Shown: positions 1 to 64,000 of the stretch, piece after piece
How the letters are laid out: every line of letters starts with the position of its first letter
Numbering within the stretch: the first letter of the stretch is position 1
Virus record (IMG/VR): IMGVR_UViG_3300031227_007858
DNA: 64,000 nucleotides
Strand: one strand, 5' to 3'
Origin: a virus
Program-made: the position numbers and the translations under genes
Notes under the pieces: generated by a model
Seen by the model: the letters and a program-made list of their open reading frames with translations, nothing else
What the model was told of the DNA's origin: nothing
Database searches by the model: none

Positions 1-2
1 TA

Positions 3-122
3 AATAGAAATTTAGTAGCAATGAGAAATGAGTTAACATATATAATGCAAAGAAGTTATTATTTTAGAGAGCAAGGGACAAATGAGCTTTTCAGTATAGA
101 CAGTAGAAGGGGGGTAAGCTGA
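3..122 (+). CDS. C-terminal fragment of an upstream gene; start lies outside the window
   Basis: Open frame runs from the window edge to a TGA at 120-122 that overlaps the ATG at 122 in a TGATG arrangement suggesting translational coupling. Confidence 0.3.
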   Translation, partial: NRNLVAMRNELTYIMQRSYYFREQGTNELFSIDSRRGVS

Positions 123-955
123 TGGGGCGTGGTACATGGGCGGTAGAAAAAAAGATAAGTGGTACCTGGACAGGAGATGGTAGTTTATACAGGCCAAATG
201 ACTCTTATTCCTTACCTAAATTGTCAACACAAACTAAAGTAGATTTAGCTGAGGGAGATAATGCATATGTAACTCCTTCTACAAAGTATTTAGACCAACC
301 TATGAGCTTTGCATGGTACTATGACGATGGTACTACTAAAACAAAAATAGATACATATATGGATAATCAAAATGATATTAAAATTACAGATGATTTAGGA
401 AATGAATTTGTAGGAAGATTTACTTCTATTACACCTACTAGATTACTTGGGCAATCTACTGAGAAATATGATATAAGAGTTATTTTTACAATAATGCCTA
501 TATTAGCTAGAGCGGTAGAAAATACTAATTTAATATGTAGATTAAATTCTTATTATGCACTTTCTGTTAAGAATCTAGTTTGTAGAGTAAATGTTTATTA
601 TATATCAAGCAGTAAGAATTTAGTTTCAAGAATAACAAGCTTGAAAGAAACTAGTAAGAATTTAGTTAGTAGAATAACAAGTAGAGTTATTACTGAGAAA
701 AATTTAGTATCAAGATTGAATGTTTATTATATTTCTACTCTTACTAATTTAGTTAGTAGAATAACAAGTTTAAAAGAAGTTAATAATAATTTAGTTAGTA
801 GAGTAACAGTTTCTTATGCTTCTACAACTACAAATTTAGTTTCTAGAATAACAGTTTATTATATCTCTACAACTAAAAATCTTGTGTCTAGAATTACAAG
901 TTTAAAAGAAACTAGTGACAATGTAGTAAGTAGAATAATAGTGGTGGCATTATAA
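122..955 (+). CDS. Tail-associated structural protein with a C-terminal array of 14-15-aa tandem repeats
   Basis: N-terminal 130 aa are globular. The C-terminal half holds about 9 alternating repeats (NLVSRITSLKETSK / NLVSRLNVYYISTxT). Stop overlaps the next ATG (TAATG). Confidence 0.55.
   Translation: MGRGTWAVEKKISGTWTGDGSLYRPNDSYSLPKLSTQTKVDLAEGDNAYVTPSTKYLDQPMSFAWYYDDGTTKTKIDTYMDNQNDIKITDDLGNEFVGRFTSITPTRLLGQSTEKYDIRVIFTIMPILARAVENTNLICRLNSYYALSVKNLVCRVNVYYISSSKNLVSRITSLKETSKNLVSRITSRVITEKNLVSRLNVYYISTLTNLVSRITSLKEVNNNLVSRVTVSYASTTTNLVSRITVYYISTTKNLVSRITSLKETSDNVVSRIIVVAL
527..955 (+). repeat. In-frame tandem DNA repeat array (about 42/45-nt units, ~9-10 copies) inside CDS 122..955
   Basis: Recurring aatttagtt(a/t)(g/c)tagaataacaag...-type units seen directly in the sequence. 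Two unit types alternate. Confidence 0.7.
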
Positions 956-3900
956 TGGGAAAAGTATTAACACAAACTATTCAAGATTATATCAGCAATA
1001 GAGATATACAAGTTACTTATATCTTTAAAGTAAATGGTATTGTATATTCTGATTATTTACAACCTGGTTGGACTATTAGCAGTGATATTGGTTTTGGTTC
1101 TATGAGTGCACTTTTTACGTTAAACAATAATTCTGAAATATTTAGTATTGGTGGAACTAGTGAAATTAAAGTTGGTGACTCTGTAGAGTTTATAGAAAAT
1201 TTTGGTAGTGACACTACTAATTGGGGTAGATTTTATGGTATAGTGGACCAAAGAGCTATTGATAAATCTAATAATTCTAGAACAATAACTTTAAATTGTT
1301 TAGATTATATTTCAGTATTAAGATATATGGATATAGATTTAGTTGTTGAAGGTGATAGAGTGGAAGTAGTAGAAGAAACTTTAGACCCAGTATATTTAGA
1401 CGCTCCTAATGACGATATGGCTCAACTTTATAATTTCGCTAATGATGCAATCGCTACCAAGCCTATACCTATTATTAGATTTAAAGATACTAATCATACT
1501 ACTAATGTAGATACTCAATATGACGGTTTTGAAATTTACTATGATACTGGACAGTTAAAATTAGGTACAGCTTTAAATGTGAAATATAATTATAGTGTTT
1601 TAGCTACTTACTCTTATTATATAAAAGGTAAATATGCTGAAGATATAATAGAAGAAATAATTAAAGCAGTAGATGGTTATGACAAATATTTATTTGGAGA
1701 AACATCTGCTGCTGATGTAGTAACTAACCATTTAACAACTACATATCAAGCCCAACAAGGAACAGGAATTCAAGATATATTAACACCTGCAATAAGTGAA
1801 ACAACTTTAACTATAGATACTACTTTAGCATCGGATGTTACTGCAGGAGATGTTAGTATTGTTTTGTCAGATGCTACTGGATTTCCAACAAGTGGCAGTG
1901 GTAGTGTTAATGGTGACCTTTTTACTTGGTCAGGAAAATCTACTAATACTTTAACAGGAGTTCCAGCTAGTGGTGCATATTCTTTATTTGCTCATAGCTC
2001 TGGAGATTATGTAGAGTATGAGAATACATATGCTATAGGTGAAGTATGGTATTTAAAATATTCTAACGTTACTAGTACTTTAATTACATCAGATTTTGAT
2101 TTACCTGGAAGTAGTACAGTAAGTTATCATTGTAAACGAGGAACAAGTGATGGGTCTTATATTATTTTAGATAGTGCTATAGGAATTGGAAATAGAATAA
2201 CTTGTACAACTAATTACACTTTTAAAACGCTTCAAGCATCTGATATAGAAATAAATAAAATGGTTTTTAGAAGTAGAGATGTGGATAATAGATTTGATGC
2301 TATTAATAATATTAGAGATTATTTAGCTCCTAATTATATCATTAGAACTCAAGGAGATAGTTTAATATGGTCATCTTATGTTACACAAAAATCTACTGCT
2401 GATTATGAGCTTAGATTGGTTCAGAGTTTAAATTATCAAGAAGATGAAGATTTATATACTAGAGTTTTAATGTGGGCTAAAAATAAAATACCTACAAATA
2501 TTATGTTTGGAGATGATGTAGATTATACTTCCGATACAGAAGCAGATTATACTGGAGTAGCTACTCAAGATGAGCTATCTTATTTTGGTGAAGAAAAATC
2601 TGGAGTTTTATCTACTTGGGCATCTAACCAATTAACAGAAGCAGAATTATTACATCAAACATCGACTCAAGAGCTTATAAACTATGTTGGAGATAAATAT
2701 ATTGGAACTGAGTATGCTAGTCAAGAGTCTACTGGATATCATGTGTTTGGAACAGTTATAAGTGATACTAGAGGTAAAATTATTTTAGGAGATATTGTGC
2801 CTGTAGTATATGTAAATGGAGTTCCTATTGATAATGGTGTTCATCAACAAACAGCTGTTCCAATAAAAGTAAAAACAACTACTAAAACTATTACAGAAGG
2901 TGGGGGTAAGAGTAAAAGTGTTAGTACTACTAGTTATTATTATTATAGTATTTTATTTCCACATACTTCTATAGTACCTAACCAACCAATTTATTTATAC
3001 GATAATAGTGGATTACTACAGCATACAATTGCAGCTAGTGATCCAAATGTGGATTATGCAACTGGAATTTGGACAATACCTGGTATAGAAAGAAATGATG
3101 TAGCAGAAGTTTTATCTACAGCAACTTATTATGTTTTATATTCTACTGATAAATTGCAGATAGAATATGATGATGTGATATTTAAAATTCATAGAAGTAT
3201 TTTACCAGAGCCAACAAATGTATCTGTTACAGCTACATTTGAGTATTGGGCAATAGCAATAGCTATACAAGATATAGATCATGTTGTAGATGGTAGACGT
3301 GATACACAGTTACAGTTAGAATTTTTTGGAAAACCAGTATCTAATTTTCATTTAGCAACTATAGATTTAGGAGCTACTTATGCTATTCAAGCTATTGATA
3401 TTGTAGGGGGATTTTTTAAACCTGACATTATGAGAAAATTTGATACAGGATTTAGTATGTCTATTGACTCATCTACTGATGGTGTTACTTATACTGCAAT
3501 CAGCGATAAAACTGAGAATGTTCAAGTAAAAGGTGGAGAGTCTTTATCATTAGAAGAAGAAGATTTAGGATGTGAGTTTGAAGCCAGATATTTAAAGTTT
3601 TCATTGCAAGAAGTAGATAAAATAAATTATGGTAGAGGTAGGTATGTAGTTGCTATAACAGAAATTTCTGTTTATAATAATATTATTATAGATTCTGCTG
3701 CTACTTTAATTCCAACAACTACTTTAACTTATAATGCTACTACTGGTGATACTAAAGTATATCTTACTAACACTGCAGTTTTTGCTAGTAGTGGTACAGC
3801 TTATTTTAATAAAGATAGTAATATGTCTTTTACTTATACTGGTAAATCTACAACTACTTTAACAGGATGTACTATTGGAGCTGGAGTATCAGGTACTTCT

Positions 3901-4242
3901 GGTCAGTATGTAACACAAAGTATAGTAGGAGATACTACTTTATATGATAATGAGGGATTGTTAGCTAGTTTGGGAGACCGTGTAACTAAAAAAATAATGA
4001 TTAGTGATAGAAATTTATTTACTCAAAGTGAGTTAGATATAATTACAAAAGCATATTTAAAAGAATATTATAAAAATCATAGTAAAGCTTCAGTGAATGT
4101 ATTGTATACACCATATTTACAAATAGGTCAAACAATTAGTTTGACAGATTCATATAATAATATAACTGATAAAAGTTATTTTATAGAATCTATTGGTGAT
4201 ATGGGTGGTAATTACAGTTTAACTTTAGCATATTATCCCTGA
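955..4242 (+). CDS. Large tail protein (host-specificity / baseplate / central fiber-like), 1095 aa
   Basis: Very long ORF in the tail module, rich in S/T/G/N. Sits directly upstream of tail fiber genes. No enzymatic motif recognised. Confidence 0.55.
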   Translation: MGKVLTQTIQDYISNRDIQVTYIFKVNGIVYSDYLQPGWTISSDIGFGSMSALFTLNNNSEIFSIGGTSEIKVGDSVEFIENFGSDTTNWGRFYGIVDQRAIDKSNNSRTITLNCLDYISVLRYMDIDLVVEGDRVEVVEETLDPVYLDAPNDDMAQLYNFANDAIATKPIPIIRFKDTNHTTNVDTQYDGFEIYYDTGQLKLGTALNVKYNYSVLATYSYYIKGKYAEDIIEEIIKAVDGYDKYLFGETSAADVVTNHLTTTYQAQQGTGIQDILTPAISETTLTIDTTLASDVTAGDVSIVLSDATGFPTSGSGSVNGDLFTWSGKSTNTLTGVPASGAYSLFAHSSGDYVEYENTYAIGEVWYLKYSNVTSTLITSDFDLPGSSTVSYHCKRGTSDGSYIILDSAIGIGNRITCTTNYTFKTLQASDIEINKMVFRSRDVDNRFDAINNIRDYLAPNYIIRTQGDSLIWSSYVTQKSTADYELRLVQSLNYQEDEDLYTRVLMWAKNKIPTNIMFGDDVDYTSDTEADYTGVATQDELSYFGEEKSGVLSTWASNQLTEAELLHQTSTQELINYVGDKYIGTEYASQESTGYHVFGTVISDTRGKIILGDIVPVVYVNGVPIDNGVHQQTAVPIKVKTTTKTITEGGGKSKSVSTTSYYYYSILFPHTSIVPNQPIYLYDNSGLLQHTIAASDPNVDYATGIWTIPGIERNDVAEVLSTATYYVLYSTDKLQIEYDDVIFKIHRSILPEPTNVSVTATFEYWAIAIAIQDIDHVVDGRRDTQLQLEFFGKPVSNFHLATIDLGATYAIQAIDIVGGFFKPDIMRKFDTGFSMSIDSSTDGVTYTAISDKTENVQVKGGESLSLEEEDLGCEFEARYLKFSLQEVDKINYGRGRYVVAITEISVYNNIIIDSAATLIPTTTLTYNATTGDTKVYLTNTAVFASSGTAYFNKDSNMSFTYTGKSTTTLTGCTIGAGVSGTSGQYVTQSIVGDTTLYDNEGLLASLGDRVTKKIMISDRNLFTQSELDIITKAYLKEYYKNHSKASVNVLYTPYLQIGQTISLTDSYNNITDKSYFIESIGDMGGNYSLTLAYYP

Positions 4243-4248
4243 TTTTTT

Positions 4249-5145
4249 ATGAAAAATTTTAAAGATAAAAATAATTCTAATTATAAGCATGGTAAATATT
4301 GTAAAAAATATTATTGTATTGATTGTAGAGATGAAATTAGTTTGTTAGCTGTAAGATGTAAAAAATGTCATAATGTTTACATAGGGATAAATAAAAAAAG
4401 TAAATGTAAAAATTATCGTAGAAATCCTATATGTATAGATTGTGGTAAAAGTTTAAAAAATAAATATGCTCAAAGATGTGTAAGTTGTTCTATGAAACAC
4501 ATTAGAAGGAATAAATTTTGGTCTGTTAATAAAAATAAAAAAATGAGAGAGGAACAAAAAAGAAAAATAAGTAAAACTAGAATTGAGCGAGGCGTTGCTA
4601 AAGGAAGTAAAAATCCTTTTTATAAGAAAGGCAAACCGAAATGTATAGATTGTGGTAAGCAATTAACAAATTACAATGTTAAACGTTGTAATTCTTGTGA
4701 AGTAAAAAGAAGATTTAAAGATTTAAAGTATAAAACAAATTGGTTTAAAAAAGTAGTTAAAAATATAAAGAAAAAACCAAATAAACCAGAAAAACTATTA
4801 AATAAATTATTAAACGATTTACTACCAAAAGAATACAAATATATTGGTAATGGTAATTTTTGGATAGCTCAATTAAATCCAGATTTTATAAATATCAATG
4901 GTCAAAAGAAAATCATAGAGTTTTTTGGTGATTATTGGCATTCTAATCCTAACAAATATATAGCTAATAATATAATGTATAATAAATTAAAAGCTAAGGA
5001 TATATGGAAAAGTGATAGAAAGAGAGTTAATACATTTAGTAAGTATGGTTATAAAACATTAATTATCTGGGAAAGTGAATTGGATGATTTAATTAAAGTA
5101 AGAAGAAAAATCTTAAAATTTAATAAAGTAAGGAGTAGAATATGA
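4249..5145 (+). mobile_element. Freestanding homing endonuclease: N-terminal CxxC zinc-ribbon repeats plus C-terminal Vsr-like (PD-(D/E)xK, DUF559-like) nuclease
   Basis: Three CIDCxxxxxxxxxxRCxxC units. C-terminal motif PDFININGQKKIIEFFGDYWH matches the Vsr pattern (DxxF...IFVDGCFWH). Paralogous to 19030..20106 and 42193..42909. Confidence 0.6.
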
Positions 5146-5666
5146 GACCAATGACAAATGATGTTAGAAAAAAGATAGTACAGTACATTAAAAATCGTAT
5201 TGATATTTCGCCACTAATTAAAGGTGTTGAGATTAAAGGTGAAGATTTTTCTAATGCTATTATTACAGAGTTTAATAGGTCAGGAGAAGATTTAAGCGGT
5301 ATTAATTTATCTCATGCTAAAGTTGGATTAGAGGGCAAAGTAAGTAATTTATCTAATTGTAAAATGCTTAACTCAGAGTGTGTAGGAACGATATTTTTAG
5401 GAGTAGTGTATTTAAGAAGATGTAAATGTGTTGGTTCTAATTTTAATTTTGCAACTTGTACTAATGTTGAATGGCAATACTCTGATATGAGACAATGTAC
5501 GTTTTGTGAGACATTATTAAGATTAGGAGTTAGTTATTTTTATAAAGCAATTGTTGATTTAAATTTATTTCAAGATTGGACTAAATATTTAAATATAAAT
5601 GTAAAATTTAAAAAAGTGGAGTTGAATGAAGCAATTGAACAAAAAATAATGGAGAGTGAGAAATGA
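5142..5666 (+). CDS. Possible pentapeptide-repeat protein
   Basis: Central region shows period-5 spacing of L/F/V (GINLS HAKVG LEGKV SNLSN CKMLN SECVG ...). Confidence 0.35.
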   Translation: MRPMTNDVRKKIVQYIKNRIDISPLIKGVEIKGEDFSNAIITEFNRSGEDLSGINLSHAKVGLEGKVSNLSNCKMLNSECVGTIFLGVVYLRRCKCVGSNFNFATCTNVEWQYSDMRQCTFCETLLRLGVSYFYKAIVDLNLFQDWTKYLNINVKFKKVELNEAIEQKIMESEK

Positions 5667-5801
5667 GTAAGGAAGATTTACAGAAAAGATTGGATGCAAC
5701 AATAAAATTAATAGCACAAACAGAGTCTGCCTACCAGCAAATGTTAGGTAGGAAATTTTGTTTAGAAGAGTTATTAATAGAAACAGAAAAAGGAAAAAAA
5801 G

Positions 5802-6179
5802 ATGAAAAAGAAGCTACAGGGACAGTATCTTAAAGAAATAGGAATTAGTTTTGTGTCATCTAAAAAATTAACTTCTAAAAAAGTACGTATTTTTGTGCAA
5901 GATATAGTTGGTGATTTAGGGTTAGAGATTGTTTCTTCTACTGTTAATGAATTAGCACCTGGATTTGATGTACTTACTACAATTAAAGAGTCATTTGTTT
6001 ATTTTGGTTATTGGGGTGAAACTAAATATTGTAGATTGATAGTATCGTCTTGTAAAGAGTTTTCTACTTTAAAACTAATGGATAGAGTTGATTATTATTT
6101 TCCATACGAAGGTAAAGTTTTATTTAACTCTCATAAAGATATTACAATTAAAGAAGAGGTTAAAAAATGCTTGAAATAA
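5802..6179 (+). CDS. speD: S-adenosylmethionine decarboxylase proenzyme, small bacterial/archaeal class (pyruvoyl enzyme)
   Basis: LAPGFDVLTTIKESFVYFGYWGETKYCRLIVSSC aligns with the SpeD/SpeH core F(A)[22 protein letters not shown](H)GYA..DV(F/Y)TCG, including the ES cleavage site and the downstream (T/S)C. Size is 125 aa. Confidence 0.55.
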   Translation: MKKKLQGQYLKEIGISFVSSKKLTSKKVRIFVQDIVGDLGLEIVSSTVNELAPGFDVLTTIKESFVYFGYWGETKYCRLIVSSCKEFSTLKLMDRVDYYFPYEGKVLFNSHKDITIKEEVKKCLK

Positions 6180-6853
6180 ATCCTATTAAATTAGATATGG
6201 GGCAAGAGTTAATGGAATTAGATTTAATATTTGAAAAAGATACTAAATTTCAGCAGGTGAAATTGTATAACAATAAAAAAGGTCAGTTAGTACTTACATT
6301 AGACTCTTTTATTCAATTTATTGAAGGAGAAGATGAACAAATTTATCACGACATGCTAACTAGACCAGCATTTGAGTTTAATCCTACATCTAGAAGATTT
6401 TTAATACTCGGTGGTGGAGATGGTTTAGTAGCTAGAAATATTTTTAAATTACAACCTAATGCTATTATTAGTTTAATAGATATTGATGATGAAGTAGTAG
6501 AGTTATGTAAAACTAATGAGAGAATTGTTAAAATGAATGAAAACAGTTTGGATAAATGTTTTATTTTAAATGAAGATGCTTTAAAATGGGTTCCTATTTG
6601 TGAAGCTACATATGACATGATTATTTTAGATTTTCCAGATCCAAATAGTGACGAGTTAAAACAGTTATATACAAAGAGTTTTATTCATAATATTATAGAA
6701 CTTCTTAATGATAAAGGAGTAATATCTATTCAAACTCATGATGATATATCTAATACTGTTTATAAGATAGTTAAAGAAGTTACAAATAAATGTGAGGTAG
6801 TAAGTTATAAAATGCCTTTTCTTAGTGGGGGAGTAATAGTAATCGGACAATGA
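6167..6853 (+). CDS. speE: Spermidine synthase / aminopropyltransferase
   Basis: Shows the hallmark ILGGGDGLVARN glycine-rich loop, IYHDML, DIDDEVVELCK, and the acidic DFPDP (DSSDP-like) segment. Four-base overlap with the preceding speD-like gene. Confidence 0.7.
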   Translation: MLEINPIKLDMGQELMELDLIFEKDTKFQQVKLYNNKKGQLVLTLDSFIQFIEGEDEQIYHDMLTRPAFEFNPTSRRFLILGGGDGLVARNIFKLQPNAIISLIDIDDEVVELCKTNERIVKMNENSLDKCFILNEDALKWVPICEATYDMIILDFPDPNSDELKQLYTKSFIHNIIELLNDKGVISIQTHDDISNTVYKIVKEVTNKCEVVSYKMPFLSGGVIVIGQ

Positions 6854-8619
6854 TGACATACAACAATTTATATCGGATGGTTGTAAACACTATCAGGAAT
6901 ATGACTAATTATCCTGATACAGATACTGGAATAAAACAATTAGCTAGAACTCAAGTGTTAGACCCTGTTATGATGACAGCTAGAGGGGCAGATGTAGATG
7001 CTTCTAATGTGTTAGGTTTAGTACATAATATTTTAATATCTACTTTTAATCCTAGAATTTTAAGTGGATTAATAGTAAAAGCTACTGACCCAACATCTTC
7101 TAATGTTACTATATCTGCAGGGCATGGTGCAGTAGGAATTAATATATATAGATTATCTAAAAGCCAAACTGTAAAAATTCCATTTGATAATAGTACATAT
7201 ATATTTTATGTTAACTTATATAGTGATGGTGCTAAAGTAGAGAGAACAACATCACCTGAGCAGTTAACTTTAGCTAAAATTATAGTTCCTAAACCAGGAA
7301 CTACTAGCAGTATTAAAGATGATGAAAGTGAAGATTATGAGTGGGACGCTTATATAATTAATTTAAAAGAAATAAAATTATATGGTAATAATAGAGGTAA
7401 ATTTGAAGAAAATAGTTTACAGTTTTTAAAGAATAATATAGGAGATATATTGGGAGATAATATTATAGGTAATATTACTCTTAATGAAAATTTAAAAGTA
7501 GTTAATGCTGCAAGTAGTTTAGAATTAAATAGTAATTCAATGTTGATAAAAGATTCTGATGAGAATGTAGTTGCTAAGTTTAATAGAGAAGGAACATTTT
7601 TTTATGATACTAATGGAATAGAGCTAGCTAAATTCTCTGTAGATGGTGCTAAAGTTGGTAATATAACAGTAACAAAAAATAGTATTGAATCTGGCAATTT
7701 CGCTAGTGGAACTTTAGGTTCTGGATTTCAAGTACAAGATAATGGAGATGCAGAGTTTAATAATATATTTGCAAGAGGTAAAATTGCTTGTTCTGTATTT
7801 GAGTATAATACTGTTTCCGCTATGGGAGGTAATTTATTAATAAGTCATGATGCAGATAAATTGGCTCAAGATATGACTGATAGTTCTACTGCTTTAATTA
7901 CAGATGGAGATGTTACTTTTGAAGTAAGTGATATTTTATGGTTAAAAGATGGTACTAATTCAGAATATATGACAGTGGGCACAGTTACTAGTGCAACTAC
8001 TTATGTTGTAACTAGAGCAAGTGGTGGCAGTGCTGTAGCTTGGACTACAGGAACTGCTATTGTTAATCTTGGTCAGTCAGCAGATGGTGGTATATATATA
8101 ACAGCTTCTGAGTCTAATGCTCCTTATATGTCAGTATTTACTCAGGCAGGAAGTCCTTGGAGTAGTCTTACTACTAAATTACGAGTAGGTAATCTTAATG
8201 GATTTTTAGGTTATAGCAGTGATAAATATGGTATAGCTATTGGAGAAACAACTAAATATTTAAAGTATGATTCTACTAATGGATTAAGAGTTGCAGGTCA
8301 TACTTTACTTGGTAGTTTAAGTATTTCAACTGGTGGATATATTAATTCAGGACAAAGTGCTTATGACACTGGAACAGGTTTTTGGTTAGAGTATAATAGT
8401 GCAACTCCTAGATTTAGTATTGGTAATGCTTCTGGTAACAAACTTACTTGGAATGGAACAACTCTTACTACCACTGGTGTAATAAATGCGACATCTGGCA
8501 ATTTCAGTGGAACAGTAACTGTTGGTTCTGCAGGTAAAGTTTATATAGATGGAGCAAATGAAGTAGTTAAAATTTATGACGCTTCAAGTAATTTAATGGT
8601 TGAACTAGGTAAACTATAA
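6850..8619 (+). CDS. Tail fiber protein (S/T/G-rich), 589 aa
   Basis: Composition and position in the tail module. Long G/S/T/N-rich segments typical of fibers. ATG overlaps the upstream stop. Confidence 0.55.
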   Translation: MMTYNNLYRMVVNTIRNMTNYPDTDTGIKQLARTQVLDPVMMTARGADVDASNVLGLVHNILISTFNPRILSGLIVKATDPTSSNVTISAGHGAVGINIYRLSKSQTVKIPFDNSTYIFYVNLYSDGAKVERTTSPEQLTLAKIIVPKPGTTSSIKDDESEDYEWDAYIINLKEIKLYGNNRGKFEENSLQFLKNNIGDILGDNIIGNITLNENLKVVNAASSLELNSNSMLIKDSDENVVAKFNREGTFFYDTNGIELAKFSVDGAKVGNITVTKNSIESGNFASGTLGSGFQVQDNGDAEFNNIFARGKIACSVFEYNTVSAMGGNLLISHDADKLAQDMTDSSTALITDGDVTFEVSDILWLKDGTNSEYMTVGTVTSATTYVVTRASGGSAVAWTTGTAIVNLGQSADGGIYITASESNAPYMSVFTQAGSPWSSLTTKLRVGNLNGFLGYSSDKYGIAIGETTKYLKYDSTNGLRVAGHTLLGSLSISTGGYINSGQSAYDTGTGFWLEYNSATPRFSIGNASGNKLTWNGTTLTTTGVINATSGNFSGTVTVGSAGKVYIDGANEVVKIYDASSNLMVELGKL

Positions 8620-9290
8620 TGGCTGTAGATTCAAAGAATTTAGTTTCTAGAATAGATATTAGATATGGAGATTTTACTAATTTAGTTTGTAGAGTAAATA
8701 AAGTCTCTAGATATGGATTAAAAGTGTATAGTTCAAAAGATTCAACTAAATTTACATTGATAACTCCAAAAGTAGCTACTGTTGTTAGCTCTGGTAGAGT
8801 AACAATGTCAGATAGTTTAATTAGTGGTTCTCCAGATACTTATGGCACAGTTATTGACTTACCAGGAACAAGTGCTATAGATAAAGATAATATTGGAGTG
8901 TTAGTATTTCCTGTAAACTTTACATATAAAATCACTAGCATTCAATATGATATAACTGGGGATGGCACTTATTTGCAGAATATAGGATATATGGATGATG
9001 CTCAAACTTATTATGAACATACTAAAGCTACAGGTGCTATGACTACTTGGGTAGCTGGAGACTTGTCAACTGGCGATACTAACGAATTTGACCATATAGC
9101 TGGAATGTTTCCAGTGGCTTTTTGGGATATTAAAGGACAATCTACATTTACAGAAGTATTGTTATTTGCAGCTACTTGTTATCTAATATATGATACTTCC
9201 GCCACAACTTATAGAAAAGTTTATACTATAGGTTCAGATGGAGTTTCTAAAATAGATTATGTAATTACATTAAAAAATTATGACTATTAA
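8619..9290 (+). CDS. Tail fiber / receptor-binding protein, paralog A
   Basis: Shares the TYG(T/V)xIDLPG...IGV(L/M)V core and the (S/T)xIDYVIxLKNYD C-terminus with the next two genes. N-terminus reuses the NLVSRI/NLVCRVN repeat motif of gene 122..955. Confidence 0.5.
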   Translation: MAVDSKNLVSRIDIRYGDFTNLVCRVNKVSRYGLKVYSSKDSTKFTLITPKVATVVSSGRVTMSDSLISGSPDTYGTVIDLPGTSAIDKDNIGVLVFPVNFTYKITSIQYDITGDGTYLQNIGYMDDAQTYYEHTKATGAMTTWVAGDLSTGDTNEFDHIAGMFPVAFWDIKGQSTFTEVLLFAATCYLIYDTSATTYRKVYTIGSDGVSKIDYVITLKNYDY

Positions 9291-9293
9291 ACA

Positions 9294-10952
9294 ATGAAAG
9301 GTCCAAATAGATTATTAAATCAAGATTTTATGGAGTATGGAAATATTATAGTAAATAATATGTATTTTCCTAATAACTGGCTACCATATGGAACAATAAG
9401 TGGTGATACAAGTTTGGGGCTGGTAATCACTACTACAGTAGCTTATACTTTTGATAGAAGTTTTCAGATGTATAAAGTTGGGGCAAATAATACAGGTATG
9501 TCCCAAACAGTTAATTTTGGATATGACATAACTGGACTTACATTTGACATAGGAATGTGGATTAGAATTATTACCCAGACAGGAGATAGCGGTGTAAAAT
9601 TAAGTTATAAATGGTTAGATTCATCTGGTACTCTAGTAGATAGTCAGGTAACAATTGCTTCATTAACTGCAACTCAAAACTATACTTTATCAAGTGTTAG
9701 TGCAGCAACTGCTCCAAGTAATGCTCAAAGAATATGGTTAGGAATAGAAACTATAGGAGCTAATCAACCAATGTTAGCTTATGTTGACTCTCCTTATATT
9801 TGTGGAGGTACAACTTATGGATTAAAAATATATGATACTAGTGGGAACAATAGTGTAGTTGTGCCAGAAGCTTCAAGTATTATTGCATCTGGGACAGTAT
9901 CTATGCCAAATACTTTACAAGATGATGATACTTATGGAGTTGATATAGATTTACCTGGAAGCGAATATATAGATATTGATAGAATAGGAGTAATGGTGCA
10001 AGCTAGAGATTTTGATTGGAAAGCGATTGTTAATATTATAGAGTGGGATGGTGGTGATAAATTTTGGGGTAATTTTTTTGGAGATAGTGCCGTTACTTAT
10101 TATGAAAAAGCCGTTGATGGAGTTATGACTAGTTGGTCTCCTGGGGATATGACTCCTGGAGATAAAGCTAATTATACTCGTTTAATAAATGTTTTACCAT
10201 TTACTGAGTGGAGTACTTATTCTACTAGTGTTAGAAAAGTTAGATTATTTGCTGGTATAGATTATACTTTTTTAAAAGATGTAGGTGGTGGCTCTTCTAC
10301 TTATAATTTATATGCAAGAGATTATGGTAATGCTGATATGGGTAATATTGGATATATGTTATTGACAAGTGAAGGTATAACTGAGAGACAATATGAATAT
10401 GTGTCGTTAAATAATTATCCTGCTTTATGGTATGGGCCTCATTCAAAATTTGATGTTTATGTTGTTCATGTAAATGGCTCACAAACTCTTTTAGGTGAAA
10501 ATGTTGCTGCAATAGATAATGGTACAGCTTGGTTATGGTCAGAAAATGCAGCACAGCTATTCAGTGCTACTTGGGCGTGTCCAGGTTATGGAGCATGGGT
10601 GGCTACTGACGCTTTAAAATTTGTTTTAAAAGTTAATGGGAGATACATGGGTGGATTTATATCGTGGTATGATTGGAGTTTTTCTATTTCGTTTATTACT
10701 TCTCCACTAGGATGGACTGCTTTAAATGCTACAACTTGGACTATGAATAGATATATTTCGTTTAGTAGAATTGGAGTACATGGTTATGGCAGAGTAAAAG
10801 TGCATTGGGGTACAAGTGGTCATGAAATAAAAATATCTAATATTTCTACCGATTATTCTTCGTCAACTGCACAACAAGTATATAGTATAGGTGATAATGG
10901 TATTTCAGAAGTAGATTATATGATTTATTTAAAGGATTATGACGGGAGTTAA
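9294..10952 (+). CDS. Tail fiber / receptor-binding protein, paralog B, with an extra N-terminal domain
   Basis: Contains the same conserved module (TYGVDIDLPGSEYIDIDRIGVMV ... EVDYMIYLKDYDGS) plus roughly 190 additional N-terminal residues. Confidence 0.5.
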   Translation: MKGPNRLLNQDFMEYGNIIVNNMYFPNNWLPYGTISGDTSLGLVITTTVAYTFDRSFQMYKVGANNTGMSQTVNFGYDITGLTFDIGMWIRIITQTGDSGVKLSYKWLDSSGTLVDSQVTIASLTATQNYTLSSVSAATAPSNAQRIWLGIETIGANQPMLAYVDSPYICGGTTYGLKIYDTSGNNSVVVPEASSIIASGTVSMPNTLQDDDTYGVDIDLPGSEYIDIDRIGVMVQARDFDWKAIVNIIEWDGGDKFWGNFFGDSAVTYYEKAVDGVMTSWSPGDMTPGDKANYTRLINVLPFTEWSTYSTSVRKVRLFAGIDYTFLKDVGGGSSTYNLYARDYGNADMGNIGYMLLTSEGITERQYEYVSLNNYPALWYGPHSKFDVYVVHVNGSQTLLGENVAAIDNGTAWLWSENAAQLFSATWACPGYGAWVATDALKFVLKVNGRYMGGFISWYDWSFSISFITSPLGWTALNATTWTMNRYISFSRIGVHGYGRVKVHWGTSGHEIKISNISTDYSSSTAQQVYSIGDNGISEVDYMIYLKDYDGS

Positions 10953-10954
10953 TT

Positions 10955-11494
10955 ATGGCATATGGGTTTAAAGTAAGAGATGTTTTAGGAAATACTTGTG
11001 TGTTAACACCTGATATAAAAAGTATTATTAGTGCTGGAACTGTTAAAATACCTACAACATTGCGACCAGATAATACTTTTGGAGTTAATATACCTTTACC
11101 AGGAACTACTACATATTCTGAAGATGATTTAGGAGTGTTAGTTAAAGTTAGAGATTATGTTGTAGGGGGGTATTCTATATTTTGGATAGATGGTTTAGAA
11201 GCAGACCAATGGCCTTTTGCTAGATGGTTATTTAATGGTGGTATTTTTTGGACTAGAAACGAGACTACAGGTGTTGTTAGTTCTTTCGCAGAAGCAATAT
11301 ACCACGATACTATTTATAATATTCACCCAGTAGCTTTTTGGGATAAGCTTGGAGAAACAACTTTTAATTATGTTAGATTATTTGCAGGGCTTATTTATGA
11401 AATATATGATGCGAGTGCAAGTAGTTATTTAGAAATATATGATTTAGGACGTATTACTACAATAGATTATGTAGTTTATTTAAGAAATTTATAA
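10955..11494 (+). CDS. Tail fiber / receptor-binding protein, paralog C (minimal module)
   Basis: TFGVNIPLPGTTTYSEDDLGVLV ... TTIDYVVYLRNL shows the same module as 8619 and 9294. Confidence 0.5.
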   Translation: MAYGFKVRDVLGNTCVLTPDIKSIISAGTVKIPTTLRPDNTFGVNIPLPGTTTYSEDDLGVLVKVRDYVVGGYSIFWIDGLEADQWPFARWLFNGGIFWTRNETTGVVSSFAEAIYHDTIYNIHPVAFWDKLGETTFNYVRLFAGLIYEIYDASASSYLEIYDLGRITTIDYVVYLRNL

Positions 11495-11509
11495 AGGAGA
11501 AAGAAAAGT

Positions 11510-11863
11510 ATGCTATTAGGATATGACAAAGAAGGAGAAATAAAATTTATTTTTACAGATGAAAAATATTTAGAAAATAAATATCCAAACAATAGTGCTA
11601 AAATAAGCAATTTTTGGGGAACTGAAAATCATGGGCTAACTGAATTTTTTGTTTCAATAAAAGATTTTAAAGAATGGGATAATGCTAAGACTTATAAAAT
11701 AGTAAATAAAATATTAACTAAAAAAATAAGTAAAGATGCTGATAAGAAACAACAGTCACTTTTAACAGGAAAAGACTTATTAGTTGTCCCTAAAAACATA
11801 AAACCTGAAGGTATAACAGAAATAAAAATATCTAGTATTGATATTAAAGGAAATAACGAATGA
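11510..11863 (+). CDS. Hypothetical protein
   Basis: RBS-like AAGGAGAAAG upstream. No recognisable motif. Confidence 0.4.
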   Translation: MLLGYDKEGEIKFIFTDEKYLENKYPNNSAKISNFWGTENHGLTEFFVSIKDFKEWDNAKTYKIVNKILTKKISKDADKKQQSLLTGKDLLVVPKNIKPEGITEIKISSIDIKGNNE

Positions 11864-13125
11864 GTATATATAAAACTAACAAACAAAACTTGGATTCTAA
11901 CAGAATTAATCAAATTAACGAAATGATAATTGAAGTAAATGGTAAAGTTGACCAAGGAAAATTTAATAAAAACGTGTTGACTACAATGTATGCAACACTC
12001 CCACTGTCTGCTAAATATTTAAGAGACCAAACAATAGGTGGAGCTACTGGAACATATGCTGGATGGAGTCATTTAAAAGCTGAAGCAGGGTATAGCATTT
12101 GGAAATTTTCTCCAACTAACTATACCTATAATTCTGTAAATGAGTTATATTTTGATAATGCAGTATTAACTAATAAAGGAGAAGCTGATAGTGAGTCAGC
12201 TACTGCTTTTGATAAAGTATTTTTTTATGATGGTTCTACTTATACTGATGATACTACAGAAGCTGCTACAGAAGGTGGTACAGAGTTTAGTGTAATGGAT
12301 GCTGCATCTGAATATTTATATGTAGGGGAAGCTGCTACATTTTCAGGAGCAAAGTTTGAGTTTCAAACTAGAGGTTCTAATTATACTTTAGTAGCTGAGT
12401 ATTGGAACGGGTCTGCATGGACTACAATGACAGCAAACGCTAATAATTTAGATGATGATACTAGTAATTTTGAAAGTAATGGTAGAATTACATGGACTGC
12501 TCCAGGTGATTGGGCAACAACTACTGTAAATAGTAGTACGTTGTATTGGATTAGATTTTCTACATCTACAGTTCCAACAACTACTGCTAAAATTTATTAT
12601 TTGATACCTGGAAATAGTGTAATTGGTTTATTGGCAATGTCTAGCTCTGAAATACAGAATGAAGAGTGGATGTGGTGTAGTTATACTACAGCTATTTATG
12701 TTACAATAAGAAATGCTGGTAATGCATCATATGAAGGAGATTATTATATTACATCTAGTAGTTCTGCAACTAATCTGCAAAATTTCTTTATTTACAATCA
12801 CACATATACATCAAATTATGAGACAAGTGCTTATAGTCCTCAAACTAGTAAAACAGATGATTATACAGCTACTACCGCTGAAGGAGTTTTTCTTTTAGAT
12901 GGTACAAGTCGTACTGTTACATTAACTTTACCTGCTATTGCAACAGCTAATAAGGGTACGATGTATGTGATTAAAGCGATAGATATTAGTTTTACAGTAA
13001 AAATAGATTGTACAGGAGCAGATACAATAGATGGTGCAGCAGAGTATACTTTTAGTAGTCAATATGAGACTGTTACTGTACAAAGTGATGGAACTAGTAG
13101 TTGGTGGATTATAGGAAAAGTATAA
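11860..13125 (+). CDS. Tail fiber-like structural protein
   Basis: 421 aa, T/S/A/G-rich. Located in the tail module. Confidence 0.45.
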   Translation: MSIYKTNKQNLDSNRINQINEMIIEVNGKVDQGKFNKNVLTTMYATLPLSAKYLRDQTIGGATGTYAGWSHLKAEAGYSIWKFSPTNYTYNSVNELYFDNAVLTNKGEADSESATAFDKVFFYDGSTYTDDTTEAATEGGTEFSVMDAASEYLYVGEAATFSGAKFEFQTRGSNYTLVAEYWNGSAWTTMTANANNLDDDTSNFESNGRITWTAPGDWATTTVNSSTLYWIRFSTSTVPTTTAKIYYLIPGNSVIGLLAMSSSEIQNEEWMWCSYTTAIYVTIRNAGNASYEGDYYITSSSSATNLQNFFIYNHTYTSNYETSAYSPQTSKTDDYTATTAEGVFLLDGTSRTVTLTLPAIATANKGTMYVIKAIDISFTVKIDCTGADTIDGAAEYTFSSQYETVTVQSDGTSSWWIIGKV

Positions 13126-13137
13126 AAGGAGGAGTAA

Positions 13138-13302
13138 ATGAATTATCTTAAATTAATATTATCTATTTTGGCATCCTTTTTTGAAATGAGAAAGGAAAAG
13201 AAATTAGAACGTAAAGAAAAAGTAAAGGAGATGAAAGATGCACTCAAAAAAAATGACACTGGTAGGGTTGTTCGTAGCTTTAGCCGTCTTAACCGTAAGT
13301 AG
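13138..13302 (+). CDS. Small N-terminal transmembrane protein (54 aa); i-spanin-like or holin-like candidate
   Basis: Strong RBS AAGGAGG 7 nt upstream. N-terminal hydrophobic helix YLKLILSILASFF followed by a K/E-rich charged tail. The next gene starts inside it in the +1 frame. Confidence 0.4.
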   Translation: MNYLKLILSILASFFEMRKEKKLERKEKVKEMKDALKKNDTGRVVRSFSRLNRK

Positions 13303-13480
13303 TGGTTGTATTAGTAGAAAGGTAATTATAAATCCTTTAGCTGTAGAAGATATTTTTCATGTGCCTCAAGGTTCTAGAGTAACTTTACCTGATGGAGAGG
13401 AGATAATTACTCAAAAAGATGGAGAATTTGTTTCTAATGATACTATTGAAGAAATATTTAAAGCAAGGTTGGGGGAATAA
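13238..13480 (+). CDS. Lipoprotein (o-spanin-like candidate), start nested out of frame in the preceding gene
   Basis: Signal peptide plus lipobox: MHSKKMTLVGLFVALAVLTVSSGC. AAGGAG RBS upstream. Confidence 0.5.
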   Translation: MHSKKMTLVGLFVALAVLTVSSGCISRKVIINPLAVEDIFHVPQGSRVTLPDGEEIITQKDGEFVSNDTIEEIFKARLGE

Positions 13481-13650
13481 TGTCACACTTTGCTAGATGG
13501 TGGTATGCTAATCAATCTGATAAAAAATATAAAACAATAATATGTAAAAAATGTAATAGACGTATTACGAAATATATGTTAACCGAAGATGGTTGTATTA
13601 ATTGTGATGTTAATTACCATCGTAAAAAAAGAGAGAAAAAAAATGATTAA
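13480..13650 (+). CDS. Zinc-ribbon mini-protein (56 aa)
   Basis: CKKCN...CINCD. ATG overlaps the upstream stop (TAATG). Not in the supplied ORF track because it is under 60 aa. Confidence 0.3.
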   Translation: MSHFARWWYANQSDKKYKTIICKKCNRRITKYMLTEDGCINCDVNYHRKKREKKND

Positions 13651-14368
13651 ACAAAGTTGTAAACTTGATATTGTAATTCCATCATTAGGAAGAAAAGTAA
13701 AATTGGAAAGATGTATAGAGTCTATTAGAAAAGCGAAGTTTCAACACGATGTGCACCTTTACCTATATTTCAGTATTAAAGAAGAATTAGATTATTTTAA
13801 AAAAACGACTAAAGATAAAGATTGGATAACATGTAAAACAGTAAAAAATTATCGAGTTCCTGATTTTTGGAACAAACATCTTAAAACAATGAAAGCAGAC
13901 GCTATGATGTATTTAAATGATGATATAATACTTTTTGGAGATACTATTACTAATGCATTAGAATATATGAGTAAAGTGTATCCTGATTATGATGGCGTTA
14001 TAGGAATAAATCAGTTTAATATACCTATCAATCAAATGGTTAAAACAGCGTTTGGGGTAATTGGTACAAAATTTGCTAATAGATTTCCAGATAGACAAGT
14101 TTTTTGTCCTGATTATGATAGATTTTTTGCTGATCAAGAATTATTTATATTCTCTGATAGAATACATAAATTTACTTTTTCTCATTTAGTAAGATTAGAA
14201 CATGACCATCCAGTATTTAATAAAAATGCTATAGACTCCACTCATCAAAATGTTAGGCAATATTTAACTAGTGATAAGACAGTTTTTCATAATAGAAGAA
14301 TGAAAAATTTAATTTGGGGGGTAGACTTCACATTAAACAAAAATTCCGATATTGAAGGAGATAAGTAA
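13643..14368 (+). CDS. Glycosyltransferase, GT2-like (GT-A fold)
   Basis: LDIVIPSLGR N-terminal segment and an NDDIIL DxD-type motif. Start reassigned to the internal ATG at 13643 (MIKQ...) because a small ORF occupies 13480..13650. Confidence 0.45.
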   Translation: MIKQSCKLDIVIPSLGRKVKLERCIESIRKAKFQHDVHLYLYFSIKEELDYFKKTTKDKDWITCKTVKNYRVPDFWNKHLKTMKADAMMYLNDDIILFGDTITNALEYMSKVYPDYDGVIGINQFNIPINQMVKTAFGVIGTKFANRFPDRQVFCPDYDRFFADQELFIFSDRIHKFTFSHLVRLEHDHPVFNKNAIDSTHQNVRQYLTSDKTVFHNRRMKNLIWGVDFTLNKNSDIEGDK

Positions 14369-15138
14369 TGGGTAAAACATTTTCACTTTTGTGCCCTACT
14401 AGGTCAAGAGATGTAGAAAGAGATAGGCTTTTAATGAGTCTACGAAATAACACTTCTAATAAAGACGAAATAGAGATTTTATTTGCTATTGATAGAGACG
14501 ATCATCATACTCAAGAAAAACTAGAAGAAACTAAAACAGTTTTTCCTGATTTGAATATCAAAGTTTTCGTCAGAAATAGAAGTGTTTTTATTAATAGGGA
14601 TTATTATAACTGGTTAGCAGGGTTTGCCGAAGGAGATTTTTATTGGGTGATAGGTGATGATTTAGTATTTGCTTTTAATGGCTGGGATGTATACATAAAA
14701 AATAGGATTGAAGATTATTTAAAAGATAAACATGATAGAATAGCTTGTATAGGTGCTAGAGATAACACTCCTCCACCAGGTACTTTACCTAGTTTTCCTT
14801 GTTTCCCAATGGTAACTAAAGAGGCTGCAAAAGCTTTAGGATTTGTTTTACATCCTAATATCCCTACTTGGGGAGCAGATTATGTTTTATATTGTTTATA
14901 TAAAGAAGTACCAAGATTGCTTGTAATTGATGAGCATATCTTTTTAAATCATATCAGTTATCATACTAGAAAAGTAGAAGCTGATGCTATCAATAAGAGA
15001 GTGGGAGAGATATTTAATTCTCTTAAAATGATACCAATGTACAATACTGACAGAACTGTTAAAGAAGAAGTACCACAACAAGTTAATTTTTTGAAGAATT
15101 ATATAGAAAAACGATTTAAATATCAAGAATTGGAGTAA
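14368..15138 (+). CDS. Glycosyltransferase-like protein (GT-A-like)
   Basis: SLLCPTRSR start and a VIGDDLVF DxD-like motif. Confidence 0.4.
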   Translation: MGKTFSLLCPTRSRDVERDRLLMSLRNNTSNKDEIEILFAIDRDDHHTQEKLEETKTVFPDLNIKVFVRNRSVFINRDYYNWLAGFAEGDFYWVIGDDLVFAFNGWDVYIKNRIEDYLKDKHDRIACIGARDNTPPPGTLPSFPCFPMVTKEAAKALGFVLHPNIPTWGADYVLYCLYKEVPRLLVIDEHIFLNHISYHTRKVEADAINKRVGEIFNSLKMIPMYNTDRTVKEEVPQQVNFLKNYIEKRFKYQELE

Positions 15139-15141
15139 ACT

Positions 15142-16281
15142 ATGAAAAATACGAAAGTAAAAGAGTGGGAGTCTTGGTTTAATTCTTTCAATTCAGCTAA
15201 AGGATTATTGTATGCCCCATGGTATCAGGCGATTAAAGAGTGGAAAGATGGTAAAAGATTAGCTCCTTTGCCACCTGTAGAAGCAAGCTTAGACCCTATT
15301 AATGTATGTAATTTGAATTGTTCCCACTGTAATGCATCTAGATACTTGTTACATCCACCTAAAGATAGAATGATTAGAATGCCAGATGAGCACTATTTAG
15401 AACTTGTTAAATTCTTAGGAAATTGGGGAGTAAAGGCAATTTGTCATGGAGGGGGAGGAGAACCTACTATGCATACTGCTTTAGGTGAAGCTATGATTAC
15501 TGCTCAAAAATATGGGATGGAGAATAGTATTGCTACTAATGGTATTAATTTTGATGAAGAGTTAATAGATATAGCAGTTAATACTTGTAGATGGGTAGGA
15601 GTATCAGTTGATTCAGCTACTCCTAAAACATATAAAATAGGTAGAAGTGCAGACCGTTTTAGTGATACTATAGGTAATATTGAGAAGCTATGTGATGCTG
15701 TAGATGAGTTTAAAACTAATTGCGATATTGCTTATAAATTTTTAGTGTTTGAATATAATCAAAATGAAATATATGAAGCTTGTAAGTTAGCTAAAGAATT
15801 AGGAGTAAAGGATTTTCATGCTAGACCTGCAGATTTAAGTCATCAAGGAATGGATGAACAATATAAAGGAACAGCTCAACCTTATAGTATAGACTTAGTT
15901 AAAGAACAGTTTGAGAAGTGTCATGACCTTGAAGATGATAATTTCCACGTATATACTATTGTTCATAAATTTGATGAGAACTTTATACCTCGCAAAGATT
16001 TTTCTCAATGTTATGCATCTCCTTGTTGTTTACAGATATGTCCTGATGGATCATTGTTTCTATGTCCAGACCAGAGATATAAAGATTTCTTTAAGTTAGG
16101 AGAACATTACCCTGATGTAACAGAGATAAAAAGAGTTTGGGGTAGTAGGAGACATTATGATTTAGTATTTAATAGTGGTAGAAAAGCTTGCAGTACTAGA
16201 TGTACATTTAATACTTATTGTAAACAAGCAGAAGAATTATTTATGAATGATAATGATCCTATGTGTAAAAACTTTATTTAG
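15142..16281 (+). CDS. Radical SAM enzyme with a SPASM/twitch-like C-terminal Cys cluster
   Basis: CNLNCSHC (CxxxCxxC) near the N-terminus. C-terminal CYASPCCLQICPDGSLFLCPD. Confidence 0.7.
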   Translation: MKNTKVKEWESWFNSFNSAKGLLYAPWYQAIKEWKDGKRLAPLPPVEASLDPINVCNLNCSHCNASRYLLHPPKDRMIRMPDEHYLELVKFLGNWGVKAICHGGGGEPTMHTALGEAMITAQKYGMENSIATNGINFDEELIDIAVNTCRWVGVSVDSATPKTYKIGRSADRFSDTIGNIEKLCDAVDEFKTNCDIAYKFLVFEYNQNEIYEACKLAKELGVKDFHARPADLSHQGMDEQYKGTAQPYSIDLVKEQFEKCHDLEDDNFHVYTIVHKFDENFIPRKDFSQCYASPCCLQICPDGSLFLCPDQRYKDFFKLGEHYPDVTEIKRVWGSRRHYDLVFNSGRKACSTRCTFNTYCKQAEELFMNDNDPMCKNFI

Positions 16282-16289
16282 GAGATATT

Positions 16290-16550
16290 ATGAAAAAGAA
16301 AGTTTATATTGAAGAGAATCAATTAAATTATATAAATTGTAGTGGAGTTGAATATAGATATGAGTTATATGACAAAAAACCTGATTGTTGGTTAGGAGAA
16401 TTATTTAAAATAGAGATGGATTTTTTAGAAGTAAATGCTTTTCACAATTTATTGCTTGAAGAAAAAGAAATAAAAGATAAAATATCAAATCTTATGTGGG
16501 GCAAGTTAAAATCTGATTATAAAATAGACAGAAATAAGCAATACTCTTAA
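16290..16550 (+). CDS. Hypothetical protein
   Basis: ORF with an RBS-like AGGAG upstream. Confidence 0.35.
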   Translation: MKKKVYIEENQLNYINCSGVEYRYELYDKKPDCWLGELFKIEMDFLEVNAFHNLLLEEKEIKDKISNLMWGKLKSDYKIDRNKQYS

Positions 16551-16552
16551 CT

Positions 16553-16843
16553 ATGAAAGTATTTTATATAGACATAGACGGTACTTTAACAAATGCTCCA
16601 TTAGATAGATGGGGTAAAGTTTATCAAGATAGAATAGATAAAGTTAAAGAATTGTGCAAAAACAATACTGTAATTATTTGGAGTGCTGGTGGGTGGAAGT
16701 ATGCTATAAATTTTTGTGTGAAATATAACATAACTCCTACTGTTATACTACCAAAACCTGATTTTATTGTAGATGATACTCCAAGTATTAGAACAGTTGG
16801 AATAATAAAATATTTAAAGCCAGAGGATATAATAAAATTATGA
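16553..16843 (+). CDS. HAD-superfamily phosphatase-like small protein
   Basis: YIDIDGTLT (DxDGT motif I) and a later IVDDTP acidic motif. Confidence 0.45.
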   Translation: MKVFYIDIDGTLTNAPLDRWGKVYQDRIDKVKELCKNNTVIIWSAGGWKYAINFCVKYNITPTVILPKPDFIVDDTPSIRTVGIIKYLKPEDIIKL

Positions 16844-17025
16844 GTGACCGTAAAATATTTTTTAAATGTCCATGTGGAGCAAAGATAGAAAAAGAAATAG
16901 GGTATGATAAATTTGTTTGTGAAAATTGTGGTATGGAAATTAAATTTATCTATAATCCTAAAGAACATCTATATGAAATGGAGATAGTAAATGCTGGACA
17001 GCATAATAATACAACAGCAGCATAA
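16840..17025 (+). CDS. Zinc-ribbon mini-protein
   Basis: CPCG...CENCG. Confidence 0.3.
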   Translation: MSDRKIFFKCPCGAKIEKEIGYDKFVCENCGMEIKFIYNPKEHLYEMEIVNAGQHNNTTAA

Positions 17026-17521
17026 AGATAAAGCAAAGTATATCTTTAAACATATTAAAAATAAAGAAATAATTTCTATAGGTGGTGGCTCCGGTACAGG
17101 TAAGACTGAAGTTGCCTTATGTTTACAAGATTTATTTTTAAAAAGAAAGAAAAAATATCAAGTAATAAGTGAAGATAATTTTTATAATACTCATTGGAGA
17201 AATAGAAATAGAGTAAGAAAGCTAAGAGGTATTATAGGATTACAAGAAATTGCTTGGGAAGAATTAGAAACTGTTATTGGAGTATATAGAAGATTGCCTT
17301 GCTATGATGGAGTAATTGTAGAAGGTTTATACACTAATTATATTCATGGTAAAGATATAGGAATTTTCTTAGAAGGAACAATAAAACAAACAGATAAATT
17401 TAGAAGATTACGTAAAAAAGAATTTCAAACTAAATTTAGACAGCAAGTATTACAAGTAGAATATAAAGAATTAAATAGAACTAAAGCACTAGCTGACATA
17501 GTGGTGCCTTGGAAAATATAA
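16991..17521 (+). CDS. P-loop kinase, uridine kinase / phosphoribulokinase / pantothenate kinase-like family
   Basis: Walker A IGGGSGTGKTEVA, followed by a VISEDNFY segment resembling the Udk VIPEDCYY segment. Confidence 0.45.
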   Translation: MLDSIIIQQQHKDKAKYIFKHIKNKEIISIGGGSGTGKTEVALCLQDLFLKRKKKYQVISEDNFYNTHWRNRNRVRKLRGIIGLQEIAWEELETVIGVYRRLPCYDGVIVEGLYTNYIHGKDIGIFLEGTIKQTDKFRRLRKKEFQTKFRQQVLQVEYKELNRTKALADIVVPWKI

Positions 17522-17536
17522 TGGCTTCCCCAAGCC
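17520..17536. repeat. GC-rich hairpin (stem GGCTT/AAGCC, loop CCCC) overlapping the ATG at 17521
   Basis: The sequence ATGGCTTCCCCAAGCC stands out as a rare GC island in an AT-rich genome. Confidence 0.5.
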
Positions 17537-18066
17537 TAAGAAAATGGAGGAACAAAGTGGAAAAGAAAGACGTAAAAAAGGCATACTCAGATGCCGAGAA
17601 AGAACTGAGAAACAAACAGATTGAAGAAGTAAAAAATATTGTTAAAGCTACTCTTGAAAAGATTGAAGCGTTAAAAGATAGAAAAAAGGATATTGAACAA
17701 GAGATAAAGATACTTAAACTAGACTTAGACAACTTTAAAGATGGTAGACTTGACCTTGTTGAAGAAAGACAAAAAAAAGATAAAAAAGCTAGTGAAGTAT
17801 CAGTTGTAAAGGTAATTAAAGAGGTTGAACATCATCATTATTATGATAGATGGTATGAACCTTATAAGATTTACTGGTATCCATCAACGATAACTGTTCA
17901 ACAAGATTTTACATCAGATGGCACATTTTATTGTAATGGGACAGATACTGCTTCAATTGCTAATTCAACTAACAGTGGTAGTTGGACAACTATTAATTGT
18001 TCAGTAGCAAAATATGCTTCACCTGGAGCATATAGTGTTGCAGGTTCAATTACAAATTTTAAATAA
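17521..18066 (+). CDS. Coiled-coil protein with a C-terminal globular domain
   Basis: K/E-rich heptad-like N-terminal 90 aa. The supplied ORF starts at 17509, but the ATG at 17521 sits inside a GC hairpin. Which start is used remains unresolved. Confidence 0.4.
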   Translation: MASPSLRKWRNKVEKKDVKKAYSDAEKELRNKQIEEVKNIVKATLEKIEALKDRKKDIEQEIKILKLDLDNFKDGRLDLVEERQKKDKKASEVSVVKVIKEVEHHHYYDRWYEPYKIYWYPSTITVQQDFTSDGTFYCNGTDTASIANSTNSGSWTTINCSVAKYASPGAYSVAGSITNFK

Positions 18067-18072
18067 TTAAAT

Positions 18073-18089
18073 ATGGCTTGGGGAAGTCT
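18073..18089. repeat. Partner GC-rich hairpin (stem GGCTT/AAGTC, loop GGGG), complementary to the 17520 hairpin
   Basis: ATGGCTTGGGGAAGTC. GGCTTGGGGAAG is the exact reverse complement of CTTCCCCAAGCC at 17525..17536. Confidence 0.5.
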
Positions 18090-18107
18090 TTTTATAAAGG
18101 AGTAAAC

Positions 18108-18479
18108 ATGGAAAGAGATTGTGGCGATATAATTGATAGAGGGGCGATTGCACAGTTAAAGCATGAACGTATTGGTAACGATGAGAATAATAAAGAATAT
18201 AAAGCATTTAAACAAGAAATTGATTTAGTTATTTCTAAATATCCAGATATACCTATCTCAAAGTTTTTTAATTTATTAATAAAAATTAATGCTATGATAT
18301 GGGATTTAGAATCTGATTTAAGAAAAGGAAAATTGGATGGAGCTTTATCAGAAGTAGGTAGAAGAGCAATTGAAATTAGAAAACACAATAATTTAAGAGT
18401 ACAGGTAAAAAATATTGTGAATGAATTAACTAAAACAGGTTTCATTGACATAAAAAGTGACCATCTTTCGGAGAATTAA
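18108..18479 (+). CDS. Hypothetical protein
   Basis: AAGGAG RBS 6 nt before the ATG at 18108. The supplied ORF begins at a TTG at 18078. Confidence 0.4.
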   Translation: MERDCGDIIDRGAIAQLKHERIGNDENNKEYKAFKQEIDLVISKYPDIPISKFFNLLIKINAMIWDLESDLRKGKLDGALSEVGRRAIEIRKHNNLRVQVKNIVNELTKTGFIDIKSDHLSEN

Positions 18480-18481
18480 TA

Positions 18482-19033
18482 ATGACTACATTAGCGAGAC
18501 TTGAAGAGTTAAATAAAGAATATACAAGCATAGTTGGTACTGATTTTATTCAACAGCATTTGGAAGAAGTTGCACAAGTAGTTGACCATATAGGAGACAA
18601 GAAGTTTAGTTATTATGTAGATATAGGACTTGCTCGTGCAGGAAGTGTCTGGCTATATGCTAATACTGTATGTGAGTCAGGGGCAACTCTTTTAGGTATA
18701 GATGTTGTTGTAACAGTGGAAGCTTTAAAAGCTTTAAAAGTTTTAAAAGAAAGAGGTTTTACTATTGATACTATACAGAGACCAGCTATTAGATGTGTAG
18801 CTGATGTGAAAGATGACATTGAATTATTACATATAGATGCTCAACATAGCTATGCTGCTGTTAGTGAAGAGTATTGGGCTTATTCTAGAAAAGTTAAAGA
18901 TGGTGGCGTTGTTTTGTTACATGATACAATGCTACATGAAGGTTGTATTAAATTTAGAGAAGAATTAGAAAGAGAAGGTAAAAATATTAAAACTTTTGGA
19001 GACTCACTTGGAATCTCATTAATAAGAATATGA
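18482..19033 (+). CDS. Class I SAM-dependent methyltransferase (Methyltransf_24 / TylF-MycF / CmcI-like)
   Basis: LLHIDAQHSY ... GGVVLLHD matches the (L/F)IDxDHxY ... GG(I/V)xxxDD pattern of this family. Paralogs at 25525 and 33862. Confidence 0.5.
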   Translation: MTTLARLEELNKEYTSIVGTDFIQQHLEEVAQVVDHIGDKKFSYYVDIGLARAGSVWLYANTVCESGATLLGIDVVVTVEALKALKVLKERGFTIDTIQRPAIRCVADVKDDIELLHIDAQHSYAAVSEEYWAYSRKVKDGGVVLLHDTMLHEGCIKFREELEREGKNIKTFGDSLGISLIRI

Positions 19034-20106
19034 AAAAAGTAAGTTTTTTATTAACTAAAGAATTTTTATTGAAGGAATATATTTTAAACAAAAAATCTTT
19101 TAAGAAAATAGCTCAAGAATTAAATATTTCTTCATCAAGTATAAAAAGATATTTAATTTATCATGATATTAAAATAAGGAGTGTATCTGAATCTCTTAAA
19201 GGACATACTCCTTGGAATAAAAATAAAAAAATTGGAATAATTCCAAAATCTGCTTTTAAAAAAGGGAATATTCCTTGGAATAAAGATTTAACTAAAGAAA
19301 CAGATAAACGGGTATTTAAAAACGCCCAAAAAATTTCTAAAGCTCTTAAAGGGCAAACTTCTTCTCAAAAAGGTAGAATTTATGTTCCTAGAGAGATTCG
19401 CTATTGTGCTTGTGACTGTGGTCAGAATTTTGAATGTAGAATAACTGATACAAAGAGATATATAAAGAATCATCAACCAAGGAGAATGAATTTAAGGCCT
19501 CCTCAATATGCAATAGATAATTTAACAAAATATGTAAAAGAGAATATGAAAAATCATCCACTTTCAGAAGAACATAAGAAAAAAATAGGAGATAGTAATA
19601 GGGGTAAAAAACGTTCTGAAGCGGCAAGATTGAAAATGAGTAAATCAGCTAAAAATAAGAAAGTATCTGTGGAAACCAGAAATAAATTATCTTTGAGTTC
19701 TAAATTAATGTGGGCCAAAGAAGAAATAAGAAATAAAATTACAAAAGCTGTTTTAAAAGGATTAAAAATAAAACCTAATAAACCAGAAAAGCTATTAAAT
19801 AAATTATTACAACAAATATTACCAAAAGAATATAAATTTGTGGGAGATGGAAAAGTAATAATAAATGGTTTTAACCCTGATTTTGTGAATGTAAATGGTC
19901 AGAAAAAAATCATAGAGCTATATGGAGATTATTGGCATAACAGAAAAGAGGTTATAGAAAGAGATGGAAGACGATTAATTGCTTACAAAAAATATGGTTA
20001 TAAAACATTAATAATTTGGGAACATGAACTAAAGGATTTAGATAAAATTAAAAAAAGAATAATGGAGTTTAATAATGTCAAAAGTAATTTTAATAAAACC
20101 CAATGA
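19030..20106 (+). mobile_element. Freestanding homing endonuclease: NUMOD3-like repeats plus C-terminal Vsr-like nuclease
   Basis: G(N/H)IPWNK...K(A/G)LKG NUMOD3-like units. C-terminal KPNKPEKLLNKLL...NPDFVNVNGQKKIIELYGDYWH...YGYKTLIIWEHELKDL is near-identical to 4249 and 42193. Confidence 0.6.
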
Positions 20107-21313
20107 TATTTTACAATATCAAAATCTTAATCATTTAAAAGCCATTGAACCGCCCATGTGGTTAACGATTTTAGCAAATTATTTTAAATCGGAAAAAATT
20201 ATTGATATGTCTGCACTAAATTTATCTATTATAGAAACAATTGAACAAATAATACAATATAAACCAGATAAAGTAGTGTTATTGAGTACTGGAAACCATC
20301 CAAGTGCATACATACAGTCTAGGGCTCAAATAGAGCGTATAGGAGACATGTTACGAGCATTAAATATAGAAACTGATACTTTATACAGCTTACCAATTAA
20401 TCCTATGGATTATGAATCTCCTAGATGGGATTTATTAGATATGAGTAAATATAGGGCTCATAATTGGCACTGTTTTGGAGGGTTAAAAAGAAATAACTAT
20501 GGTGTTGTTTATAGTAGTGTAAGTTGTCCGATGAAATGTGAATTTTGCAACATTCATAATTTTTACATTACTCCTTATAAACAAAGAGATGTAAATGCAG
20601 TATTAAAAGATTTTCATGATTTATATAGTCAATATGGAATAACTAATTTTAAAATAATGGATGAGTTATTTGTAACTAAAGCTAAAAGAACTTACGAGAT
20701 ACTTGATGGACTTAAAGATATAGGTGATAAAATAAATATTTGGACTTATGCTCGTATAGATACTGTAGATGAGAAGTTATTAAAAGAGTTGAGAGCTGCT
20801 GGTATTAGATGGCTATCTTATGGTATTGAGACAGGTAATGATGAAATAAGAAAGAGTATAATGAAAGGACAGTTTACTAAAGATGACATTAAAGATATTG
20901 TGCAAATGACTAAAGATTGTGGAGTAAATATTATAGCTAATTATATGTTTGGATTTTGGGACGATAATTATAATACTATGAGAGAAACATTAGATTTTGC
21001 TAAAGATTTAAATTGTGAGTTTGCTAATTTTTATGCAACAGTAGCTTATCCTGGTAGCAAGTTTTTTGATGTAATGAAAGAGAGAGGAGTAGAGTTATCT
21101 GATGATTATAACGATTATGCTCAATTTAGTAAAAGTTTTAAACCATTACCAACAAAACACTTAACATCTCAAGAAGTATTGGAGTTTAGGGATAAAGCTT
21201 TTCAAGATTTTTTTACTTCTCCAAAATACTTGTCAATGATGAAACAAAAATTTGGTAATGGGGTTATTGATGAAATTAAACAAATGACAAAAATTAATAT
21301 AAAAAGAACATGA
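20075..21313 (+). CDS. Radical SAM enzyme with an N-terminal B12-binding-like domain (class B-like)
   Basis: CPMKCEFC (CxxxCxxC), preceded by about 150 aa with the Rossmann-like pattern of B12-binding radical SAM proteins. Confidence 0.65.
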   Translation: MSKVILIKPNDILQYQNLNHLKAIEPPMWLTILANYFKSEKIIDMSALNLSIIETIEQIIQYKPDKVVLLSTGNHPSAYIQSRAQIERIGDMLRALNIETDTLYSLPINPMDYESPRWDLLDMSKYRAHNWHCFGGLKRNNYGVVYSSVSCPMKCEFCNIHNFYITPYKQRDVNAVLKDFHDLYSQYGITNFKIMDELFVTKAKRTYEILDGLKDIGDKINIWTYARIDTVDEKLLKELRAAGIRWLSYGIETGNDEIRKSIMKGQFTKDDIKDIVQMTKDCGVNIIANYMFGFWDDNYNTMRETLDFAKDLNCEFANFYATVAYPGSKFFDVMKERGVELSDDYNDYAQFSKSFKPLPTKHLTSQEVLEFRDKAFQDFFTSPKYLSMMKQKFGNGVIDEIKQMTKINIKRT

Positions 21314-21840
21314 TAATATTAACACCAGAAATATTAATAAATGAAGGAATTAAAGAGACATTTAAGAGATTTGACGTTGCTATGATTTATTTAGTAATTG
21401 ATAGATATTTAAAAAATGAAGATAATCCATTTGAACTATATGGTAAATTACAGCATTTAAGAAACTCTAAAAATTTTGAAAAAAAATCAGAATGGGAATT
21501 AAATTTATCTCATGGAATTGATTGTATTAAACAGTATATTAAATTATTCAGTAGAGAAAAAAAATCTGTTAATTTAGTTAGAATGGATAGAATAGACACT
21601 GCTACTTTAACTAACCCCCCTATTCAAATATCCAGAAATCTGAGATTAGTAAATGGCTCTCATAGATTAGCAAATTTTTTATATTTTAAACATGGAGAAA
21701 TAGAAGCTAGAATGGATGGCAGTGAGGTACCTCCATCATTTGGATTTCAAATTAATTGGTTAGAAAAGTATTTTACTAAAGAAGAACAAGAACAAGTATT
21801 TAGTATAATAGAGAGAATAAAAAAAGATTATGGATTTTAA
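21310..21840 (+). CDS. Hypothetical protein
   Basis: No motif recognised. Confidence 0.35.
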   Translation: MIILTPEILINEGIKETFKRFDVAMIYLVIDRYLKNEDNPFELYGKLQHLRNSKNFEKKSEWELNLSHGIDCIKQYIKLFSREKKSVNLVRMDRIDTATLTNPPIQISRNLRLVNGSHRLANFLYFKHGEIEARMDGSEVPPSFGFQINWLEKYFTKEEQEQVFSIIERIKKDYGF

Positions 21841-22432
21841 AGAATATAGTAAATATAAGAGGTGTTTTGTTATAGGTAATGGTTCTAGTTTAAATGAAAT
21901 GAATTTAGATTTATTAAAAGATGAATTAACTATAGGATGTAATTTAATTTGTAAAAGTGGTTTTGTTCCAAAGTTTTTATGTGTATCTGATTCTGACAAT
22001 TTTAAAACGCAAGAAGAGTTTCTACCCTTTAATACTAATTTTGTGTTTGCTTCTCCACCATGTATAGTATCAGATGATATAAAATGTCGTAAAGTTGCAT
22101 TGAAACAGGAAGAATCTATGTTAGATGCTATAGAATTAGATAAAGATTTTAACAAAACATATTGGGCAAGAAATGTAATTATAGAGTTATGTATTCCATT
22201 AGCAAATTATCTTAATATCAAAGAAATATATTTAATTGGAATTGATGGGATTAAAAAAGATAACTATAGTCATTTTTATGATACTGTAATTTTACCAACT
22301 AATACTGATTTTGTACCTTATTATAATAAAATAAAAGAGTTGTATAATGGAACTATTTACGATTGTACTGTTGATGGTTATTTAACAATGTTTGAAAAAA
22401 GAGATTATTTAGAGGTACTAAATGGAAAATAA
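21830..22432 (+). CDS. Cst-II/Maf-like transferase (GT42 / DUF115-like), paralog 1
   Basis: N-terminal CFVIGNGSSL...LTIGCN resembles Cst-II MKKVIIAGNGPSL...FRCN. Later KEIYLIGIDGI resembles Cst-II KEIYLSGIDFY. Confidence 0.5.
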   Translation: MDFKEYSKYKRCFVIGNGSSLNEMNLDLLKDELTIGCNLICKSGFVPKFLCVSDSDNFKTQEEFLPFNTNFVFASPPCIVSDDIKCRKVALKQEESMLDAIELDKDFNKTYWARNVIIELCIPLANYLNIKEIYLIGIDGIKKDNYSHFYDTVILPTNTDFVPYYNKIKELYNGTIYDCTVDGYLTMFEKRDYLEVLNGK

Positions 22433-23081
22433 ACAATTAACATCTGGAATTATATATGATGTATTACACACTACTTTAAAGTATAACAAACCATTTGTTT
22501 TAGATAGAAAAATAAAACCAGCTTGGAGTTTTAATACTCATCTTTTTGGTCAAGTATTTACATGTAAGGGTAAGTTAGTGAGACATTCTCATTTTTTAGA
22601 CGATACAATTAGATTAAAAATGCTATCTAATATATCTGAAGATAATAGAGTAATGGTTTACGATACTGATAGATACTATGATGTAGCACATTTTGGTGAT
22701 ATAACTGCTGCTATAGCTCAAAAAAAGGGCTGTAAAGGAGCAGTAATAGATGGGTGCACTAGAGATATAGAAGGAATTGAAGAACTTAATTTTCCAATTT
22801 TTTGTAGAGATATTTTACCTATAGACTCTTTCGGTACTTGGCAAATAATAGATTATAATTGTGAGATAATCTTACCTGCTATAGATGGTAGAGTGGTAGT
22901 TAAACCTAATGATTGGATATTTGGGGATAGAGACTCAGTACTTATTATACCAGAGAAATTAGTAGATACAGTGCTTGTAGAATCTGAGAAGCAATTTGAG
23001 GCAGAAGAAAGACTTAAAACTAAAATATTAAATAATAACATAGATTTAATACAAGCATATGGAGAGGAGAATATACATTGA
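22422..23081 (+). CDS. RraA-like / MenG-family protein (4-hydroxy-2-oxoacid aldolase-type fold)
   Basis: FGDITAAIAQKKGCKGAVIDGCTRDIEGIEELNFPIFCRDILPI...IDGRVVVKPNDWIFGDRDSVLIIP matches the RraA-family GD..A..A...G..G.VIDG..RD..EI.E..FPVF core. Confidence 0.5.
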   Translation: MENKQLTSGIIYDVLHTTLKYNKPFVLDRKIKPAWSFNTHLFGQVFTCKGKLVRHSHFLDDTIRLKMLSNISEDNRVMVYDTDRYYDVAHFGDITAAIAQKKGCKGAVIDGCTRDIEGIEELNFPIFCRDILPIDSFGTWQIIDYNCEIILPAIDGRVVVKPNDWIFGDRDSVLIIPEKLVDTVLVESEKQFEAEERLKTKILNNNIDLIQAYGEENIH

Positions 23082-23728
23082 TTATCGCATTTATTCACGC
23101 AAAAGAACATAGTAATAGGTTAAGAAATAAAAATATAAAGATATTAGGAGATAAACCATTATTTTGTCATGCATTACTTAATGCTAAGAATGCTAACTTA
23201 GTTGATAGAGTAGTTGTTGATAGTGATTCTGATGAAATATTAAATATAGCTATTGAGCATGGAGTTGAAGCTTTTAAACGTCCTATTGCATTTGCAACTA
23301 ACAAGACTACAGGAGATGATTTAGCATATTATGAAGCTATTAGATATGAATCAGATATTATGTTACAGGTAGTACCAACAGCTCCATTTATTACATCTCA
23401 AACTATAGATGTAGCTATTGATTTGTTATTACAGTGTAAAGAGTTTAATACTGTAGTAGGAGTGAGAGCTGATAAGTTTTATATATGGGGAAATAATAAA
23501 CCAATTTATGGTGATAGCATTCCAAATAGCAACGAATTACCAGATACTATCTACGAAACTACTGGATTATATGTAAATAGAACAGAATCAGTTTTAAAAC
23601 TTAAAAAAAGAATAGATGTAGAGAACAGTTATTTATTGAAATTATCTAAAATAGAAGCAATTGATATTAATACTCAAGAAGATTTTTACTTTGCACAAAC
23701 AATATGGAACGGATTAAACAGAAAATAA
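23078..23728 (+). CDS. Sugar-acid cytidylyltransferase, NeuA/KdsB-like (CMP-nonulosonate synthetase family), divergent
   Basis: IIAFIHAKEHSNRLRNKNIKILGDKPLFCHALLNA...DRVVVDSDSDEI parallels IAIIPARGGSKG(I/L)P.KNI..L.GKPLI...I..A......D.V.VSTD. Confidence 0.5.
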   Translation: MIIAFIHAKEHSNRLRNKNIKILGDKPLFCHALLNAKNANLVDRVVVDSDSDEILNIAIEHGVEAFKRPIAFATNKTTGDDLAYYEAIRYESDIMLQVVPTAPFITSQTIDVAIDLLLQCKEFNTVVGVRADKFYIWGNNKPIYGDSIPNSNELPDTIYETTGLYVNRTESVLKLKKRIDVENSYLLKLSKIEAIDINTQEDFYFAQTIWNGLNRK

Positions 23729-24390
23729 ATAATAGAACAGTAGCGATACTTTCACATGGTAAATCTATAGAGAAATTAGAAGATAAAATTTATCAATTTA
23801 AAGATAAAGATATATGCTGGGTAAGTTTTAATTATTGGCAGTTATTTGATGAATTCATACTTTATAAAATTAATAAGAAACTGGACATAGTATTAGATTG
23901 TGCTAACTCAGAAACTTTAGAGTATGAAGAGTCAATTAGAATTCCTTTTATAAAAAAATTACTTGAGAGAGGAACTACTGTATTATCTGTACAAAAAGTA
24001 TTAAATAGCTGGAACGTTGTTAAGCAAAAATTATATCAAGATAGAATAGTATTATTAGACAATTTTTTTGATATTTCTACAGTAGTTAATACTTTGGTAT
24101 TACTAATATATGCTATAGCTCAATCTAATCCTAAAGAAATACTGCTTTTTGGGGTGGATGGTTATACTGAAGAAGATAATGGGTTATCTAGTTATTATAA
24201 ACCTGATTTTCAATTATTTAGAAGATTAGCTATTAGATTAAATAATAAAGATACTTTAAAAAGAGAAACAAATGCACTTAATGAAACATTTTACAGTAAT
24301 TATAGAGAGTTATTTAATAAAGAGTATACAGTTCCAACAATTAATTATTCAAAAAATAGTAAAATAACAATATTTAATAAGGAGAAATAA
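23704..24390 (+). CDS. Cst-II/Maf-like transferase (GT42 / DUF115-like), paralog 2
   Basis: VAILSHGKSIEKLE...DICWVSFNYW and TLVLLIYAIAQSNPKEILLFGVDGY. Paralogous to 31472 and 32232. Confidence 0.4.
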   Translation: MERIKQKINNRTVAILSHGKSIEKLEDKIYQFKDKDICWVSFNYWQLFDEFILYKINKKLDIVLDCANSETLEYEESIRIPFIKKLLERGTTVLSVQKVLNSWNVVKQKLYQDRIVLLDNFFDISTVVNTLVLLIYAIAQSNPKEILLFGVDGYTEEDNGLSSYYKPDFQLFRRLAIRLNNKDTLKRETNALNETFYSNYRELFNKEYTVPTINYSKNSKITIFNKEK

Positions 24391-24909
24391 ATGGGTTCAA
24401 TAAAAAAAATAGTTGGGAAAGTAGATTTGGGTGAACCAGACCATAATCCCCCAGAAGGAAAATGGAATTTACCATTTGCAGTAGAGTTACATGAAAATAT
24501 TCATATACATTGGCAAGATATTAGAATTGAAATGGATACGGAAGATTTTGAAGAGTTTGCATTATCTATTGCCAATGCTTATAAAAATTGGAAAGATGAT
24601 GGTAGTCCTAAAGGTTTATCAGCTACTAAATGGTATGGTCGTTGGGTAGGTGAAGAAGATATGCATTTTTATAAGGATAGATTAACTAAAATTAATGCAT
24701 TAGGTAAAACTTCACATTTGTTTAGAAAGTTTCCTAGAACTGAAAGTGGTAAAAAATATTATGATGGAGTATTTCAGATAGAGAAGCAGAATGGAGATGG
24801 AAGATATCATATTCATTATAAGAATTTTAGATGGGAGTTAGGAAAGAAACAATGTAAACAAGTAGCTGAAGAGTTTAGTAATGTAGTTAAAGAAGAGGAA
24901 GAATTATGA
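24391..24909 (+). CDS. Hypothetical protein
   Basis: No motif recognised. Confidence 0.35.
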   Translation: MGSIKKIVGKVDLGEPDHNPPEGKWNLPFAVELHENIHIHWQDIRIEMDTEDFEEFALSIANAYKNWKDDGSPKGLSATKWYGRWVGEEDMHFYKDRLTKINALGKTSHLFRKFPRTESGKKYYDGVFQIEKQNGDGRYHIHYKNFRWELGKKQCKQVAEEFSNVVKEEEEL

Positions 24910-25574
24910 TTGTAAGACCGAAACTTCCACAATCAATGTTAGATTATGTGGAAGTAAAAAGTGTACAGGATTTAGGTAAAGAGATATTATTTGAACAGTT
25001 TATAAAATATAATAACTTAGATAGTGGTACTGATAAAACAATGTTACAAGTAGGTGGTACTGGTAGAGACCCTGATGGAACAGTGAGAATAAATAAAAAA
25101 ACAAATTCTTCATATTTTTATCAAATGAAATATGTTAATTTAGATTTAGCAGATGATGGAAACCCTAGTACTATTATAGCTGATATTACTAATTGTCCTG
25201 AAGTAGAGAGTGAACAATTTGATTTTATTTTCTGCAATGATACTTTTGAACATATTGCAGAACCCTGGAAAGCAGCAAAAGAGATAAGTAGATTGCTAAA
25301 ACATAATGGTATTTGTTTTATTATAGCTCCTTTTGCATGGAGATACCATACTTCTCCTATTGATTATTGGAGATTTACTCCACAATGTTTAGTTTATCTA
25401 TTTAGAGATTTAGAGTTAGTAGAAGCTAATTGGGCTAATAGTCTCAATCTTAGAAGAGGGAATGCTGAAAAGGGAATACAGGGTAATGGTTCATGTAATG
25501 ATTTAGTTCCAGAAGATAGATTAGGTGGATGGAGAGAGAACTGGAGGGTATACTACTGTGGACGTAAAAAATAG
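24906..25574 (+). CDS. Class I SAM-dependent methyltransferase (Methyltransf_11/23-like)
   Basis: FDFIFCNDTFEHIAEPWKAAKEISRLLKHNGICFII matches the classic motif II/III region of small-molecule methyltransferases. Confidence 0.45.
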   Translation: MIVRPKLPQSMLDYVEVKSVQDLGKEILFEQFIKYNNLDSGTDKTMLQVGGTGRDPDGTVRINKKTNSSYFYQMKYVNLDLADDGNPSTIIADITNCPEVESEQFDFIFCNDTFEHIAEPWKAAKEISRLLKHNGICFIIAPFAWRYHTSPIDYWRFTPQCLVYLFRDLELVEANWANSLNLRRGNAEKGIQGNGSCNDLVPEDRLGGWRENWRVYYCGRKK

Positions 25575-26166
25575 AAAAGGAGAAATATTTGAGTTAAGAG
25601 AACAATTATCAAAATTTAATAATGAAGTTGATTATAGAGTTCAATATAAATATTGTTTTAATATTTCTCACAATCTATTTGAAATTGAACAACTTGCTAA
25701 TTACATAGGGAACAGAAAGTTTAATTACTTTTTAGAAATAGGTGGAGCTAATGGTGGTTCTTTATGGTTTTATTCTAATTTATTTTGTTCTTCTTCAGCT
25801 TTTATTAGATGTATAGAACCTAAAAGAGTAGAAGCATTACTTTTTATTAGAGATAAATTAGAAGAAACTGGTAAAAGTGTATCTATCGACCAAGCTTGGT
25901 CTTATACTAAAAATTTATGTGAAAGTATACCAGATAATACTATTGATTTATTACATATAGATGGTTCTCATTTGTATGAGGATGTTAAAATAGATTTTGA
26001 ACTATTCTATCCTAAAGTAAAGAAAGGTGGAATAATATTAATGCATGATGTTATATCTCACGAAGGTTCTAAGAAATTTATTGGTGGGATAGGTGATAAA
26101 TATAATATGATAAAGTTTGTAGATAAAGATTTTGGATTAGGGATTGGTTTAATTGAAAAACAGTGA
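25525..26166 (+). CDS. Class I SAM-dependent methyltransferase (Methyltransf_24-like), paralog
   Basis: EIGGANGGSLWFYS ... DLLHIDGSHLYEDV ... GGIILMHDV. Confidence 0.5.
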   Translation: MDGERTGGYTTVDVKNRKGEIFELREQLSKFNNEVDYRVQYKYCFNISHNLFEIEQLANYIGNRKFNYFLEIGGANGGSLWFYSNLFCSSSAFIRCIEPKRVEALLFIRDKLEETGKSVSIDQAWSYTKNLCESIPDNTIDLLHIDGSHLYEDVKIDFELFYPKVKKGGIILMHDVISHEGSKKFIGGIGDKYNMIKFVDKDFGLGIGLIEKQ

Positions 26167-26750
26167 GGATAAAAATGAATAAAAAAGATTTAATTAAATT
26201 TGAAAAAGAGATAGCAGATTTATTTGAAAATGGAGAAATTAAATTTCCTATTCATTTAGGTGGTGGTAATGAAGATAAATTAATAGAGATTTTTAAAGAA
26301 CATTATAAAGATGGAGATTGGATACTTGGTACATGGAGAAATCACTATCAGTGGTTATTATCTGGTAGAGATTCTGAAGAGTTAAAAAAGCAAATAATGA
26401 ATTATGGTAGCATGCATGTATATGATGATAGATTCTTTACTAGTGCTATTGTTGGTGGAATAGCTCCTATAGCTGTAGGTATAGCTCTAGCTTTACAAAA
26501 ACAGAAATCTAATAGCAAAGTACTATGTTTCTTAGGAGACATGGGAGCAAGCACTGGTATATCTAGAGAAAGCATCACTTATGCTGAAGGGCATGATTTA
26601 CCAGTATTATTTATTATAGAAGATAATGGTTTATCAGTTGCTACAGATACTAAAGAAGTATGGGGTACTAAAAATAAGTCTAAAACAATTAAATATGAAT
26701 ATGAGCGTTTTTATCCTCATTCAGGAATAGGCAAGTTCATTTTATTTTAA
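26163..26750 (+). CDS. Thiamine-diphosphate-binding subunit, E1-alpha / transketolase-N-like (short)
   Basis: CFLGDMGASTG...IIEDNGLS shows the GDG-(x~25)-N TPP-binding signature. At 195 aa it is a truncated or minimal version. Confidence 0.5.
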   Translation: MRIKMNKKDLIKFEKEIADLFENGEIKFPIHLGGGNEDKLIEIFKEHYKDGDWILGTWRNHYQWLLSGRDSEELKKQIMNYGSMHVYDDRFFTSAIVGGIAPIAVGIALALQKQKSNSKVLCFLGDMGASTGISRESITYAEGHDLPVLFIIEDNGLSVATDTKEVWGTKNKSKTIKYEYERFYPHSGIGKFILF

Positions 26751-26793
26751 AAACAAAGAGAGGAAGATAGTTAGCTAGAAAGGGAGGCAGTAA

Positions 26794-27066
26794 ATGATAG
26801 TAAAAATTAGCAAAGAAGAGGGTTGGGCATTTTATGATGGGTTTTCAAGTGTTGATTATGAGAGAGTAGATGAAGCAAAGTCTAAACAGTATCGATGTGA
26901 TGCAGAGTGGTTTACTGGTAAAAAGGGTTGTGGGATTTTAATGGTACTTTGTCATAAAGAATCTAGAGATGAACATTCAAAATTTGCACCTACATTTTCA
27001 ATAAAAACAGACAATATTACTTATCTATGTAATGATAAGGGTGAGACAATAGAAAGAATTAACTAA
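26794..27066 (+). CDS. Hypothetical protein
   Basis: Strong RBS GGAGG upstream. Confidence 0.4.
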   Translation: MIVKISKEEGWAFYDGFSSVDYERVDEAKSKQYRCDAEWFTGKKGCGILMVLCHKESRDEHSKFAPTFSIKTDNITYLCNDKGETIERIN

Positions 27067-27108
27067 ACAGAGAACAATCTTCCTCTCTGTATATAAAGGA
27101 GAAATAAT

Positions 27109-27363
27109 ATGTATAAAAAACCTGACAAATTAAAATACTTGATTTATACCATGGATGAATTTTTTAACCAGTCACATTCTAAAGATGAGATAAAACTAAA
27201 TGAAGAATATCTTAATGGAGTATATCGAACAAAGCAATATTTTTTTAGTATTGTGAAAATGCTATATTGTGATTTAGAGTTACATGAAAATTTAATTAAA
27301 GATATAGAGAGATATTTTAGTACAAAAAAGTATGAGCAAAATTATCAAGATATTTTTAAATAA
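27109..27363 (+). CDS. Hypothetical protein
   Basis: RBS AAGGAG upstream. Confidence 0.4.
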   Translation: MYKKPDKLKYLIYTMDEFFNQSHSKDEIKLNEEYLNGVYRTKQYFFSIVKMLYCDLELHENLIKDIERYFSTKKYEQNYQDIFK

Positions 27364-27377
27364 TAAGTGAACAAATT

Positions 27378-27593
27378 ATGAAAAATAAATATCCTAAATG
27401 TTATGGAAAGTTTAGCAAATGTCCTTTAGAGAAAAGAATATTTTGTGTTAAAGATACAATTAACGTTGCTGAAAAATGTAGACGAACAGAGCTTATTAAT
27501 AACGAAAAAATAAAGTACAAAATGTACACTGATTTAAATGGTAAAGTGTGGGTTTGTTCAAATGCTAAAGTAAAGAATGGAGAGAAAAAATAG
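27378..27593 (+). CDS. Hypothetical Cys-containing mini-protein
   Basis: ORF with three scattered Cys residues and a C-terminal CxxxxxxxxC pair. Confidence 0.3.
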   Translation: MKNKYPKCYGKFSKCPLEKRIFCVKDTINVAEKCRRTELINNEKIKYKMYTDLNGKVWVCSNAKVKNGEKK

Positions 27594-28116
27594 TATGAAT
27601 GTAAAAACAGCAAAATTAATATGGCTAACAGGATTACCGTGTTCAGGTAAAACTACACTAGGAGATGCTTTAGCATCAAAGTTAAAAGAGTTAAATGTTA
27701 ATGTTTGTAGATTAGATGGAGATATTGTGAGAAAGAATCTATGGACAGATTTAGGTTTTAGTAAAGAAGATAGAGCTGAAAATTTAAGAAGAATATGTGA
27801 ATTATCTAAATTGTTTGTAAAAAGTAATGTTACTGTTATAGCTACTTTTGTATCACCATATCAAAAAGTTAGAGATGATATACGAAAACAATTTAAAGAT
27901 AATTTTATTGAAGTATTTGTTAAAACATCTAAAGATGAATGTATTAAAAGAGATGTAAAAGGAATGTGGGCTAAAGCTATAAATGGAGAAATTAAAGAAT
28001 TTACAGGGTGGGATGACCCTTATGAAGAGCCTGTTAATCCAGAAATTATTATTGAAACAGAAATAGAGACTATTGATATTTCTATTACTAGACTCATTAA
28101 CAATCTAAAAATATGA
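27577..28116 (+). CDS. cysC: Adenylylsulfate (APS) kinase
   Basis: IWLTGLPCSGKTTLGDAL...CRLDGDIVRKNLWTDLGFSKEDRAENLRRICEL...FVSPY parallels the CysC signature (W.TGLSGSGKST.A..L..........LDGDN.R..L..DLGFS..DR.EN.RR..EV...F.....V.FISP). Confidence 0.75.
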   Translation: MERKNSMNVKTAKLIWLTGLPCSGKTTLGDALASKLKELNVNVCRLDGDIVRKNLWTDLGFSKEDRAENLRRICELSKLFVKSNVTVIATFVSPYQKVRDDIRKQFKDNFIEVFVKTSKDECIKRDVKGMWAKAINGEIKEFTGWDDPYEEPVNPEIIIETEIETIDISITRLINNLKI

Positions 28117-28766
28117 AATTAGGAATTATAGTGGGGAGTGGGTTAGAAGATTTAGAAAAATTAGATGGAATTAGTTTAGTAATATCTAGACATGGGCAGC
28201 AACATGATATAAGTCCTAGTAAAATTCCATATAAAAATCAAATGTTAGCTATGGCAAATGCAAATATTACTCATATATTATCAATGACTGCATGTGGCTC
28301 ATTAAGAGAGAATTTGTGTCCTGAGATGTTTATTTTGCCTGACCAAGTTATAGATAGAACATATAAAAGAAGTAATACAATACTTAATGATGTTGTTCAC
28401 ACTGCTATGGCTGACCCATTTAGTAAAGAGCTTGCTGATATTATAGAGAGCTCGTTAGTAAAATTAAAACTACCTTATGCTAGAAATAAAACATTGGTAA
28501 CAATAGAAGGACCAAGATTTTCTACTAGAGCAGAATCTAAGATGTATAGACAATTAGGATTTGATATTATTAATATGACTACAATGCCTGAAGCTATATT
28601 TGCTAAAGAGTTAGGAATACAGTATCAACCTATTGCTATGGTTACAGATTATGATTGTTGGAAGAAAGGAGAAGACGTTACATTTGAAAAAATAAAAAGT
28701 GTAATGAGTGACAACCGTGAAAATGCAATTGCATTATTAACTGATATAGTAAGGGGGTTAAAATGA
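28113..28766 (+). CDS. 5'-methylthioadenosine / purine nucleoside phosphorylase (PNP-MTAP family)
   Basis: MKLGIIVGSGLEDL start and IINMTTMPEAIFAKELGIQYQPIAMVTDYDCW match the MTAP/PNP N- and C-terminal signatures. Confidence 0.65.
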   Translation: MKLGIIVGSGLEDLEKLDGISLVISRHGQQHDISPSKIPYKNQMLAMANANITHILSMTACGSLRENLCPEMFILPDQVIDRTYKRSNTILNDVVHTAMADPFSKELADIIESSLVKLKLPYARNKTLVTIEGPRFSTRAESKMYRQLGFDIINMTTMPEAIFAKELGIQYQPIAMVTDYDCWKKGEDVTFEKIKSVMSDNRENAIALLTDIVRGLK

Positions 28767-29281
28767 AAGAGTATAAGAAAGCAATTCGCGAAGGAATGTT
28801 AAATTTAGCTAAATTACCTAATTCAATTTTTCTTGGACAGCAAGTTGGAGTTACTAATTTTTACTCTACATTAGATGGAATACCGAACAAGAAAAGACTA
28901 GAGTTACCAGTTGCTGAAGAATTACAGTTAGGAATGTCTATAGGATTAGCTATGCAAGGTTATTTACCTATTAGTATATATCAACGTATGGATTTTTTAC
29001 CTAGAGCCTGTGACCAATTAGTTAATCATTTAAATATAATGAAAGAAATGACGAGAGGGCAGTTTAATCCTAAAGTTATAGTTAGAGTTACTGTAGGAAG
29101 TACAAAACCTTTAAATACAGGATTGCAACATAGTAAAGATTTAACAGAAGAATTTAAAGCTTTATTAAAGAATATTAAAGTTGTTAAATTAGAGACAGCG
29201 AAACAAGCCAAACTTGTATATAGAGAAGCATTGACAGACAATGACTCACATTTAATAATTGAACTGCAGGATTTATATTAA
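28763..29281 (+). CDS. E1-beta / transketolase pyrimidine-binding-domain-like subunit (short)
   Basis: AIREGMLNLAKLPNSIFLGQQVGV...LPVAEELQLGMSIGLAMQGYLPISIYQRMDFLPRACDQLVNHLN...GQF parallels E1-beta domain I. The C-terminal domain is absent (172 aa). Confidence 0.5.
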   Translation: MKEYKKAIREGMLNLAKLPNSIFLGQQVGVTNFYSTLDGIPNKKRLELPVAEELQLGMSIGLAMQGYLPISIYQRMDFLPRACDQLVNHLNIMKEMTRGQFNPKVIVRVTVGSTKPLNTGLQHSKDLTEEFKALLKNIKVVKLETAKQAKLVYREALTDNDSHLIIELQDLY

Positions 29282-30072
29282 TGAAAGTAACAAGAACAGT
29301 AGATTACAATAAAGAACATATGTTTGCTTGTATGGGGTTTCCAAGGGGGGGTACTCATTATGTTCAAGAAGTTATGAAATATGCCAAATTTGATGTAGGA
29401 CATGCTAGAATAGAGTCAGAAGGAAATAGTGATTGGAGAATAATATTATCTTTAGATAAAAGAGTTAACCCTCATGATAATGGTTTAACTTTTGATTCTA
29501 ATACTCCTAATAAAATGTGTTTATATGCTGGCAAGTCGTTAGTTGAACACTTTAATCATGATAAATATATAGAAAAGTTAGCTTATACGAATAAGTATTA
29601 CAGAGAAACATTAAATAAAGTTATTAATATAAAATATAAATATAAACTATTTTTTGTTAGAAATCCATGGCATACTATTTCAACTTGGACTCAAATGTAT
29701 GAGTATCCTTATGGTGAAGGTGGATTACCTTCTTTAGTTTATTTTTCTAAAAGTGGAATAAATTTTGGAGAATTTAACAATGTTATTCATCGTAGTTGTA
29801 TAATGTTCGTAGAGTATGCTGAGTTAATGGAAAAATATGCTGATAAAGTTATTAGAATTGAGAATATATTTGAAGAGTTAAATCAATTTTTTATTGAAAA
29901 TGAATTAGAAAAACATATTATGAAACCAATAGAAATTAAAACATGGAAAGGAACTTTTCATGGACAAACTGATTTTCATAATCAACGCATATCAAAGTCT
30001 GAAATAGAAAAAAATGTTTCAGAAGAATTATTTAATAAAATATCAAAATTTATTGGAAGGATATATAAATGA
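29281..30072 (+). CDS. Putative PAPS-dependent sulfotransferase
   Basis: GFPRGGTHYV resembles the 5'-PSB PKSGTTW. LFFVRNPWHTISTW resembles the 3'-PB RDP.D..(V)S. The two motifs lie about 100 aa apart, as in sulfotransferases. Confidence 0.45.
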   Translation: MKVTRTVDYNKEHMFACMGFPRGGTHYVQEVMKYAKFDVGHARIESEGNSDWRIILSLDKRVNPHDNGLTFDSNTPNKMCLYAGKSLVEHFNHDKYIEKLAYTNKYYRETLNKVINIKYKYKLFFVRNPWHTISTWTQMYEYPYGEGGLPSLVYFSKSGINFGEFNNVIHRSCIMFVEYAELMEKYADKVIRIENIFEELNQFFIENELEKHIMKPIEIKTWKGTFHGQTDFHNQRISKSEIEKNVSEELFNKISKFIGRIYK

Positions 30073-31475
30073 AAACTCAACAATGTCAAGTAAGTATTAT
30101 TCTACCTACTTTAAGACCTGAAGTAGTTAAAAATTGTCTTGAAAGGATTTACCACACTACTAAAAATCTAGATTATGAAATTATATTGGTTACTCCTATT
30201 ATAGGCATTAAAGACAAGTTACGAGAGTGTAAAGCTTTTGATTATATAAAAGTGATAGAAGAACAAGAAAAAGCAGGAGTTAGTAGAGCTTTTGAACTAG
30301 CTATTCCACATATTAAAGGAGAGTATATATTTTTATTATCAGATGACCAGTTAATTCAAACTGACTGTATTCTCAATCTATATGAATACTCTAAAAATCA
30401 AGAGATTGATAGGGAAAATTTTATAGTTACAGGTCCTAGATATACATCTGTTTGGGGAAGTCATTGGGACGAAACTATTTTTGACCTTTATTACCCTTGT
30501 AATCCTTTTTTTCATAAAGAGATATTAAAATCTGTAGATAATGTTATATTTGATACTTATCTTACTAATTATTATGGAGATCCAGATTTTGCTCTAAGAG
30601 CTAGAGATAAGGGTTATCCTGTAATACCGTGCCCTACAGCATGGATGGAAAATACTAATGCTTTTGATGAAGTAGAAAAAGAAAGAAGAGATGATAATTT
30701 TAATAATGACCATGATAATTTTGTTAAAAGATGGGAAAGTAAGTTTGATGTTCCTGATAACTCATCTGCACAGATAAATAAAGGAAAATCAATTCAAGGT
30801 GGGGGTATATCATCTGAATTTTGTTCTAGAATTATGCATCATATTCAACATGAAGATTTTGAGTGTATTGTGGGGGAGATATCGTTGCGAGAAAATATAA
30901 ATGCTACAACACATTACTATTTAGAAGAACAATATGTTTCAGATGTTTTTGGATATATAGTATCAATGGGAAAACTTTTTCCAACATTTTTAAAAACACG
31001 AAATTATCCTCTACAAAGAAATCTGTTCAGATTGTTTTTATCTGAAATGAAAAATCCTGTTTTAGATTTTAAAACTGTTATAAATAAAGCTAAATGGATA
31101 GACTCTGAAATTGTTAGAAATTTGATTATGTCTGGATATATTATCTATTTAAAAAATAAAAAAGAAGGTAAAACTGATTTTATATTTATAAAAGACTATA
31201 AAGATACTAATATTGGATATAAAGATAAACATTTTTATGATACAGTACATAATCTTAAAACAACTACTTTTTGTGAGATGATAGGATTATTAGATGATAT
31301 CTCTTCAAAATTTCCAGTAATAGACTATTTAGAGTTAAAGCTATTTGAAACATATTTATCAAATAATCAAATATCTTTCCAATATATGTTTAATGCTTTA
31401 GAGTATTTTACTAATAAAAAGATTGATGAAAGAAGAAAGGGTAAGTTTGATGCTTATACATGGGATTTTAAATGA
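30069..31475 (+). CDS. Glycosyltransferase family 2-like with a C-terminal extension
   Basis: VSIILPTLRPE N-terminal motif and an LLSDDQL DxD motif. 468 aa. Confidence 0.5.
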   Translation: MKTQQCQVSIILPTLRPEVVKNCLERIYHTTKNLDYEIILVTPIIGIKDKLRECKAFDYIKVIEEQEKAGVSRAFELAIPHIKGEYIFLLSDDQLIQTDCILNLYEYSKNQEIDRENFIVTGPRYTSVWGSHWDETIFDLYYPCNPFFHKEILKSVDNVIFDTYLTNYYGDPDFALRARDKGYPVIPCPTAWMENTNAFDEVEKERRDDNFNNDHDNFVKRWESKFDVPDNSSAQINKGKSIQGGGISSEFCSRIMHHIQHEDFECIVGEISLRENINATTHYYLEEQYVSDVFGYIVSMGKLFPTFLKTRNYPLQRNLFRLFLSEMKNPVLDFKTVINKAKWIDSEIVRNLIMSGYIIYLKNKKEGKTDFIFIKDYKDTNIGYKDKHFYDTVHNLKTTTFCEMIGLLDDISSKFPVIDYLELKLFETYLSNNQISFQYMFNALEYFTNKKIDERRKGKFDAYTWDFK

Positions 31476-32239
31476 AAGTACCTATGTTAGATGATATAAT
31501 ACAAGGTAGAACAGTAGCTATTTGTGCTCACGGAGCATCTTTAAATAAGTTAGAAAATCAAATAGAAAAATTTAAAGATTATGATGTTTGTTGGACAAGT
31601 TTAAATCTTTATACTATAATAGAAGTGAATATTTTACATAAAATTAATAAAAAGTTAGATATAGTTTTAGATAGCTCCACTATTGCTAATCAGTTAATGA
31701 AAAGATTTGAAGCAGAGAGAAGAATTCCAAGATTAGAGCAATTTTTAGCTAGACCAGAGAAAAATTTATGGATAACAACTGAAGGATTATTAAGAGACCA
31801 GTTAAGACCTTTAGGATATGGAGATTTTTTAAGTAGACATCAACATAAAATTTTAGTTTTAGATAAAGTTTACCGCTCTATGCATGCTCCAAATTCGATA
31901 AGCTTATTGATATGTGCTGCTGCTATAGGTGGAGCTAAAAAAATAGTGTTATTTGGATATGATGGGTATTGGGGTAATTATCAAGAAAATATAAATTCTT
32001 TTTATAGACCTGAAGATATAGCTATAGAGAGGAAGTATGCGGTGGGTAATACTGTAGATTCTGATGTAGCAAAAGATACCACTAATTTTAATAGTTATTT
32101 TTGGAATATTTATTTAAAGTGGTGTTCAGCATATGATATTAAACCTGTTGAAGTAGTTAATTGTTCACCTGGCAGCAAATATACTATATTTCCTATTTTT
32201 AACTATAACAATATACATCAGGTATTGATAGATGCTTAA
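31472..32239 (+). CDS. Cst-II/Maf-like transferase (GT42 / DUF115-like), paralog 3
   Basis: TVAICAHGASLNKLE...DVCWTSLNLY and LLICAAAIGGAKKIVLFGYDGY. Confidence 0.4.
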   Translation: MKVPMLDDIIQGRTVAICAHGASLNKLENQIEKFKDYDVCWTSLNLYTIIEVNILHKINKKLDIVLDSSTIANQLMKRFEAERRIPRLEQFLARPEKNLWITTEGLLRDQLRPLGYGDFLSRHQHKILVLDKVYRSMHAPNSISLLICAAAIGGAKKIVLFGYDGYWGNYQENINSFYRPEDIAIERKYAVGNTVDSDVAKDTTNFNSYFWNIYLKWCSAYDIKPVEVVNCSPGSKYTIFPIFNYNNIHQVLIDA

Positions 32240-33014
32240 ATTAGAACAAATTAAACATAGAATTAATAAGAGGCCAATACTTATTTTATTACATGGTAAA
32301 TCTATTGCTGAGTTAGAAGATAATATAATACAGATGAAAGATTTGGATGTATGTTATTGTAGTATTAATTATTTTACATTATTGGAAGAACATATTTTAA
32401 ATCGTATAGATAGAAGATTAGATTTTGTATATGATAGTTCTTTTATTCCTGTTGAGTATAGACAAAACTTTGAGTGTAAGTATAGAATTCCTAGATTAAG
32501 AGGATTTTTAGATTCTTCTCCAGAAAAATTTTATGTTACTACTAAAGGTAGTTTGGAAAGAATGTGTTTAGATACTGGAAATGAAGAGTTTATTATTAAA
32601 TATGAAAATCAAATATTTTTAATAGATAATTTACCTTTTAATTTAAATGCTCCTAACTCGGCTATATTGCTTGTAGGACTGTGTATAGCATTTGAGATAT
32701 CTCTTATTGCTTTATTAGGTTTTGATGGATTTAAAGGTGTTGTACAAAATGATTTATTACACTCTTATTATAAATCTGAGTTGTATATTAAAAATCACAG
32801 ATATCCTAGTGTTGGAAATTTAGAACCATCGTTGTTATCTATTGAGACATTAAATATTGAAAGTAGAGGATTAGGTATAGTACAACAATATTGTAGAGAG
32901 TTAGGTGTTTTTATGCCAGAAATATATAATTGTTCACCTAGTACAATATATACAGGATTATTTGACATTATAAGTTATAAAACATTAATTAACAAATTAA
33001 AGGAGAAAAGATGA
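32232..33014 (+). CDS. Cst-II/Maf-like transferase (GT42 / DUF115-like), paralog 4
   Basis: ILILLHGKSIAELE...DVCYCSINYF and ILLVGLCIAFEISLIALLGFDGF. Confidence 0.4.
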   Translation: MLKLEQIKHRINKRPILILLHGKSIAELEDNIIQMKDLDVCYCSINYFTLLEEHILNRIDRRLDFVYDSSFIPVEYRQNFECKYRIPRLRGFLDSSPEKFYVTTKGSLERMCLDTGNEEFIIKYENQIFLIDNLPFNLNAPNSAILLVGLCIAFEISLIALLGFDGFKGVVQNDLLHSYYKSELYIKNHRYPSVGNLEPSLLSIETLNIESRGLGIVQQYCRELGVFMPEIYNCSPSTIYTGLFDIISYKTLINKLKEKR

Positions 33015-33865
33015 AAAAAGTAACAATTATAGCTGAAGTTGGTATCAACCATAATGGAGATATTAAAACAGCTAAAAGATTAATAGATGCTGCTAAATTT
33101 GCAGGTGCGAATTATGTAAAATTTCAAAAAAGAAATATTGATAGTGTATATACTCAAGAAGTTTTAAATGGACTTAGAGAGTCTCCTTGGGGCACTACTC
33201 AAAGAGAACAAAAAGCTGGATTGGAGTTTGGTAAAGAAGAGTATAGAATTATTGATGCATACTGTAAAGATAAAGATATACAGTGGTTTGCTAGCCCTTG
33301 GGATTTTATTAGTTTTAATTTTTTAGAAGAGTTTAAACCTCTAGTACAAAAGGTAGCATCTGCTTTATTAACTCATACTAAATTATTGACAGCCATGGCT
33401 GAGAGAAGAGTATTAACTTATATCTCTACAGGAATGTCTACTATGGTAGAAATAAATGCAGCTGTTACTATATTTGATAAATTGCAATGCCCTTTTATAG
33501 TATTACATTGTAATAGTAGCTATCCTATGGATAACAAAGATGCTAATCTATTAATGATTCCTAGATTGAAAGACTTATACAAAAATTTAACTTATTTTAA
33601 AGGGGTAGGATACTCTGGACATGAAGTAGGGTTGGACATAAGTATTGCAGCAGTAGCTTTAGGAGCAATAGTTATAGAAAGACATATTACTTTAGATAGA
33701 ACTATGTACGGTAGTGACCAAGCAGCTTCTGTAGAGCCTATGGGATTTTATAGACTAGTGAATTATATTAGGTCTATTGAAATTGCTTTAGGAGTACCTG
33801 AGAAGATAGTAACAGCTAAAGAGGAAGAATGTAAAAAGAAATTAAGACGGAGTTTGGACTTATGA
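33011..33865 (+). CDS. Nonulosonic acid (sialic / pseudaminic / legionaminic acid) synthase, NeuB family; lacks the C-terminal SAF domain
   Basis: MKKVTIIAEVGINHNGDIKTAKRLIDAAKFAGANYVKFQK is near-canonical for the NeuB/PseI/LegI N-terminus (IIAE.G.NHNGD...A..LI..A...GADAVKFQ). Confidence 0.75.
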   Translation: MKKVTIIAEVGINHNGDIKTAKRLIDAAKFAGANYVKFQKRNIDSVYTQEVLNGLRESPWGTTQREQKAGLEFGKEEYRIIDAYCKDKDIQWFASPWDFISFNFLEEFKPLVQKVASALLTHTKLLTAMAERRVLTYISTGMSTMVEINAAVTIFDKLQCPFIVLHCNSSYPMDNKDANLLMIPRLKDLYKNLTYFKGVGYSGHEVGLDISIAAVALGAIVIERHITLDRTMYGSDQAASVEPMGFYRLVNYIRSIEIALGVPEKIVTAKEEECKKKLRRSLDL

Positions 33866-34335
33866 GTAGTAGGGCAAATGCATTAATTCAATTAGCAAAG
33901 AAATGTAATTGTAATACTTATGCGGAGATAGGGTGCATGACAGGTAATACTGCAGTTAAATTACATAAGAAACATCCTCTCAGTGATGTTATTTTAGTAG
34001 ATATAATTAATAATAAATTGAGGAAAGATTTAGTGAGCAACTTACCATATAAATTTTATCATATACCATCTGTCGATGCTTCTGATAAGATTTTAGATAA
34101 CTCTATAGATTTATGTTTTATAGATGCTGACCATGGATATAAATATGTTTTAGCAGATATCAAAGCATGGTTACCTAAAGTAAAAGCAGATAAAATTATT
34201 TGTGGTCATGATTATAGTAAAACTCAACATCCTGGAGTTGTTAAAGCAGTACACGAAAGTTTTAAAGATGAAGAGATTAATTTAATTCCAGATTTAGATT
34301 ATAATGATGTTTATGTTTGGTGGGTACGAGTATAA
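33862..34335 (+). CDS. Class I SAM-dependent methyltransferase (Methyltransf_24-like), paralog
   Basis: YAEIGCMTGNTAV ... DLCFIDADHGYKYV ... KIICGHDY. Confidence 0.5.
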   Translation: MSSRANALIQLAKKCNCNTYAEIGCMTGNTAVKLHKKHPLSDVILVDIINNKLRKDLVSNLPYKFYHIPSVDASDKILDNSIDLCFIDADHGYKYVLADIKAWLPKVKADKIICGHDYSKTQHPGVVKAVHESFKDEEINLIPDLDYNDVYVWWVRV

Positions 34336-35504
34336 TCTAATGTTTCTTTTGTAGCATTAATCATATAATTAAAATCCTTAGCGGGCATCCACTCGTGGAA
34401 AGGAAATGACATCATATTATCAAAGAAGAGGTCTGTGTTGGGGCAATTAGCTTCACCATAACCTCTTTTTTTGAATAGTTCGTATCTATTTAAAGGATAA
34501 TATTGTACATTCATTTCTATTCCATATGTCTCTATTAACCTAGAGATTATATTATCTCTATTTCGCATACATTTTACAGGCATTAAATGATATGAAGATG
34601 AAATATTAAATGGTATTTTTTGAAATACTATGTCAGGATAGTTACTTAATGCTTCTTTAAAACTCCAAAACATAGATTCTCTATTAGAGTTTAATTCATC
34701 TATTCTATCAAGTAATAATATACCAACAAGTGCTTGTATTTCTGACATATTATATTTATAGGGTAAATCATTAGATACATCTGTAACATTAGTCATCGCT
34801 GGTTTCCAATATTTATCTTGATTTTCAAATGGTTTATTACCAAACATTCTCAATGGAGCTACTTTTTTAGCTAGTTCTTCATCTCTAACATATAAAGCAC
34901 CACCTTCACCTAAAGTAGTTAAATTCTTTTGAGCATGAAAACTAAATACTCCAAAATCACATAATACTCCAGCTTTTTTATTATTGTATTTAGCACCAAA
35001 TGATTGAGCTGCATCTTCTACTAATGGAATATCAAATTCTCTAAACTTATCTATATCACAAGGTATTCCATATAAATGTACTAATATAATAGCTTTTGTT
35101 TTATTAGTAATTTTCTTTTTTACATCTTCATACGACATTACCAAAGTATCAGGATCAATATCTGCCCAAACTAATTTAGCTCCCCTTCTAAGAAATGGTA
35201 TAGCTGTAGCACAAAATGTATGTGATGGTAATATTATTTCATCTCCTTCTTTAATTTCTAATAACTCAGCAGTTAGCTCTAAAGCAGATGTTCCACTATT
35301 AACAGCAAATATATCCCCTTGTTCAACATCTAAATAATCTTTTAATTTAGTTTCAAATGCATCTTTATATGCTCCTTGAGTTAGTGCTTCAGTACTTCTA
35401 AGAAAAGCATTAATAGTTTTTATTTCTTGTTCATTTAATAACACACTTCTAATTGACCAAGGTATTTTAAAGTTCATTTTTTCTCCTGTATTTTTAATAT
35501 CCAT
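34311..35504 (-). CDS. DegT/DnrJ/EryC1/StrS-family PLP-dependent sugar aminotransferase
   Basis: FAVNSGTSALELT, ILPSHTFCATA, VEDAAQSFGA and FSFHAQKNLTTLGEGG (Schiff-base Lys in SFHxxK). Confidence 0.8.
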   Translation of the reverse strand: MDIKNTGEKMNFKIPWSIRSVLLNEQEIKTINAFLRSTEALTQGAYKDAFETKLKDYLDVEQGDIFAVNSGTSALELTAELLEIKEGDEIILPSHTFCATAIPFLRRGAKLVWADIDPDTLVMSYEDVKKKITNKTKAIILVHLYGIPCDIDKFREFDIPLVEDAAQSFGAKYNNKKAGVLCDFGVFSFHAQKNLTTLGEGGALYVRDEELAKKVAPLRMFGNKPFENQDKYWKPAMTNVTDVSNDLPYKYNMSEIQALVGILLLDRIDELNSNRESMFWSFKEALSNYPDIVFQKIPFNISSSYHLMPVKCMRNRDNIISRLIETYGIEMNVQYYPLNRYELFKKRGYGEANCPNTDLFFDNMMSFPFHEWMPAKDFNYMINATKETLDYTRTHQT

Positions 35505-35660
35505 AATCAGTTAAAACCCATCTTAAAAAGTATTTCATTCTAGTAAAATATGACACTTTATTGCGTATATCTCTATATCTAAAATGTGCAAACCAAGGAG
35601 TGAATAATACTAATACTAAAAAGTCTGTTATTACAGCTATTCTTATTCTCATTTTGTCTC

Positions 35661-35909
35661 CTAAAGTAATGATTTTATATCGTCTTTGTAAACATAATCT
35701 CTGTCTATTATTCTCTCATATTCGTCAATCACAACCTGTGCTTCATAGAATATTTTACTCATTAGACCTCCGGTTATATGCCAATATACTTTTGGGACTT
35801 CTTGCATTACCATATAATAATCTGATAACTCTCTTAACACTGCTTCTTCATTAAGTTTTCCATTTTTGTAAATAATATCTTTCCAAAATTCTTTTGATTT
35901 ATCCATCAT
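35661..35909 (-). CDS. Hypothetical protein
   Basis: Balanced composition. Preferred over the overlapping + strand ORF 35561..35854. Confidence 0.4.
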   Translation of the reverse strand: MMDKSKEFWKDIIYKNGKLNEEAVLRELSDYYMVMQEVPKVYWHITGGLMSKIFYEAQVVIDEYERIIDRDYVYKDDIKSLL

Positions 35910-35935
35910 TGTCTCCTATTCAATTTACTCTGTTA

Positions 35936-36472
35936 TTAATACCAATGACATTTTTCAGTTTCAACTTTAACTCCACAATTTTTACATTCAAAAAAGATTC
36001 TATAATGTTTTATATATTTTTTTAATTTTTCATCCCATGATTCAGATAAAGATTTCACTTTTTTATCTCCTTTTAAACTAGTGTAAAATCTATAAACATC
36101 TCCATTACATTTAGAGCAAGTGTATAAATAATCTTCAAAACAAGAAGGCATCCCATCCATTACTTTTTTTGTTTCTATATCAACTATCCAAATATTATTT
36201 TCTTTTTCTTCAACAACGTAGATTTTATTACAATCGCTACATTTTCTCCAATGCCATTGATGATTAGGATTAGTTTTTCCAGACCAACCTAATAGTGTGG
36301 TGATACTTTCTAAATTAATATAATCTTTTGATTTACAAAAAGGACATGTAGCATTATTAAGATTAAGTTTTTTATTAGGTCTTTGTTTAACTATATCAAA
36401 CAATGCAAATTTTATATATTCTTTACTTGTATCCATTATCTCTCCTCTTCTATCCAGTTTTTTCCATCCCAC
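35936..36472 (-). CDS. Cys-rich multi-zinc-finger protein
   Basis: Four CxxC pairs (CPFCKS, CSDCNK, CSKCNG, CKNCG). Confidence 0.4.
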   Translation of the reverse strand: MGWKKLDRRGEIMDTSKEYIKFALFDIVKQRPNKKLNLNNATCPFCKSKDYINLESITTLLGWSGKTNPNHQWHWRKCSDCNKIYVVEEKENNIWIVDIETKKVMDGMPSCFEDYLYTCSKCNGDVYRFYTSLKGDKKVKSLSESWDEKLKKYIKHYRIFFECKNCGVKVETEKCHWY

Positions 36473-36891
36473 CTCTTATTATATTTCTCTTTCATTACGA
36501 AAGCTAACCATAGTTGCTCCATAGAAGGATATCTCTGCCTGAAGTAATAAAATCCTGATGTATAGTCAACTGATTGAGGGATAAATCCTCTCGGTGTCAA
36601 TAGTTTTCTTTCTTGATTCATAAACCCAAAAAGACTTTCTATTTTAGAATAAATATCGTTATAATTATATCCTAAATCTCTAGCATTTACCATCTCTTGC
36701 AACTGGTCTTGCCGTGGAAGCCAGATAGCGTTGTCAACATTTTTATTAAAGAAATCTGGACTATAAATATATTCACCAATTGCTATTACTCCATGTGTAT
36801 ATTCAAAAAAATCCCCATAAGCTGCTTCTCTTGGTATTTGTATCTCCTTTGCTTTTTCACATTGCAATATAAATTCTTTAGTTTTATCCAT
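36436..36891 (-). CDS. Hypothetical protein
   Basis: GGAG RBS 7 nt upstream of the ATG. Confidence 0.4.
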   Translation of the reverse strand: MDKTKEFILQCEKAKEIQIPREAAYGDFFEYTHGVIAIGEYIYSPDFFNKNVDNAIWLPRQDQLQEMVNARDLGYNYNDIYSKIESLFGFMNQERKLLTPRGFIPQSVDYTSGFYYFRQRYPSMEQLWLAFVMKEKYNKRWDGKNWIEEER

Positions 36892-36983
36892 TACATCTCC
36901 TAGAAAGTGTTAATATATATATAAACTAATATCCAAATTATTATTATAGTTAATACTTTTATTATTTTCATATTATTTATTGT

Positions 36984-37094
36984 TGGTTAGGGAGTCAGGA
37001 ATCAAACCTGATTTTTTTACTCTTACTCTCTTTGGTCTGGCCACAACCTCAAGCTATACAAGTAAATACCTTTAATCAATTAGGCTACCCCCTA
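36984..37094 (-). tRNA. tRNA-like gene with an atypical 34-41-nt insertion in the anticodon region (anticodon GTA/Tyr if the insertion follows position 37); possibly a pseudo-tRNA
   Basis: Minus-strand 3' half is canonical: T-arm TCAGG-TTTGATT-CCTGA, acceptor CTCCCTA, discriminator A, CCA. A 5' acceptor TAGGGGG (one G-U pair) and a D-arm GCCT/AGGT fold. The anticodon stem TTTAC/GTAAA closes only if 41 nt lie between its halves. Confidence 0.3.
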
Positions 37095-37104
37095 TCATTT
37101 TTAA

Positions 37105-37386
37105 TTAATCTTTTAGTTCTTTATTTGACTCTTGAAAAGTTTCTAATTTTAATTGACCACCTGATAACCAACTATTAGGAGATATTCTTACAGAACAATC
37201 TGGGTGTTTTTTTAAAGTCTTCTGTATTTCTTCTGATAACGAATTAAAAAAGTATAACACTGCATGTAAATCTTTACTATTTTTAATAGATATATCAACC
37301 TGCTTTATTCCATTATGAAAATATGTACAGATTTGTATAGGTTTAACTGTTTCTTTTTTGGTAAATAGTTTTTTAAAAAGATTCAT
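37105..37386 (-). CDS. Hypothetical protein
   Basis: ORF in the co-oriented minus-strand block. Confidence 0.35.
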   Translation of the reverse strand: MNLFKKLFTKKETVKPIQICTYFHNGIKQVDISIKNSKDLHAVLYFFNSLSEEIQKTLKKHPDCSVRISPNSWLSGGQLKLETFQESNKELKD

Positions 37387-37664
37387 ATAGTCTCCAGTTT
37401 GTAAAATAAGTATTCTGCTGTTACATCATCTATTAATCTTTCAAATTTAAATATTAAAAAATTACGTTGTTCAATTAAAGGGAGTTTAATTTCAGGATGA
37501 AACTGTAATACTGGCATTTTTCCTTCTAAACAATCTAATTTTAATATTGCAGTAAGTGGAGTATGTGCTAATTCTGTACCACATTCGGGGCAGTAGTTAA
37601 CCATTTTACCTAAGTATTCAATCCAATGCTCACAACATTTATTTAAAGTATGTGTTTTATTCAT
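37383..37664 (-). CDS. Zinc-ribbon mini-protein
   Basis: CCEHW...CPECGTE. Confidence 0.35.
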   Translation of the reverse strand: MNKTHTLNKCCEHWIEYLGKMVNYCPECGTELAHTPLTAILKLDCLEGKMPVLQFHPEIKLPLIEQRNFLIFKFERLIDDVTAEYLFYKLETI

Positions 37665-37873
37665 TTTTTCTTTATTTTTTCTTTTAATTTTTTAATGAAT
37701 TCAGCATCTTGTTTATCTCTTTTTATTTGATATTCTTTTGCTTCTTTATTACATTTATCTTTACATTTCTCACATAAATCCATCTCTACTACTGTAACAC
37801 AAGTACCAATACGATAATCAATTCCTATACTAGTTATTTTTTCTTCACACTTATCACAATTATAGTTTTTCAT
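37661..37873 (-). CDS. Zinc-ribbon mini-protein
   Basis: CDKCEEK...CEKCKDKC. Confidence 0.35.
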   Translation of the reverse strand: MKNYNCDKCEEKITSIGIDYRIGTCVTVVEMDLCEKCKDKCNKEAKEYQIKRDKQDAEFIKKLKEKIKKK

Positions 37874-38193
37874 TTATTACTCCTTATCTTCTTATTAAAT
37901 TTCGGATTACATATTTCACAAATAAAATGCTTGCATCCATTTTCAGGCTCCTTTCGTTCTTTTAATAAGTTACAATAACCTTTACTACAATATACCGCTC
38001 CTTTTACAATTTCACCATCCACTACAGTATCTTCCCCATTATAATCATAATATACACAATAATCGCATATATCATAGTTACAATGTCTTTCAATCAAGTT
38101 TTCCATATTGTTCCCCCTAAAAATTTGGATATAATGTTTATTCCAAACATTTTTGTTAGTTGCTCTATATGTGTCACCTTTTCCTGCACTCAT
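37870..38193 (-). CDS. Cys-rich mini-protein
   Basis: CNYDICDYC...CSKGYC...CKHFICEIC. Confidence 0.35.
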   Translation of the reverse strand: MSAGKGDTYRATNKNVWNKHYIQIFRGNNMENLIERHCNYDICDYCVYYDYNGEDTVVDGEIVKGAVYCSKGYCNLLKERKEPENGCKHFICEICNPKFNKKIRSNK

Positions 38194-38206
38194 TTATTTT
38201 AATAGT

Positions 38207-38285
38207 TGGCAGGGGTAGAAAGAATCGAACTTTCCCAATGAGATTTGGAATCTCATTCGCCTTTATCCTTGGAACATGTACCCCC
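38207..38285 (-). tRNA. tRNA-Trp (anticodon CCA) candidate, 79 nt, with an irregular D-arm
   Basis: Minus strand reads GGGGGTA...[AC stem (A)TGAGA / loop TTCCAAA / TCTCA(T)]...T-arm GAAAG-TTCGATT-CTTTC, acceptor TACCCCT, G, CCA. U33 and A37 are present. The D-stem pairs poorly. Confidence 0.5.
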
Positions 38286-39644
38286 AAGTAATTTTGTAAA
38301 ATTTGTATAATAATGCTCTAAACTAGGAGCATTATCTTTTAAAATACTTTTATAAAAGGATATCTCAGGATAGAACCTATCTTCTATTAAACCTTCATTT
38401 ATACACACATTTCTTATCTTGGTACCATAGTATGGAGCCAGTATAGCAAGCCCTACGCTGTCTGGTTGGCACTTTTTTAAGAAACTAATAGTATCACCTA
38501 GGTTAGCATCGTTTTCATCAGGAAATCCCATCATAATGTTTGCTGTAGTCCTTATTCCTATTTTTTTACAGTTTTTAAAAGCCTGTATGTAAGTCTCGTT
38601 TTTAATAGGTTTATTGAGCATAGTTTTCCTAAACCACTCATTCCCTACTTCTACACCGATAGAGATAGTATCACAATTACTATCTTTTAAAGCTTGTAAT
38701 TTACTCATATCAAGTAAACTATCTGCTCTTGTTTGTATAAAGAATGGCAGATTAATTCTTTTATAACCCTTTATAAACTTTTTAAATCTATCTCTGCTCA
38801 TTGTTAAAAAGTTCTCATCATGAAACCAGATTAATTCTAGATTATGCCAACTAGTCAATAAACTAATTTCCAATAATGAATCCATAATATCTTTTTCTCT
38901 ACGATATTTACCACAATCTTTAAATAACTCTTGATATGTAGAATTAACACAAAAACTACATTGATGAGGACATCCTCTACTCATCTCAAAACACCCTGTT
39001 CTCCACATTTTACCTCTATAAGGTTTTAGCAAATGTCTCTCATCAAATACTTCCCAATTTTGATAAGTAAAAGGTTTCCAATCATAAAAATCAGTTTGTA
39101 AATTAACTGTTATTTTTTTATTACCATTTTTAATAGCCAATCCTTTTATCTTTTTAATACTATCTCCAGACTCTAATTTATTAGCTAATTCTACAATAGC
39201 TCTTTCTCCTTCTCCACCACATAAAATATCTACATTTTTATCTTGAATAAAAAACTGTGGGGCTACTGTTGGAAATATACCTCCTACAATTATAGGTATA
39301 TTAAAGTATCTTTTTATGTGAGACATTAATTTTTTAGCTAAAGTATAATTGTTCTCTACAATAGATACTCCTACTAATTTAGGATTGAAATCTTTTATTA
39401 TATTACATAATTCTTGATATACATCTTTTTTATCTTTACTCCATATACTTTCAGCTTCAGTGTGTTGTACTAATCCTAACTTTTCTCTTTCTTTATGGTC
39501 AATGTAAGATTTTTCCATCATAAATGTAGTATCAAATATTTTTACATCATGTCTAGCATCTCTTAATACTCCTGCAAGTACACTTAATCCGAGAGGTATC
39601 ATTGGATAAGATTCTTTATTTGGATAAACTAATAATATGTTCAT
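38253..39644 (-). CDS. B12-binding radical SAM enzyme (class B-like)
   Basis: N-terminal MNILLVYPNKESYPMIPLGLSVLAGVLRDARHDVKIFD (B12-binding-like domain) plus MSRGCPHQCSFC (CxxxCxxC). The 3' end overlaps the tRNA-Trp candidate by about 33 nt. Confidence 0.7.
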   Translation of the reverse strand: MNILLVYPNKESYPMIPLGLSVLAGVLRDARHDVKIFDTTFMMEKSYIDHKEREKLGLVQHTEAESIWSKDKKDVYQELCNIIKDFNPKLVGVSIVENNYTLAKKLMSHIKRYFNIPIIVGGIFPTVAPQFFIQDKNVDILCGGEGERAIVELANKLESGDSIKKIKGLAIKNGNKKITVNLQTDFYDWKPFTYQNWEVFDERHLLKPYRGKMWRTGCFEMSRGCPHQCSFCVNSTYQELFKDCGKYRREKDIMDSLLEISLLTSWHNLELIWFHDENFLTMSRDRFKKFIKGYKRINLPFFIQTRADSLLDMSKLQALKDSNCDTISIGVEVGNEWFRKTMLNKPIKNETYIQAFKNCKKIGIRTTANIMMGFPDENDANLGDTISFLKKCQPDSVGLAILAPYYGTKIRNVCINEGLIEDRFYPEISFYKSILKDNAPSLEHYYTNFTKLLGGTCSKDKGE

Positions 39645-39980
39645 TTATTTTATTTTTTTATAATCTTGACAATTGTATCGTTTACATATTTCTGGTCTTT
39701 TATCATATATTTTACAAGAGTAATCTCCTTTTTTATATGACAAATATTTACAAGTTAAAGGAATACTTAAAGCTAAATACTCTTTACCATCTTGTCTAGT
39801 TATTATAGGATCACATCTATGATAAGATAACCAATTAGCTCTATCCATTAAAATCTCTCTATTCTCATCTGTAATTTCCCACAGATTTAAAAAAGCATCT
39901 ACACAGCACTTACCACATCTTTTACAAGAATTATTTGTTATTTCTTTTTCCGATTGTTTTGTAGTCTTTGACTTTTTCAC
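39645..39980 (-). CDS. YkgJ/UPF0153-like CxxCxxCC putative Fe/Zn-binding protein
   Basis: CKRCGKCC, then distal CKY...C...CKRY Cys residues. Start abuts the radical SAM gene's stop (39644/39645). Confidence 0.4.
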   Translation of the reverse strand: MKKSKTTKQSEKEITNNSCKRCGKCCVDAFLNLWEITDENREILMDRANWLSYHRCDPIITRQDGKEYLALSIPLTCKYLSYKKGDYSCKIYDKRPEICKRYNCQDYKKIK

Positions 39981-39989
39981 TATAACTCC

Positions 39990-40265
39990 TTAGTTAAATA
40001 ATATTCTTTTACAAAACTTATAAATCTCTTTAGTTGTATATTTATAATAATAACCTTTAACTATATGCATTGGTATTAAACTTATGCTATACCAGCGTTG
40101 TTTTACTATTCGATACCAAAATCTTTGTAGAAAACTATCTTCTTTCATTAATCTATTTTCATAAAGATAAGAAAAAATAGATAGTATATCGAATATGTTA
40201 TATATATCTCCTACAAAAGGATTTATTACTAACTCTATATGATTTCTTCCTTGTTTTGTTCTCAT
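39990..40265 (-). CDS. Hypothetical protein
   Basis: ORF with no recognised motif. Confidence 0.3.
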   Translation of the reverse strand: MRTKQGRNHIELVINPFVGDIYNIFDILSIFSYLYENRLMKEDSFLQRFWYRIVKQRWYSISLIPMHIVKGYYYKYTTKEIYKFCKRILFN

Positions 40266-40324
40266 TTAATCTCTAAATAAAAATATCAAAGCCCATACAA
40301 TCATAATTATAATTAATAATATCT

Positions 40325-41020
40325 TCACAATATCTCCTGTTTCATAAATGTTCTACATATTTCTAATGTTTCCTTGTCATCTATTTCAAATCCTCTAGCT
40401 AGAGGCATTTCATAAAGTACTATTTTACCACCTAACCTATTATTATACTTTTGTAATATTTCTGGTTTAAATATGTAAATTGAACCATTATCAAAGAAAT
40501 TATGGTCTGTTACTTGTCTAGGTTTTCTATTATCTAAATCATGTCCTAAAGGAGTAAATGAACCATCTTCATGTTTAGTCCAAGCACATAAATGAAAGAA
40601 AGGACTAACTGACATTAAACTATCAGCTTCTTCTTTAATAATCATTTTTAAAGCATTATCAATATCACTTGTTAATCTTACTGGAGAAGTACATTGTAAA
40701 AACACTACATAATCTATAGGGCAATACCAATCATAATCTTTTTTTATTGTTTTTATAGCATGTTTAATAGCATCTTCAGATGAAGCAGTATCAGTAGATA
40801 GTTCATCGGGTCTCTTAATAACCCTTGCTCCAGCATGTTCCGATGCAATTGTAATATCTTTCATATCATCAGTAGATATAAAAACACCATTAATATATTT
40901 ACTTTTATGTGCTTGCTCTATACTCCAAGTAATTAAGGGTTTACCACAGAAATCTATAACATTTTTTCCTGGTAACCCTTTACTTCCTCCACGAGCTGGT
41001 ATTATGCATATTATATTCAT
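40325..41020 (-). CDS. CMP-nonulosonate / CMP-KDO-type cytidylyltransferase (NeuA/PseF/LegF/KdsB family)
   Basis: MNIICIIPARGGSKGLPGKNVIDFCGKPLITWSIEQA...GVFISTDD is near-canonical for the family. Confidence 0.75.
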   Translation of the reverse strand: MNIICIIPARGGSKGLPGKNVIDFCGKPLITWSIEQAHKSKYINGVFISTDDMKDITIASEHAGARVIKRPDELSTDTASSEDAIKHAIKTIKKDYDWYCPIDYVVFLQCTSPVRLTSDIDNALKMIIKEEADSLMSVSPFFHLCAWTKHEDGSFTPLGHDLDNRKPRQVTDHNFFDNGSIYIFKPEILQKYNNRLGGKIVLYEMPLARGFEIDDKETLEICRTFMKQEIL

Positions 41021-41027
41021 TTTAATA

Positions 41028-41330
41028 TTATACTTTTTCTTTTATTATTTTAATAATATCTTGTTTTTTTACTTCAAATATACCATTTTTATTTTTAATT
41101 GTGAAATATTGTTGTGTACGGTAATCTAGATGCCCACATCCCTCCCACTCATCACGATATGGTATGGTTTCTTCTCTGCTATTAATTATTTTACCAATTT
41201 GTCCTATTGCAAATCCACAAACAACTTTAACTTTACCTCCTAAAATAAAATTATTATGCATATTTTCACATTCCGAACACTCTGAACCTCTTCCCCAACC
41301 AGTATCTATTCCACATTTACATCTTCCCAT
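41028..41330 (-). CDS. Cys-rich hypothetical protein
   Basis: CKCGIDTGWGRGSECSEC. Confidence 0.35.
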   Translation of the reverse strand: MGRCKCGIDTGWGRGSECSECENMHNNFILGGKVKVVCGFAIGQIGKIINSREETIPYRDEWEGCGHLDYRTQQYFTIKNKNGIFEVKKQDIIKIIKEKV

Positions 41331-41643
41331 TTAACACCTCCAAATTAGGTATAGGGTTTGCAATTATAGTATCTTCCTTACTTACTATTAATGGTTTCAT
41401 TGTGTCATGTAACTCATTGTAACACTCTTTACATACCTCTATTTCTTTTACTATCTCATTGCCCTTACTAGTTTTTGTAATAGTATTTCTTCCTTTCTGT
41501 ACTTCAAATTCATATTCTTTTTTTCTAATTTCACTTATTATTTTATTAATAGGCTCTCTTGGTTTACTAACTTTACCACACTCTTGACACTTATACATTA
41601 TTTGCCTCCATAAATTTTTGTAAATACTGTAACGGGTTTTCAC
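41317..41643 (-). CDS. Zinc-ribbon hypothetical protein
   Basis: CQECGK...CKECY. Confidence 0.35.
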   Translation of the reverse strand: MKTRYSIYKNLWRQIMYKCQECGKVSKPREPINKIISEIRKKEYEFEVQKGRNTITKTSKGNEIVKEIEVCKECYNELHDTMKPLIVSKEDTIIANPIPNLEVLNGKM

Positions 41644-41941
41644 ATAACACCATTTGTTGGAGATGGTATTCCCAATCCTCTAATTTTTTACCTGAGCCAT
41701 CATAGTAAGAAGAAATACTCTTACTATCTCTAAATCCAAAAAAGGCTTTAGCAAAATCATGAGAAAAAACAATTTCTGGCATACTTAATTCAAGCATTAC
41801 AAATGAATCTCCATATTCTAAGATTACAGATTCATCTCCTAACTCAACTACTTCCCAAGGAGTATCAAATCGTTCAGGTATTTCCCAGCCATTTTTCAGA
41901 GCTTTCCCAATTGCTTTGGTTAAAATCTTTTCATTTGTCAT
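41591..41941 (-). CDS. Hypothetical protein
   Basis: ORF with no recognised motif. Confidence 0.35.
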   Translation of the reverse strand: MTNEKILTKAIGKALKNGWEIPERFDTPWEVVELGDESVILEYGDSFVMLELSMPEIVFSHDFAKAFFGFRDSKSISSYYDGSGKKLEDWEYHLQQMVLCENPLQYLQKFMEANNV

Positions 41942-41960
41942 TTTAAAATTATTCTCCTAT

Positions 41961-42185
41961 TTAACGATTTATTCCTGCAAATGCTCCTATGATATCAGGG
42001 TATGGTAATTTTGGATTAATAGGAGCTCCTATTGACTCGGCTAACCATTTGTATACATCTATAACTATATAATCTGTTTTTCTAGGTCTTCCAACTCCAC
42101 TATATGTTTCTTCATCTATAATAGCTGCATACAATATTTTGTTTTCTATAAACTCGTAAGATTTGTTCATTTTAAAAATCTCCAT
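41961..42185 (-). CDS. Hypothetical protein
   Basis: ORF with no recognised motif. Confidence 0.35.
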   Translation of the reverse strand: MEIFKMNKSYEFIENKILYAAIIDEETYSGVGRPRKTDYIVIDVYKWLAESIGAPINPKLPYPDIIGAFAGINR

Positions 42186-42192
42186 TAAAATA

Positions 42193-42909
42193 TTATTTGT
42201 TAAAATTAATTATCCCATTTTTTACTTTAATTAAATCCTTTAACTCGTGTTCCCAAATAATTAACAATTTATATCCATATTTTCTATAAGCTTTCAATCT
42301 TCTAACATCTCTTTTAACTACTTCTTTTCTGCTGTGCCAGTAGTCACCATATAATTCTATTATTTTCTTTTGACTATTAACATTAATAAAGTCTGGATTA
42401 AAACCACCAATTATTACTTTACCATCCCCAACATATTTATATTCATTTGGCAGTGTTTTGTTTAATATTCCAATTAGTATTTTTTCTGGTTTATTTGGAG
42501 TAATTTTTAAAGCCTTTATTATTTTCTTAATAATTATATCTCTATATTTTACATTTTCCCATTTTAATTTAGAAGCACAAGAACCACAATACATGTTTCT
42601 CAGTCCTATCTTTTTATTACAAATAATACATTTTGGTCTCTCTATATAATTCCAACTTAATTCATCTTTTTTACCATGATAGGGGTTTAATACTCCTTTT
42701 TTACTGCAACTCCTACATCTTATAGCATAACAATTAGTTAATTGTTTATCGCAATCTATACAAAAATTTTTCTTTTTAGTTCTCCCATCTATATATTTGT
42801 AACTTCTATCTCCTACTGTCATATGATGTTTGCAATATATAGCATAATGATTTTGTAAGTCTTTACCACATAACTTACAGGTTGGATTTTTTCTATATTT
42901 TCTTTTCAT
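42193..42909 (-). mobile_element. Freestanding homing endonuclease: CxxC zinc ribbons plus Vsr-like nuclease (third paralog)
   Basis: CKLCGK/CKHH, CIDCDKQLTNCYAIRCRSC, CIICNKK...CGSC. Then ITPNKPEKILIGILNKTLPNEYKYVGDGKVIIGGFNPDFINVNSQKKIIELYGDYWH...YGYKLLIIWEHELKDL. Confidence 0.6.
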
Positions 42910-43074
42910 TTAGAAAAAAATTTCCCACCGTAGAAAATAAAGAAGTTAGCTAAAGCAATCCCTAGATTAATAGATGCTTGATGCCATCTTCTTAATATTA
43001 AACTAGCTAACCCTGCTATTACAAACACTAATATAGCCATCGGTTGTACTGCATTAAGTATAAATAATGCTATT

Positions 43075-43293
43075 TTATTCATGTTCGTACATTGTTTTTA
43101 AATTATCTATATCTTGCATTGATACTTGTCCCATATCAACTCTAAATATTCTTGGTTCTATTAAAAGTTTTATTGTTTCTATTATTGTGTTTCTTTCTTT
43201 TTGATTTAATTTTTCTAATTTATCTAGATATTTATCAAGAACTTTAATAATTGGACTTTCTATTATCCCTATTTTTTTATCTATTATTTTCAT
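43075..43293 (-). CDS. Hypothetical protein
   Basis: ORF with no recognised motif. Confidence 0.35.
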   Translation of the reverse strand: MKIIDKKIGIIESPIIKVLDKYLDKLEKLNQKERNTIIETIKLLIEPRIFRVDMGQVSMQDIDNLKTMYEHE

Positions 43294-43667
43294 TTTTCCT
43301 CCAACAACTTAGAATTTTCATATATATTACCTACTACCTCTATTGGACAGCTTATTGGACACCATTCATCCATATTTTGAAAATTTCCACTTTTCCTTTT
43401 TTTATTTTCATATAAAAACACTCCAAAAGCACTACCAATATATTCTACCACTTCTAATTGATGATGATTATATAGTTTTACAATATCACCTTCATATATC
43501 TCTTTTTTATCTTTTCCTATTATACCAGTAAATTGCATAAGTACCATATTTATACTATCTTCATATCTTTCATGTATTAAAGGTATTTTAATTCTTAAAT
43601 CTATATTTAATACTTCAGTCATATATTTTCTTTTTGTGTCCCAAGCTCTGAATTTAATCTCTCTCAT
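43290..43667 (-). CDS. YopX-family protein (paralog 1 of 5)
   Basis: Starts MREIKFRAWD and ends VVGNIYENSKLLEEK. Confidence 0.65.
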   Translation of the reverse strand: MREIKFRAWDTKRKYMTEVLNIDLRIKIPLIHERYEDSINMVLMQFTGIIGKDKKEIYEGDIVKLYNHHQLEVVEYIGSAFGVFLYENKKRKSGNFQNMDEWCPISCPIEVVGNIYENSKLLEEK

Positions 43668-44017
43668 TTTTCTTCCAGTAACTCAGGATTCTCGTATATA
43701 TTTCCTATTACTTCTATTGTCTTATTGCATTGGTTTAAATCTACTTCGTATTCATTAGACCAAGAAACATAAGCACCCTCATAAAACTTCACGAAAGTAG
43801 CTAAACCATTGGAATAAATTATATCCCCCTCATATATCTCTACCTTATTTTTGTCGAGTAATCCTGTATAATCAAGTGGAATATACCTATCATCACAACC
43901 CCCTAAAATTAACTCTAAAAACTCTTGCATATTACAGATAATTTCAAAAGGAATATCACACATACTAATCATTACATTGTTCTCTGTGTCCCAAATTTTA
44001 AATTTTCTCTCTCGCAT
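43664..44017 (-). CDS. YopX-family protein (paralog 2)
   Basis: MRERKFKIWD ... VIGNIYENPELLEEK. Confidence 0.65.
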   Translation of the reverse strand: MRERKFKIWDTENNVMISMCDIPFEIICNMQEFLELILGGCDDRYIPLDYTGLLDKNKVEIYEGDIIYSNGLATFVKFYEGAYVSWSNEYEVDLNQCNKTIEVIGNIYENPELLEEK

Positions 44018-44421
44018 TATTTCTTCTCCAAAAGCTCAGGAGTTTCATATATATTGCCGATTATTTCAAATTGCTCCCAATCACATTCAAAAGAAAATCC
44101 ACTCTCATTATCAACACAGTAGAAATTATCTCTCCCATATACTACTTTAGCTTTCCATCCTGCTTCATCTGTTTTAACAATATCACCTTCACATATTTCT
44201 ACTCCTTTAGAATCTTTAACTCCAACATATTGCATAATAGCATAATGGCTCAAAACATCATCTATCCCATAAACACAATCTGGTATTATTATTTCACCAT
44301 AAGCATTTAAATAGAAATTAGTACACATTTCTTTTAATATGTTATCCCATGCTCTAAATCTAATTTCTCTCATTGTTTTCTCCTTATCTATAAAATATCC
44401 ACTTTTTATAACCCCACGCAA
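44017..44421 (-). CDS. YopX-family protein (paralog 3)
   Basis: MREIRFRAWD (after a short leader) ... IIGNIYETPELLEKK. Confidence 0.65.
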   Translation of the reverse strand: MRGVIKSGYFIDKEKTMREIRFRAWDNILKEMCTNFYLNAYGEIIIPDCVYGIDDVLSHYAIMQYVGVKDSKGVEICEGDIVKTDEAGWKAKVVYGRDNFYCVDNESGFSFECDWEQFEIIGNIYETPELLEKK

Positions 44422-44709
44422 ATTCTACACCATTATCAAAAAAGAAAATATGAAATTGTCTTTTACATGGTTTACAATCTGAAAAATCCCATCTTTTTAA
44501 CTTCCATTTTCTTTTTTTCTTCATTTTTTATTCCATACTAATTTTGGCAGTTTGTAACAGATTATTATTTTAAACTCATTAGGAAAAGTTTTTCTACCTT
44601 CTTCAATTTTAAATATTTCATAACCATTTTTTGTAAGTGTGTTTAATTTATTTTCCAAATCATCTTCCTTTACTTCTACAACCTTCCATTTTTTCATTGC
44701 TTTCTCCGT

Positions 44710-45327
44710 TTATTCAATACTCACAAAATTATCAATTGATTTATTAAGATTTTTCATAATTTTATTAACATACTGTTCTTCTTTCTTATAATCGTGATTT
44801 CCAAATATTTCTTTTCTCTCCCAGCTCTCTGTTTCATAAAAATCAAATCCAAATAGAGTTAAAGATTTAAATGCTAGATACTTATATATAAAGTAAAAAG
44901 CTATACATCCTGTTGATGGATTACTACCTAATTCTTTTCTTAAATCTTCTAATGCTTCATCTCCAAATAATATAGCACCTTCTTCTTTAATACCCATATA
45001 TCTACCAGTACTCCATACTTTAAAAGGAGTCAATATATGTTTAGTATTTTTAAATATACTTCCTAAAAACAATACATCTGTTTTAGTACCTATTTTATCT
45101 CTGTATTTATCTTCTTCAGGAAATGCTTGATTAATTCTACATACTATATCATAATTATCAATATCTTTAGGAGTATCTAATACTGTTTTAGAGTTACCTA
45201 TTAAACAAATATCTTTACCTTGAGTATAATAAAATAATTCTTCTAAAGATTCATAAGACAAATCTAGTATTTTTTTAGAAGGCTCTGGTAAGTCTATTTT
45301 GATACTAGATATTAGATTTTTTCGCAT
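44710..45327 (-). CDS. Cst-II/Maf-like transferase (GT42 / DUF115-like), paralog 5
   Basis: ICLIGNSKTVL...DIVCRINQAF and TGCIAFYFIYKYLAFKSLTLFGFDFY. Confidence 0.4.
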   Translation of the reverse strand: MRKNLISSIKIDLPEPSKKILDLSYESLEELFYYTQGKDICLIGNSKTVLDTPKDIDNYDIVCRINQAFPEEDKYRDKIGTKTDVLFLGSIFKNTKHILTPFKVWSTGRYMGIKEEGAILFGDEALEDLRKELGSNPSTGCIAFYFIYKYLAFKSLTLFGFDFYETESWERKEIFGNHDYKKEEQYVNKIMKNLNKSIDNFVSIE

Positions 45328-45453
45328 GTTGATAATCCCTCCTTATTTTGTCGGTCGTTACTTGACCTGTAATTCTATTTTTATAATAGCCTCTTTTCTC
45401 TAACTCACTATATCCTTCAATACTTTTTCTTAATCGTTTTGCTCTTTTCCCAC

Positions 45454-45873
45454 TCATAGTCTCTCCATTAGTTCTATTAGGTTACCATCTAAGTCTCTAC
45501 AGAAACACACTTTACTTGTTTTGTTCTTATCTTTTGTCGGCTTACTGTAAAATTTAATATTCTTTTTTAATCTTTTATATATCTTATTTATATCATCAAC
45601 TAATAAACAAATATGCCCAAAATTAGTATTTAGTGTTTGCTTAGGCTCAAACTCATAAAGCTCTAATGATGGTGGATATGGAGGCTTATCTTGCACCTCA
45701 CTAACCATTTTTACATATGTTACTTTTTTTATCTTATTAGCATATATTTTTTTACAATAATCTGCTGGCAATTGGGTTATTTTTAAAAACTTTAATTCTA
45801 ATTGCTCATAAAATTTAATTGCTTTATTTAAATTAGATACTACAATACATATGTGATTAATTTCTTTAATCAT
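45454..45873 (-). CDS. VOC-family (glyoxalase / bleomycin-resistance / dioxygenase fold) protein
   Basis: INHICIVVSNLNKAIKFYEQ ... FGHICLLVDDINKIYKRL ... DLDGNLIELMER shows the two-module VOC pattern. Confidence 0.55.
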   Translation of the reverse strand: MIKEINHICIVVSNLNKAIKFYEQLELKFLKITQLPADYCKKIYANKIKKVTYVKMVSEVQDKPPYPPSLELYEFEPKQTLNTNFGHICLLVDDINKIYKRLKKNIKFYSKPTKDKNKTSKVCFCRDLDGNLIELMERL

Positions 45874-46297
45874 TTTTTTCTAAAAGTTCAGGATTCTCAT
45901 ATATATTACCAATTATCTCATTATCTTCATCTCCAAGTGTCAATAAATCAAAATTGTAATCTCCATACTCTTCAGGGAATTTTCCTAAATATCTTTTAAC
46001 TAATTGAGGAATACCATGTTTATGCCATTCTACTACTACAATATTATTACCATTTATTAAACCTTCCATGCTTGTTCTATCTATATCAAGTTTTAATATG
46101 TCTCCATCATATATCTCAACTTCGTTTGCTTTAAGCCCTGTGTATTGCATAAGAATTAGATTATTTATTTCAATACTATAACCATCCCACATATATCCAA
46201 GCATATCGTCTACACCAAATTCCCACACATCTATCGCCTTTAACATTTTTTTGTTCACTTTATCCCAAGCTCTAAATTTAATTTCTCTATTCATCAA
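45866..46297 (-). CDS. YopX-family protein (paralog 4)
   Basis: MMNREIKFRAWD ... IIGNIYENPELLEKND. Confidence 0.65.
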   Translation of the reverse strand: MMNREIKFRAWDKVNKKMLKAIDVWEFGVDDMLGYMWDGYSIEINNLILMQYTGLKANEVEIYDGDILKLDIDRTSMEGLINGNNIVVVEWHKHGIPQLVKRYLGKFPEEYGDYNFDLLTLGDEDNEIIGNIYENPELLEKND

Positions 46298-46598
46298 AAA
46301 ACTCCTCTGGTTTTATAGCTTTATCATCTATAAAGCAATCTGCCTCGATTTTTCCCATAATTAATTCATGAAATTTACAACCCCATAAATTCAATTGTGC
46401 TTTTGTTACTTTATACCAATCTATACCAGTTTTAGTGCCCCTAGCAGTGTGATAAATAATATAGTTTTTTTGGTTATAAAGTGCATTAATCTTTTTAATC
46501 CTTTCTTTAAAAGGTTTAGCTTTAGTATAATCTCTCTCTTGAGAACAAATAGTGTTGTCGATATCTATACAAAATTTCATGCTACTGGACACCCCCAA
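46287..46598 (-). CDS. HAD-superfamily phosphatase-like small protein (second copy)
   Basis: FCIDIDNTIC (DxDxT) ... CFIDDKAI. Confidence 0.4.
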   Translation of the reverse strand: MGVSSSMKFCIDIDNTICSQERDYTKAKPFKERIKKINALYNQKNYIIYHTARGTKTGIDWYKVTKAQLNLWGCKFHELIMGKIEADCFIDDKAIKPEEFFDE

Positions 46599-46879
46599 TA
46601 TTCTTTATTTATAAAAGATTCTTTATCAGATATTAGCTGAAGTTGTTTACATTTAAAACCTTTATGATGTTTACGTTTACCACGATTTACTTGGCACATT
46701 TTACTAAAAGATAAGTTATTCCCTCTACAAAATTTTTTGATACCATAAATAATTTTTTGCTCACTGTCAGGAAAAGTAATTAAATATTTTGTTCGATATT
46801 TTCCCCAAGATGGATTATTACTATAGTTGACAGGTCTTCTTGAATCTAAATATATGTAGGTATAGAATTTATTTTTCAA
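46577..46879 (-). CDS. Hypothetical basic protein; weak GIY-YIG-like N-terminus
   Basis: KFYTYIYLDSRRPVNYSNNPSWGKY...IIYGI is faintly reminiscent of GIY-(x10)-YIG. Not secure. Confidence 0.2.
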   Translation of the reverse strand: MKNKFYTYIYLDSRRPVNYSNNPSWGKYRTKYLITFPDSEQKIIYGIKKFCRGNNLSFSKMCQVNRGKRKHHKGFKCKQLQLISDKESFINKEYWGCPVA

Positions 46880-47671
46880 TTAACTAACTGGATACCCAAA
46901 GTATTCACATTTATCACATAATGGTACCTCGTTTCTTTTACCATCAATATGTAATTGTAAATATTTTTGTCTTAAATCTCCGTTCCAAATTTCATCTAGA
47001 GTATTTTTATACACATTACCTATCACACCTACTCTCTCAGGATCAAATCTGACACACATTGAAACATCTCCATTAACTGATATAGCTAAATGATTTAATG
47101 CTTCTACACAAATACCAATTTCAGGTATAGTTGGTGTTTTTTCATATTTAAAACTACCCATAGGTGAGTGTAATGTTCTAGTAGCGATTAATCCAGGTAA
47201 TTCATACCATCTTTCACTATTTGTTATTTCTCCTAACAACCTGTAAATCACTCTAGGCTTTTTAATACCTTTAATTTCTAAAAACTTTTTAACTATCCCA
47301 TATTGCTCATCTGCTTCAGGATCATTTTCAAAAACAGATATTGTTATAGTATCTAAATTATCTATTATTTTATTAGCATCTTTTAGTAATAACTTTCCAT
47401 TAGTATCTAAACATCTAATTTGTTTTTTAAATAGATGTAGAGCATCAAATAGCTTAGAATATAAAAATGGTTCTCCATTATTATGAAACTGTACTACTAT
47501 GTTTTTAGGTAGTTGTTGAGCAATAGATTTAACTAAACTAAATTCCATATCATCATTAAAAGTAGCTAAATGAGGACAATCTTTTTCTATCTTTCTTCTA
47601 CCACACATCCAACATCTTTTATTACACTTATTTGTTAGTTCGAGATGGATACAATATAATCCTGTTAACAT
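46880..47671 (-). CDS. Radical SAM enzyme with SPASM/twitch-like C-terminal cysteines
   Basis: CIHLELTNKCNKRCWMC (CxxxCxxC). C-terminal CVEAL...CVRF...CDKCEY. Confidence 0.65.
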   Translation of the reverse strand: MLTGLYCIHLELTNKCNKRCWMCGRRKIEKDCPHLATFNDDMEFSLVKSIAQQLPKNIVVQFHNNGEPFLYSKLFDALHLFKKQIRCLDTNGKLLLKDANKIIDNLDTITISVFENDPEADEQYGIVKKFLEIKGIKKPRVIYRLLGEITNSERWYELPGLIATRTLHSPMGSFKYEKTPTIPEIGICVEALNHLAISVNGDVSMCVRFDPERVGVIGNVYKNTLDEIWNGDLRQKYLQLHIDGKRNEVPLCDKCEYFGYPVS

Positions 47672-47673
47672 TT

Positions 47674-48174
47674 TTATTCATACTCTCCTTTTATATCATC
47701 AATTCCAAACTTTTTATCAATTAGTATAGCTATTTTTCTTACATCTTCCCAACATTTAAGATAATCATCATATGTATATATCTTATTATTGACTCCATGG
47801 CCTATAGTTAGCCACGTATCTTTTAATTCTTTTATCATACCTCCTAATTCAGTACTTTTAAATGTGTTTGGTATTTCTAATTCATATAAATGGTCGCTTG
47901 CTCCATTAGCCCATAAAGTTATTTGACTACTAAGAGCTAGTATTGGAGTACTGTATATAGGTACTATCTTCTCATACCACCACTTTACATCTTTATTAAA
48001 TCCATAACTATGTTTACTGTCTGGGTTATCACTTAAAATTAACTTTCTTTCTTTTTCTGATTTATTCATAACAAAAGCATAATTACCTATTTTCTCAGAT
48101 AAATCATTGTTCATGTGATAAACAAATAACATTAAATTATATACAAATCCTTTACCAAATTCACTTGTTTTCAT
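47674..48174 (-). CDS. Hypothetical protein
   Basis: ORF with no recognised motif. Confidence 0.35.
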   Translation of the reverse strand: MKTSEFGKGFVYNLMLFVYHMNNDLSEKIGNYAFVMNKSEKERKLILSDNPDSKHSYGFNKDVKWWYEKIVPIYSTPILALSSQITLWANGASDHLYELEIPNTFKSTELGGMIKELKDTWLTIGHGVNNKIYTYDDYLKCWEDVRKIAILIDKKFGIDDIKGEYE

Positions 48175-48189
48175 CTTTTATCTCCTTAC

Positions 48190-48372
48190 TTATAAATCAA
48201 TTTTTAATTTTAAAGAAAAAGGAATAATAGGAGAATTACCATCTAAAACACGTATAAAATTATAATCTATAGCTTTAACTTCTAATCCTGTTTTCTCATT
48301 AAATGTAGCAAGTAATTGTACTATCTTATTTTCCGTTTCTTTTTTTAACTGTCTTATATCTGTCAATTCCAT
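48190..48372 (-). CDS. Hypothetical small protein
   Basis: 60-aa ORF in the co-oriented block. Confidence 0.25.
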   Translation of the reverse strand: MELTDIRQLKKETENKIVQLLATFNEKTGLEVKAIDYNFIRVLDGNSPIIPFSLKLKIDL

Positions 48373-48381
48373 TTCTTCTCC

Positions 48382-49248
48382 TTATTTCCAATGCCCTTTT
48401 ACTCCCTGTGTTCGACTACAAACATCTTCCGTATTTTCATAAGGCTTAACAGGTACTAATGGAGTATTTGATATCTCTACTACATTTTTTAATTGGTCAG
48501 CAGTATATTGTTCATAACTACCATACCCCTGTACAACCCATCTATTCTCTAATGCTTTTCTATCTTCAGGATACCATTTTCTAAAATCATTTACTTCTTG
48601 ACCTGCAGAATTTCTAGGATGAACCTGCCTATGATGTACGTATAAAAATGCTTCTCTACAAAACTCTACTCTTCCTCCTAAAGCAAGTCCTGACATAATA
48701 ACAGAGTTTTCTGCTTGTCCACTTACATGGTCTGTAGGATAACCTTTAATGTCATTTAGTAAAAACTCTCTATTTAAAATGCCAAATGGTGCCATTCTAG
48801 GGCTCCAAGGACATCCACCGAATAAGTAATGCCATTTTTCCTGAACGTCTCCACCATCTTCAATAGGCCTCATAGCAACCATTGTTTTATTATCGTTATA
48901 TTTTTTTTCTCCATCCTTATAGCATTTATAAGCTATGTCTAAAGCATTAGGGCAGTTATTTTTTGGATGATTGTAATCAGAATCGTCTGCTGACCAGTGT
49001 ATTAACTCACCTTTTGCTTCCCAGAATGCAATCATGTAAGATTGGCAAGGCTTTACAGTTGCATAAATATATTTAAACTCAGGGTATTTAGATGCGTCCA
49101 AATCTGGCTTTACATCTCCTACAAATATTACTTCATATTTTATTTTATTTTCTTTAAGAGAATCTAAAAACCTTTCCCAGTTTTTAAATCCATTTTGTAA
49201 AATTGGTCTATTAGCTGATGCACAAATTGAAATTTGAATATCTTCCAC
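48382..49248 (-). CDS. Hypothetical protein; possible glycosyltransferase-like
   Basis: ISICASANRP N-terminal strand and an HWSADDSDY acidic motif. Weak. Confidence 0.3.
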   Translation of the reverse strand: MEDIQISICASANRPILQNGFKNWERFLDSLKENKIKYEVIFVGDVKPDLDASKYPEFKYIYATVKPCQSYMIAFWEAKGELIHWSADDSDYNHPKNNCPNALDIAYKCYKDGEKKYNDNKTMVAMRPIEDGGDVQEKWHYLFGGCPWSPRMAPFGILNREFLLNDIKGYPTDHVSGQAENSVIMSGLALGGRVEFCREAFLYVHHRQVHPRNSAGQEVNDFRKWYPEDRKALENRWVVQGYGSYEQYTADQLKNVVEISNTPLVPVKPYENTEDVCSRTQGVKGHWK

Positions 49249-49424
49249 TCTTTTTCTCCTCTTATGTAGTGTGTTCTATTTTTACTGCATTATCTTCAAT
49301 TAACTGAATAAATTTTGTAATAGGAACATAATAATAACCATCTTTTAAACTTATTTTCAATGCTATTTTTCTACCACTTTCAGTTGTTACAGTATAAACA
49401 TCTTTGTCAATAACATAGAGTTCG

Positions 49425-49670
49425 TCACTTTTCATTATTTTTCTTCTCTTTTATATAATTATATTCTCCTTCTATTTGTTTTCCACAATCATTACATTTC
49501 CAAATAACTTCATTGATATTTTCTTTAACCATATTTCTAGATTCTGAATGATACATATCAAAACTATCATCTACTAACATGACAGGTCTTAGAATGGGTA
49601 CTAAATTACCTCCACATTTACAAGTAGTTGCTGATGGTAAATTGATTGTAACATGTGTATTATTTAACAT
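49425..49670 (-). CDS. Zinc-ribbon protein
   Basis: CKCGG ... CNDCGKQ. Confidence 0.35.
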   Translation of the reverse strand: MLNNTHVTINLPSATTCKCGGNLVPILRPVMLVDDSFDMYHSESRNMVKENINEVIWKCNDCGKQIEGEYNYIKEKKNNEK

Positions 49671-49683
49671 TTTATATTCTCCT

Positions 49684-49839
49684 TGGAATTATAGACTGTG
49701 TTGAGCTAAACATTTTTACTTTGCCAGTACCGTTACAATCTAAACATTTTTTTCCTGTTTCTTCATCAATAGTTGCTCCGTCACAATTTGGACAAATAAT
49801 AGTGGTAGTATTCCGTGCTTTAGGTTTTGCTTTCATTTT
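49684..49839 (-). CDS. DnaJ-type zinc-finger mini-protein (about 51 aa)
   Basis: CPNCDGATIDEETGKKCLDCNGTGKV contains a CxxCxG...CxxCxGxG repeat. Under 60 aa, so absent from the ORF track. Confidence 0.3.
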
Positions 49840-50032
49840 TTATCTCCTTTTCACATTGAAAAACTAAATAAATATCGTTATCATCTTCTTCAATATCTAC
49901 AATTTTCGCTTCTTTTGGCACTCCAGATAAACTATCAATAAGAGATTGAACATTTTTCCCAGTCCATACACCTACAAGATATTCACACCTTACTATTTTA
50001 GTTTCTAATCTTTTTTCAAAACTTCTTCTCAT
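49820..50032 (-). CDS. Hypothetical protein
   Basis: ORF with no recognised motif. Confidence 0.3.
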   Translation of the reverse strand: MRRSFEKRLETKIVRCEYLVGVWTGKNVQSLIDSLSGVPKEAKIVDIEEDDNDIYLVFQCEKEIKNESKT

Positions 50033-50054
50033 TTTTTACCTCTCTTTGTTTGAG

Positions 50055-50429
50055 TTAAATCCATAAATTTAAAAAATGTTCTGCAAATAAGTTAATTCCT
50101 TCACTTATTTTTTCTTTATGTTTTATTTCATAAGAAATGTCGTCTCTATTTATAGCTTTAAATGAAAATATTATTTTATTTAGAACTATTTTCCACTTTT
50201 TAGGTGTTAATCCTATTGGATAACTATATGAGTTATTTTTAAATGCTTCTAATCTTGGAACTAAAAATTCAGATATAGTATGGTATAACCCAAAAATATC
50301 AAGATATTCAAAATCATATTCTTTTCTAAAAGCAACGCACTTTTTACACCTACACTTTTTTTTCTTTACTTCCTCACCTTTATTACATTCATAAGTTGGA
50401 TTTGATTTCATATATACTTTTGCTATCAT
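50055..50429 (-). CDS. Hypothetical protein (Cys-rich N-terminus)
   Basis: CNKGEEVKKKKCRCKKC. Confidence 0.35.
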   Translation of the reverse strand: MIAKVYMKSNPTYECNKGEEVKKKKCRCKKCVAFRKEYDFEYLDIFGLYHTISEFLVPRLEAFKNNSYSYPIGLTPKKWKIVLNKIIFSFKAINRDDISYEIKHKEKISEGINLFAEHFLNLWI

Positions 50430-50634
50430 TTCACTTCTCTACTTATTTGTTTGAGTTAATCCAACATAAAATCGTAGTCGGGGTATTTTTCTTTATAATC
50501 TTCTATATTCATACCCCAACCACGAGCAAAATCGTCTGGAGTAGATTTGTCAAAATCTTTTTTTCCATTAAGATGTATTATTTTAAACCTTAAAATAGCA
50601 CCATCCCAAGAAGCTATTATTTTTCCTTTTTCCA

Positions 50635-51492
50635 TTATTTAATGTTTATTAAAGGACTAATTCCTATATTCTCAGGTACAAATATTACAGTATTATTAGG
50701 ACTATCAACAAGCTCTTTCATCATCGATATTTTATACCAACTTAAATAAGATGGAGTTAATCCTTGTGCAATAATTGCATTAGCTTCTTTAATACCCTGT
50801 GCTTCAATTACTTTTCTATCTTTTTCTTGCACAGCTTTTTGTAATACAAATTCCATTTTACGAGCATCTTGTTCTGCTACTAGTTTCGAGTTAATAGCAT
50901 CTGATAACTCTTTAGGAAGTGATACATTTCTAAGTAAGAGTTTCTCAAATAGGATACCTTTCTCTTGTAATGCTTTAGCTGTTTTCTCCTGTATCTCTAA
51001 TGATATTTGCTCTCTCTTCTTTGAGTATATTACTTGTGCTGAATATTTAGCTACTACATCTCTAATAGCGGTTCTTAATGTAGGTCTAATAATTTTTTCT
51101 TCATAATTCATACCTACATTCTTATATAGTTCCCATGCTTTAGAAGGCTCTATACGATACCAAGCAGTTAAATCTAATCTAACAGTTAACCCCTCTAATG
51201 ATAGAGCATCAATAGCGTCATCGCCTTTTTTAAATCCTTCATTTTCCATTATACTCATTGTATACTCTTGCAATCTTACATTCATATTGCTTATTCTAGC
51301 GAGAGGATTTTTCACGGTTAATCCAGATTGAATAACTTCATTTTTTACTTTACCAAACATATGATATACTCCCACTTTACCAACTCCTACTACTCTTACG
51401 CTTGTTATTAGAAATAATCCCAATAACACTAAAGTAACAATAGTACCAACAAACATAAAATCTGACAACTTTACTCTTCTACTTTCTCCCAT
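50635..51492 (-). CDS. SPFH/band-7 (stomatin/prohibitin/HflKC-like) membrane protein
   Basis: N-terminal TM helix. VRVVGVGKVGVYHMFGKVKNEVIQSGLTVKNPLARISNMNVRLQE shows the SPFH core, followed by a coiled-coil-like tail. Confidence 0.65.
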   Translation of the reverse strand: MGESRRVKLSDFMFVGTIVTLVLLGLFLITSVRVVGVGKVGVYHMFGKVKNEVIQSGLTVKNPLARISNMNVRLQEYTMSIMENEGFKKGDDAIDALSLEGLTVRLDLTAWYRIEPSKAWELYKNVGMNYEEKIIRPTLRTAIRDVVAKYSAQVIYSKKREQISLEIQEKTAKALQEKGILFEKLLLRNVSLPKELSDAINSKLVAEQDARKMEFVLQKAVQEKDRKVIEAQGIKEANAIIAQGLTPSYLSWYKISMMKELVDSPNNTVIFVPENIGISPLINIK

Positions 51493-51503
51493 CTTACTCC
51501 TCC

Positions 51504-51782
51504 TTACAGATTAAAAATTAACATACTTACTACATACCCTACTACAATTATAGATAACAGAAACAAACTACATTTCAACAATGTAAAATCTTTTTTTTGT
51601 TGAGGCATTATTTCTGGAGTTGTATTCCACGTATTTTTATAATGTTTTTCTTTAAATAATTTTTGTATATTTGTTTTCTTACTTACTAAATCAACATAAC
51701 TAACATTTGATGCAGTATAAGGTATATAAGATGCACTGCTACCATAATCAAAACCGCTACAGCTAGGTGGGAATTTACCCAT
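51504..51782 (-). CDS. C-terminally anchored small membrane protein
   Basis: C-terminal LLKCSLFLLSIIVVGYVVSMLIFNL. Confidence 0.35.
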   Translation of the reverse strand: MGKFPPSCSGFDYGSSASYIPYTASNVSYVDLVSKKTNIQKLFKEKHYKNTWNTTPEIMPQQKKDFTLLKCSLFLLSIIVVGYVVSMLIFNL

Positions 51783-51794
51783 AAAAATCTCCTT

Positions 51795-52046
51795 TTAAAA
51801 TGAATTAAGTTTATCATGTTTCCATTCTTTAAACTCTTTTTGTAATACTCGACTATCTTCATACATATTTACAGATACTCCTTTTTCGTGGCAGAAATAT
51901 TCTACATCTCCATAATTCTCAGATTTGGACTCATATGGCATTCTATTTTCTTGGATATCTATAAATTTCGGAACAGCAATAGCTGACAGTATTGCTATAA
52001 TCACTATTACCATTATTAACTCGATTAATGGAAATCCTTTTTTCAT
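51795..52046 (-). CDS. Type IV pilin / pseudopilin-like protein (class III signal peptide)
   Basis: MKKGFPLIELIMVIVIIAILSAIAVPKF shows the G|F(P/T)LIE prepilin-peptidase cleavage motif with Glu at +5 and a hydrophobic helix. Confidence 0.55.
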   Translation of the reverse strand: MKKGFPLIELIMVIVIIAILSAIAVPKFIDIQENRMPYESKSENYGDVEYFCHEKGVSVNMYEDSRVLQKEFKEWKHDKLNSF

Positions 52047-52069
52047 CTTTTCCCCCCCTTACTCACTTT

Positions 52070-52462
52070 TTAAAATTTATTAAATAATCTTTTCCACCAT
52101 GTTATATTTTTGATCCTGTAATTTTCATCCCTACTACCTTTATTTATAAAACCATCTTTTTTCTTATTAATTCTCTCTAATGTATATCTTTCTAAATCAT
52201 CTTTATAAATCTGTACTAAATTTTCAATAATCCCATTATCATTTTCCTGTATTAAATATCTTGTTCTTTTTTCACCTATCGGATTATAAAACTCTCTTAC
52301 TTTATATGTTAATATTTCATCGTTTACTATTTCAGAACAAGTATCAGTATTTTCTATTAACTCTGATATATCTGATTCCTCATATAGTTTATAAAAACAA
52401 TACTTAAGTCTTGGAGATAAATCTAAAATTTCCTGTTTGATATCTATTTTAATATGTTTCAT
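52070..52462 (-). CDS. Hypothetical protein
   Basis: ORF with no recognised motif. Confidence 0.35.
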   Translation of the reverse strand: MKHIKIDIKQEILDLSPRLKYCFYKLYEESDISELIENTDTCSEIVNDEILTYKVREFYNPIGEKRTRYLIQENDNGIIENLVQIYKDDLERYTLERINKKKDGFINKGSRDENYRIKNITWWKRLFNKF

Positions 52463-52683
52463 TTTATTTTTTCCTTGTCTTGTTTATTCCACCTAATAAA
52501 ATTTCTTATATTTATACAAATTGCAGGTGATACAACTATTAGTAATCCATAAACTTTTGTTTTAAAGGCAGTAATAATCCAAAATATTCCTCCTACTATA
52601 AGTAATATAAACCCAATTTTATTTTTATTACCTACTTTCCAAGTACCTAATAACTCTAACACCCCTGCTACATAATCTACCAT
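52459..52683 (-). CDS. Small two-helix membrane protein
   Basis: FILLIVGGIFWIITAF and LLIVVSPAICI hydrophobic segments. Confidence 0.35.
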   Translation of the reverse strand: MVDYVAGVLELLGTWKVGNKNKIGFILLIVGGIFWIITAFKTKVYGLLIVVSPAICINIRNFIRWNKQDKEKIK

Positions 52684-53297
52684 TATATTATTCCATCTGC
52701 TAAACCTAACTCAATAGCTTCTTCAGGTATCATATACTTATCATATTTCATTAGATTTTGAAGTTTTTCTCTAGTATATTTAGGATATACTTCTTTAATT
52801 CTATCTAAATATATATTCTCCATTATAGTATTTTCTCTTGACACTTCTTTAGCAAACATCTCAAGATTTTTTGCATGCACTATATCTACCCCTGCTGTTC
52901 CATAATGAATCATGAATAAGCAATTAGGAGCTAATAATCTTTCATTACAAGCTTGTAGTATTACAGTACCCATTGACCTTATACGCCCATAAGCTTTTAT
53001 TCTTACATTGCTTTTAATCTCTCTTATTATATCAAATATTGCTATACCTGAATCCCAATCCCCTCCATAGCTTAACCAGTTAATAGTAATAGCTCTGTGA
53101 TTTCTCTTATCTAAAAATTGTAATCCTTTAATTATATTTTGAGCTGTCCAATCATTAACTTCCCAAGTTTTATCATCAGCTACCATTTCTTCATTCGGTT
53201 GCCAAGGACAAAAATAAATCACTCTGTTATTTACATCAATATTACGAGTATAAAGGCGTTCAAATTTTTCAATATCTACTTTTAATTCTCTTTTCAT
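52683..53297 (-). CDS. ClpP-family (S14) serine peptidase-like protein; NfeD-like partner candidate for the nearby SPFH protein
   Basis: ITINWLSYGGDWDSGIAIFDIIREIKSNVRIKAYGRIRSMGTVILQA...LFMIHYG parallels ClpP (INSPGG.V.AG.AIYDTM.....V.T.C.G.AASM...HQP) with Ser in SMG and His in MIHYG. Confidence 0.55.
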   Translation of the reverse strand: MKRELKVDIEKFERLYTRNIDVNNRVIYFCPWQPNEEMVADDKTWEVNDWTAQNIIKGLQFLDKRNHRAITINWLSYGGDWDSGIAIFDIIREIKSNVRIKAYGRIRSMGTVILQACNERLLAPNCLFMIHYGTAGVDIVHAKNLEMFAKEVSRENTIMENIYLDRIKEVYPKYTREKLQNLMKYDKYMIPEEAIELGLADGII

Positions 53298-53926
53298 CTA
53301 ATTCTCCTTTTGAACTCCCTAGATTTCTGGTGATGGAGTACCACTGGTTCACATTTTACTAAAGGTTCTTGTCCTTGAGGTCTAGTAGCAACGAAACAAT
53401 ATTCTACAGGTAGTTCGTAAATTTTTATATCATATTTTTTAATTACTCTAGCTAAACATTTCTGTTCCCACTCATTAGTTTGTACTGCCATATTATACCA
53501 TTCTTTGCATAAATCTTCTACAACTTTTCTAGGTCTAAAAAACATAGTTCCAGTTAATAACTCTCTTGTTTTATCTCCTCTATAACCATACCAAGTTTCC
53601 CAATTTAAATAATGAAAAGCTATATCATATTCTTCTGGTATGTCGTGAAAAAGCTGTGGATATCTTTCTATTGTAGCATCTGAATCCAAGAAAACAAGAC
53701 TATCTTTTTGTAAATCTTTTAACTGTCCTAACATATTTAATATTACTTTTGGCTTCTCAGCTACATTTTTATACCAACTATTTTGATTTGGGATTTCACT
53801 GCACGATATATCTAAATCCCATTTATTAATTGACTTTTTTAAATATTCCTCATAAACTTGTTTATATGGAGTATCAGTGGTAAAAAATGTGCCTATTAAA
53901 AAGTTATTCATACTACTGCTCCACAA
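53294..53926 (-). CDS. Hypothetical protein; possible nucleotide-diphospho-sugar transferase fold
   Basis: SLVFLDSDATI DxD-like motif. Confidence 0.3.
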   Translation of the reverse strand: MWSSSMNNFLIGTFFTTDTPYKQVYEEYLKKSINKWDLDISCSEIPNQNSWYKNVAEKPKVILNMLGQLKDLQKDSLVFLDSDATIERYPQLFHDIPEEYDIAFHYLNWETWYGYRGDKTRELLTGTMFFRPRKVVEDLCKEWYNMAVQTNEWEQKCLARVIKKYDIKIYELPVEYCFVATRPQGQEPLVKCEPVVLHHQKSREFKRRIR

Positions 53927-54486
53927 TGTTTAATTCTAATATTAGTATCTACTCCTATTTTTAATTTGTAGTTTTTATCTTGTAATCTTTTATAAAACAT
54001 AGTATCTCCAGACTCAAACTTCTTATTTATAAATGCTGTTTTAAATATATCTGTTCCAAACTCTTTTAATGCTTTTCTAATAACACTTTTTTTAATCATT
54101 AAAAATCCAAAAGGTGTAACATCACAATCTACTATCCCATATCCTTCCTCAAGATTTAAATATTTATCATCTTTTAAACATAATAGTCTAGATGGATTAG
54201 CACGGGCAAATGTCATACCATGTAAAGCATCGTATTTAGACTCTTTAAAATGTTTCCATAAATCGTGACATTGAGCTAAAGTAAATACATGGTCATCGTC
54301 TAACCAAAATAATGTTTCTTCTCCATATTTAACAGCTAGTTTAGATAACTCATATCTTGAGTTTTCCAAATCTAAACCACCTTTAACAATAAGAGGTATA
54401 CCTGTTTGTGCTAATTGTAATGCACAAGCATATGCTTCGCTTGGCACTTGCTTATAGGTTGCAATTAATACTGTTGTATTATTCAT
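53908..54486 (-). CDS. Glycosyltransferase-like protein (GT-A-like)
   Basis: TTVLIATYKQ N-terminal strand and an FWLDDDHVF DxD motif. Confidence 0.4.
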   Translation of the reverse strand: MNNTTVLIATYKQVPSEAYACALQLAQTGIPLIVKGGLDLENSRYELSKLAVKYGEETLFWLDDDHVFTLAQCHDLWKHFKESKYDALHGMTFARANPSRLLCLKDDKYLNLEEGYGIVDCDVTPFGFLMIKKSVIRKALKEFGTDIFKTAFINKKFESGDTMFYKRLQDKNYKLKIGVDTNIRIKHCGAVV

Positions 54487-54988
54487 TATTTTTTAATAAT
54501 TCTGGATTTTCATATATATTACCGATTACTTCAAATATATTACTATCTATCTTTCTGTCTTCCCACACTCTTTCAAGTGCGTTGATGTAACGGTATATCT
54601 GCTTTAATGATTTGATTTCTAATATTTCTTTATGAGAGCTTGTTTTCCATTTATCATGAGGTATCTCTTCATCCTCTTTTTTTACCTGTACAATGTTTAG
54701 AAATCCAAGAGGTTTGCTTTCAATTTTGCTGACATAGTATTCAACTCTACAAATATCACCTTCGTATATATCTACTCCATTAGCTTTAAGCCCTGTATAT
54801 TGCATTAAAATTACTTCTGGCTCAACATTTTCCATTTCTTTACATTCTTTATTAACAGTTGCCCAACCATTACCAAGATGAACACCTGTTCCTTCTACTT
54901 TTACTCCACCGACTAAATATTCAATACTATATACATCCATTATAGAATTAATTGATTTATCCCAAGCTCTAAATTTAATTTCTCTCAT
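54479..54988 (-). CDS. YopX-family protein (paralog 5, with an insert)
   Basis: MREIKFRAWD ... VIGNIYENPELLKNNE. Confidence 0.65.
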   Translation of the reverse strand: MREIKFRAWDKSINSIMDVYSIEYLVGGVKVEGTGVHLGNGWATVNKECKEMENVEPEVILMQYTGLKANGVDIYEGDICRVEYYVSKIESKPLGFLNIVQVKKEDEEIPHDKWKTSSHKEILEIKSLKQIYRYINALERVWEDRKIDSNIFEVIGNIYENPELLKNNE

Positions 54989-55665
54989 TTTTTTATCTCT
55001 AAAAAGTTTATTAACATTTGCCTTACTCTAGTAGGTAATACTATACCTAATAATTTAATATGAAATGGATCTTTTGTTTCTCCACCACTACTTTTAATAT
55101 GGTTAATAATCATTTTATAAATGTTAGCGATCGATAAAGCAATTTGGAATAAAGTGGTTTTGTCTGCTCCTCTTACATGCACCACTCCTTTTGCATTAAT
55201 ACTAATTAAACTATTTATTAAATCTACTACATCTGAAATATATACTGGATAAAGTAATATTTTATTATCATAAGTTACTTCTTTTTTAGCTTTTATTTTT
55301 TTAGCCATTTCTAAAACTAAATCTTTTTCTAGTATATATGGTAATCTTATAATTAAATGTTCATCGTGAGTCTGAATAATCTTTTCCTCTTCATATTTAT
55401 CTTTATATTTAATAGTAGGATTTGGTATTGAATCAAAACTATGTGTTCCACCATTAAATACTTTATCAGTTGATAAATAAATAACATATGTTTTTAAAGA
55501 ACATTTTTTAACTACTTGTTTAGCTTTATTTGAGCAAATAATAACATCTGGATTAATTTCAGTTATTTTATTAACTGAAGTATATCGAAATATATCATGC
55601 TCTTTTTTAAGAGTAGCTTTTAAAGCTTTTCCTAAGTTGCAATCTCCTAATATCAATATTCTCAT
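54985..55665 (-). CDS. NAD(P)-binding Rossmann protein; dTDP-4-dehydrorhamnose reductase (RmlD)-like / sugar epimerase-reductase
   Basis: MRILILGDCNLGKAL glycine-rich start and YLSTDKVFNG resembling the RmlD STDYVFDG motif. Confidence 0.45.
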   Translation of the reverse strand: MRILILGDCNLGKALKATLKKEHDIFRYTSVNKITEINPDVIICSNKAKQVVKKCSLKTYVIYLSTDKVFNGGTHSFDSIPNPTIKYKDKYEEEKIIQTHDEHLIIRLPYILEKDLVLEMAKKIKAKKEVTYDNKILLYPVYISDVVDLINSLISINAKGVVHVRGADKTTLFQIALSIANIYKMIINHIKSSGGETKDPFHIKLLGIVLPTRVRQMLINFLEIKK

Positions 55666-55666
55666 T

Positions 55667-55900
55667 TTACTCCTCGTTTTCTCCTGTTTTACTTTTCATA
55701 TAATCTATTATATTTTGAACTGTTTTCCAACTTTCAGCATCTTCGTCAGATATCTCAATACTATATATATCCTCTAACGCCATCACTATTTCCACGCCAT
55801 CTAAAGAGTCTGTACCTAATTCAGCTAATGTTTGAGACAATTTAATATTAGAATTTAATTGTTCTTCAATAATTTTAATTACTTGTTCTTTTATTTTCAT
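55667..55900 (-). CDS. Acyl carrier protein
   Basis: [29 protein letters not shown] contains the DSL phosphopantetheine-attachment motif and an acidic helix II. 77 aa. Confidence 0.7.
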
Positions 55901-55954
55901 TTTTAATTCTCCTTTAAATTATTCTGCATATCTCTTCTAAAATATCATCTAATT

Positions 55955-56389
55955 TCATTTCACCACCTTTATAACCTTACCTTGTTCTATTGCTTTGGAG
56001 ATTGCTTGTTCTACATCTACAACCCAATCTTCACAATCGGAGTTTTTACTTCCAATAAATGCATTAGCTATAGTCTTGTTTAATTCTTTTCTATCAACCT
56101 CTACCTGTCTATTGCAGAGTTGATTGTGTCCTATCATTTTACTTATACCATGACAATTTTCTTCAGAGTGAATAACATTTGAAGGTGGTTCGTCTATTGG
56201 TGAATTTCCACCAACAGTTTCCTTCCCCTCTAACCCACCTATTACATTCATCACTACTAATTTCTTCTTTTTAATATTTCCATAATTTTCCAATGCATCT
56301 GGATAAAGTTCCCATAACATTCCACTCTTTTTTAATATATTGAATTGATTCTCTGTTAAATCTTTTAGTTCTTTCATTTTACCTCTCAT
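55955..56389 (-). CDS. Hypothetical protein
   Basis: ORF with no recognised motif. Confidence 0.35.
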   Translation of the reverse strand: MRGKMKELKDLTENQFNILKKSGMLWELYPDALENYGNIKKKKLVVMNVIGGLEGKETVGGNSPIDEPPSNVIHSEENCHGISKMIGHNQLCNRQVEVDRKELNKTIANAFIGSKNSDCEDWVVDVEQAISKAIEQGKVIKVVK

Positions 56390-56747
56390 CCATATAGTAT
56401 GCAGTTATAACTTTATTATCTTTACCTACTACTACTCTTAAATTATCTTTCTCAAATATCCATCTATTACGAGATTTATATGGTACTTTTGAATGTTCTA
56501 ATGTTTTTCTAATAGCTTCTGGTGTTACAAAAGGATGTCTTACTTGAATATGATTTTCCCATCTATAATCTGTAAGAGTTATTTTACCTATCTTCGTGTT
56601 AAATTGCCAGCAATCTTCTACATCTTTAATACGGCGGAGAGAATTTATATCTTGGTTGAGCAATTTTAACGGAAGGTATGCCATCTTCCCCAAGCTACTC
56701 TCTCCGCACAATAATAATAGTAATAATATTTTAAATATTATCTTCAA
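56379..56747 (-). CDS. Secreted / signal-peptide protein
   Basis: MKIIFKILLLLLLCGESSLG N-terminal signal-like segment. Confidence 0.4.
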   Translation of the reverse strand: MKIIFKILLLLLLCGESSLGKMAYLPLKLLNQDINSLRRIKDVEDCWQFNTKIGKITLTDYRWENHIQVRHPFVTPEAIRKTLEHSKVPYKSRNRWIFEKDNLRVVVGKDNKVITAYYMDER

Positions 56748-56888
56748 TTATTTTTTTCATCTCTTCTCTTTTTCCTTTGATAACACTCCTTACAATTATA
56801 TATTTGATTTTTACTAAATAATTTATTATAATTTTTTTTAATAGCTACTCTTCTTACTTCATTTACCATTTTACCGCAAGTATCACAT

Positions 56889-57182
56889 TTAAACTTTTCC
56901 ATTTAAATATATATCATGTTTGTCATAGTCTTCATTACTACTCTCTATTAATATAGTAAATATTCCATCTTTAAACTCAAATACAACTCCCCCGCCTGTA
57001 TAAGGAGCTATAAATAAATATTCACAAATATCTTCCCAGTTAAAATGCTCTTTTACATACTCCAAACATCTAAGCCCGCTTAAAATATCTTCTTCATCAA
57101 AAGCAGGTGCTCCATAACTATCCCAATCATCTTCTAAATCATAAAAACTATGTATTTTATCCACTGCTTCATTATATGTCAT
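56889..57182 (-). CDS. Hypothetical acidic protein
   Basis: ORF with no recognised motif. Confidence 0.35.
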   Translation of the reverse strand: MTYNEAVDKIHSFYDLEDDWDSYGAPAFDEEDILSGLRCLEYVKEHFNWEDICEYLFIAPYTGGGVVFEFKDGIFTILIESSNEDYDKHDIYLNGKV

Positions 57183-57424
57183 AACTCCTCCAAGTTTTTA
57201 TTTGTTGATAACCTAACACTGTTAACAACAAATTTATATAAATCTTTCATATCCATATATGATGTTAAAAACACCACTACTTTTATAAACAATCCATCTG
57301 GAATATTTTCATTTACTTTCCAAACATTTTTATCATATTCATCGACTCTAAAACAGTCAGGACAAGCTTTTGGTTTAGTATTTGATTCTCCAAAATAATA
57401 ACCACATCCACAACAATATGTCAT
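57179..57424 (-). CDS. Cys-containing hypothetical protein
   Basis: CCGCGYYFGE...CPDC. Confidence 0.3.
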   Translation of the reverse strand: MTYCCGCGYYFGESNTKPKACPDCFRVDEYDKNVWKVNENIPDGLFIKVVVFLTSYMDMKDLYKFVVNSVRLSTNKNLEEL

Positions 57425-57999
57425 AGTTCTTCTTCTTTTACTTTTCTTATTATTATACCACTTTCTTTTAATATAGTATTAGAATATCCATCATACTCCG
57501 ATCCTTCTAAAAAGATTAACTCTTTTACTCCTGCATTAACAATTTCAATTGCACAATCTTTACAAACTTGAGGACACCAGCAATAAAGTGAAGTATCTAA
57601 AGTACTTATCCCATTCCTTGCTGCTTGTATTAATGCATTACGCTCCGCATGCCCTGCTTGACAAAGATGTAATCCTTCTCCTGATTTATAACCTAAAGCT
57701 TTTCTTGGACAATTTGGAAAATAAAAATCTTTATCTAATTTGTGAGGTATTTTATTATCTAATACTAACAAAAAATTACTTGTTCTTTCATTACAATGCT
57801 TTACTCCTCTAGCAGGTCCGTTATACCCTGTAGATATAATAGATTTCTCCTTTACTAACACGGCTCCTATTTTACGAGATAAACATTTACTATTCTTAGA
57901 TACTTCTCTAGCTAATCTTAAAAAATATAAATCCCAATTGTGTTGTTTTGTACTAGTAGGTATTACATGTGCCATCAATAATTTTCTATCCTTTTTCAT
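57421..57999 (-). CDS. dCMP deaminase (CMP/dCMP-type zinc deaminase)
   Basis: WDLYFLRLAREVSKNSKCLSRKIGAVLV...GYNG ... CQAGHAERNALIQAARNG ... CWCPQVCKDCA shows the HAE.NA and PC..CA zinc-ligand motifs. Confidence 0.65.
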   Translation of the reverse strand: MKKDRKLLMAHVIPTSTKQHNWDLYFLRLAREVSKNSKCLSRKIGAVLVKEKSIISTGYNGPARGVKHCNERTSNFLLVLDNKIPHKLDKDFYFPNCPRKALGYKSGEGLHLCQAGHAERNALIQAARNGISTLDTSLYCWCPQVCKDCAIEIVNAGVKELIFLEGSEYDGYSNTILKESGIIIRKVKEEEL

Positions 58000-58259
58000 A
58001 TTAACTCTCTTAATTTATGTAGTTTTTCTAATCTCTCTCTTAAACATAGTTCTTCAAATACTGGAGGAGAATAATTTTTTATCTCTAAAAACATTTTTAA
58101 ATATTCACTAGTTTCATGCATTAAAGTTTGATGTTCATTTAATAGAGCAGAGTGTTTAACATTTAATTTTTTTATTTCTTTTACATACCTATTATCTAAT
58201 ATCAATCTTAAACATAAAACAACTCCTAATGTTCCCCAAATTATTGTTAAAATTAACAT
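57996..58259 (-). CDS. Small N-terminal membrane-anchored protein
   Basis: MLILTIIWGTLGVVLCLRLIL. Confidence 0.35.
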   Translation of the reverse strand: MLILTIIWGTLGVVLCLRLILDNRYVKEIKKLNVKHSALLNEHQTLMHETSEYLKMFLEIKNYSPPVFEELCLRERLEKLHKLRELI

Positions 58260-58268
58260 TTTTACTCC

Positions 58269-58742
58269 TTATTTTTCAGCCCATTTAAGCAAATCTTTTC
58301 CTAGTCTTTTAGCTGTTTTATTTTGAAATGTTAAATGACAACTGTGACATAAAGTTATTGCATTATTTTTATTCCAACAAAGTTCAGGATATTGTTCTTT
58401 TGGCTTTATGTGATGAACATCCAATTTTTTATGATATCCTTTTAAATCTTTTTGTTTTATTCCACATAATTGACAAGTATAGTTATCTCGTTCTCTGATT
58501 TTCTCACAAAATTGACTCCATTTAATCCAGCCTCTAGAAATACTCCCATTTAATATAGCTTCTAATTCTGTATGTTTTCTTTTTAAAGAAACCCTACCTT
58601 TCATTTTTTGACTTTGTTTTTCTTTACTTTCTTTAGTATGATGCTTACCTGATATCCAAGGAATTATACCTTTTAATGCTTCGCTTATTTTTCTTTTATG
58701 TTCTTTGGTAAATGGTTTTCTTTTATAAACTCCTGTTGGCAT
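58269..58742 (-). mobile_element. Freestanding HNH homing endonuclease with NUMOD3-like repeats
   Basis: KPFTKEHKRKISEALKG and HHTKESKEKQSQKMKG repeats. HNH core CQLCG...HHIKP...LCHSCH. Confidence 0.65.
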
Positions 58743-59031
58743 TTCTACTCCTCTTATTTGCCCAACTCAATAAATCTTTACCTAATTTATGGGCAGTTTG
58801 GGGGTCTAATATAACCATATCTGTCCAAGGTTTATTATATTTAAACATATCGCTAGTATATTTTAATTTTTCTTTAAATGAAAAGTTATCATTTCCAAAC
58901 CCTTGTCTAAAAAAACCTAAATCTATTAAAGGGTATTCAACTCCTTTATCATCTTTTTCCTGATATTCATAACTTAACATTATTCCTTCAGTACAACAAT
59001 TACACTCATAAAACTTATTCCATATTTTCAT
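58723..59031 (-). CDS. Hypothetical protein (Cys cluster CNCC); C-terminus duplicated at the HNH gene's C-terminus
   Basis: C-terminal AHKLGKDLLSWANKR resembles the HNH C-terminal AKRLGKDLLKWAEK. Confidence 0.35.
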   Translation of the reverse strand: MKIWNKFYECNCCTEGIMLSYEYQEKDDKGVEYPLIDLGFFRQGFGNDNFSFKEKLKYTSDMFKYNKPWTDMVILDPQTAHKLGKDLLSWANKRSRNANRSL

Positions 59032-59215
59032 TATTTCTCCTTCTAGGCATTAGCTCCCACTCATAAAAATAAACTTCTTTAGCCGATCCTTCCCAGAAAT
59101 ATCTAACCTCATATTTAATACCTTTTTCAATAACCCAAATAGATGTAATAACTCCATTTGTGTCTAACTCTAAAATATTTACTTTATCTAGTAGATCAAA
59201 TTTATTATCTATCAT
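59015..59215 (-). CDS. Hypothetical protein
   Basis: ORF with no recognised motif. Confidence 0.3.
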   Translation of the reverse strand: MIDNKFDLLDKVNILELDTNGVITSIWVIEKGIKYEVRYFWEGSAKEVYFYEWELMPRRRNNENME

Positions 59216-59579
59216 TATGTTTGTCCTCTTTTATAAAGACTCCAGGATTACATCCTTTTTTCATTCCTTTTGGAGACTCTCCATTTATAGGAATACCTGA
59301 CAAAATTCCAATATCAACTCCAAATTTTTTAAGAAGTTTTTCATGTAACTCTTCTTCTTGTTTTTTAGTTAAATTTAATGGCTCAATCGGTTCTATTCCA
59401 TCTCTTATTATGGAAGGAATATATCCATTTATATATGGAAATTTTATTCCTTTAAATATGTCTATCATAGATCTTGGCTCTTTTATATATATAGCAGGTC
59501 TCTTCAAAATATTAACTGAAAACCATGCTATAGGAAAATGCCACAAACTTTTATAATAAAACTTACCTATTTTTATCAT
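59205..59579 (-). CDS. Hypothetical protein
   Basis: Preferred over the antisense ORF 59158..59556 by strand context. Confidence 0.3.
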   Translation of the reverse strand: MIKIGKFYYKSLWHFPIAWFSVNILKRPAIYIKEPRSMIDIFKGIKFPYINGYIPSIIRDGIEPIEPLNLTKKQEEELHEKLLKKFGVDIGILSGIPINGESPKGMKKGCNPGVFIKEDKHNDR

Positions 59580-59598
59580 CTTATAATTCCTTTATTTT

Positions 59599-59847
59599 TT
59601 ATCCAGTATATCCATCCGCTACTTCTTCATTGACAATCTTAACTTTTTTACTTGTAGCCCACTCAATACCTTCTATAAAACCTTCAAGTCTGTATTCACC
59701 AGAATCATGATAAGAATCTCCAAAATATTTAATTTTTTTCTTTCCATCAAAAACTTCTATACAATAATAATCTTCACAAAATTCTTTATCATCTTCATCA
59801 TAATGTGTAACAACTTTTAATTTAATTATCTCATCACTTTTTTCCAT
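59599..59847 (-). CDS. Hypothetical acidic protein
   Basis: ORF with no recognised motif. Confidence 0.3.
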   Translation of the reverse strand: MEKSDEIIKLKVVTHYDEDDKEFCEDYYCIEVFDGKKKIKYFGDSYHDSGEYRLEGFIEGIEWATSKKVKIVNEEVADGYTG

Positions 59848-59848
59848 T

Positions 59849-61897
59849 TTACAATTCCTTTATCTTTTCCCAAGGGAATTTATCTCTTCCAAAATGACCA
59901 TAAGATGCAGTCTCTTCATATATAGGTTTTCTTAAATCTAAATACTCTATTATTGCTTGTGGTCTTAAATCAAAATTCTTTTTAATTATGTCTATTAAAT
60001 TCTCATCATTCAAACCACCTAAATCAGTTTTTACAAATATACTAACAGGTTCAATTACACCTATCGCATAAGCTATTTGAACTAAACATCTACGACCATA
60101 TTTGCTAGCTACAATACTCTTAGCAATGTGTCTAGCCATATAAGCACCGCTTCTATCTACTTTAGTAGGGTCTTTACCACTATTCCCAGTTACAAATACT
60201 CTATTATTTCTTCTAACTATTAATATACCGCTTGGTACAGTAAAGCAATACATTTTAGAATCTTTTGTTACGCACGGCTTAATATTTACTTTTTCTTTTC
60301 TACTATAACCATTTTTTATTCCAACATATTTATTCTTTTTTAGATTGACAATGTAACAAATAGATTTAATTGTATATTTATTTTTCTTTAATCCTACCCT
60401 ATCATCAATTAAAATAGAAGTATTAGTATGATAAATAGACATAAATATAAACTGTACAAAATCTGCATCTTCTTTTTGAGTTGTTCTAAAACACTTATTA
60501 AGTATACCATCCCATTGAGTTACTTCTTTAGCTATAATAGCCATTTGCTCTTTATTTATTTTGTTTCTAAAACACTCAACCAAACTTTTACTGATAATAG
60601 GGGGGATAAAATAAAATCTTGTAAAATTATCAGAATTTGTTTTTTCAGTAAAAAAAGTATTGGAGTTTAATAATAACTGTTTTAATCTTTCGATTTTATT
60701 TTTCTTTTTTAAACTTATTCTAAACTTATTTTTTTCTTTATTTATAGTACCATCAGCACAAAATGCTACTTGTAACTGTATTTGATCATCTGATAAATTT
60801 ATTCCTTTACATAGAGAATTATATTTAAAATAAACAGGTATTTCACCTCCAAACCCTAATTTTGCATTTTGATGCTGTTTTATTACATCTTTAACTTTTT
60901 TCTTATTAAGGTTATTTTTAGATGTTTTATAAACAATATCATGGTTTTCTGATAACACCATATCTATATTATAAGGAGTATAAAAATGATACATTTTATC
61001 AGCTTTACATTCTATATAATCTATAGGTTTTACAAATTCTAATATCCCATTATTCCATTGGGCAATTAAATCATTTTTATTATAAGAATTTATTTTTTTC
61101 CACCCATTAAGTGTTAAATATTCTGTTTCTGAATCTAAACAAAATGCTCCACCCCCATGACCTACTAAACCACCATAAGTATCTACTATAATCTTTCTGC
61201 CTGTTAACCCTGTATCAGCCACAGGTCCACCAATTTCAAATTTACCTGTAGGATTGATATGTATTTTCAAATCATTAAAGCGTAAACAAGGTGGGACTGT
61301 TTTATTAATAACTTTCTCAATAATATCTTGCTTTAAATATTCATAATAATCATAGTCTATACTTTCATGTTGGCTACTTATTACTATAGTAGTAACTTTC
61401 TCTGGAATATGTCCGTTATATTCAACAGTTACTTGACTTTTACCATCAGGTTTTAAATAACCCACTTCTTGACTCTTTCTAACATCTGCTAATTTTTTAG
61501 TTAATTTATGAGCTAAATATATAGGTAGAGGCATATACTCTTTTGTTTCATCAGTAGCATAACCTATCATCATTCCTTGGTCTCCTGCCCCACCTGTATC
61601 TACGCCTTGAGCAATATCTTTGGATTGGGAATGAATACTGTTTAATATACCAAAATCATCTGGATTATATCCTATTCTAGTTAATACTCTTTTAACTGTT
61701 TTATTAATCTCACATTCACCTTTAGTAGTTACTTCTCCAGCTACTATTATTAATCCATTAGTAGCCATTGTTTCTACAGCTACTCTACTCATAGGGTCTT
61801 GTTTTAATAAATCATCTAATATAGCGTCACTTATTTGGTCACAAACTTTATCTACATGTCCTTCAGTTACGCTTTCTGCTGTTATCAGTTTTTTCAC
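59849..61897 (-). CDS. metK: S-adenosylmethionine synthetase (methionine adenosyltransferase) interrupted by an intein
   Basis: Extein carries MetK hallmarks: N-terminal ...SVTEGHVDKVCDQISDAILD, GMMIGYA, GGPVADTGLTGRKIIVDTYGG, and GHGGGAF|...|SGKDPTKVDRSGAY, which is split by 320 aa. Extein total is 362 aa. Confidence 0.8.
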   Translation of the reverse strand: MKKLITAESVTEGHVDKVCDQISDAILDDLLKQDPMSRVAVETMATNGLIIVAGEVTTKGECEINKTVKRVLTRIGYNPDDFGILNSIHSQSKDIAQGVDTGGAGDQGMMIGYATDETKEYMPLPIYLAHKLTKKLADVRKSQEVGYLKPDGKSQVTVEYNGHIPEKVTTIVISSQHESIDYDYYEYLKQDIIEKVINKTVPPCLRFNDLKIHINPTGKFEIGGPVADTGLTGRKIIVDTYGGLVGHGGGAFCLDSETEYLTLNGWKKINSYNKNDLIAQWNNGILEFVKPIDYIECKADKMYHFYTPYNIDMVLSENHDIVYKTSKNNLNKKKVKDVIKQHQNAKLGFGGEIPVYFKYNSLCKGINLSDDQIQLQVAFCADGTINKEKNKFRISLKKKNKIERLKQLLLNSNTFFTEKTNSDNFTRFYFIPPIISKSLVECFRNKINKEQMAIIAKEVTQWDGILNKCFRTTQKEDADFVQFIFMSIYHTNTSILIDDRVGLKKNKYTIKSICYIVNLKKNKYVGIKNGYSRKEKVNIKPCVTKDSKMYCFTVPSGILIVRRNNRVFVTGNSGKDPTKVDRSGAYMARHIAKSIVASKYGRRCLVQIAYAIGVIEPVSIFVKTDLGGLNDENLIDIIKKNFDLRPQAIIEYLDLRKPIYEETASYGHFGRDKFPWEKIKEL
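60182..61141 (-). mobile_element. Intein (320 aa) in metK at the GGGAF/SGKDP junction, with a central endonuclease-like region
   Basis: Starts CLDSETEYLTLNG (block A-like) and has a block B-like TPYNIDMVLSENHDIVYKT (ENH). Ends ...FVTGN followed by Ser(+1). Interior QLQVAFCADGTI is LAGLIDADG-like. Boundaries computed from codon positions. Confidence 0.7.
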
Positions 61898-62099
61898 TTT
61901 TTCTCCTCTTTATTGATTTATCTATATAATAAAAAAAGCAATACCAATGATAAGGTTTATTTTTCTTTTCTCCTATTACTGTGATAACTGAATGTCTTTG
62001 GTCTCTGGATATGATTTTTTTACATTTAGTACATATCCAGAAATCATCTCCATCTAAATAATCATCATCAAATATGCTTTTTCTATGAGTTTTCTCCAC
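61863..62099 (-). CDS. Zinc-ribbon mini-protein
   Basis: CTKCKK...HWYC. Confidence 0.3.
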   Translation of the reverse strand: MEKTHRKSIFDDDYLDGDDFWICTKCKKIISRDQRHSVITVIGEKKNKPYHWYCFFYYIDKSIKRRKSEKTDNSRKRN

Positions 62100-62100
62100 T

Positions 62101-62337
62101 TTACTTATTAAAATCTTGTATTGTAAAAATTTTAGAATTTTGTTTATTTATATTATTATTAAGATTTCTACCATATCCTAACCCTCTACCACGACCACCA
62201 CCTCTTCCTAAACTCCTACCTATACTTCTTCCTAACTTCCTAAAAAATCCTTCTTTTACAGGTACTACACAATTCCCCATTCCTCTTCCAGTCATTGGTC
62301 CTTTTCCTTCAGGCCCTGTAAAATCTCTGTTTGGCAT
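62101..62337 (-). CDS. Small Gly/Arg-rich protein (DUF5320-like recollection)
   Basis: MPNRDFTGPEGKGPMTGRGMGNC, then a GR-rich tract RSIGRSLGRGGGRGRGLGYGR. Confidence 0.35.
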   Translation of the reverse strand: MPNRDFTGPEGKGPMTGRGMGNCVVPVKEGFFRKLGRSIGRSLGRGGGRGRGLGYGRNLNNNINKQNSKIFTIQDFNK

Positions 62338-62339
62338 AG

Positions 62340-62795
62340 TTAAACCCTCCTAGCTCTTAATACTGTATTTTTACTAACATTTAAAATTTTTGCTATTTTT
62401 CTAGAAGAAAATCCTTTCTTCGTTAAATTTTTAACTTTTTCTGCTATCTTATATCTGATTCTATGATATTGTTTAGAACCTAAACGTTGCTTATTATGTA
62501 ATGTGCAATGCTCAGATTGGGTCATTATTTGTAAATTGTTTTTATTATTATTAGTAACATCTCCATCTATATGATGAACAACATACTCTTTTGGGCAGTT
62601 CATTATTTTATTAGCTTTTTTTCTACAATATGTTTCTACTGTAGATTTAGCCAAATTATTTAAATTGTCAATACCACCTTTCCAATTAACGTGCTCTTTA
62701 CCTGACTTAAAGCTAGTATTAGTAGCGTGTCTAGGCATTTTACTTCTCCTTTTTAATTTTATTTTTAAAATCTCTTTCAAATAATTTACAAGCAT
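62340..62795 (-). mobile_element. Freestanding HNH endonuclease with a C-terminal HTH
   Basis: HHIDGDVTNNNKNNLQIMTQSEHCTLH HNH core. C-terminal KKGFSSRKIAKILNVSKNTVLRARR helix-turn-helix. Confidence 0.6.
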
Positions 62796-62922
62796 GTATA
62801 TCTACAAACTCTGCCATTTTAAAGTCATCACAAAATAAATAATATTTATCATTTTCCATATAAGTCCACCAACGAACATTATCTAATAATATATCTTCTC
62901 TTATCTTAAAACTTTTTTCCAT
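62740..62922 (-). CDS. Hypothetical small protein
   Basis: 60-aa ORF; weak. Confidence 0.2.
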   Translation of the reverse strand: MEKSFKIREDILLDNVRWWTYMENDKYYLFCDDFKMAEFVDIHACKLFERDFKNKIKKEK

Positions 62923-63205
62923 GTTTTTTAGGTCTTTTCTTATTTATTTCAATCTTCTTATTTAACTCTTTTTCTAAATCTATATCCCGTGCTCCACAAT
63001 AATCAAAAATTCTTATACAACAATCTGCTAACTCTTCTCCAACATTATTTTTACTTTCATCTATTTGTCTCAATGCTTCTAATGCTTCAGATAACTCACT
63101 GTGCATTAAAGCAATTAATTCTCCATTATTTCTAGGCTCATCCCAGAATCCCTTTTCCACCGCTACTTGATGACATTTTTTACACATCTCATTTATATTC
63201 ATCAT
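62906..63205 (-). CDS. MazG-like nucleoside triphosphate pyrophosphohydrolase
   Basis: GFWDEPRNNGELIALMHSELSEALEALR ... GEELADCCIRIFDYC ... DLEKELNKKIEINKKR matches the MazG/HisE-type all-alpha NTP-PPase pattern. Confidence 0.6.
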   Translation of the reverse strand: MMNINEMCKKCHQVAVEKGFWDEPRNNGELIALMHSELSEALEALRQIDESKNNVGEELADCCIRIFDYCGARDIDLEKELNKKIEINKKRPKKHGKKF

Positions 63206-63399
63206 CTTCTCCTAACAAAAAACTTATCCCAACAATCGAAAGCTATATAATAACCTATAAAACCTACTATCATAGCAATTATTTTATTAGGCATATTATT
63301 CATTATTGATGTAGTTGAAATAATTATTAAAAAAATACCAAGTTTTTTATAATCAAGATCCTCAAATGCCCATTTAAACCATGCAATTATTTTTTTCAT
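63202..63399 (-). CDS. Small membrane protein
   Basis: LGIFLIIISTTSIM ... IIAMIVGFIGYYIAF. Confidence 0.35.
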   Translation of the reverse strand: MKKIIAWFKWAFEDLDYKKLGIFLIIISTTSIMNNMPNKIIAMIVGFIGYYIAFDCWDKFFVRRR

Positions 63400-63995
63400 A
63401 TAGTCTCCTTTTTTCCAAAAAATGCATCATTATCCCATTTATTATTGTTTTCTTGTTCTTTCATAATATTATCTAGTAACTTCCATCCTTTTTGTGTTTT
63501 ATTTACAACTAACTCTTGTAACTCTATTGGCATTCTTTCTTTATACCAATATCTTCTATCTTCTAATTTAATAGTTTTAATATAATCTTCTATTGGTAAT
63601 TCACAATAATTAAATACTTTTTTTAATACTTCTTGAGTATTTCCTATTAAATCATCATAAATAACAGGCATAAAATCCATTTCTTTTCTTGCTTCTTCTA
63701 GATACTCTATAGTTTCTACCCATTTTTGAGATAATACTTTATATATTTTTTTAGTTTCTTTCATTAAATGTTGTAATTTAAATGGTCTCCAAGAATTTAT
63801 AGTTTGTAATGGATTTCTATATATAGCAATAATTTTAGGATTGGGAAATATAGTAGGTAATATTTTTACAGCAAAAGATAAACTAGGAGATTTAGTAATA
63901 AATCTAGGTTCTTCTAATCCTTCAGTTAATCTAGCTTTTATTATCTCCTTTTGTTTCTCAGTAAAACTATCTTCAGTTATTAATTCTTTGCCCAT
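63396..63995 (-). CDS. Hypothetical protein; weak sulfotransferase-like motifs
   Basis: ITKSPSLSF (PSB-like) and AIYRNPLQTINSW (RNP..xxxS-like), but the spacing between them is atypically short. Confidence 0.25.
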   Translation of the reverse strand: MGKELITEDSFTEKQKEIIKARLTEGLEEPRFITKSPSLSFAVKILPTIFPNPKIIAIYRNPLQTINSWRPFKLQHLMKETKKIYKVLSQKWVETIEYLEEARKEMDFMPVIYDDLIGNTQEVLKKVFNYCELPIEDYIKTIKLEDRRYWYKERMPIELQELVVNKTQKGWKLLDNIMKEQENNNKWDNDAFFGKKETI

Positions 63996-64000
63996 CTGTA

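Follow-up and report, generated by a model that had tools for sequence, protein, structure and literature searches.

The window analysed here is the complete stretch of 64,000 nucleotides from the IMG/VR virus record IMGVR_UViG_3300031227_007858. On its minus strand lies an open reading frame (Table 1) that matches the metK equivalog model TIGR01034 with an E-value of 1.5e-142 and 475 bits (cut-off 309) and contains all three S-AdoMet synthetase domains of Pfam (PF00438, PF02772, PF02773). The match to the metK model is split into two stretches, and the insert in between comprises exactly 320 codons, which correspond to residues 253-572 of the precursor. The junctions read ...VGHGGGAF↓CLDSETEY...RVFVTGN↓SGKDPTKVDRS (arrows mark the borders of the insert). 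A preceding sequence-only reading of this DNA had described MetK as collinear with its bacterial counterparts except for 320 amino acids between GHGGGAF and SGKDPTKVDRS, and had noted that the insert opens with Cys and closes with Gly-Asn in front of Ser+1. Both statements are exact to the base, as judged from the junctions of the reading frame and the gapless alignment of the exteins. Without the insert, the remaining 362 amino acids align end to end with solved MetKs and without a gap at hgggaf-sgkdptkvdrs (E 2.6e-119); the insertion point is equivalent to F263↓S264 of E. coli MetK (Met1 = 1). The extein is full length, contains neither a frameshift nor a stop codon and keeps the motifs GHVDK, GRKIIVDTYGG and SGKDPTKVDRS. 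The computed masses of 40.0 kDa for the spliced MetK and 37.4 kDa for the insert agree with the expected values of about 41 and 37 kDa.

Table 1. Features of the interrupted metK gene. Positions refer to the window.
Feature	Position	Strand	Description
MetK precursor ORF	59849..61897	-	682 aa, GTG start, 77.4 kDa; N-extein, intein and C-extein
N-extein (MetK residues 1-252)	61142..61897	-	ends ...TYGGLVGHGGGAF; N-terminal and central domains and start of the C-terminal domain
Intein	60182..61141	-	320 aa, 37.4 kDa; predicted HINT splicing domain with nested LAGLIDADG homing endonuclease
Block A	61103..61141	-	CLDSETEYLTLNG; Cys1 (61139..61141) as putative N-terminal nucleophile
Block B	60926..60970	-	NIDMVLSENHDIVYK; Ser64 = B:7, His67 = B:10, Ile69 = B:12
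LAGLIDADG homing-endonuclease domain	60392..60829	-	intein residues ~105-250; predicted from Pfam LAGLIDADG_3 and Foldseek match to I-DmoI
LAGLIDADG motif 1	60746..60781	-	LQVAFCADG; Asp130 at 60752..60754
LAGLIDADG motif 2	60506..60544	-	IIAKEVTQWDG; Asp211 at 60509..60511
Block F	60209..60256	-	KMYCFTVPSGILIVRR; Cys299 (60245..60247) at F:4; no His at F:13
Block G plus +1	60179..60202	-	RVFVTGN↓S; Thr318 = G:5, Gly319 = G:6, Asn320 = G:7, Ser+1 at 60179..60181
C-extein	59849..60181	-	SGKDPTKVDRS... up to the natural MetK C-terminus, stop codon included

Comparison with intein-less metK homologs confirmed that the insertion site is a conserved active-site loop, as had been proposed. In the alignment of the spliced extein this loop is uninterrupted in all solved MetKs, and none of 329 phage MetK records carries the insert (no match spanned at least 80% of the precursor). 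Among 28 MetK loci from viral contigs the full-length matches were uninterrupted as well. A search of the viral contigs for a near-identical intein-free metK allele found none, and the closest MetKs are at most 52% identical, which is too distant to date homing at the MetK locus or to demonstrate a recent event.

The intein models of Pfam and NCBIfam gave no match to the insert, and as a single sequence it found nothing among the PDB sequences. The Pfam model LAGLIDADG_3 reached an E-value of 5.8e-4 and 20.5 bits, below its threshold of 22.5. For these reasons the identification as an intein rests on family profiles and on the fold. AlphaFold (AF2) reached a pLDDT of only 34.9 from the single sequence. 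Because of these weak single-sequence results family alignments were built, and these yielded both matches and a confident model: with an alignment of 39 sequences the pLDDT was 94.9 and the pTM 0.92. The best PDB matches of this model are full-length inteins containing an endonuclease (7qst with an E-value of 8.8e-13, followed by 7qsu, 1dq3 and 1vde), and the solved inteins that it resembles in Foldseek are PhoVMA, TliVMA, PI-PfuI and PI-SceI. Its HINT part matches AceL NrdHF, hedgehog and Prp8 inteins. A comparison with intein HMMs, suggested earlier as a check, therefore failed with the standard models, whereas a family profile restricted to the HINT part matched AceL NrdHF (6zgq) at E 3.4e-10, and the following matches were likewise inteins. 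The model thus gives the splicing domain of the insert a Hedgehog/intein (HINT) fold.

The motifs resembling blocks A and B and a LAGLIDADG segment, which the sequence-only reading had named, were found again. Block B carries the signature Ser64-Glu-Asn-His67 (S-E-N-H), and the endonuclease part contains two LAGLIDADG motifs, each with a putative catalytic acidic residue at its end (Asp130 and Asp211), although the Pfam score for this part stays below the threshold. In the model the endonuclease domain, with the alpha-beta-beta-alpha-beta-beta-alpha fold of such enzymes, matches I-DmoI (Foldseek E ~1e-4, probability 1.00) and the corresponding domains of PI-PfuI and PI-SceI.

By its sequence the insert is assigned to a large family of phage inteins whose members mostly lie in ATP-binding loops, i.e. 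Walker-A sites; this very large P-loop-targeting family was absent from the sequence-only reading. The family comprises 10,540 cluster representatives at an E-value of 1e-3 or better; the Pfam intein model does not detect it. It is also present in 194 deposited phage genomes, in genes for RtcB, PhoH, primase/helicase, RNR and NAMPT. Exteins with identical C...N↓[S/C/T] boundaries are RecD2-like helicases (60), MetK (26 sequences) and Toprim proteins (21); SF2 and DnaB helicases, TerL, a dNMP-kinase-like protein, an ABC ATPase and a metallophosphatase were found in addition. The MetK-borne copies represent about 23 distinct clusters including that of the window, and in the other 22 or so the intein occupies the same loop and the exteins are intact. 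The commonest insertion site of the family is G↓[S/C]GK[S/T/D], to which GAF↓SGKD of MetK is similar. A six-frame search detected no second copy of the family within the window. A literature search for inteins in SAM synthetases (MetK, methionine adenosyltransferase), with subscription journals mostly outside its coverage, returned nothing relevant. The element is thus of a known kind, while its host MetK seems to be previously undescribed.

Residue conservation was counted over 183 full-length family members. Cys1, His at B:10, Cys at F:4 and Asn at G:7 are invariant (183/183), position B:7 is occupied by Ser, Thr or Cys, and Thr at G:5 occurs in 174 members. At B:12 nearly all members have V, I, M, F or L and eight have C, N or Q; Trp was found in none. 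The +1 residue is Ser in 93, Cys in 84 and Thr in six cases. Both Asp residues of the LAGLIDADG motifs are kept in 180 members and Lys223 in 167. Residue -1 is Gly in most of the family (130/183) and Phe at the MetK insertion of the window. The free-standing relative P0001, which is 44% identical and has no extein, lacks Cys1, His B:10, Cys F:4 and the terminal Asn and retains the endonuclease motifs. P0001 can be read as a natural control, in which the splicing residues were lost together.

The penultimate residue Gly319 (G:6) replaces the typical, non-obligatory His. This exchange had been noted correctly, but the doubt about splicing that was derived from it did not stand. To judge from the alignment, the penultimate Gly is a family trait and not a sign of decay, since it occurs in 172 of the 183 members, and the RDF intein of mycobacteriophage Bethlehem splices completely with its native penultimate Gly, while an exchange of Gly for His worsens splicing (PMC5050341).

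Taken together, we consider it probable (roughly 0.8) that the insert is a mobile intein, capable of splicing and carrying a LAGLIDADG endonuclease nested within it, that it resides in an intact MetK of a probable phage and that splicing is initiated by Cys1. We infer splicing from the HINT and LAGLIDADG folds, the catalytic residues at the junctions and the presence of the same element in unrelated hosts, and on this evidence the original proposal of an intein holds. The gene would be translated as a 77-kDa precursor that is interrupted in the triphosphate-binding loop GGGAF↓SGKD of MetK. The HINT domain would then excise itself and join Phe252 to Ser573, which would yield active MetK of 40 kDa and set the 37-kDa endonuclease free. 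The likeliest chemistry is that of class 1 inteins: an N-S acyl shift at Cys1, aided by Ser64 and His67 of block B, would be followed by transfer of the N-extein to Ser+1, cyclisation of Asn320 and an O-N shift to finish the join. The invariant Cys1 and the Ser, Thr or Cys at B:7, as in class 1, favour this Cys1-initiated route. The two His residues at F:13 and G:6, which in other inteins usually promote the cyclisation of Asn, are missing, and splicing would proceed without them. Cys299 is predicted to lie in the middle of the active site, a place usually taken by the block-F Asp, and may serve there as a helper or as a relay. On DNA, alleles without the intein would be cleaved by the endonuclease at the joined site GTAGGTCATGGGGGTGGAGCATTTAGTGGTAAAGACCCTACTAAAGTA, with GTAGGTCATGGGGGTGGAGCATTT↓AGTGGTAAAGACCCTACTAAAGTA as the predicted target, and repair would copy the intein into these alleles (homing). 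The invasion of MetK is probably explained by the similarity of its GAF-SGKD loop to the usual Walker-A sites of the family, G↓[S/C]GK[S/T].

[quoted passage not shown] 2020, PMC7891396), with a TM-score of 0.68-0.72 on the target. Both inteins have Ser at B:7, His at B:10, a hydrophobic residue other than Trp at B:12, Cys at F:4, Thr at G:5, no His at F:13 and G:6, a terminal Asn and Ser+1. In contrast to the intein of the window with its invariant Cys1, AceL NrdHF starts with Ala and has a proven dependence on the block-F Cys (class 3). It is also naturally split with a separate gene for a GIY-YIG endonuclease, whereas the intein of the window is contiguous with a nested LAGLIDADG domain, and its host is the beta subunit of RNR instead of MetK.

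The Bethlehem RDF intein resembles the intein of the window as a phage element of 317 aa with Cys1, a T-x-x-H block B and a nested LAGLIDADG domain; its endonuclease is toxic to E. coli (Kelley et al. 2016, PMC5050341). It has Cys at F:4 (VWCLRVPNG) and the C-terminus HLTGN↓S, so that both inteins share T-G-N↓S and the block-F Cys. Nevertheless, it is only distantly related (19 bits against the family profile), and it interrupts a metallophosphatase (phosphoesterase) at GNHD↓C, which is not P-loop-like, unlike the site in the window. The best full-length structural matches are the VMA inteins PI-SceI, PhoVMA and TliVMA (E 1e-12 to 1e-9), which have the HINT and nested LAGLIDADG architecture in common with the insert but no detectable sequence similarity to it, with 9-12% identity in the structural alignment. 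VMA inteins sit inside the Walker-A loop (GAFG↓CGKT in Sce VMA1), closely like GAF↓SGKD of MetK. Their penultimate residue is the canonical His, and they are not known to carry Cys at F:4. Their host, subunit A of the V/A-ATPase, is a true P-loop ATPase, whereas MetK is not a P-loop NTPase.

For the same intein a route of the class 3 type has to be weighed, in which Cys299 at F:4 would attack the N-terminal junction and form a branched thioester before transfer to Ser+1. Cys1 would then be kept for another reason, for instance for a Cys1-Cys299 disulfide as a redox switch or for a two-step thioester relay. The initiating role of Cys1 is not secure because AceL NrdHF splices by the class 3 pathway via Cys124, which aligns with Cys299 (PMC7891396). 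The invariant block-F Cys and the class 3 pathway of the nearest solved relative were both absent from the sequence-only reading. Cys at F:4 and Thr at G:5, present in the window as Cys299 and Thr318, are two of the three signature residues of class 3 (PMC3196547), the loss of Cys F:4 in P0001 together with the other splicing residues fits such a role, and the further features shared with AceL NrdHF point in the same direction. Canonical class 3 inteins such as MP-Be DnaB, Msm DnaBi1 and Dra Snf2 are rich in phage elements, often lie in P-loops and typically possess neither Cys1 nor Ser, Thr or Cys at B:7 (PMC3196547, PMC6195587). They share Cys F:4 and Thr G:5 with the intein of the window, and their +1 residue is usually Ser or Thr; however, their position 1 holds no nucleophile, B:12 is Trp, B:7 is usually Asp instead of Ser or Thr, and the penultimate His is retained. 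None of them occurred among the PDB profile matches of the family. The invariance of Cys1 would be unexpected if it were dispensable, no family member has Trp at B:12, and the operational definition of class 3 demands that the N-terminal Cys is absent (PMC7891396). Furthermore, class 1 inteins with Cys at F:4 exist and are polyphyletic (PMC3196547), and the Bethlehem intein with the same signature was handled as class 1 by its authors (PMC5050341). We therefore regard a class 3-type route as unlikely. Filing the element itself under class 3 was rejected, as position 1 carries a nucleophile and B:12 is Ile69 instead of Trp.

The strict invariance of both candidate initiating nucleophiles, Cys1 and the block-F Cys, also allows a tentative proposal with a rather small chance of being correct. 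The thioester might pass from Cys1 to Cys299 and on to Ser+1, or a Cys1-Cys299 redox switch might gate SAM synthesis during infection, and AceL NrdHF with Ala1 would be a derivative without Cys1. If so, AceL NrdHF would be a living example of the origin of a class 3 intein.

It is very improbable that the intein no longer splices and that only the endonuclease is maintained, with MetK as a dead or dispensable passenger. The missing penultimate and block-F His residues and the Phe at -1 would agree with such a loss, which might be tolerated in an accessory gene such as a phage metK. On the other hand, all four invariant splicing residues are intact, and the one clearly decayed relative, P0001, lost all four. 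The full-length extein, with its high metK score and conserved motifs, and the intact exteins of the other MetK clusters likewise speak against it. An extra domain of this lineage that the mature enzyme retains, or a chance fusion of reading frames, would explain the silent intein models and the empty single-sequence PDB search, but is effectively refuted by the fold, the profiles and the distribution, which all point to an intein, and by the position of the insert in a strictly conserved active-site loop.

The known hosts of inteins cluster among the ATPases of replication and repair. With a SAM synthetase they come to include an enzyme of central metabolism outside the P-loop NTPases, which offers a specific example of how an element may spread ectopically to a motif similar to its usual site. 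SAM is the product of phage MetK, and with the intein in the active-site loop its formation would therefore depend on splicing, a possible control point. As the nearest characterised relatives are fast and clean splicers, the family could yield new tools for protein engineering, and the evolution of class 3 splicing could be studied on its members. For annotation, a MetK with this insert should be called as one intein-containing gene.

The G+C content of the insert is 0.236 compared with 0.31-0.33, but G+C at third codon positions is equal in the intein (0.138) and the exteins (0.143 and 0.164). The low value, which was not addressed by the sequence-only reading, is therefore due to the amino-acid content and not to foreign codon usage. 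A recent foreign origin of the insert on the basis of its low G+C could be ruled out, and the equal third positions indicate that the element is not a recent arrival.

The phage character of the window was checked on 20 large ORFs using PHROGs, Pfam and tblastn. The matches were limited to a ClpP-like head-maturation protease, a weak similarity to tail fibres, HNH/NUMOD3 endonucleases, dCMP deaminase and MazG. Because of these few matches the window is a probable and not a proven phage genome, and the earlier designation of metK as a phage gene is likely to be correct, with weak support from the window. The window also encodes several radical-SAM enzymes.

The insert interrupts a minus-strand ORF of 682 aa (see table) which was identified as the S-adenosylmethionine (SAM) synthetase MetK by all three Pfam S-AdoMet synthetase domains and by NCBIfam TIGR01034, whose match (E 1.5e-142, 475 bits where 309 is the cut-off) is broken into two stretches. 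Translation of the ORF reproduced exactly the boundaries proposed in the sequence-only reading, with the junctions VGHGGGAF/CLDSETEY and RVFVTGN/SGKDPTKVDRS (slashes mark splice junctions). Once the insert is removed, the 362-aa MetK that remains matches solved MetK structures over its full length (best E 2.6e-119), and the rejoined hgggaf-sgkdptkvdrs segment was free of gaps. The insertion point corresponds to F263/S264 of GGGAFSGKD in E. coli MetK (Met1 = 1). It lies in the enzyme's glycine-rich loop, in which a Lys makes contact with the triphosphate. A tblastn search of 50,697 phage records revealed 329 matching MetK, none of which spanned at least 80% of the precursor; the listed matches covered about 52% of the query, the extein only, in at least two pieces. 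On the basis of the junctions, the gap-free extein alignment and these 329 records the insert is real, precise and absent from homologues, both solved and phage-encoded; a comparison with intein-less MetKs had been proposed as a check. The exact protein is also present on 71-74-kb metagenomic contigs, and within the window the element occurs as a single copy.

Searches with the single insert sequence found nothing in NCBIfam or among PDB sequences; the sole match was Pfam LAGLIDADG_3, below threshold, and single-sequence AlphaFold gave no usable model. Using a 39-sequence alignment, a model with a pLDDT of 94.9 and a pTM of 0.92 was obtained. The best Foldseek matches in the PDB were full-length endonuclease-containing inteins (PhoVMA 7qst, E 8.8e-13, then TliVMA, PI-PfuI, PI-SceI and PI-TkoII); the middle domain resembled the LAGLIDADG enzyme I-DmoI, and the HINT part the AceL NrdHF intein, hedgehog and Prp8 inteins. 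A HINT-only family profile matched AceL NrdHF (6zgq) with E 3.4e-10, and its weaker matches were likewise inteins. These fold and profile matches identify the insert as an intein in which a LAGLIDADG homing endonuclease is nested, an identity also borne out by the presence of the same element in unrelated host proteins. The LAGLIDADG-like segment noticed earlier is thus supported by its fold and by both retained Asp residues, but not by the Pfam model alone. The Pfam intein model PF14890 (Intein_splicing), suggested as a check, failed to match the window intein and its relatives in P0083, P0088, P0119, P0133 and P0161, while it does find other inteins in P0083 and P0088. Genes split by this family will be mis-annotated as oversized or hypothetical proteins; several deposited phage genomes already list such genes as 'hypothetical protein', 'RNA ligase' or 'PhoH-like'.

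The first homology search yielded 12 relatives with the same element of about 320 aa, always of the form C...[T/S]-[G/A]-N followed by S or C. A profile of 12 members was compared with 1.84 billion cluster representatives and matched 10,540 proteins at E <=1e-3 and 1,074 at E <=1e-30; the top 150 were all aligned over essentially the whole 320 positions. Residues were counted in 183 full-length members (block positions as B:7 and so on). Cys1, His B:10, Cys F:4 and Asn G:7 are invariant, among them the first Cys and terminal Asn noticed earlier. B:7 is Ser, Cys or Thr; B:12 is V, I, M, F or L (C, N or Q in 8) and never Trp; F:13 is never His; G:5 is Thr in 174 and each LAGLIDADG Asp is kept in 180. 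The +1 residue is Ser (93), Cys (84) or Thr (6). The window intein fits throughout (Cys1, Ser64, His67, Ile69, Asp130, Asp211, Cys299, Thr318, Gly319, Asn320, Ser+1). It is a large, poorly annotated phage intein family with an unusual catalytic signature. P0001 (337 aa, 4.5-kb contig) is a free-standing relative that shares 44% identity with the window intein and has hardly any extein around it. It has kept both LAGLIDADG motifs and has neither Cys1, His B:10, Cys F:4 nor the terminal Asn; by its sequence it looks like an intein turned stand-alone homing endonuclease gene. Since all four residues were lost together in the absence of an extein, this natural control supports their function in splicing.

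The penultimate Gly had raised doubt about splicing competence. The residue was confirmed and the doubt is answered, because Gly is the family norm at G:6 (172 of 183, with His in 3) and has an experimental precedent. The penultimate His is poorly conserved in mycobacteriophage inteins (Kelley et al., PMC5050341), and the Bethlehem RDF intein (317 aa) splices completely with its native Gly316, whereas precursor builds up in G316H (PMC5050341). Like the window intein it has Cys1 and a Cys at F:4, the latter within VWCLRVPNG; its C-terminal end reads HLTGN/S and its block B T-A-N-H, and its alignment with the family profile is weak but in register.

Because the extein is intact and conserved, a working MetK needs splicing. 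We consider a route initiated by Cys1, with Cys299 as active-site helper, to be probable (about 0.8), since Cys1 never varies and B:7 is Ser, Thr or Cys. The main rival is a relay route or one resembling class 3. Three features define class 3 inteins: they lack an N-terminal nucleophile, carry the triplet W(B:12)-C(F:4)-T(G:5) and form a branched thioester at block F (PMC3196547, PMC7891396). The family shares Cys F:4 and Thr G:5, and its nearest solved relative, AceL NrdHF, has been proven to belong to class 3. The triplet of AceL NrdHF is an atypical M-C-T, its B:7 residue is Ser, His is missing from both F:13 and G:6, and its branch-point Cys124 aligns with Cys299. However, two defining features fail, as Trp is missing at B:12 and Cys1 is invariant, and Cys at F:4 is also known, polyphyletically, from class 1 inteins (PMC3196547), which makes this route unlikely. 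On splicing, the 77.4-kDa precursor would give products of 40.0 and 37.4 kDa, close to the ~41-kDa MetK and ~37-kDa intein predicted earlier.

At position -1, 130 of the 183 members have Gly, and about 135 C-exteins start with [S/C/T]-G-K-[S/T/D], which places the insertion within a Walker-A loop; a general preference of inteins for P-loops is well documented (PMC4760082, PMC5050341). The first relatives included other MetKs interrupted at the same loop, a dNMP-kinase-like protein (P-loop site ISGKAR/CGKDS) and an ABC ATPase (Walker A site, /CGKST), and the profile search added a metallophosphatase and terminase large subunits (TerL). Extein clustering followed by Pfam scans revealed RecD2-like helicases (60), MetK (26 sequences, 4 of them the window's own cluster), TerL (~23), Toprim/primase-like proteins (21), DnaB-like helicases (14), SF2 helicases (8) and several singletons. 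Relatives were found in 194 records of deposited phage genomes, in genes annotated as RtcB, primase/helicase, PhoH, RecD, RNR, NAMPT and DNA polymerase.

MetK is not a P-loop NTPase; its GAF/SGKD loop resembles the usual target of the family. Among distinct relatives of the window intein, the closest 20 (44-50% identity) all reside in MetK, ahead of helicase-resident ones (36-42%), which suggests that MetK was invaded ectopically once or a few times and that the intein may then have spread among MetK alleles. No paper linking inteins with MetK was found in the literature searched. The original observation is correct and well supported, and MetK appears to be a new host for an element of a kind already known.

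Within the MetK loop the family occurs in three registers, GGGAF/SGKD, GGGT/CNGKD and GGG/C(x)(x)GKD (shifted sites in P0051, P0056, P0058, P0059, P0062 and P0066). Whatever their register, the inteins are related to about the same degree, so the point of insertion has moved by one or two residues. In some metagenomic MetKs (P0013, P0088) two inteins lie about 20 residues from each other, a canonical one ending HN/T and one of this family; in P0013 the canonical intein lies just before TGRKIVVDTYGG. The intein-containing MetK P0002, on a 173-kb contig, was called as two overlapping ORFs, which points to a frameshift upstream of the intein, real or due to assembly.

The G+C content of the insert is 0.236 against 0.31-0.33, a dip that stems from its amino-acid composition. 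At third codon positions the intein (0.138) and the exteins (0.143 and 0.164) have the same G+C, so the element has long been resident. A phage origin of the window is plausible, hinted at by a head-maturation protease-like ORF, HNH/NUMOD3 endonucleases, a dCMP deaminase, MazG and weak tail-fibre similarity. With three further putative homing-endonuclease ORFs (see table), the genome abounds in selfish endonuclease genes. Six ORFs encoded alongside metK comprise at least four of radical-SAM type as well as a glycosyltransferase and an aminotransferase. The element seems to encode a modification pathway that consumes SAM; this would account for its having a SAM synthetase of its own.

Coordinates of features in the window and in compared loci
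Feature	Position	Strand	Remark
MetK precursor ORF	59849..61897	-	GTG start
Intein	60182..61141	-	ORF residues 253-572, 320 codons
Putative homing endonuclease, HNH-type + NUMOD3	58269..58742	-	~1.1 kb from metK
Putative homing endonuclease, HNH-type	62340..62795	-	~0.4 kb from metK, other side
Putative homing endonuclease, NUMOD3 + DUF559	19030..20106	+	
ORF of radical-SAM/transferase set	15142..16281	+	
ORF of radical-SAM/transferase set	20075..21313	+	
ORF of radical-SAM/transferase set	30069..31475	+	
ORF of radical-SAM/transferase set	34311..35504	-	
ORF of radical-SAM/transferase set	38253..39644	-	radical-SAM-type, B12-binding domain
ORF of radical-SAM/transferase set	46880..47671	-	
tRNA-Trp (CCA), predicted	38207..38285	-	overlaps 3' end of B12/radical-SAM ORF
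Bethlehem RDF gene	AY500153, 37577..39295	complement	
P0002 MetK	L002:7396-9452		
P0002, first ORF	L002:7396-8025		N and M domains
P0002, second ORF	L002:8001-9452		remainder and intein
Intein-plus TerL junction	L001:7081-7092		
Intein-plus TerL junction	L003:4120-4131		
Intein-plus TerL junction	L005:4081-4092		
Intein-plus TerL junction	L039:2656-2668		
Intein-plus TerL junction	L040:2611-2623		
Intein-plus TerL junction	L041:2623-2634		
Intein-plus TerL	L047, L048		junction just upstream of match
Intein-free TerL alleles	L044, L045, L046, L049, L050		

In the ~23 TerL-resident members the protein terminates directly after Ser+1; the window MetK intein has no such stop. The following codon was TGA in all 8 loci read (seven distinct junction sequences), and ACGGGCAATTC was invariant in all of them. 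The TerL sequence picks up again at LGKT or PGKT, either in frame 0 (TGA-[ATA/GTG/ATG]-TTA-GGN-AAR or TGA-CCA-GGA-AAA) or frame +1 (T-GAA-GTG/GGA-TTA-GGN-AAR) depending on the lineage. None of re-initiation, readthrough and +1 frameshifting fits all loci, although each is compatible with some. In intein-free alleles the site is GGFGS-GKTF. One such allele encodes a protein 100% identical to an intein-plus TerL at a DNA identity of ~85-90% (~12% divergence), so purifying selection acts on both halves of the extein.
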